Source: a virus (Duplodnaviria; Caudoviricetes). Taken from it: a DNA stretch of 26,543 nt. Made by a program: the position numbers and the translations under genes. Of the stretch, positions 1 to 26,543 are shown piece after piece (the first letter of the stretch is position 1; each line of letters starts with the position of its first letter). The stretch lies in IMG/VR virus record IMGVR_UViG_3300007735_000552, positions 1 to 26,543 of that record; one strand, written 5' to 3'. Under the pieces are notes generated by a model. It saw only the letters and a program-made list of their open reading frames with translations, did no database searches and had not been told where the DNA came from.

Positions 1-395
1 GGGGGGCTTGCGGGGGGCTCAATCACGTCACCGACGCGCACCTGCTCCGCGCGGAGCGTGATCTTGCGAACGCTTGCGAGCGTGGCGCCGTTCATCCACT
101 CGCCGACTGCATCGGCGCACGCGATCGCGGCGGGCGTCGCGACGATCTGATCGCCCGCGGTGCGGATGAACCCGCGCTGCACGAGCGGGCGCAGGATCTC
201 GCGGGAGAGCTGTGCGAGGGTGATCCCACGCTCTCCCGCCATGAGCTCAAGGGCGTAGCGCGGGACGCGGGTGTTCGACACCGCGAGCAGGAGCACGGCC
301 ACCTGACCCGTGCGGTAGACCCGCGCGTCGGACATCTCCGAGGTCTCAGAGCGGATGGTGTCGCAGGCGAGGGAGGCGGAGAGCGTGGCGTTCAT
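1..395 (-). CDS. Hypothetical protein with possible winged-helix domain (runs off left edge)
   Basis: Absent from the ORF track. ATG at 395 follows SD GAAAGGA (411-405), and the frame is open to the window edge. It reads MNATLSASLACDTIRSETSEMSDARVYRTGQVAVLLLAV...ERGITLAQLSREILRPLVQRGFIRTAGDQIVATPAA, a MarR/wHTH-like pattern. Confidence 0.7.
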   Translation of the reverse strand, partial: MNATLSASLACDTIRSETSEMSDARVYRTGQVAVLLLAVSNTRVPRYALELMAGERGITLAQLSREILRPLVQRGFIRTAGDQIVATPAAIACADAVGEWMNGATLASVRKITLRAEQVRVGDVIEPPASP

Positions 396-414
396 GGTCG
401 GGGTTCCTTTCGAC

Positions 415-473
415 GGTCTCGTCAGTGCCCGCGTGACGGGCAGACCGGCCCCCGAAGGGGCGCGGTTTCGACC
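415..473 (-). ncRNA. Hammerhead ribozyme, type II (stem II open)
   Basis: Minus strand: GGUC-GAAA-CCGCGCCCC-UUCG-GGGGCCG-GUC-UGCCCG-UCACG-CGGGCA-CUGACGA-GACC. Core CUGANGA, GAAA and GUC are present. Stem I is 6 bp, stem II is 4 bp, and stem III has one bulged C and a cUUCGg loop. Predicted cut is between 443 and 442. Confidence 0.92.
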
Positions 474-525
474 TGCTCAAACGGTGAAGTTGCGGTAGCT
501 CTTGAGCGCGCGGGTCGCGGTCCTT

Positions 526-972
526 TCAGGCGTAGGCCACGCGCGAGGCGCTCACGCGGCCATCGGGCGTGCGGGTGTAGCAGCGGTGGTCCTCTCCGAC
601 GGAGTGACGGAGGTGCGCCGCGTGGAGGGCATCGCCCGCGGGCGCGACGCTGACGGCGATGCGCGACGAGAGGATCACCAGCGCGGGCACCGCGAGGGCG
701 ACGGCGCGACGCGCGCGGATCTCGTCCGCGCGAGCCATGCGCGCCTCGTGCGCCACCCGCTCACGCTCCGCGGCGGCGCCGCTGTCGATGTCGTTGAGCT
801 CGATGCAGTGCGCCGCGAGGGCGGCGAGGATGCGGCGCGCCGCCATGTGATCGCGCATGATCGCGCCGCCGTCGGTCTGCCCTTCGCAGAGGGCCGCGGT
901 GCGGTACGCGGCGAAGGGAAGCGCCTCGGAGACGATGTCGTTGGCGGCGGCGGTGAGGGCGATGATGTTCAT
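526..972 (-). CDS. Hypothetical protein (148 aa), first gene of leftward operon
   Basis: ATG at 972 (MNIIALTAAAND...) with SD GAAAGGA at 987-981, directly downstream of the sigma70 promoter. The longer upstream start in the ORF track runs through the promoter and is unlikely. Confidence 0.7.
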   Translation of the reverse strand: MNIIALTAAANDIVSEALPFAAYRTAALCEGQTDGGAIMRDHMAARRILAALAAHCIELNDIDSGAAAERERVAHEARMARADEIRARRAVALAVPALVILSSRIAVSVAPAGDALHAAHLRHSVGEDHRCYTRTPDGRVSASRVAYA

Positions 973-1012
973 GGTGGTGGTCCTTTCGTCGCGGTTCGTT
1001 GCGACAAGAGAG

Positions 1013-1041
1013 AATCTAAACCGGCCGCTAGCAGGGGTCAA
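1013..1041 (-). promoter_or_regulatory. Leftward sigma70-type promoter
   Basis: TTGACC (1041-1036), 17 bp spacer, TAGATT (1018-1013), in a locally AT-richer patch about 40 nt upstream of the ATG at 972. Confidence 0.75.
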
Positions 1042-1068
1042 GAGGATCGTTGCACTTTTCTGTCGAAC

Positions 1069-1084
1069 CGCTGGAACTCCAGCG
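1069..1084. promoter_or_regulatory. Inverted repeat, candidate operator
   Basis: CGCTGGA-ac-TCCAGCG, perfect 7-bp arms, 27 nt upstream of the leftward -35. Confidence 0.4.
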
Positions 1085-1146
1085 TTTTCGCGCGACGATT
1101 CCCCGGCGTCGACCCGCGCCGAGGGTGCATCGAGAGGAAGCGCGCA

Positions 1147-1175
1147 GTGTAGGCGCCGCACCTACACGCGCCTAC
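1147..1175. promoter_or_regulatory. Nested inverted repeats, candidate operator next to TTGACA
   Basis: GTGTAGG (1147-1153)/CCTACAC (1161-1167), with an alternative GTAGGCGC (1149-1156)/GCGCCTAC (1168-1175). A perfect TTGACA follows at 1184-1189. Confidence 0.4.
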
Positions 1176-1302
1176 CCCGGGCCTTGACACGCAGCGGCGA
1201 ACCGTGACCCTCTCGCGCGGAGTCCGTGACGGGCAAAGGGTGCCGCGAGACAGCACCCGTCCCGAGTCGGACGCGCCCCGCGTGAGGATCGTCGCGAAGA
1301 GG

Positions 1303-1332
1303 TTGACGCCCGGCGCGGGCCATGCGTACCCT
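1303..1332 (+). promoter_or_regulatory. Candidate rightward promoter
   Basis: TTGACG (1303-1308), 18 bp spacer, TACCCT (1327-1332), upstream of the rightward gene block. Confidence 0.45.
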
Positions 1333-1478
1333 TTACGCCACTTCGGTCCCGCTGCCCCGCCACAGGTGCGCCCTCATCCCGCGTACCTCGCCACGCGCCG
1401 CGGTCGTCGTCCCCCTCCCCGACCGGCCCGCCGCAGCGCGGAGCACGGTGGGCGCGGGACCGGAGTGACCCCCCCGCG

Positions 1479-1673
1479 ATGCTTCTCACCGCACGCGACC
1501 TCACCGCCCGCGGCTTCGCCCCGCGCACTGCGCAACGCCTCCTCGCGAGGCTCGCGCGCCAGGGCCACGCGGTGACAATCGCGACAGGCGGACGCCCTGC
1601 CCTCGCGGTCGACGCTGCGACGCTCGCGCGACTCGCGGGCGCTGACCTCGACGCGGTGATCGAGTGCCGCTGA
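1479..1673 (+). CDS. Small HTH-like DNA-binding protein (64 aa)
   Basis: MLLTARDLTARGFAPRTAQRLLARL...TGGRP is an excisionase/MerR-like wHTH pattern. Its end overlaps the next ORF. Confidence 0.55.
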   Translation: MLLTARDLTARGFAPRTAQRLLARLARQGHAVTIATGGRPALAVDAATLARLAGADLDAVIECR

Positions 1674-1882
1674 CGGACGCCGAACGACGCGTCCTCGACG
1701 CACGCAGCGCCGCGACGTGGCGCGCCATCCGCGAGGCCGCGGAGTGTGCGTTCGATGCCGCGACGACGTACCGCTACCACGACGGCGCGCAGACGCATGA
1801 CTGCGCCGACATGACCACACTCGCACGAGTGACGCGACCCGCACGCAAGCGCGACCGCGTCCGATGGCGAGAGGACCGATGA
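1664..1882 (+). CDS. Hypothetical protein (72 aa)
   Basis: Overlaps the upstream ORF, and its TGA overlaps the small terminase ATG (ATGA at 1879-1882). Confidence 0.5.
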   Translation: MPLTDAERRVLDARSAATWRAIREAAECAFDAATTYRYHDGAQTHDCADMTTLARVTRPARKRDRVRWREDR

Positions 1883-2340
1883 CGATGCCCCGCGGAGTAC
1901 CGCTCACACCCGATCAGATGGCAGCGGCGCTGCGCGTCTACCTCGAGACGGGCAATTACGCCGAGGCCGCGCGTGCCATCGGCGCCGACGCGAGCAACGT
2001 GCGGCGGCAACTGATCGCATCGCGTGAGCCGGAAAGAGCCTCACTTCACACGCACGCGCTCGCACGCGCGGAGCGTGATGCACGCCGCGCCTTGGAACGC
2101 ATCCGCGCGAAGCTCGAAGCCGCCGCCGATGGTGCCGCGGAGGTCAAGGACCTCGCCGCCCTCGCCGCGCAGATCCACGACAACGCGCGGGCCACGACGC
2201 AGATGCGCGTGGCACACGCGAAGCTCACGGGCGAGCACGCCGCAGAGAAGCACGCGCACACCGTGGAGGCTGACGATGTCCTCGCCAGCAAGCTTGCTCG
2301 CCTCGCTGCCGCCGCAGCAACGGGCGAAGATCCTCGCTGA
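1879..2340 (+). CDS. terS: Terminase small subunit (putative)
   Basis: N-terminal HTH (ETGNYAEAARAIGADASNVRRQL) followed by helical segments. SD GAGAGGA. Lies immediately upstream of the large terminase. Confidence 0.7.
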   Translation: MTMPRGVPLTPDQMAAALRVYLETGNYAEAARAIGADASNVRRQLIASREPERASLHTHALARAERDARRALERIRAKLEAAADGAAEVKDLAALAAQIHDNARATTQMRVAHAKLTGEHAAEKHAHTVEADDVLASKLARLAAAAATGEDPR

Positions 2341-3595
2341 GTTCACGCCCGCCGAACGCGCGGCGATGGTCAACGCGTGGCCCGTGTGGGCGCGCGCGGA
2401 TCAACTGCCGCCGCGCGGGCCGTGGCGCACGTGGCTGGTGCTCGCCGGTCGAGGGTGGGGCAAGTCTCGCACGGGCGCGGAGTGGGTCCGCGCTGAGGTG
2501 AAGTCAGGTCGCGCGGGGCGCATCGCACTCGTCGCGCGCACCGCTGCTGACGTGCGGGACGTGATCGTCGAGGGAGAGAGCGGCATCCTCGCGATCTCAC
2601 CGAAGGGTGAGCGCCCGACGTGGGAGCCGTCGCGTCGCAGGCTGACGTGGCCGAACGGCGCGCAGGCGACGACGTACAGCGCCGAGGAGCCCGACCAGCT
2701 GCGCGGGCCGCAGCACGACCTCGCGTGGACCGACGAGCTCGCGGCGTGGCGGTACCCCGACGCGTGGGACCAACTGCGCTTCGGCCTGCGCCTCGGCAAC
2801 CATCCGCGCGTGTGCGTCACGACGACGCCGCGACCGACGAAGATCATCCGCGACCTCATCGCGGCGAGCGACACGGTGATCACCCGAGGTCGCACGCGCG
2901 ACAACGTCGCGAACCTCGCGCCGGGTGTCGTCGCAGAGTTGGAGCGACGCTACGCGGGCTCGCGGCTCGGGCGGCAGGAGTTGGACGGCGAGGTGCTTGA
3001 CGACTCCGCGGGCGCGCTGTTTCGCTGGACGTGGGTCGACACCGCGCGTGTCGCGAAGGCGCCCGACCTCCGGCGCGTCGTCGTCGCGGTGGACCCTGCT
3101 ACCACGTCGCACGACGAGAGCGATGAGACGGGCATCGTCGTCGCGGGCATCGGGTACGACGGGCGCGGGTACATCCTCGCCGACGAGAGCGGACGCTACC
3201 GCCCCGAGGAGTGGGCGCGCAGGGTCGCGAGCGCGTACACCACGCACCGCGCCGACTCCGTCATCGCAGAGGGCAACCAGGGCGGCGAGATGGTCGCCTC
3301 CGTGCTGCGCTCCGCAGGCGGCGCAGGGATGCCCGTTCGCATCGTGCACGCGAAGCGCGGCAAGGCCACGCGCGCTGAGCCCGTCGCGGTGCTCTACGAG
3401 CAGGGCCGCGTGTCGCACGTCGGGTCACTCGCGCGGCTTGAGGATCAGCTCACGACGTGGGACCCGGCGACGGCGCACGCGAGCCCCGATCGCCTCGACG
3501 CGCTGGTGTACGCCGTGACTGAGTTGATGGGTGCGGCACCCTCAACCGCAACGCCTCCGAAGCCCGTTCGCGCTGCCCCGTCGTGGGGCTTCTAA
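2276..3595 (+). CDS. terL: Terminase large subunit (Terminase_6-type)
   Basis: Walker A GRGWGKS, LRGPQH...WTDE Walker B, TTTPRP coupling motif, RQELDGE, nuclease VVAVDPA and SPDRLDALV. Start placed at ATG 2276 (MSSPASLL); the exact start is uncertain. Confidence 0.95.
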   Translation: MSSPASLLASLPPQQRAKILAEFTPAERAAMVNAWPVWARADQLPPRGPWRTWLVLAGRGWGKSRTGAEWVRAEVKSGRAGRIALVARTAADVRDVIVEGESGILAISPKGERPTWEPSRRRLTWPNGAQATTYSAEEPDQLRGPQHDLAWTDELAAWRYPDAWDQLRFGLRLGNHPRVCVTTTPRPTKIIRDLIAASDTVITRGRTRDNVANLAPGVVAELERRYAGSRLGRQELDGEVLDDSAGALFRWTWVDTARVAKAPDLRRVVVAVDPATTSHDESDETGIVVAGIGYDGRGYILADESGRYRPEEWARRVASAYTTHRADSVIAEGNQGGEMVASVLRSAGGAGMPVRIVHAKRGKATRAEPVAVLYEQGRVSHVGSLARLEDQLTTWDPATAHASPDRLDALVYAVTELMGAAPSTATPPKPVRAAPSWGF

Positions 3596-3598
3596 CCG

Positions 3599-4942
3599 AT
3601 GCCCCCTCGCACCAACTACGAGACCACGCCGTCGCCGATGGACCGCATTCAGCGGCGCCTCGGCGCAGGACTGACGCCGCAGGCCATCACCGTCACGCAA
3701 CGCGCGGCGGACGAGGGCCGCATGGCGCTTTGGGCGGACCTTCTCGATGAGGTCCGACAGGGCGACCCGCACCTCCACGGTGACCTCCAGAAGCGCGAGT
3801 TGAGCGTCGCGGGCGCGGACTATGAGTTGCGCTTCCCGACGGGCGCCACGAAGCGCGCCGGCGCCACCGCGCTGCGGTTGTGCCAGGACGCCATCGAGGC
3901 CATCGCACCGCCCGCAGGATCGCTCGCGGTGAGCTTCCGCGGCGCGATGCAGAACCTGCTCACGGCGAACTGGCACGGGCGCGCCGCCGTCGAGATGGTC
4001 TACTCGCGCGACGGTCGCTACACGATCCCGACGGAGGCGTACCCGATCCATGCGCGTCGTCTATCGTGGTCCAACGACCTCGATTGGCGGCTCTACCTCT
4101 ACGACGAGACGACGGGCGACACGCGCTTCTCTCGCTTCCCCGGCGTGCCCTTCAGCGACCGCGCGATGTTCCCCGCGGGGAAGATCCTGCTGCACACGCC
4201 GCGGCTCTTCGGCACCTACCCGACGCGCGAAGGGCTCGGCCGCGCGCTGGTGTGGTACAGCGCGTTCAAGCGATGGACCGTGCGCGATTGGCTCGCCTTC
4301 GCAGAGTGGGCGGGCCGCGGGTTGCGCGTGGGCAAGTACGCCACAGGGCGCGACTCCAAGAACGACATGCGCGCCAACGAAGAGGACAAGGCCGCGCTCG
4401 AAGAAGCACTCGTTGCGATGTCCTCCACGGTCGCGACGATCATCCCCGACGTGACCGACCTGCAAGTGATCCCGCCGCACTCCACGGAGGTTCACGCGGA
4501 CCTCGTGAAGCTGTGCAACGGCGAGATGAGCAAGGCCATCCTCGGCGGCACGCTCACGTCAGACCCGGGCGACCGCGGCGCGCGCTCACTCGGCGAGGTA
4601 CACCTTCGCGCGATGACGCAACTCCTCAAGAGCGACGCGGAGAACCTCGCCGACACGCTGCGACGCGACCTGTTCGGGCCGCTCGTGCGCATGAACCTCG
4701 GTGACCGCGCGCCGGTGCCGCACATCGTGATCAACGTCGAGCCGCCCGAGGATGCGAAGTCCCGCGCGGAGCGGCTCAAGCTCTACATGGAGCACGGGTT
4801 GAGCGTCGGCGCCGAATGGGTGCGCGACATGGAGGGCATCCCCTCGCCACAGCCCGGCGAAGAGGTCATCGGCGGCAAGCCCGTCGCAGCGCCCGCGCAG
4901 CCCGCGCCCACGGCCACCGATCCCACCGACACGGGCGAGTGA
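3599..4942 (+). CDS. Portal protein, DUF935 / Mu gp29-like
   Basis: DPHLHGDLQKRE, GLGRALVW, DWLAFAE, EMSKAILGGTLT and RSLGEVH motifs. Follows terL. Confidence 0.92.
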   Translation: MPPRTNYETTPSPMDRIQRRLGAGLTPQAITVTQRAADEGRMALWADLLDEVRQGDPHLHGDLQKRELSVAGADYELRFPTGATKRAGATALRLCQDAIEAIAPPAGSLAVSFRGAMQNLLTANWHGRAAVEMVYSRDGRYTIPTEAYPIHARRLSWSNDLDWRLYLYDETTGDTRFSRFPGVPFSDRAMFPAGKILLHTPRLFGTYPTREGLGRALVWYSAFKRWTVRDWLAFAEWAGRGLRVGKYATGRDSKNDMRANEEDKAALEEALVAMSSTVATIIPDVTDLQVIPPHSTEVHADLVKLCNGEMSKAILGGTLTSDPGDRGARSLGEVHLRAMTQLLKSDAENLADTLRRDLFGPLVRMNLGDRAPVPHIVINVEPPEDAKSRAERLKLYMEHGLSVGAEWVRDMEGIPSPQPGEEVIGGKPVAAPAQPAPTATDPTDTGE

Positions 4943-6729
4943 TGGCGGTCTACGACGGGATCAACTTCCGCCCGCCGACTGGTGTGCGGAGCGCCTGCGC
5001 GCGCGGCATCGCGCTGCGCGAAGAGGGCTACGGCGGCGACGGTCTTCGGCCCGAGACAGTCGCGTGGGCGCGGCGTCTCTCGGCGGGTGAGCGCGTCTCC
5101 CCGGAGAAGGCGCGGAAGATGAACGCATGGTTCGCGCGACACGGCGCGAGCCCCGAAGAGAACCGAGCGCGCCGCGAGGACAAGACCTCGCCCGCGTGGG
5201 TCGCGTGGCTGCTATGGGGTGGCGACGCAGGGCGCTCATGGAGCGCGAAGCTGGTGCGACAGATGGACGCGAGAGACAAGGCAGCGCGCACGTCGCGCAC
5301 GATGCAGGGCGTCGGTGTGAAGCTCGATGCCGTGGTGAGCGGCGGCGGTGACTCACCGTGGAACGTGCTCGCCTACGAGGTCGCGCTGCAAGGGCGCGGA
5401 GACGTGGCGCTCACGCGCGCGGACTTCGATCAGTGCGTTGCGAACTTCATGCGGTGGGGCAAGGAGGTCCCGGTGGTGCTCTACCACGCGGACACCGATC
5501 CGATGTCGCACCCGATGTCCCGCGAGGCGCACGCCTGGATTACCGCGATGCGAGTGGGCTCCATGCAGCGTGACGGCAAGACCGTTGCGACCCTCGAGGC
5601 GCGGTTCCGGTGGGTCAACGCGGAGACGCGCGCGAGCGTCGAGCGCGGCGCCCTCGCGTACGGCTCGGTGACCCTCGTTCAGAACGGCGTGGACGAGGAA
5701 AGCGGCGACGCCGTGGGGAGCTTCCTCTGGTCGTTCAGCCTCACGAACAACCCCGCCCTCGTGGACATCCCGCGCATTGCCGCGGAGCGCACCGTGCCCA
5801 TCCGCGCGGGCATGTACTACGGCGCTGTCGAGGACCGCGAAGACGTGCTCGCCATGCTGCGCGCGGAGCTGATGCTCCCGGCGCTCGCGTCCGAGGCCGA
5901 CGTGATGCGAGAGATCGACAAGCTCTCCGCAATGGTCGGCTCCGACGAGGATGAGACCGGCGTCGACGTGGACGACATCATCGAGTGCATCCGCGAGGCG
6001 ATGCGCCTCCCTGCGCTCACCACCGCTGACGAGGTGATCGCGGCGGTTCGCAAGGCTCTCGCGTCGCCGTCGAGCGACGCACAGAACTCGGCCAGCAACG
6101 CGCTGCCGATGCACCGCGGGCACGCGCCCGCATCTCTCCGACAGGAGTTCACCATGTCTCACACGTTCATCACCCTCGCGGCGCGGCTCGGCATCGCCTG
6201 CACTGACGAGGGGGCCGCGCAGCAGCAGGTGCTTGCGCGTGCCGAGGAGTCGCTTCCGATCCGCCGTCAGCTCGGGCTGTCGGTGGAGGCAAGCGCCAAG
6301 GATGTCGCCGCCCGCATCGAGTCCCTCACCGCCGACGCCGCGCGCGTCACCGCGCTCTCCGCGGAGGTCGAGGCACTCAAGGTCATCGAGGCCGACCGCG
6401 CCGCCCGCGAGGTCGCCGCCCACGTCGACGCGCTCTGCGTCGACCCCGCGATGGCCCGCTCGCGCGTCGCCCTCGAGGCGTTCGCCAAGGCCGACTACGC
6501 CGCGTTCTCGAAGGCGTACCCGCGCCCCGCGCACGGCGCCGTCTCGACGCTGTCGCAGCGCATGACCGCGCCCGCGTCGGAGGTGCCCTCGGCCCTCGAC
6601 GGAGAGGACTCGCACACCGACCGCGCCGACGTGATCGCTCGTGAGCTCATGTCGAAGGACTCGAAGATGTCGTACGCCGTCGCGCTGTCGCGCGCCTCGG
6701 CCATCCTCGTGCAGAAGGCGGTGTCGTGA
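4942..6729 (+). CDS. Prohead protease/scaffold (Mu I-like) with extra N-terminal domain
   Basis: TGATG overlap with the portal stop. Contains VVLYH, AHAWIT, SLTNNPAL (Mu-type protease motif), a C-terminal helical scaffold and an N-terminal AWLLWGGDAG domain. Confidence 0.85.
   Translation: MAVYDGINFRPPTGVRSACARGIALREEGYGGDGLRPETVAWARRLSAGERVSPEKARKMNAWFARHGASPEENRARREDKTSPAWVAWLLWGGDAGRSWSAKLVRQMDARDKAARTSRTMQGVGVKLDAVVSGGGDSPWNVLAYEVALQGRGDVALTRADFDQCVANFMRWGKEVPVVLYHADTDPMSHPMSREAHAWITAMRVGSMQRDGKTVATLEARFRWVNAETRASVERGALAYGSVTLVQNGVDEESGDAVGSFLWSFSLTNNPALVDIPRIAAERTVPIRAGMYYGAVEDREDVLAMLRAELMLPALASEADVMREIDKLSAMVGSDEDETGVDVDDIIECIREAMRLPALTTADEVIAAVRKALASPSSDAQNSASNALPMHRGHAPASLRQEFTMSHTFITLAARLGIACTDEGAAQQQVLARAEESLPIRRQLGLSVEASAKDVAARIESLTADAARVTALSAEVEALKVIEADRAAREVAAHVDALCVDPAMARSRVALEAFAKADYAAFSKAYPRPAHGAVSTLSQRMTAPASEVPSALDGEDSHTDRADVIARELMSKDSKMSYAVALSRASAILVQKAVS
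6154..6729 (+). CDS. Probable internally initiated scaffold protein (Mu Z-like)
   Basis: In-frame ATG at 6154 preceded by AGGAG (6143-6147), after a low-complexity linker. The product is helical/coiled-coil. Confidence 0.6.
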   Translation: MSHTFITLAARLGIACTDEGAAQQQVLARAEESLPIRRQLGLSVEASAKDVAARIESLTADAARVTALSAEVEALKVIEADRAAREVAAHVDALCVDPAMARSRVALEAFAKADYAAFSKAYPRPAHGAVSTLSQRMTAPASEVPSALDGEDSHTDRADVIARELMSKDSKMSYAVALSRASAILVQKAVS

Positions 6730-7133
6730 TGTCGACCTCCATGCGCAACCCGGGCTTCATCCGGCAGGCCATCGCGGAGGCGACCATCGCTGACGGCGTG
6801 GCCTGCATCGTCGGCACCGCGGACTACTCCGCGACCGTCGCCGCGGCGAACCCCACCGCGGGCGTCATTGGCATCGCCAAGGTCGACGGCGGCGGCTCCG
6901 TGGCGAGCGGCGGCACCGTCGACATCGTGACCTCGGGCATCTACCCCGGCGTCGCGATGGTCTCCATCACGCAGGGTCAGGCCGTGACCGTGGGCGACAG
7001 CGCGGGCGGGCTCAAGCCCGCGGCGCCCTCGGCGGGCGTCAACCTGATGGTGCTCGGCACCGCGCAGGCCGACGCCGCCACGGGTGAGCGCGTCGCCGTC
7101 CAGATCAACATCTACGTCATGCAGGGAGCGTGA
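6729..7133 (+). CDS. Capsid decoration/cement protein (DUF2190-like)
   Basis: Small Gly/Ala/Val-rich beta protein (GVIGIA, VDIVTSG, ITQGQAV, LGTAQADA) between protease and capsid genes. Confidence 0.75.
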   Translation: MSTSMRNPGFIRQAIAEATIADGVACIVGTADYSATVAAANPTAGVIGIAKVDGGGSVASGGTVDIVTSGIYPGVAMVSITQGQAVTVGDSAGGLKPAAPSAGVNLMVLGTAQADAATGERVAVQINIYVMQGA

Positions 7134-7138
7134 TCACC

Positions 7139-8173
7139 ATGAACTCGAACGACATCATCACGCTCGCACAGCATCGCCTCAGCGCCGCGCGTGGGCGCGA
7201 CATGGCCCGGAGCATCGAGCTCGGGCTCGGCGTGGGCTCGGTCCACATCGACCGCGCGCTCACCAACGTCGCGGTTCAGTACCAGAACAACGAGTTCATC
7301 GCCGACGCGGTGATGCCCATCGTTCGGGTGAGCAAGAAGTCCGACAAGTACTTCAAGTTCAAGCCCGAGACGATGTTCAACGTGGCCGCGGTGGACGTGG
7401 TGGGCGCCGAGTCGATGCCGGGCCGTCCCGCCGCGGGCCTCGACGCGCCGGGCACGTTCTCGTGCACCGACCGCGCGCTGATGGACTTCATCTCCGTCGA
7501 CGAGGAGCTCAACGCGGACGCGCCGCTGCAGCCCCGCATCGACGTGACCGAGATCCTCTCCAACTACCTGATGCTCGCGCGCGAGAAGCGCGTCGCCGAC
7601 ATCATCTTCGGCAGCGCCAACTACGGCTCCAACACGGCGGCGCTCTCGGGCGGCGACCAGTGGAACCAGTCCACCTCGGACCCCGTCGCGAACATCCTGT
7701 ACGCGATCAAGACGCCGCTCGTGAAGCCCAACACGATGGTGATCGGGTGGGAGGCGTACGACGCCCTGCGCACCAACCCCAAGGTGCTCCAGTTCGTGCT
7801 CTCGCGCGCCTCCACGGGCGCGGGCGCCACCCCGCTGATGGTCGATGAGGCCACGCTCGCAGCGATGTTCCGCCTGGACCGCGTGATCGTCGGCGAGGCG
7901 AAGTACAACACCGCGGCCGAGGGCGCGGCCGCGAGCACGTCGTACCTCTGGGGCAAGTTCTGCGCGCTCATCCGCGTGGAGCCGTCGCCCTCGCCGCGCC
8001 GCACGCAGACCTTCGGCTACACCATGCGCTTCGGCGCGATGGAGACCTCGACCTTCTACGAGGGCAAGCCCGGTCGCGCGGGTGGCACCTACGTGAAGGT
8101 CGCGCACTCCGACGCCGACGAGGTCGTGGGTGGCGAGTACACCGGCTACCTCTGGCGCACGGTGATCGCGTGA
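7139..8173 (+). CDS. Major capsid protein (HK97 fold, gpE-like)
   Basis: IDRALTNVAVQYQNNEFIADAVMPIV, REKRVA, SDPV, KPNTMVIG and LRTNPKV motifs; about 345 aa. SD GGGAG before ATG 7139; alternative GTG start at 7130. Confidence 0.9.
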   Translation: MNSNDIITLAQHRLSAARGRDMARSIELGLGVGSVHIDRALTNVAVQYQNNEFIADAVMPIVRVSKKSDKYFKFKPETMFNVAAVDVVGAESMPGRPAAGLDAPGTFSCTDRALMDFISVDEELNADAPLQPRIDVTEILSNYLMLAREKRVADIIFGSANYGSNTAALSGGDQWNQSTSDPVANILYAIKTPLVKPNTMVIGWEAYDALRTNPKVLQFVLSRASTGAGATPLMVDEATLAAMFRLDRVIVGEAKYNTAAEGAAASTSYLWGKFCALIRVEPSPSPRRTQTFGYTMRFGAMETSTFYEGKPGRAGGTYVKVAHSDADEVVGGEYTGYLWRTVIA

Positions 8174-8499
8174 GCCGACGGGATCGTCGACAGGGCTACT
8201 CGCCTGACGCGGGTGACAGCACTCCGCGCACCGTGCTCGGCTTCACCCCGACGCCGTCGTCGCAAGGCGTCGGCGCTGCCCCGGAGATGCCCCTTGCGGG
8301 CGCTCCGTGGGACGAGACGGAGGAAGCCGCGTCGCGTGTCGACGATCCCCCTGCGCCGCCCGTGGCGCGCTTCCGCGCCCGCACCGTGATCACTCACAGC
8401 GGGCGCCGGTTTGACGCGGGCTCCGAGATCCCCGCGGAGGTCGTGCGCGAGATGCTCGCCTGCGGCCTCCGCGTCGGGTCCGACATCGTGAAGGGCTGA
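8170..8499 (+). CDS. Hypothetical head-associated protein
   Basis: GTGA overlap with the capsid stop. C-terminal RFRARTVITHSGRRFDAGSEI resembles small post-capsid phage proteins. Confidence 0.6.
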   Translation: MSRRDRRQGYSPDAGDSTPRTVLGFTPTPSSQGVGAAPEMPLAGAPWDETEEAASRVDDPPAPPVARFRARTVITHSGRRFDAGSEIPAEVVREMLACGLRVGSDIVKG

Positions 8500-8503
8500 C
8501 GCC

Positions 8504-8986
8504 GTGGCAGAGCAGATCGCCATCGTGACCAGCGCGGACGTGACCGCGCGCCTTTCCACCCAGGCTTACGCGCGGCTCTTCGCCAAGAACGGCGGAGCGA
8601 CCGCGGACACCACGTTTCGCGACCTGTGCATCTCCGAGGCGAATAGCGAGATTCGCGTCCTCACGCGCGCCGCGTTCCCCGATGGGATCTACGCCACGAC
8701 GGATACCCTCGACGTGATGATCGTCGGAAAGGGCGTTGACCTCGTGTGCGCCATCGCAGCCTCGCGGCATGTGAGCTTCGATGACGAGGGCTCGTTCGCC
8801 GCGCTCGGACGCGCGGCGCGGATGTTCTTCAAGAACCTGAACCGCGACGCCGATGCGCGCGCACCGGGGTCAAGCGCCGTGCGCCCGCTGCCTCGCGCGA
8901 CCAACGTCAACATCACCAACGACAGCGGCATCCCCACGAACCCGTTGACGCGCGCCGCGGACGGCTACGACGGGTCGGACTTCTGA
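8504..8986 (+). CDS. Head-tail adaptor (Mu gp36/DUF1320-like)
   Basis: VTSADVTARL...ISEANSEI pattern, size and position after the capsid. Confidence 0.65.
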   Translation: MAEQIAIVTSADVTARLSTQAYARLFAKNGGATADTTFRDLCISEANSEIRVLTRAAFPDGIYATTDTLDVMIVGKGVDLVCAIAASRHVSFDDEGSFAALGRAARMFFKNLNRDADARAPGSSAVRPLPRATNVNITNDSGIPTNPLTRAADGYDGSDF

Positions 8987-9369
8987 TGGCCGACCGGGTG
9001 TTCCTCGACGTGGAGCGGGCCATCGCGGAACTCTCCGCGGCCATCGATCAGGAGCTGCCGAAGGGCGCGCTCGATGGTGCGCGCGTCGTCGCCGAAGAGG
9101 CCGCGACGAACCACCCATACACCAACCGCACGGGGCGCTTGCAGTCACGTACGCAGGCCGGTCGCGTACGCGGGAGCGCGCTGCGCGGGCTCATCCGCGC
9201 TGAGGTGCTAGGCGACACGCGCTATGGCGGCTTCGTGGAACATGGCACGTCGCGCAACCGCGCGTACCCGTACCTTGGCCCCGCGTGGGTGCGCCGACAG
9301 GATGACTTCGCGCGTGCGGTCGACGCCGCGCTTGAGCGTGCCTCCGTGCGCGCGTGGAGTGCCTCGTGA
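8986..9369 (+). CDS. Neck/tail-completion protein (HK97 gp10-like)
   Basis: RTGRLQS, YGGFVEHGT and AYPYLGPA motifs; TGATG coupling with the previous gene. Confidence 0.8.
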   Translation: MADRVFLDVERAIAELSAAIDQELPKGALDGARVVAEEAATNHPYTNRTGRLQSRTQAGRVRGSALRGLIRAEVLGDTRYGGFVEHGTSRNRAYPYLGPAWVRRQDDFARAVDAALERASVRAWSAS

Positions 9370-10013
9370 GCCTCACACTCGCCGATGTCGACGGGCTGCT
9401 CTACGCGCAGCTCGGGACGCTCCTGACCAACGTGACCACGGGCACGACCGCGGCGCGCCCCTTCGCGCTCGTCGGCCGCTTCGCGGGGTCACTCGATGAG
9501 CCCAGTGTGCGAGAGGTCGTGACGCAGTGGCCCGCCGCACTCCTCGCGTACGACGGCGAAACGGTCACGCGCACAGTCAACACGCTCGCGGGTGATGCCG
9601 AGGATCGCGGGCTCAACGCCTGGACGGTTTACGTCTGCGTTGAGGATCCGCGCGCCATCGACGACGGCACCATCGGCACCACCACGGCGCCGGGTGGGTT
9701 GCGCCTAATCGACGCCGTGCTCGGGGTGCTCAACGGGCTCCTGATTGTCACGACGGGCGCGTCGCCGCAGACCGCATGGATGGACCGTCGCCTGCGCTGC
9801 GTGGGCACGCGCGAGGCGCTCATCCGCCGCGGTGTGGTCTACGTCTACGCCGTGAGCTTCGAGGCGGCGCGCGCGCTCCCGCAAGTGACACCTGCTGACA
9901 CGAGCGTTGAGCTTCTCGAAGTTCGCGGCGCCGTGAACCTTGTCGACACGTTCGACGATGACGACCCGAAGAACCCTGTTGTGCAGTTCATCGCAGACAC
10001 CGCCGAGGAGTGA
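9366..10013 (+). CDS. Tail terminator (Mu gp37-like, putative)
   Basis: GTGA overlap; QWPAALLAYDG, LIDAVLGVLNG and VYAVSF motifs; position before the sheath. Confidence 0.65.
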   Translation: MSLTLADVDGLLYAQLGTLLTNVTTGTTAARPFALVGRFAGSLDEPSVREVVTQWPAALLAYDGETVTRTVNTLAGDAEDRGLNAWTVYVCVEDPRAIDDGTIGTTTAPGGLRLIDAVLGVLNGLLIVTTGASPQTAWMDRRLRCVGTREALIRRGVVYVYAVSFEAARALPQVTPADTSVELLEVRGAVNLVDTFDDDDPKNPVVQFIADTAEE

Positions 10014-10014
10014 G

Positions 10015-10215
10015 ATGCAGACCATTCGTGTGAAGGCCGTCGCAGACGCGCGGCTCCCTGTCCCCGGCACGCCGGGGCGCTTCGTCGGGCGTGATCGCAA
10101 GACGGGCGCAATCATCGCGGACGGCGTCGCCGTGCCCGCGGATTCGTACTACCTCCGCGCCGTCGCGCGCGGTGACCTTGCGCTCCTCGTGGGCGCCGAA
10201 GAGGTGCAGTCGTGA
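10015..10215 (+). CDS. DUF2635 / Mu gp38-like small protein
   Basis: DGVAVPADSYYLRAVARGDL signature, directly before the sheath; SD GAGGAG. Confidence 0.8.
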   Translation: MQTIRVKAVADARLPVPGTPGRFVGRDRKTGAIIADGVAVPADSYYLRAVARGDLALLVGAEEVQS

Positions 10216-11807
10216 CCATCGCCGTCGCTGGTGTCCCCGCGTCTCGCAAGACGCCGGGCGTGAACTTCAACGTGGTCCTCGGCGGCTCGGGCACGAGCGC
10301 GGGGCAGGCCCCGCGCCGCATCATGCTCCTCGGGAACATGATCGCGACGGCGCTGACCAACTCGTCGCCGTCGTTCACCGTCGCCGCGGGCACCGCCGCC
10401 ATCGCAACGCCCGTGTTCGTACCGTCGCCCGATGACGCGGCCACGCTCTTCGGGCGCGGCTCCGAGCTGCACCGCATGAGCATTTCGGTGTTCGCGCAGG
10501 ACCCCTCCGCGACGCTCTACGCGACGCCCGTGGCCGAGGCGAGCGGCACCCCAGCCACCGTGGTCCTCACTTTCGCCACGACGGCGACGGCGGCGTTCAC
10601 GGTGCGCCTGCGCCTCTGCGGCGAGGTCATCGACGTGGGCGTTGCGAGCGGCGACAGCGTGACCGCCATCGCGACCGCCGTGGCCGACGCGATCAACGAC
10701 AACCCGAACCTGCCGTACACCGCGCAGAACGCCAGCGGCGTGCTGACCATCGAGGCCAAGCACGACGGCCCGCGCGGCAATACCCTCGTGGTCGATGCGT
10801 ACTTCGTGAGCAGCACGGGCGCCGAGGTGCGCATCACCGCGTCGAGCACGTCGAGCGGCGCGGGCACCACGGGCATCTGGTCGGGCAACGGCACCATCGG
10901 GAGCGAGATCACCCTCGCGTCGGGCGCGACGCAGGACAACTTCACCGACGCGCTCGCGGCCATCGAGCCGCAGCGTTACGACCGCATCGTCGGCGCGTGC
11001 ATCGACGCCATCAACACGGGGCGCATCGTCACGCACGTCAACGCCCAGGCCGGTCCGACGGTGCAGCTCCTCGAGCAGGCCCTCGTCGGGTCGACAGACA
11101 CCTATGCGAACGTCGTGACCTTCGCGACAGGGCGCAACGCCTCGCGTCTGCAGGTGGTGTGGAACCACGCGACGGTGATCCCCTGTTGGGAGGTCGCCGC
11201 GCAGGTGTGCGCCGCGCGCCTCGCGGGCGACGCCGCCGCGGGTGGCTCGCGCGTCGGCGAGGCGAGCGACCCGGCCGCGAACCTAGACTCGATGGAACTC
11301 GCCACCGTGCTCATGGCGCGCGTCGTCGGTGACCAGCCGACCGCGACGGAGATCGAGAACGCGCTCAACAACGGCATCACGCCGGTGGGCGCGAGCGGTT
11401 CGCGTCCCGGCTATGGCGTCATCGTGCGGAGCATCACGTCGCGCTCGCTTCTCAGCGGCACGCCGAACTACGCCGTGCTCGACACGTCCACCGTGACGGT
11501 GCCCGACTACATCGCGGACACGCTGCGCTCCGACCTCGCGGTGACCTTCGCGGGCTGCAAGCTCTCGCCCGACTCCGACAGCGCGCCGACCGCGCCGCGC
11601 GTGGTCACGCCCTCCATCGTGCGGGCGCGCATCGCGCAGAAGCTCAAGGAAGCCGAAGCCGCCGCGATCCTGATCAACGTGGACGCGAACCTTTCGCTCC
11701 TCGTGGTCGAGGCCAACGCGCTCGTGCCCGGTCGCCTCGACTGCGAGATCCCCGCCGCGGTGATCCCCGGCCTTCACCTCGTCGCCGGGAACGTCCGGCA
11801 GCTCTGA
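10212..11807 (+). CDS. Contractile tail sheath protein (Mu gpL-like)
   Basis: VPASRKTPGV, AATLFGRGSELHRM, AKHDGPRGN, EIENALNNGITP, IVRSIT and VVTPSIVRA motifs; 531 aa. Confidence 0.93.
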   Translation: MTIAVAGVPASRKTPGVNFNVVLGGSGTSAGQAPRRIMLLGNMIATALTNSSPSFTVAAGTAAIATPVFVPSPDDAATLFGRGSELHRMSISVFAQDPSATLYATPVAEASGTPATVVLTFATTATAAFTVRLRLCGEVIDVGVASGDSVTAIATAVADAINDNPNLPYTAQNASGVLTIEAKHDGPRGNTLVVDAYFVSSTGAEVRITASSTSSGAGTTGIWSGNGTIGSEITLASGATQDNFTDALAAIEPQRYDRIVGACIDAINTGRIVTHVNAQAGPTVQLLEQALVGSTDTYANVVTFATGRNASRLQVVWNHATVIPCWEVAAQVCAARLAGDAAAGGSRVGEASDPAANLDSMELATVLMARVVGDQPTATEIENALNNGITPVGASGSRPGYGVIVRSITSRSLLSGTPNYAVLDTSTVTVPDYIADTLRSDLAVTFAGCKLSPDSDSAPTAPRVVTPSIVRARIAQKLKEAEAAAILINVDANLSLLVVEANALVPGRLDCEIPAAVIPGLHLVAGNVRQL

Positions 11808-11819
11808 TCGGAGATCAAC

Positions 11820-12188
11820 ATGGCGCTCTACTCAGGCCCCGGCTTCATTCTCTACAACGGCGTCCCCGTGCTCCAGGCGGGCTCGATTACCTACAACGTC
11901 GAGACCGACAACAAGGACGTGAACACCCTCCTCCTCGGACGCGCGGGCTTCTCCGCGGGACCGAAGAAGGTGCAGGCGTCGGTCGACAACGCCATCCCCG
12001 CGAGCGGGATGGAGCTCGACTGGCCCGCCATCGCGGAGGCGCAGGCCGAGGTGTCGCTCGGCTTCGTCATCGCGGGCGTGACCCGCAACGCCACGGGCGA
12101 CGTGCGCTCCGTGCGCGTGACGACCTCGACGGAGAACGCCAACGGCGTGTCCTTCGAGTTCCACGGGACCAGCGTGGGCTCGGTGTGA
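11820..12188 (+). CDS. Tail tube protein
   Basis: 122-aa beta-rich protein directly after the sheath, ending VSFEFHG; SD GGAG. Confidence 0.75.
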   Translation: MALYSGPGFILYNGVPVLQAGSITYNVETDNKDVNTLLLGRAGFSAGPKKVQASVDNAIPASGMELDWPAIAEAQAEVSLGFVIAGVTRNATGDVRSVRVTTSTENANGVSFEFHGTSVGSV

Positions 12189-12189
12189 C

Positions 12190-12834
12190 GTGAGCGAACT
12201 TCCCGCGCAGTTCGTCACCGACCGCCGCAGCCCGCTCCGCAAGGTGCTCGACGCCTCGCGCGGTGGGCGCGCCGTCGAGATCATCGAGTTCGACGGTTGC
12301 GACAACCGCTTTCGCGGCGTGCCTCTCGCGTTGCGCGCGCTCACCACCGACGAGGAGTTGAAGCTCCGCGCGGTGGCGGCGAAGTGGTGCGCTGAAGCGG
12401 GCTTCGGCGAGTCGTTCCTCCTCGACACGCCCGAGGGTCGCAACACGGTGGAGTTCGAGGCGAAGGTGCAGACCATCGCCCTTGCGCTCTGCGAGCCCGC
12501 GCCGCCCAACGTACCCGTTGCGGCGTCGGCCGATGAACTGCGCGCGAACCTCTACGCCGATGAGATCGCGGCGCTCTTCGAGGTCTATGTGGACTTCGTC
12601 ACGAAGCGGTCGCCCATCAGCGCGGCGAAGAGCGCCGAGGAGGTGGCGTCGCTGGTCGACTCGTTGGGAAAAGGGACGACGCCGCTACAGCGGTTGAGTA
12701 CCTTCGACGCCGTTACGCTGCGCACCATCGTGCGCGAACTGGTTGCACGGTGGACGAGGCTGACGAGCTCACGCTCGTTGCCTACGCCGCCATCGACCGA
12801 CACGGAGAGCGACTCGCCCGAGGCTTCGGGCTGA
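12190..12834 (+). CDS. Tail assembly chaperone (0-frame product)
   Basis: Lies between tube and tape measure; LRALTTDEE motif; contains slippery heptamer GGGAAAA. Confidence 0.75.
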   Translation: MSELPAQFVTDRRSPLRKVLDASRGGRAVEIIEFDGCDNRFRGVPLALRALTTDEELKLRAVAAKWCAEAGFGESFLLDTPEGRNTVEFEAKVQTIALALCEPAPPNVPVAASADELRANLYADEIAALFEVYVDFVTKRSPISAAKSAEEVASLVDSLGKGTTPLQRLSTFDAVTLRTIVRELVARWTRLTSSRSLPTPPSTDTESDSPEASG

Positions 12835-12842
12835 TCGAGTAG
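12666..12842 (+). other. Programmed -1 frameshift site and alternative chaperone C-terminus
   Basis: G GGA AAA (12666-12672) is in the correct X XXY YYZ phase. The -1 frame is open to TAG 12840-12842 and reads GKRDDAATAVEYLRRRYAAHHRARTGCTVDEADELTLVAYAAIDRHGERLARGFGLIE. Confidence 0.7.
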
Positions 12843-12846
12843 AAGC

Positions 12847-14961
12847 ATGGCGCGGGCAGTCCTACAGATCGACGTGGACACGTCGGGCGTGCGGCGAGCG
12901 ATGGGTGACCTTCGCGGCACCGCGCGCACGGCGCAAGCGGCCATGACCGCGGAGGCGCGGCGCGCGGCTGCGCAGCGTGACCGCATCGCCCGCGACGAGA
13001 TCCGCCACAAGCAGCGCATGGACATCGAGACGGTGCGCTCGCAACGCGACGCCGACCGCGCCCGCACGCAGAGTGCCGCACAGGCGTCGCGCGAGCGCAT
13101 CGCCGCAAGCAACCGCGAGGCCCGCGTTGACGTGGCGCGGATGCAGACCACAACGCAACTCTTCATCGCCGCGGAGCGTGCGAAGACGCGCGCCGTCGAG
13201 CGCGAGGAGAAGCAGCGCACGCGCGCCGCGCAGACCGAAGAGCGCACGCGCGTCGCGGCGGCGCGAGCGGCAGCACGCGAGGTCACTCGCACCGACCGCG
13301 AGCGCACGCGCGCAGGGCGTGACATCGGCTATGGGCTGCGCCGCGGGCTCAACGTCGGCGGTGATGCCGCGTTGAACGTGGGGCGCGTGGCGTACTCGCA
13401 GATCCGTGACGCGCGGAGGCAGCGCGCCGAGAGCGAGAACACGCTCAACAGCGCCTTCTACCAAGCGCGACTCACCGGCCCCGAAGCGGCGGCGTCGCGA
13501 CGCCGTCTTGAGACGGAGCTTGCCACGGGCTCCCTGCGCGGCATGAGCATGGAGGATGTCGCGGGCGGCATCTCGCAGGCACAGACGCAGTTCAACGTTC
13601 TCGCGGGCGCCACGCCGCAGGCGCGCAGTGCGGCGATGGAGCGTCAGATTCAACTCCTCGCCTTCGCGCGCAACACCTACCAGAGCCCCGGCGAGGTGCT
13701 TCGCGTCGCGGGTATGCTTGAGCAGCAGGGCGTGACCGGCGCGGACCAGATGAACACGATCCGCAGCATGACCGGCATGGCGCAGGCTGGGTCCATCGAG
13801 CTCGGCAACGTGACGCGCGAGGCGCTCGGACCGTTGATGCAGAACATCGCGCGCAGCGTCAGCGCGGGCATGAACCCAGCGCAGCGCGCGCGGGCGGTGC
13901 AGGGCGCGACGCTGGAGACGATGGCCGTTGGAGAGATCACGGCGCGAGCCGGTGGACGCTCGCGCGACATGCTCAACGCGCTTGCCAAGACGCGCGGGAG
14001 CATCACCAACGAGCGCACGCAGGAGAACCTCTACGCGCGGCTTCGCAGCCAGGGCGGCGCCGAAGGGCAGGCCCTCGCGTCGAGCATGTTCACCGTGCAG
14101 AACGGTCGCGCCCGGCTCAACGAAGGCACGTCTGCGGTAGGCTTCCTCTCACAGCTCGTCGCGGGCTTCGGTGGCAATGTGAACCGCGTGGGCAACCTCG
14201 TCGGCGCGGGTGGCCCCGGCGCTCCGATGGTCCTCGATGCGCAGCAGCGGAGGCTCATGCTTCTCCTCGCGTCGCAAGGGCAGGGCGGGCAGAGCATCGC
14301 GCAAAACATCACGTCGATGCAGCGCGAAGGCGCGTCGTTCAGCGAAGCCGACGTGCAGCGCGGTCGTGGCCTTCGCGACGCGGAGCAACTCACGGCGATC
14401 AACGCCGCCGAGACGGCGCGACTCAACGCGCTCAACGATGGCACGTCGTCGGTGATCCGCTTCGCGCGCGCCCTCGATGACTTCAGCGCGCGCAACCCCA
14501 TCGCGTCGGCTGCGGTGCAGAGCGGTGGCGGTCTCCTCGGCGGACTCCTCGGCGGTGCGCTCTTCCCCCGCATCGGCACCGCGCTCGCGGGCACCACCGT
14601 GGGCCGCTTCGTAACCGGGCTCGCAGGCCGCGGAGCGGTTCCTGCTGCGGGCACCGCTGCCGCGGGGCTCGGCGTGGCGGGCACCGCTGGCGCTACCCTC
14701 GGAGTCGGCGCGATGGCAGGCGCGGCGCGCACGGCCAGCACCGGCAAGACCGGTGGCGGCGGTACTGCGTCGACCGTGGAGCGCGCCAACGCGGGCATCG
14801 CCGCGCTCACCCCGGGCGCGGCGATGGTGGAGGTCGGCGCTCAACTTGGAGCGGCCTTCATGCGTGCCATCAGCGGCGGTGAGATCCGTGCGACCATCGA
14901 TCCCGTGACCGCCGCGCACGCGGCGTCGCAGAACGCAACGCAGCCCGCGAGGCGCCCGTGA
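12847..14961 (+). CDS. Tape measure protein
   Basis: 704 aa, Ala/Arg-rich helical N-terminus and Gly-rich hydrophobic C-terminus; position after the chaperone. Confidence 0.85.
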   Translation: MARAVLQIDVDTSGVRRAMGDLRGTARTAQAAMTAEARRAAAQRDRIARDEIRHKQRMDIETVRSQRDADRARTQSAAQASRERIAASNREARVDVARMQTTTQLFIAAERAKTRAVEREEKQRTRAAQTEERTRVAAARAAAREVTRTDRERTRAGRDIGYGLRRGLNVGGDAALNVGRVAYSQIRDARRQRAESENTLNSAFYQARLTGPEAAASRRRLETELATGSLRGMSMEDVAGGISQAQTQFNVLAGATPQARSAAMERQIQLLAFARNTYQSPGEVLRVAGMLEQQGVTGADQMNTIRSMTGMAQAGSIELGNVTREALGPLMQNIARSVSAGMNPAQRARAVQGATLETMAVGEITARAGGRSRDMLNALAKTRGSITNERTQENLYARLRSQGGAEGQALASSMFTVQNGRARLNEGTSAVGFLSQLVAGFGGNVNRVGNLVGAGGPGAPMVLDAQQRRLMLLLASQGQGGQSIAQNITSMQREGASFSEADVQRGRGLRDAEQLTAINAAETARLNALNDGTSSVIRFARALDDFSARNPIASAAVQSGGGLLGGLLGGALFPRIGTALAGTTVGRFVTGLAGRGAVPAAGTAAAGLGVAGTAGATLGVGAMAGAARTASTGKTGGGGTASTVERANAGIAALTPGAAMVEVGAQLGAAFMRAISGGEIRATIDPVTAAHAASQNATQPARRP

Positions 14962-15857
14962 CCGACGCGCTCAAAGACCTTCCCGAAGCCGAGTACAACG
15001 GGATCCGGTTTCCCGTCGAACGCGCGGAGTGGCAGGGTGGCAACGACCTTGTGGAGCACGTCGCGTATCGCCGCCCTGGTGCCGACGTGGAGCCCACGGG
15101 GCGCAAGGCGTACCGCGGCTCTTTCGTCATCCCGCTGATCAACACGCCCGCCCTCGTCGCGCGGTACGGGCAACTCTTCCCGGGGCTGCGGTACGACCTC
15201 ATCCGCGCCTTCGAGGATCGTCCCATCGCGACGCTATGGCACCCGACGCTCGGGCAACTCGCGGCTGGCATCGGTGACGTGAGCGAGACGGCGACCGCGG
15301 AGGATCGTGGCGGCGTGCGACTCACGGTGCAGTGGGTCGAGCATGACGCCTCTGTCGCGCTCGCGCTCGGCCCCGACACGACGACGCCCGACGCCGCGCA
15401 GCAGGGCGTTTCGCAACTCGCCGATGACGCCGACGCGGCGAACGCATCGACCGCGGGCTATCAGGCCACGAAGCCGGCGGTCAACGCGCAACTCGCGTAC
15501 CTCGACGCGGCGCCGCGGACCTTCGCGCAGACCGCGGGCGCGCTGCGCAACATGCTCTCGCCGATCGCGGCGAACCTCGCCCTCCCCGCGCTGACGACCG
15601 CGAGCGCACACACCGCATTCGTCGCGCTGTCGCGGCTGTCGTCGGGCGTCTACGCCCTGCGCAATCAGTTGATCCCGTCGCCGCAGCGGACGCGCTTCTA
15701 CACCACGCCCGCGCCGATGGCGCTCTGGCAGGTGTCGCTCGCGGTGTACGGCTCGACCGATTGGGTCACCCTCCTGCGCAGCGCGAACGCGATCACCAAC
15801 CCTCTCCTCGTGCCCGCGGGACGACGCCTCACGGTGCTCCCTCTCCCCGGGCGCTGA
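14958..15857 (+). CDS. DNA circulation protein (Mu gpN-like) with C-terminal LysM/tail-X-like domain
   Basis: AEYNGIRFPV, VEHVAYRRPGADVEPTGRK and LWHPTLG motifs; C-terminal LWQVSLAVYG...ANAITNPLLVPAG. Confidence 0.85.
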   Translation: MTDALKDLPEAEYNGIRFPVERAEWQGGNDLVEHVAYRRPGADVEPTGRKAYRGSFVIPLINTPALVARYGQLFPGLRYDLIRAFEDRPIATLWHPTLGQLAAGIGDVSETATAEDRGGVRLTVQWVEHDASVALALGPDTTTPDAAQQGVSQLADDADAANASTAGYQATKPAVNAQLAYLDAAPRTFAQTAGALRNMLSPIAANLALPALTTASAHTAFVALSRLSSGVYALRNQLIPSPQRTRFYTTPAPMALWQVSLAVYGSTDWVTLLRSANAITNPLLVPAGRRLTVLPLPGR

Positions 15858-15860
15858 CAC

Positions 15861-17063
15861 ATGGCGACGACGCACGCGGTCACGCTGACGCTCGCCAACG
15901 GCCCTACGCCCATCGACACGTGGGACCGCGCCATCGTGTCGCTGTCGATGCTGCGCGCAGGTCAATCGTGGACGGTGTCGTGTTGGCGGACCACGACGGA
16001 CCGAACGACGTGGGAAGTGCTCGCGCGGCGTGTGCGCCTCATGGATCGCGCGACGCTCAGCATCGACGGTCACCCGCAGCTCGTGGGCCGCATCGAGACG
16101 TGGGAGCGTCACGCGGAGGGTCACGGCGAGTGCCTCGCGGTGCTCTCGGGTCGCGACCTCGCGGGCGTCGCGCAGTCGTGGGACGTGAACCCCACGATCC
16201 GCATCCGCAACGCCGCCCTCGAGGACGCCCTGCGCGACATCTTCGGCGGGATGGACCTCGACGTGCGGATCACCCCAGCGGCGTCGGCGCGCGAGGTCCA
16301 GAGCGCCCGCAGGCCAGGGGCGCGAGGCACCGGCACCCGACCGCGTCGCAGCGTGGTGGACATCGCGCACCCGCGAGTCGGCGAGAAGGCGTGGCAGACC
16401 GCAGAGCACATCGTGCGGCGGCTCGGCTTCATGCTGTGGATCGCACCGCGCACCGACGGTAGCGTTGGCATCGTGGTGGACGCGCCCGACTACACACAGG
16501 CTCCGAGCTACGCGCTCACCCGCACGCTCGATGCGCGTGGCGTCGGCGGTGGCAACATCCTCGGCGGCTCCGAGATGTTTAGCACGCAGGAAGTCCCGAC
16601 CGCGGTTGCGGTCTACACGGGCAGTGTGCGCGGCGATGGCGAGTCGGCGCGCAGCCGCGCGAGCATCGTCAACGAGCCGCTCTTCGATCCGGCGATCAAC
16701 CGCGGCTTCGTGCTCGAAGACGGCACGCCGCAGCCCGTGCACATGCGGAGCGACCGCGCGCGCACCCTCGAAGCGGCGACCCGCGAAGCGCACCGCGCCA
16801 TCGCCGACGCGATGCAGAACTTCCGCCGCTACAAGTGCAGCGTGCAAGGCTTCGGGCAGCGCGTGCAAGGCGAGGCGCGGCTCTATGCGGTGAACACCAT
16901 CGCGACGGTGCGTGACGACCTGATGATCGACGCCGAGGGGCGAGGCATGGACGAGCGGATGCTGATCACCGATGTTGAGTTCACACACTCTCGCAAGGAG
17001 GGGCAGACCACGAGCTTGACCCTCGTTCCGCTCAACTCCATCGTCGTGACGCCGGAGGTGTGA
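15861..17063 (+). CDS. Baseplate hub (Mu gp44/gpP-like)
   Basis: LVGRIE, LSGRDLAG, GEKAWQ and MLITDVEF...GQTTSLTL motifs; 400 aa; position. Confidence 0.85.
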   Translation: MATTHAVTLTLANGPTPIDTWDRAIVSLSMLRAGQSWTVSCWRTTTDRTTWEVLARRVRLMDRATLSIDGHPQLVGRIETWERHAEGHGECLAVLSGRDLAGVAQSWDVNPTIRIRNAALEDALRDIFGGMDLDVRITPAASAREVQSARRPGARGTGTRPRRSVVDIAHPRVGEKAWQTAEHIVRRLGFMLWIAPRTDGSVGIVVDAPDYTQAPSYALTRTLDARGVGGGNILGGSEMFSTQEVPTAVAVYTGSVRGDGESARSRASIVNEPLFDPAINRGFVLEDGTPQPVHMRSDRARTLEAATREAHRAIADAMQNFRRYKCSVQGFGQRVQGEARLYAVNTIATVRDDLMIDAEGRGMDERMLITDVEFTHSRKEGQTTSLTLVPLNSIVVTPEV

Positions 17064-17064
17064 C

Positions 17065-17664
17065 GTGGGTGACGACGTGATCGAGTTCGTGAAGGTCACC
17101 GCGGCGACCGCGAGCACCTCGTCGCGCGTGCTCACGGTGCAAGCCGCGGGCGTTGGCGCCGAGGGCGACGACGACGGCGCGCAGGGCTTCGACGCCGTCG
17201 AGGTCGCGCAGCCCGCGGGGCTCATGGCTTCGCCGACGCTCACGCGGACGACGGAGGCCGTCGCGGTGCGGCGTGGCGACGAGCTCGTCGCGCTGGTGCT
17301 CATCGACAAGGGTGCGCCAGCGCAGAGCGTCGAGGCGGGCGAGACGCGGCTCTACGGCGCCGGGTCCGACAACTCCACCGCGGTCATCCGACTGCGCGCC
17401 AACGGCGACGTGGAGATCACCGCGAAGAGCGCGCGTGCGATCCGCCTCGCCACGTCGGGCGGCGGCGACATCGTGCTCAACGGCGGCACGCTCAAGGTCG
17501 CGCGCGTGACCGACGCGACGACGGGCCACTCGCACGCGCCGGGGTCGCTTGTCGTTGTCGTTCCGTCGGGCGGCGCGGGCGGCACGTTTCCCGTCACGGG
17601 CGCCACTGCGACCGCGACAGACACCATCGCATCGGGCGGCGGCGCCACCAACGTGAAGGCATGA
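17065..17664 (+). CDS. Baseplate spike (Mu gp45-like)
   Basis: QPAGLMASP, EAGETRLY, IRLRANGDVEI beta-helix repeats and a C-terminal GHSH. Confidence 0.8.
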   Translation: MGDDVIEFVKVTAATASTSSRVLTVQAAGVGAEGDDDGAQGFDAVEVAQPAGLMASPTLTRTTEAVAVRRGDELVALVLIDKGAPAQSVEAGETRLYGAGSDNSTAVIRLRANGDVEITAKSARAIRLATSGGGDIVLNGGTLKVARVTDATTGHSHAPGSLVVVVPSGGAGGTFPVTGATATATDTIASGGGATNVKA

Positions 17665-18044
17665 CGTACGCAGTCGCGAGAGCCCGTAGCGGCGTGAACG
17701 CCGAGGTGCAGTGGGACACGTCGCGCAACTCGTGGCGGCGCAGCGTGTCGCCCGCGGCGGAACTCGTCGTGATCGCCATGCAGTGTCAGCGCGGCGCGTG
17801 CCCTGTGGACCCTGCGCTCGGCGTCGATTGGACGAGCGTCGACAAGCTCCGCACCGACGCCCGCACGCGCGCCGAGGATGCGATCCGCACGGGGCTCAAG
17901 CGGTACGTCGACTCAGGCGCCATCGCTGACCTCGTGGTGAGCGTCGAGGTCTACCCCGCGCGTGGGCTGCTCACCTTCGATGTGAGTTTCGTTGACGTGC
18001 TCCTCGGAGCGCAGACCCGCCAGAGCGTGCGCGGCGAGAGGTGA
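17661..18044 (+). CDS. Baseplate protein (gp25/W or Mu gp46-like)
   Basis: RGACPVDPALGVDW and IRTGLKRYVDSG motifs; between spike and J. Confidence 0.7.
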   Translation: MTYAVARARSGVNAEVQWDTSRNSWRRSVSPAAELVVIAMQCQRGACPVDPALGVDWTSVDKLRTDARTRAEDAIRTGLKRYVDSGAIADLVVSVEVYPARGLLTFDVSFVDVLLGAQTRQSVRGER

Positions 18045-18048
18045 CCTA

Positions 18049-19554
18049 GTGGCATTCACGGGACGATCACGCGAGACCATCCGAAGCGAACTCCTCGCGT
18101 CGTGGGCAGCGAACTACGCCGCGCGCGGCGAGACGCTGCAGACCTCCGCAGGGAGCGATGCCTACCTCATGGCGTCTGCCTTCGCGGTGCAGATGGAGGG
18201 CATCGAGGCGCAAGCCGAACAGACCGCGCTCGACATCCTGCCTGACACCGCGAGCGCGGAGGCGCTGGACCGTCACGCCTTCGTTGATGGCATCGCGCGT
18301 CGGTCGGGCTTCACCGCGCGGCTGTCGGTCACGGTCACGTCGGGCGTCGCGACGACGTTCACCATCCCCGCGGGCACGCGCATGTCGTTCAGCGACGGCA
18401 CGCCGTACGTCGTGGAGAGCGCAAGCGTCACGACCTCGGGCGGTTCGCCTTCGGGCACCATCACCGTCCGCGCGACCGAGGCAGGCATCGCGAGCACGCG
18501 CGCCATCGGCGATGTGCTCACCTTCGCGACCGCGCCGTCGGGGCTCAACCCCACTGGCACCGTGGTGAGCGTGCTGCGGCAAGGCACCGACGCGGAGAGC
18601 GACGAGGACCTTGCGGCGCGCATCATCGCGCGTCGTCGTGAGCGCCCAGGCTCGGGCAATCGTGCCGATTGGGCCAGCTGGGTCGAGGCGTACACCGGCA
18701 CCGAGATCACGCAGACCTTCGTCTATCCGCTGCTCGCACCGCCTGCGGTGTTTCCCGGCGCGGGCACGCCGAGCACGCCGGGTTGCGTCACGGTCGTCGC
18801 CGTCGGCACCGCGCAGGGCGACAGCACCACCAACACGCGCATCGTCCCGACCGACGACGCGAGCACGCACACGGCTGGCGCCGAACTCACACGCATCGAG
18901 GAGTACATCGAGGGCGACCGCCTGCCCGATGGAACCGACGTGAGCGACACGCCGAACGACCCGCTGCGACCCGTCACGGTCACGCCGGGGAACTACTGCG
19001 TTCAGGCTCTTTCCGTCAGCCCGGAGAACGTCGTCGTTGACGTGGTCGTGAGCTTCGCCAACATCCTCCAATGGTCTGGATCGATGGTGATTGTTACCGC
19101 GAGCTCGACGCAACTCGTCGTCAGCGGCGATCAGACCGCAAACGATGGGTTCCGCGCGCTCGTGAACATCGGCACCGCGAACTACCGCGGCGGATACAAG
19201 CTCTTCACGCTCGGCATCGGCAACTACGACGGCGTCAACACGACTTTTCCTGTCAGCGACGCGACTATCGCGACGGCGACGGGCACCGTGTATCCGGGCC
19301 ACGGGAACTTCAACGCGATGCGCGCCGCCGCGCTCGCGTACTTCGACGCGCTCGGCCCCGGCGACACGTCGCCCGCCTCGCGCTGGCCGACCGAGGATGA
19401 CACCTCCCGCGCGCGGCTCTACATCACCGCGCTCGCGGCCGCGATCAACGGCGCCGAGGGCGTGCTCTCCGCGGAGACGACGACGCCCGCGGCGGACGTG
19501 TCGCCCGCGGCGAAGACGGTTGTGACCCTCGGCACCTTCCGCACGACGACGTGA
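18049..19554 (+). CDS. Baseplate J / Mu gp47-like wedge protein
   Basis: ILPDTASAEALDRHA, IPAGT, GTDAESDEDLAARI and GSGNRADWASW motifs; GTG start at 18049. Confidence 0.92.
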   Translation: MAFTGRSRETIRSELLASWAANYAARGETLQTSAGSDAYLMASAFAVQMEGIEAQAEQTALDILPDTASAEALDRHAFVDGIARRSGFTARLSVTVTSGVATTFTIPAGTRMSFSDGTPYVVESASVTTSGGSPSGTITVRATEAGIASTRAIGDVLTFATAPSGLNPTGTVVSVLRQGTDAESDEDLAARIIARRRERPGSGNRADWASWVEAYTGTEITQTFVYPLLAPPAVFPGAGTPSTPGCVTVVAVGTAQGDSTTNTRIVPTDDASTHTAGAELTRIEEYIEGDRLPDGTDVSDTPNDPLRPVTVTPGNYCVQALSVSPENVVVDVVVSFANILQWSGSMVIVTASSTQLVVSGDQTANDGFRALVNIGTANYRGGYKLFTLGIGNYDGVNTTFPVSDATIATATGTVYPGHGNFNAMRAAALAYFDALGPGDTSPASRWPTEDDTSRARLYITALAAAINGAEGVLSAETTTPAADVSPAAKTVVTLGTFRTTT

Positions 19555-19557
19555 CGC

Positions 19558-19950
19558 ATGGCGACCATCACCACGTTCACCCGCGCACGCCCCGCTGACT
19601 CAACGCAGGCCGTCGCGTCGCAAGACCTCACGCCCTCCGCGCTCGGGCGCCTCGGGTCCGTCGTGGTCACCGAAGACACCGCGCAGGATGGCGGCGCGTC
19701 GGTCACGGTGCGAGAGGATGCCTACTCTTGGACGGGGCCGCTCGGCGCGAGCGTTGACCCGCGCACAGGGCGACCGTTCCGCGCGGCGCCGTGGGTCGGC
19801 GCGTACCCCGCGGACCTCCTCGCGTTCGCGACGGAGCTGCCTCTGAGCGCGTACCTCACCACGTCGCAGACTTCGTACGGCGGGCTCATCGCTGCCGTCG
19901 CCACGCTCCTCGGCGCGTGGGGCTGGACCTCCGCAACGGAGACGGTCTAG
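19558..19950 (+). CDS. Hypothetical protein (130 aa)
   Basis: Starts 3 nt after the J stop, with phage-like codon usage. Confidence 0.6.
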   Translation: MATITTFTRARPADSTQAVASQDLTPSALGRLGSVVVTEDTAQDGGASVTVREDAYSWTGPLGASVDPRTGRPFRAAPWVGAYPADLLAFATELPLSAYLTTSQTSYGGLIAAVATLLGAWGWTSATETV

Positions 19951-20576
19951 CCGCGGTCGCATCGCGACGTGCGAGCGTTGCACACGAAGCCCGTTGCGCA
20001 CCGATAGCCGCACTCCGCGCAGTTGTACCGCGGGCCGCTCGGATCGACGCAGAGCGCGACGCCGCACGCCACAAGCCCCGGCGCGCATCGATGGACGCAC
20101 ACGCTCTGTGAGCACGCGGGCACGCTGCCCACCCCGCGCGCGGCGCACCTCACCCCGCAGGCGCCGCAGTTCGCCGGGTCGGCGGCGAAGCTGTCCACGC
20201 ACGTCGACCCGCAGAGGTGTGGCGGGTCGCACGCCACCACGTCGCGCGACGGCTGCGGCGGGGCCACCACGTCGGGCTCGATGACCACATCAGCGGCCCT
20301 CGCGGCGTCGGACGATGCGGCGTCGCTGGAGCCCGTTGCGGGCACGTCGGCAGGCGGGACGGGCGTTGCCGCGTCGGGGGCGTCAGCGGGCACAGGCGGG
20401 GCCTCCGCGGGGCAGGAGCACGCGCCCACGGTCCCGGCCTCGTCGCAGACCTGCGCGCCGAAGACGCCGCCGGGGCAGACACACGCCGCGGTGGTGCCAG
20501 GGGTGCAGTCCCGCGGCGCGAGCTCGGCGGACACAGAGCACCCGAGGGCGAACGCAGCGGCGATGAGGTGGCGCAT
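19947..20576 (-). CDS. Cys-rich lipoprotein (Stig1-like DPxNCGxCG repeats), moron
   Basis: Signal/lipobox MRHLIAAAFALG-C, a 6-Cys domain, an Asp/Ala/Pro linker and a 16-Cys domain with CVD..DPANCGACGVRC and CVD...YNCAECGYRC. Confidence 0.8.
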   Translation of the reverse strand: MRHLIAAAFALGCSVSAELAPRDCTPGTTAACVCPGGVFGAQVCDEAGTVGACSCPAEAPPVPADAPDAATPVPPADVPATGSSDAASSDAARAADVVIEPDVVAPPQPSRDVVACDPPHLCGSTCVDSFAADPANCGACGVRCAARGVGSVPACSQSVCVHRCAPGLVACGVALCVDPSGPRYNCAECGYRCATGFVCNARTSRCDRG

Positions 20577-20583
20577 GGGCGTC

Positions 20584-20612
20584 ACTTTACGCTTGACCCT
20601 CGCAAGATTCCA
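20584..20612 (-). promoter_or_regulatory. Candidate leaderless promoter for the moron
   Basis: TAAAGT (20589-20584) lies 7 nt before ATG 20576 with no SD. A weak -35, TGGAAT, sits at 17 bp spacing. Confidence 0.45.
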
Positions 20613-20662
20613 TGACGCGGCGGATTCGCGCGCGCGTCGCAACTCGTGTACCCTCCCCCGCG

Positions 20663-21286
20663 ATGCCGCAACGACCGCAGCCGCTACCCACCGCGCCGAC
20701 GCTCAATGACACCGAGCGTCTATTCGCGCGGCAGTTCGCGATGTTGCTCGGCCCCTGGTACGGCGCCGCGGACGGCACGCGCAACGCCGCGGAGGTCGAG
20801 GGCATCGGCGAGTCGCTCGCGGAGTCCAGCGGCACCAACGAGAGCGTGGGCCGCGAGGCGTTCGTCAACCTCGCGTCGGCGCTACTCCCTGAGTGGGAGG
20901 CGCTTTACAAGATCCCTGCGCCACTGACGACGACGGCCGCGCGCCGCACGTCGCTCCTCGCGCGAACGCGCGCAGGGTTCATCGCGCACCCGCGCACCAT
21001 CGTCGAGGCCATCCGCGACATCGCTGGCGCCGATGCGACCGTGCTGGAGCCGCTGTGGTCTGATGTCACCGCGGACCCCGAGCGTGTGCACGTCATCGTT
21101 GTGCGCATGAGCGCCGATGCCTACGGGACGCCACCCGACCACACCGCGACCTATCAGCAGATCGTCGACGTGGTGGGCCGCATGAAGCCCGCGCACATCG
21201 AGGCGGTCTACACCGGAACGCAGACCACGGCATTCCTCACCGACGACCCAGACAGCCTCACGGACAACACCGTGTTGAGAGCGTGA
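20663..21286 (+). CDS. Baseplate wedge protein (Mu gp48/YmfQ/DUF2313-like)
   Basis: LLPEWEALYKIP...RRTSLLAR and RMKPAHI motifs; start placed at ATG 20663. Confidence 0.85.
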   Translation: MPQRPQPLPTAPTLNDTERLFARQFAMLLGPWYGAADGTRNAAEVEGIGESLAESSGTNESVGREAFVNLASALLPEWEALYKIPAPLTTTAARRTSLLARTRAGFIAHPRTIVEAIRDIAGADATVLEPLWSDVTADPERVHVIVVRMSADAYGTPPDHTATYQQIVDVVGRMKPAHIEAVYTGTQTTAFLTDDPDSLTDNTVLRA

Positions 21287-21289
21287 CCG

Positions 21290-21838
21290 ATGGAACCACT
21301 CGCGAAAACATGGACGGTCTTGCAGCAGGTCGAGAGCGCGGACCTCAACCAGCTTCAACGCAACGCCGTCGCGCTGCGCCCTTCCGCAGGCACCGCAACG
21401 AACTCGTGGAGCGCCGTTGCCAACGGGCAACAGGGGGTGATGTTCCAGAGCGAGAGCAACGTCGCCAACGGCACGGTGATCACCATCGACACGTCGCTCG
21501 ATTGGCGCGACCGCGTGCTCTACGGGTGGGTTCTCGCGTACGGCGCGGCGACGTACCCGGGCAACGCGAACGACACCAACATGAACAGCGGCGCGGCGTC
21601 GCTGTATCACTTCGTGCTCTACACGGGCACGGGTGCCACCGACGCGGGCGCGGCGCTGGTGAGCAACGGCAACCCGCCCGCGCTCGGGTACTACACCGAC
21701 ATGGGCGTTACCAACGTGTTCATCTTCTGCGACACGTCGGCGGGCGGCGGCAAGCTGCGTATCTACAACGGCAGCGGCGCCGTGTTCTACACGCCGACTG
21801 TGTTCATCTACGCCACGCAGGATCTCGGCAAGCGCTGA
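21290..21838 (+). CDS. Putative tail fibre-proximal structural protein
   Basis: Follows gp48; N-terminal W...VESADLNQLQ resembles fibre attachment motifs; beta-rich. Confidence 0.55.
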   Translation: MEPLAKTWTVLQQVESADLNQLQRNAVALRPSAGTATNSWSAVANGQQGVMFQSESNVANGTVITIDTSLDWRDRVLYGWVLAYGAATYPGNANDTNMNSGAASLYHFVLYTGTGATDAGAALVSNGNPPALGYYTDMGVTNVFIFCDTSAGGGKLRIYNGSGAVFYTPTVFIYATQDLGKR

Positions 21839-21876
21839 CCTCAACCTCTCTCGCGTCCACGCACTAGGAGCACATC

Positions 21877-22392
21877 ATGGGCAACCCCGCGTCATTCGTC
21901 ACCGCCGCCTCTACCGCCGACCGCAACACCTTCACCGCCGCGCAGACCTTCACGGGCGGCGTCTCCGTCACGGGTGGCATCTCGGGCGGTGTGCGGCAGA
22001 TCGTGTCGTTCGGTCAGACCAACATCGTCGCGGGCGACAACGCCACGCCCGCGAGTTCTACGCCTGTGCAGGCGCACTGGTGCGGCGTGTCGGGGCTCAC
22101 GACGTGTGCCTTCGTCGCGATGCGCGCGGGCTCCGTAACGGGGCTGTCGATCAACATCAACACCGCCGCCGCCGGGTCCAGCCTCATCGTGGGCGTCTAC
22201 AAGAACGGCACGATCATCAACGCCTCCGCCATCGTCACCCTCGCGGCCACCGACGTGAAGGGTCAGGGCACGTTCACGTCGGGCTCCTACACATTCGTCG
22301 CGGGCGACGTGATCGACGTGCGAATCCGCACGGGCTCGGGATGGAGCGCGACCGCCGCCGACGCTTCCATCGTCGTCGAGATCGAGACCTGA
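21877..22392 (+). CDS. Putative tail/virion structural protein
   Basis: SD AGGAG; NTFTAAQTFTGG fibre-like motif; C-terminal VYKNGT...FVAGDVIDV beta sandwich. Confidence 0.65.
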   Translation: MGNPASFVTAASTADRNTFTAAQTFTGGVSVTGGISGGVRQIVSFGQTNIVAGDNATPASSTPVQAHWCGVSGLTTCAFVAMRAGSVTGLSININTAAAGSSLIVGVYKNGTIINASAIVTLAATDVKGQGTFTSGSYTFVAGDVIDVRIRTGSGWSATAADASIVVEIET

Positions 22393-22404
22393 GAGGGCGA
22401 CGCC

Positions 22405-22878
22405 GTGGCGAAGATCAATCCCATCACCCTCCGCGCGGCGTCGCTGACGCTGACGGGCTCTCTCGCCACGGTCGTCGGGACCGTGAGCACCGACAACGCG
22501 AACGCCACGAGCGGCGCGGCGTCCATCGGTTCGCTCGCGTCGTTGCGTCTCGTGTGCACCTACGCGCGGCACGCATCGTCCACCACGGGGCGCCCCATCT
22601 TCGAGGTCGACCTCTCGATGGATGCGCCGAACACGGCCGCGGCGTCGGTGTCCAACTGGATGCCTGCGACGCTTCTCGACGGGAGCACATTCAGCGCGGG
22701 GCGCATCGACGCCTACGCGATGCAGGTCTCGCTCGCACCGTCGACTACAGGGAGCACCACGCGAGGCACGCCGCCCATCGACGTGTCGGGCGCGTGGTGG
22801 ATCCGCGTGCGCGTGTACGACGTGGACGGGTCCAACCCCGGCGCGATCTCCGCGCTCGCCTTCGGGGGTGAGACGTGA
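22405..22878 (+). CDS. Putative virion structural protein
   Basis: Beta-rich and Thr/Ser/Ala-rich, with WWIRVRV; GTGA overlap with the next gene. Confidence 0.6.
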   Translation: MAKINPITLRAASLTLTGSLATVVGTVSTDNANATSGAASIGSLASLRLVCTYARHASSTTGRPIFEVDLSMDAPNTAAASVSNWMPATLLDGSTFSAGRIDAYAMQVSLAPSTTGSTTRGTPPIDVSGAWWIRVRVYDVDGSNPGAISALAFGGET

Positions 22879-23561
22879 GCGCGTTCGACCCGAGCGCGCC
22901 GGGTCTGCCCATCGTCGGCGGTGGCGGCGCATCGCTCCCCACCACGCCCGCCTTCGCGCTCCTCGACGCGGCGAACGCGGGCAAGATCGTCGGGCTCGCA
23001 CAAAGCACCGGCGTGGGCACGAGCTTCGACCCCAACGTGGTCGTTGAGGCGGGCGTGGGCCTCGCCGCGGGCACCACCGCGGGCGCGACGCTCGTGGGCG
23101 ACGGCACCGAGGGCGCAGTGCTCACGTCGGCGACGATCTCCGCGCTCCTCGCGAGCGCCAATGCGGCGGCGGCGCGCACGGCGCTCGGTGTGCAGGACGG
23201 GCCTCGGCTGATTCCGCTCGCCGGCTACACCACCACCGTCTCGACGGTCGACGTTGCCATCGGCGGCGCCCGCTTCGACCCCGCGGACTACGCGATCACG
23301 GCCCGCACGACGGTGCTCACCCTCGACGCGATCGGGCAGGTGGTGAGCGGTGTGACCGGCACGCTGACTCTCTACAACCTCACCGACGCGAGCACTGCGG
23401 CCACGCTCACGTGGACCGAGACCAGCGCGACCCGCAAGACCGCGTCCGTGACGCTGCCGACCACCCCGAAGGTCTACGAGCTCCGCTTCAAGAAGAGCGG
23501 CGGGGCCGTGAGCGATTACGCGGTGATCAGCACCGCCAACGTCCGAATCACCTGGAGCTGA
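22875..23561 (+). CDS. Putative tail fibre-like protein
   Basis: Fibre motif SALLASANAAAARTALG and a beta-rich C-terminal domain. Confidence 0.6.
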   Translation: MSAFDPSAPGLPIVGGGGASLPTTPAFALLDAANAGKIVGLAQSTGVGTSFDPNVVVEAGVGLAAGTTAGATLVGDGTEGAVLTSATISALLASANAAAARTALGVQDGPRLIPLAGYTTTVSTVDVAIGGARFDPADYAITARTTVLTLDAIGQVVSGVTGTLTLYNLTDASTAATLTWTETSATRKTASVTLPTTPKVYELRFKKSGGAVSDYAVISTANVRITWS

Positions 23562-23565
23562 CCCA

Positions 23566-24516
23566 ATGGCCACAATCGTCAACGTCTCATCTCCCGCGAA
23601 CGGCACCGCGGCGATCTTTTCGCTGCTCACGACGCTCTGCAGCGCGGGCTGGATCGTCAAGCGATGGAGCGATGCCACCACGCTGTCAGCGGACAACGTC
23701 AACCTCACCACGAACCCATACGGCGGCAGCGGCAGCGGTGCGGGCAACCTCGGAAACACCAGCGCGTGGTTCCGCGTCGCCGCGTCGGGCGGCTCGCGCG
23801 AGTGGCTCTTTCAGCGCGGCTCGGGCGACGCGACGTGGACGGTGTCGCGGTCCGTCGCGGGTTTCACGGGCGGCTCCCCGAGCGCCACGACCGCGGGCAC
23901 CGCGACCGACGCCACGGCGCTCTTCAGCGCGGCGTCGCTCTTCTCCGCGACCCCCGGCCGGTGGTTCATTTCGGTGGACGATGCGGACAACTTCGGGTGG
24001 ACGGCCTACGCGATCCCCGTCGGCGGCGGCAACGTGTTGAGCTTCCTGTCGGACGAGCCTCTGCAGAGCGGTACGACGGCGACGGAGGACACCGACCCGT
24101 ACCTGTGGATCGGGTACTACAACGCCACGGGGCTGGGACCGGCGGGCACCTTCTCGATCACTTCGGGGTCGGCGATGCTCGGGTACAAGCGATACACGAC
24201 CGCCGCGTCGAATCAGCGCATCACCTACGGTCTGGTGTCTGATGGCACCAACCAGCTAGCGCCCGCCACCAACACTGGCGCGGCACAGCTGGGACAGACG
24301 CCCGTCGGTGGCCGCGAGGTGCCGTGGCAGATTCCCGTCTCGCGCAACGCAACCGCAAGCACGTCGTCGGGGTGGGTCGGGGTCCCGAGCCGTCACCGCT
24401 GGAACACCGTGGGCGGGCGCGTCAACGGCGACAAGCTCGTGAGCGGCGCCGACAACTGGTTGTATGCCGCGGGCCTGTGGGTCAAGTGGGACTCCTCGAC
24501 GCCCACGCTGAGCTGA
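23566..24516 (+). CDS. Putative virion structural protein (316 aa)
   Basis: Gly/Ser/Thr/Trp-rich beta protein with LLTTLCSAGW N-terminus; co-oriented in the tail block. Confidence 0.65.
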   Translation: MATIVNVSSPANGTAAIFSLLTTLCSAGWIVKRWSDATTLSADNVNLTTNPYGGSGSGAGNLGNTSAWFRVAASGGSREWLFQRGSGDATWTVSRSVAGFTGGSPSATTAGTATDATALFSAASLFSATPGRWFISVDDADNFGWTAYAIPVGGGNVLSFLSDEPLQSGTTATEDTDPYLWIGYYNATGLGPAGTFSITSGSAMLGYKRYTTAASNQRITYGLVSDGTNQLAPATNTGAAQLGQTPVGGREVPWQIPVSRNATASTSSGWVGVPSRHRWNTVGGRVNGDKLVSGADNWLYAAGLWVKWDSSTPTLS

Positions 24517-24523
24517 GGTCGAC

Positions 24524-24727
24524 GTGGCGACATTCAACGCCTTCGTGATCCCCGCCGTCACCACGCCGTTCGCAGGCCGGTGCGGCACTGCGCGCGGGGC
24601 CTTCCCCGTGCTGCAGGGCGCCGTCACCACGTACTTCTACCGCACGAGCGCTGGGGCTCGCGGCAGCACCACCGACCTCGGCGCGGTGCCCGCGGGCGCG
24701 GTCATCGAGCGGACGGTGACGTCGTGA
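24524..24727 (+). CDS. Hypothetical protein (67 aa)
   Basis: SD GAGG before GTG; fills the gap between neighbouring genes. Confidence 0.55.
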   Translation: MATFNAFVIPAVTTPFAGRCGTARGAFPVLQGAVTTYFYRTSAGARGSTTDLGAVPAGAVIERTVTS

Positions 24728-24755
24728 CCGCCGCTGCGCTCGCACGGAGGCTGTG

Positions 24756-25223
24756 ATGCATCCCGCGCTGCAGATCGCCCTCGGGGTCGCCTCTCTCGCG
24801 GTGGTGCTCTCGCAGCTCGTCGCGCGATGGGGCGGGCGTGCGCAGCGGCAGGAGAGCGACGGGCGCGTGCTGGAGCGCGTCGAGGGCGCGGCGCAGTCCC
24901 AGGCGCTGACCGGCGCGACGCTGTCGGCCACGCTGCACACGCTCACCGAGACCGTCGCGAAAATGCACGCCACGCTCGACGGTGTGGCGTCGAAGATGGG
25001 CGTGCACGACGTCGCGGTCGCCGAGGCGCGGGTCAAGGCGGACGCAGACCGCGACCGCGTGACGCGGCTGGAGGCGCAGGTCACCGACGCCGCCGCGCGC
25101 CTTGTCGACGTGGATCACCGGCAGACCGAGGCGCGGCACACGCTGCGCGCGGAGATGCACACGGCTCTTGCGGCGCTGCGCGCCGAGGCGATCAATGCTC
25201 CACGCTCTGCTCGTCGAGGATGA
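24756..25223 (+). CDS. Membrane-anchored coiled-coil protein
   Basis: SD GGAGG; N-terminal hydrophobic helix ALQIALGVASLAVVLSQLV followed by a long heptad-rich helix. Confidence 0.75.
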   Translation: MHPALQIALGVASLAVVLSQLVARWGGRAQRQESDGRVLERVEGAAQSQALTGATLSATLHTLTETVAKMHATLDGVASKMGVHDVAVAEARVKADADRDRVTRLEAQVTDAAARLVDVDHRQTEARHTLRAEMHTALAALRAEAINAPRSARRG

Positions 25224-25584
25224 CGATGGCCACGCCTCGATCGTGGTCGACGGCCTCCGCGGGCTCGCGTGGATACAGCGCGTCACCACGCTCGCGGAGG
25301 CGCGTCAGGTGCTCCGCGTGGCGGTGCCCGACGTGGTGCTCTGCGACCTGCGCGGCACGTCGGACGTGTCGCCCATCGACGCCGCAAGCGACCTGCGCAT
25401 CGCGCTCGACAGCGCGGGCGCGTCGATCCGCGCGCGTGTGCCGCTGGTGCTCACGAGCGGGCTCGACCCCTACGTCCTCGACGGGATCGCGGGCGCGCTC
25501 GTCAACACCCTCGCGCTACCCAAGCCATTCTCCTGCAACGACCTACGCGCACTCGTCGCGCGTGTAACCGGAGTGACCGCATGA
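25195..25584 (+). CDS. Single-domain response regulator receiver (CheY-like)
   Basis: ALLVEDD (E8-D10), PDVVLCD (D51), PLVLTS (S88) and LPKPF (K110); 129 aa with no output domain. Confidence 0.88.
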   Translation: MLHALLVEDDDGHASIVVDGLRGLAWIQRVTTLAEARQVLRVAVPDVVLCDLRGTSDVSPIDAASDLRIALDSAGASIRARVPLVLTSGLDPYVLDGIAGALVNTLALPKPFSCNDLRALVARVTGVTA

Positions 25585-25883
25585 CATCGTCTCAGCTCCT
25601 CTCCTGGCTCTCGGATCACGCGGCCGCGCTGTGGCCCGTCGTCTCCGCGCTGCTCCTCGTGGCGCTGCGCTCGCGCACCCCAGAGCAGTGGGTCGCCCTG
25701 GGCGAGACGTCGCCGCGGTGGCAGGGCGCGATCCGCCTGCTGCGCGCGGTGGGCCTCGACCCCGCGAAGGCGCTCAGCGCCCTCGGGCAGATCGTGACCG
25801 GCCGCGCCCCCGCGCGTGCGGTGCAGATCGCCGACACCGTCCAGCGCGCGACGCAGGCCCCGCCGCCGCCGGGAGGCGCGTGA
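25581..25883 (+). CDS. Small membrane protein, holin-like
   Basis: ATGA overlap with the receiver stop; hydrophobic AALWPVVSALLLVAL; RLLRAVGLDP; 100 aa. Confidence 0.55.
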   Translation: MTSSQLLSWLSDHAAALWPVVSALLLVALRSRTPEQWVALGETSPRWQGAIRLLRAVGLDPAKALSALGQIVTGRAPARAVQIADTVQRATQAPPPPGGA

Positions 25884-26203
25884 TGGGCGTCGGCCACCCC
25901 GTCGTCCCCTCGCGGGACTCTCTCGCGCGTGCGGGCCTGCGCCTCGCCGCGGTGATCCTCGTCGCCGTCGTGGCGGGGCTGCTCGCCAGCGGCTGTCCGC
26001 GCCCGCGGTTGCCCATCGTCGAAGGCTGCACCGTCGGCGCCTCGCGGTGCCGTGCGGACCGTCCGCAGGTGTGCTCGATCACGGGCCGGTGGCACGACGT
26101 GGGCGACCTCGCCTGCGCCGCCTCCGGGGCCGTGTGCGTCGAGGGTGACGCGGGCATCGCGCACTGCGCCCTCGCGACCGATGGAGGCTCCGATGTCCGG
26201 TGA
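25883..26203 (+). CDS. Cys-rich lipoprotein (possible spanin-like role)
   Basis: TGATG overlap; h-region LAAVILVAVVAGLL, lipobox LASG-C and six further Cys. Confidence 0.7.
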   Translation: MGVGHPVVPSRDSLARAGLRLAAVILVAVVAGLLASGCPRPRLPIVEGCTVGASRCRADRPQVCSITGRWHDVGDLACAASGAVCVEGDAGIAHCALATDGGSDVR

Positions 26204-26543
26204 CCTCCGCGCCGTCGCCACGACCCTGCGCCGCGAGCTCAGCGCGCGCTACCACACCGACGAGATCACGCCGCAGACGTGGTGGCTCTCGCTCTCGCGC
26301 ACGGCCCTCGGCGCGGTGGCGATGCTGCCCGCGCTCTCGTGGCTCCGCTCCGTGCTCGAGGTGCTCGACACCGAGACGGCCTCCCGCTCCGTCACGCTGC
26401 CGCAGATCGGCGGCGAGGGCGCGGTGATCGTGTACAGCACCGCCGCGCTCGCCGATCCGCTCGAGCTCATCGAGACGGTGGCCCACGAGCACGAGCACGC
26501 CCGGGTGCTGCGCGCCGATCCCGACCCCCAGGTCGCGCTGGCC
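26193..26543 (+). CDS. HExxH zinc metallopeptidase-like protein (runs off right edge)
   Basis: Absent from the ORF track. SD GGAGG then ATG 26193; MSGDLRAVATTL...IVYSTAALADPLELIETVAHEHEHAR. Confidence 0.7.
   Translation, partial: MSGDLRAVATTLRRELSARYHTDEITPQTWWLSLSRTALGAVAMLPALSWLRSVLEVLDTETASRSVTLPQIGGEGAVIVYSTAALADPLELIETVAHEHEHARVLRADPDPQVALA

Follow-up and report, generated by a model that had tools for sequence, protein, structure and literature searches.

A type II hammerhead motif at a junction of exchangeable early genes in a phage record

Phage hammerhead ribozymes of the type II permutation have been known since 2011 (PMC3088659). As described there, they flank single, non-constant prophage genes, and it was proposed that they cut long transcripts into gene-length mRNAs; tandem prophage hammerheads cleave native transcripts of ∼2 kb in vitro, and one set does so in E. 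coli (PMC3088659). A hammerhead cut yields an upstream piece that ends in a cyclic phosphate and a downstream piece that begins with a 5'-OH (PMC6765202). The role of these ribozymes has been called open, with the suggestion that cutting yields pieces of differing stability or translation (PMC6155905, PMC6765202). A U at position 7 pairs with an A of loop II in a trans-Hoogsteen contact (PMC9217987), and the U-A reverse Hoogsteen pair is described as conserved (PMC6155905). With the synthetic ribozyme RiboJ, mRNA rises about twofold and protein two- to tenfold (PMC6206723). The PeSL cassettes of the T4-type phages RB49 and phi1 (Arbiol et al. 2010, PMC2839356) are repeated intergenic cassettes that run from stop codon to ribosome-binding site in variable regions; gene swaps and chimeric copies occur at these repeats. 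A literature search for phage ribozymes as insulators or recombination junctions returned nothing direct, with subscription papers thinly covered.

The window, by which we mean the whole stretch of DNA analyzed here, is a 26,543-base virus record (70.6% G+C) in which a terminase, a Mu-like portal and a Mu-like protease lie to the right of the early region. Its minus strand from 473 to 415 is a complete type II hammerhead motif (415..473), as judged by fold, descriptor and Rfam match, with the same permutation, core and phage-operon setting as the type II hammerheads (RF02276) that Perreault et al. (2011; PMC3088659) described from bacteria and prophages. Read 5' to 3', the 5' strand of stem II (GGUC, 473-470) is followed by the core GAAA (469-466), stem III (445..465; three pairs, a bulged C462 and five pairs under a cUUCGg cap, loop 456-453), the GUC triplet (443..445), stem I (426..442; six pairs, 442-437 with 431-426, and loop UCACG at 436-432), the catalytic core CUGACGA (419..425) and the 3' strand of stem II (GACC, 418-415). 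U444 pairs with A466. Sequence and Rfam alignment agree on the catalytic core and on C443 as C17, with the cut predicted between 443 and 442. The core elements CUGANGA, GAAA and UH lie at a three-way junction, the three stems are paired beside the core, and G10.1-C11.1 is present; stems I and III are capped and stem II is open. An earlier note on this DNA had described three closed stems; all three are indeed paired, but stem II has no loop, which is what makes the motif type II. The ATG at 395 is 47 nt downstream of the cut, and 3 nt separate the end of the motif from a GAAAGGA (411-405), both as the earlier note had placed them. After cleavage, the upstream product would have stem III at its 3' end, and stem I would cap the 5' end of the downstream one.

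The 60-nt stretch 414-473 is predicted to fold into exactly the hammerhead three-way junction (-32.9 kcal/mol; z -2.71, with 2 of 200 shuffles equally good). A loose type II descriptor matched once on the two strands of the 26,543-base window and never on either strand of 1000 dinucleotide shuffles. The hammerhead motif is not a chance match. When the Hammerhead_II model RF02276 was compared with 408-473, the full model aligned at 30.6 bits (E 0.00047 in a 901-base search), which falls short of its gathering cut-off of 37 bits, and an Rfam search at gathering scores accordingly gave no match for the ribozyme. The minus-strand Rfam check proposed in the earlier note thus succeeded as a full-length match but not as a score above the cut-off. 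Together with fold, descriptor and shuffles, this match bears out an intact hammerhead at 415..473.

The window motif departs from the consensus of Perreault et al. in its tertiary contacts. The consensus has a pseudoknot of at least four pairs between loop I and the 3' tail; by inspection, the window offers at most three pairs there, and has instead a six-pair stem I, a four-pair stem II, U436 of loop I at position 7 after the predicted cut, and A474 just 5' of stem II. Conservation makes A474 (minus strand) the predicted Hoogsteen partner of U436, a contact modeled on that of PMC9217987. As in the sTRSV-type contact, the U is seventh after the cut and the A adjoins the four-pair stem II; in the sTRSV type, however, the A belongs to loop II, whereas A474 lies in the single-stranded 5' flank of a stem II without a loop, and the contact is proposed from conservation. 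Neither these two positions nor the competing folds described below figured in the earlier note.

We searched 14 of the 64 parts of a viral collection with a pattern in which the core and the first pairs of stems I and III were fixed. The pattern matched 121 stretches, from which ∼590 are estimated in the whole collection, and 109 of the matches were distinct. A short stem I like that of the window occurs in 27 of the 109. All 27 have a stem II of at least four pairs and G-C at G10.1-C11.1. U at position 7 together with A beside stem II is found in 26 of the 27 and in none of the 81 others with enough flank; conversely, a loop I-tail pseudoknot of at least four pairs is reached by 1/27 of the short group vs 56/82 of the rest, and we rejected this pseudoknot for the short group. 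Because U7 and A are kept and can make a known trans-Hoogsteen contact (PMC9217987), we infer that the short group uses the U-A contact instead of the pseudoknot. The stem positions that the pattern left unfixed are paired, with several pair types, in 235 of 243 cells among these interrelated members (shuffle mean 162, maximum 180 of 2000). The earlier note had asked for covariation in related phages; pairing is kept here through sequence change. Only 2 of 23 short-group copies, from 20 of the subgroup's 24 loci, pass the Rfam cut-off, vs 18 of 20 pattern sites of the other group in 20 hand-picked loci. The cut-off therefore mostly misses a pseudoknot-free type II subgroup that makes up about one-quarter of the pattern matches. 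This subgroup may already lie within the data of Perreault et al. (2011), who refer to a trans Hoogsteen contact in the legend of Figure 2 and include a count of non-pseudoknot contacts in Figure S5 (PMC3088659).

The setting of the ribozyme is that of its family. For context counts, six matches without 200 nt of flank were dropped, leaving 103; these counts are of interrelated sequences, not of events. A ribosome-binding site and an open reading frame of at least 30 codons lie within 60 nt downstream in 82 of the 103 (controls: 323/1545 random places and 8/103 in antisense), and the median distance from cut to start is 56 nt (range 41-94). An upstream reading frame stops within 15 nt in 82/103 vs 139/1548 random places, most often ending 2-3 nt before GAAA (43/82). 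With 82 of 103 matches showing it, the order stop, ribozyme, ribosome-binding site is the family norm. Some loci in the search are unusual in other ways. L024:99-3023 (-) has eleven Hammerhead_II matches above the Rfam cut-off within 3 kb, one per ∼150-440 bases; a twister-P5 ribozyme (L013:2456-2510, -) precedes a type II hammerhead of the same strand by ∼900 bases; and several pseudoknotted copies among L001-L121 (e.g., L004, L013, L033) have an extra U between core and stem II.

In the window, the ribozyme is part of a leftward operon, all on the minus strand, whose order is promoter-like site, leader hairpin, GAAAGGA, P0001, orphan GAAAGGA, a 44-nt coding-like stretch, ribozyme, GAAAGGA and P0002. 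The sigma-70-type promoter-like site (TTGACC-17-TAGATT, 1013..1041; one found vs 0.1 expected in shuffles) is one of a set of repeated early cassettes, with related copies in the relatives L123, L124, L127 and L135, and the operon is presumably transcribed from it. The leader hairpin (988..1005) starts 7 nt after the -10 hexamer and is predicted to be flush with the 5' end of the primary transcript, given the putative start site. This spacing and a hairpin that ends at GAAAGGA recur in 6/6 promoter copies found. The window has three GAAAGGA motifs, each on the minus strand of this operon (starting at 987, 527 and 411): one before the first gene (981..987), one that overlaps the stop of P0001 and is followed by no start codon (521..527), and one before P0002 (405..411). 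P0001 (526..972) encodes 148 aa, and P0002 (3..395) is cut by the contig end. Neither has a Pfam or PHROG match at E 0.1, and peptide patterns found no relatives of either in viral contigs. The earlier note had called P0002 winged-helix-like. A low-confidence structure model (pLDDT 58) has the winged-helix order of elements, weakly predicted together with a small beta domain, and the best fold matches are winged-helix regulators (E 0.012 or worse; best Atlas score 0.81), so the label keeps weak fold support but no family match. No terminator-like site was found in 1-2200.

Units of promoter, hairpin and GAAAGGA (window 982-1100; L127:3634-3510, 1830-1700 and 1200-1075; L124:1-84) head each early-gene block. 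As far as the -10 hexamer, the window promoter matches the first promoter of L127; past it, the match is to the second-type promoters of L124 and L127, which suggests a chimera of two types. A stretch of ∼440 bases (window 1041-1480) separates the divergent early promoter from the first rightward gene; it contains no convincing gene, is ∼86-87% kept in L123/L124 and possibly holds control or packaging signals.

The stretch between P0001 and the ribozyme (477..520, minus strand) is most readily explained as the remaining 3' end of a gene since lost, now joined to a ribosome-binding spacer; its TGA (479-477) abuts the ribozyme. Here we used five sequencing runs (X1, X2, X7, X10 and X13), all in the form of assembled contigs, out of 24 listed, none of the 24 sharing half of the words searched. 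Contigs in three of four runs (X1, X7 and X13) match the window up to 520 and then continue into other sequence in the same frame, stop-free for the 30 letters shown; this is why we read 520-477 as a lost-gene tail, and why we rejected a frameshift in P0001 as its source. The arrangement at 477-527 (-), an orphan ribosome-binding site followed by a gene tail, is probably a short-homology deletion. The link between the ribozyme and its present upstream neighbor that the earlier note had implied is not supported here, as a remnant of another gene separates P0001 from the ribozyme. Other features of the contigs were set aside. An X1 contig that starts at 443 was rejected as a sign of cleavage, since word-based assembly would put a start just there from a branch at 414, 29 letters away. 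Higher summed depth over the ribozyme was rejected as a measure of copy number or expression; in X1, depth on non-coding 1051-1500 equals depth on P0002. Most of P0001 is without contig cover, which carries no weight either way.

A stricter pattern yielded the close relatives L122-L124 and L125-L127, in which core invariance follows from the construction of the pattern and was not counted. The portal protein yielded 33 loci, including L135; the unbiased loci are only those found by promoter (2/2 records) or portal. Eight close copies of the ribozyme (window, L122, L123, L124, L125, two in L127, and L135) stand between six different gene pairs, and stem III differs among them in length and sequence. 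The upstream stop abuts the motif in 7/7 copies of the relatives; the window is the exception, with its translated upstream stop 52 nt from the ribozyme owing to the remnant. L123 and L124, which may be one phage, have 87-92% identity with the window on the right side of 966 and 94% from 390 to 474; the DNA between these two blocks and past the second is unrelated. L127 packs three promoter units and two ribozymes into 3.6 kb, and its P0002 ortholog (94% identical) stands directly behind a promoter without a ribozyme, the same join being found in contigs of 4/4 runs; P0002 kept in this way shows that it does not need the ribozyme. L135 was found through the portal protein alone (75% identical); its ribozyme occupies the same region but differs in stem III and, by a compensatory change, in stem II. 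In this locus the P0002 homolog (59% identical) stands upstream of the ribozyme. These arrangements argue that the ribozyme is not tied to the winged-helix-like gene or to either neighbor, contrary to the special link to the flanking genes that the earlier note had implied. Of the portal relatives with at least 3.2 kb of left flank, only 3/11 have a type II hammerhead; in the stretch examined, the other eight have none and share no early-region DNA at E 0.01. In L006:1476-1010 (-), the gene after the ribozyme starts like its L127 counterpart and then passes into different sequence, which we take to be terminase small-subunit-like; we read it as a natural fusion or an assembly join.

We consider the motif very likely to cleave in vitro and, with less assurance, likely to process the operon in vivo. 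We favor, with moderate confidence, a role at a junction of exchangeable early genes, where it would cut the early message and give the next gene a standard leader. The leftward early message would be transcribed from promoter 1041-1013. The ribozyme would fold and cut during transcription, once GACC (418-415) has emerged and ahead of any competing pairing, with the U436-A474 contact assisting. After the cut at 443/442, the downstream gene would start with a 5'-OH and the stem I hairpin, followed by GAAAGGA; the flush 5' hairpin and 5'-OH may protect the downstream piece, and stem III and the cyclic phosphate the upstream piece. Each gene would be insulated from its neighbors, as by RiboJ. In a side role like that of PeSLs, the 60-85 shared bases of ribozyme and GAAAGGA spacer could serve as homology for gene swaps. 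That such ribozymes process transcripts has already been suggested in print (PMC3088659, PMC6765202). The operon-cutting idea of the earlier note fits the anatomy and the family-wide layout; its implied tie to these two genes is the part that we drop.

Hairpins in 5' leaders can stabilize mRNA (PMC4033574). Like the ribozyme copies, the promoter copies finish with a hairpin and then GAAAGGA, and units of both kinds occur before P0002-type genes. Since the leader hairpin and stem I are both flush and lead into GAAAGGA, the two units would give the same kind of gene start. This common start, the stabilizing capacity of leader hairpins and the fact that a 5'-OH end is not known to stimulate RNase E lead us to favor processing with insulation, and we give a net effect of insulation or stabilization, rather than decay, somewhat better than an even chance. 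More tentatively, the ribozyme in this phage group may take the place of a promoter at the RNA level and at the same time be a recombination junction, a natural plug-and-play insulator; orphan genes placed between two promoter or ribozyme units would then be held at a set level of expression regardless of their neighbors.

Folding of longer transcripts calls for caution. With ViennaRNA, the probability of stem II in the window drops to 0.00 once 30 nt downstream are included; its energy gap is 0.3-1.6 kcal/mol for transcripts ending at most 16 nt past the core and 4.7-5.7 kcal/mol in longer ones. Its rivals in full context are pairing with bases before the start codon and an alternative five-pair hairpin between core and 3' tail (411..424, minus strand), which is also predicted in the cleaved product. 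Stem II probability is below 0.1 in 13/27 subgroup members as well, and because about half of the subgroup behaves alike, we take the result as a caution, not a refutation; it may partly reflect a folding model without tertiary terms. Before the cut as well as after it, the ribosome-binding site is predicted to be partly paired. Cutting thus brings it no clear release, and we rejected cleavage-gated release of this site, predicted accessibility showing no consistent gain.

These pairings could, on the other hand, make cutting conditional: they, or a ribosome at the abutting stop codon, would hold the ribozyme off until the translation state changes. The disfavored stem II, the stops that abut the motif in the relatives or lie 2-3 nt before GAAA in the family, and a core-tail hairpin that is possible in 6/8 close copies, the distant L135 included, all speak for such a switch. 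That hairpin, however, is possible in only 3/27 of the subgroup, the translated stop in the window is 52 nt off because of the remnant, and both neighbors exchange freely; we regard conditional cutting as unlikely.

Cutting might instead lower downstream expression, the 5'-OH piece being degraded faster and expression stepping down along the operon, much as glmS cleavage is followed by degradation (PMC6765202). The close ribozyme pattern had 0 matches in GTDB genomes and thus points to no host or RNase set. Against faster decay, the promoter leaders have the same flush hairpin, and the first base of the downstream piece would be paired (stem I has a probability of 1.00 in the window), which hinders 5'-end attack. 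We judge this reading improbable to much the same degree as the conditional one. Less probable still is that cleavage matters little and the element is kept mostly for the DNA homology it offers to gene shuffling, or as a slow, near-neutral passenger. Similarity does break at the ribozyme and at GAAAGGA, and P0002 occurs without the ribozyme in relatives. Homology alone, though, would not need the pairing and the U/A positions that are kept through sequence change, and swaps also occur at GAAAGGA spacers and promoters without any ribozyme. Processing with insulation therefore remains our preferred reading. The function of hammerheads in phages is an open question in reviews (PMC6155905, PMC6765202), and this locus does not answer it. 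It does offer a natural comparison, with one gene family found behind a promoter alone, behind a ribozyme and in front of a ribozyme.

Set beside the PeSLs, which combine a repeated sigma-70 promoter with a stem-loop reaching to the ribosome-binding site, it is the promoter units of the early region, not the ribozyme, that match; PeSLs, which also form mini-circles, consist of promoter and terminator without a ribozyme, whereas 1-2200 of the window has no terminator-like site, and they belong to T4-type phages whereas the window phage has a Mu-like portal and is not T4-like. Short natural ribozyme units of the kind described here are candidates for further insulator parts. RiboJ was engineered and sits behind a promoter, whereas the window ribozyme is natural and lies between genes; the likeness is one of presumed function, not membership. 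In both, the ribozyme stands directly before the ribosome-binding site, where it gives, or in the window would give, a uniform hairpin leader whatever lies upstream (PMC6206723).
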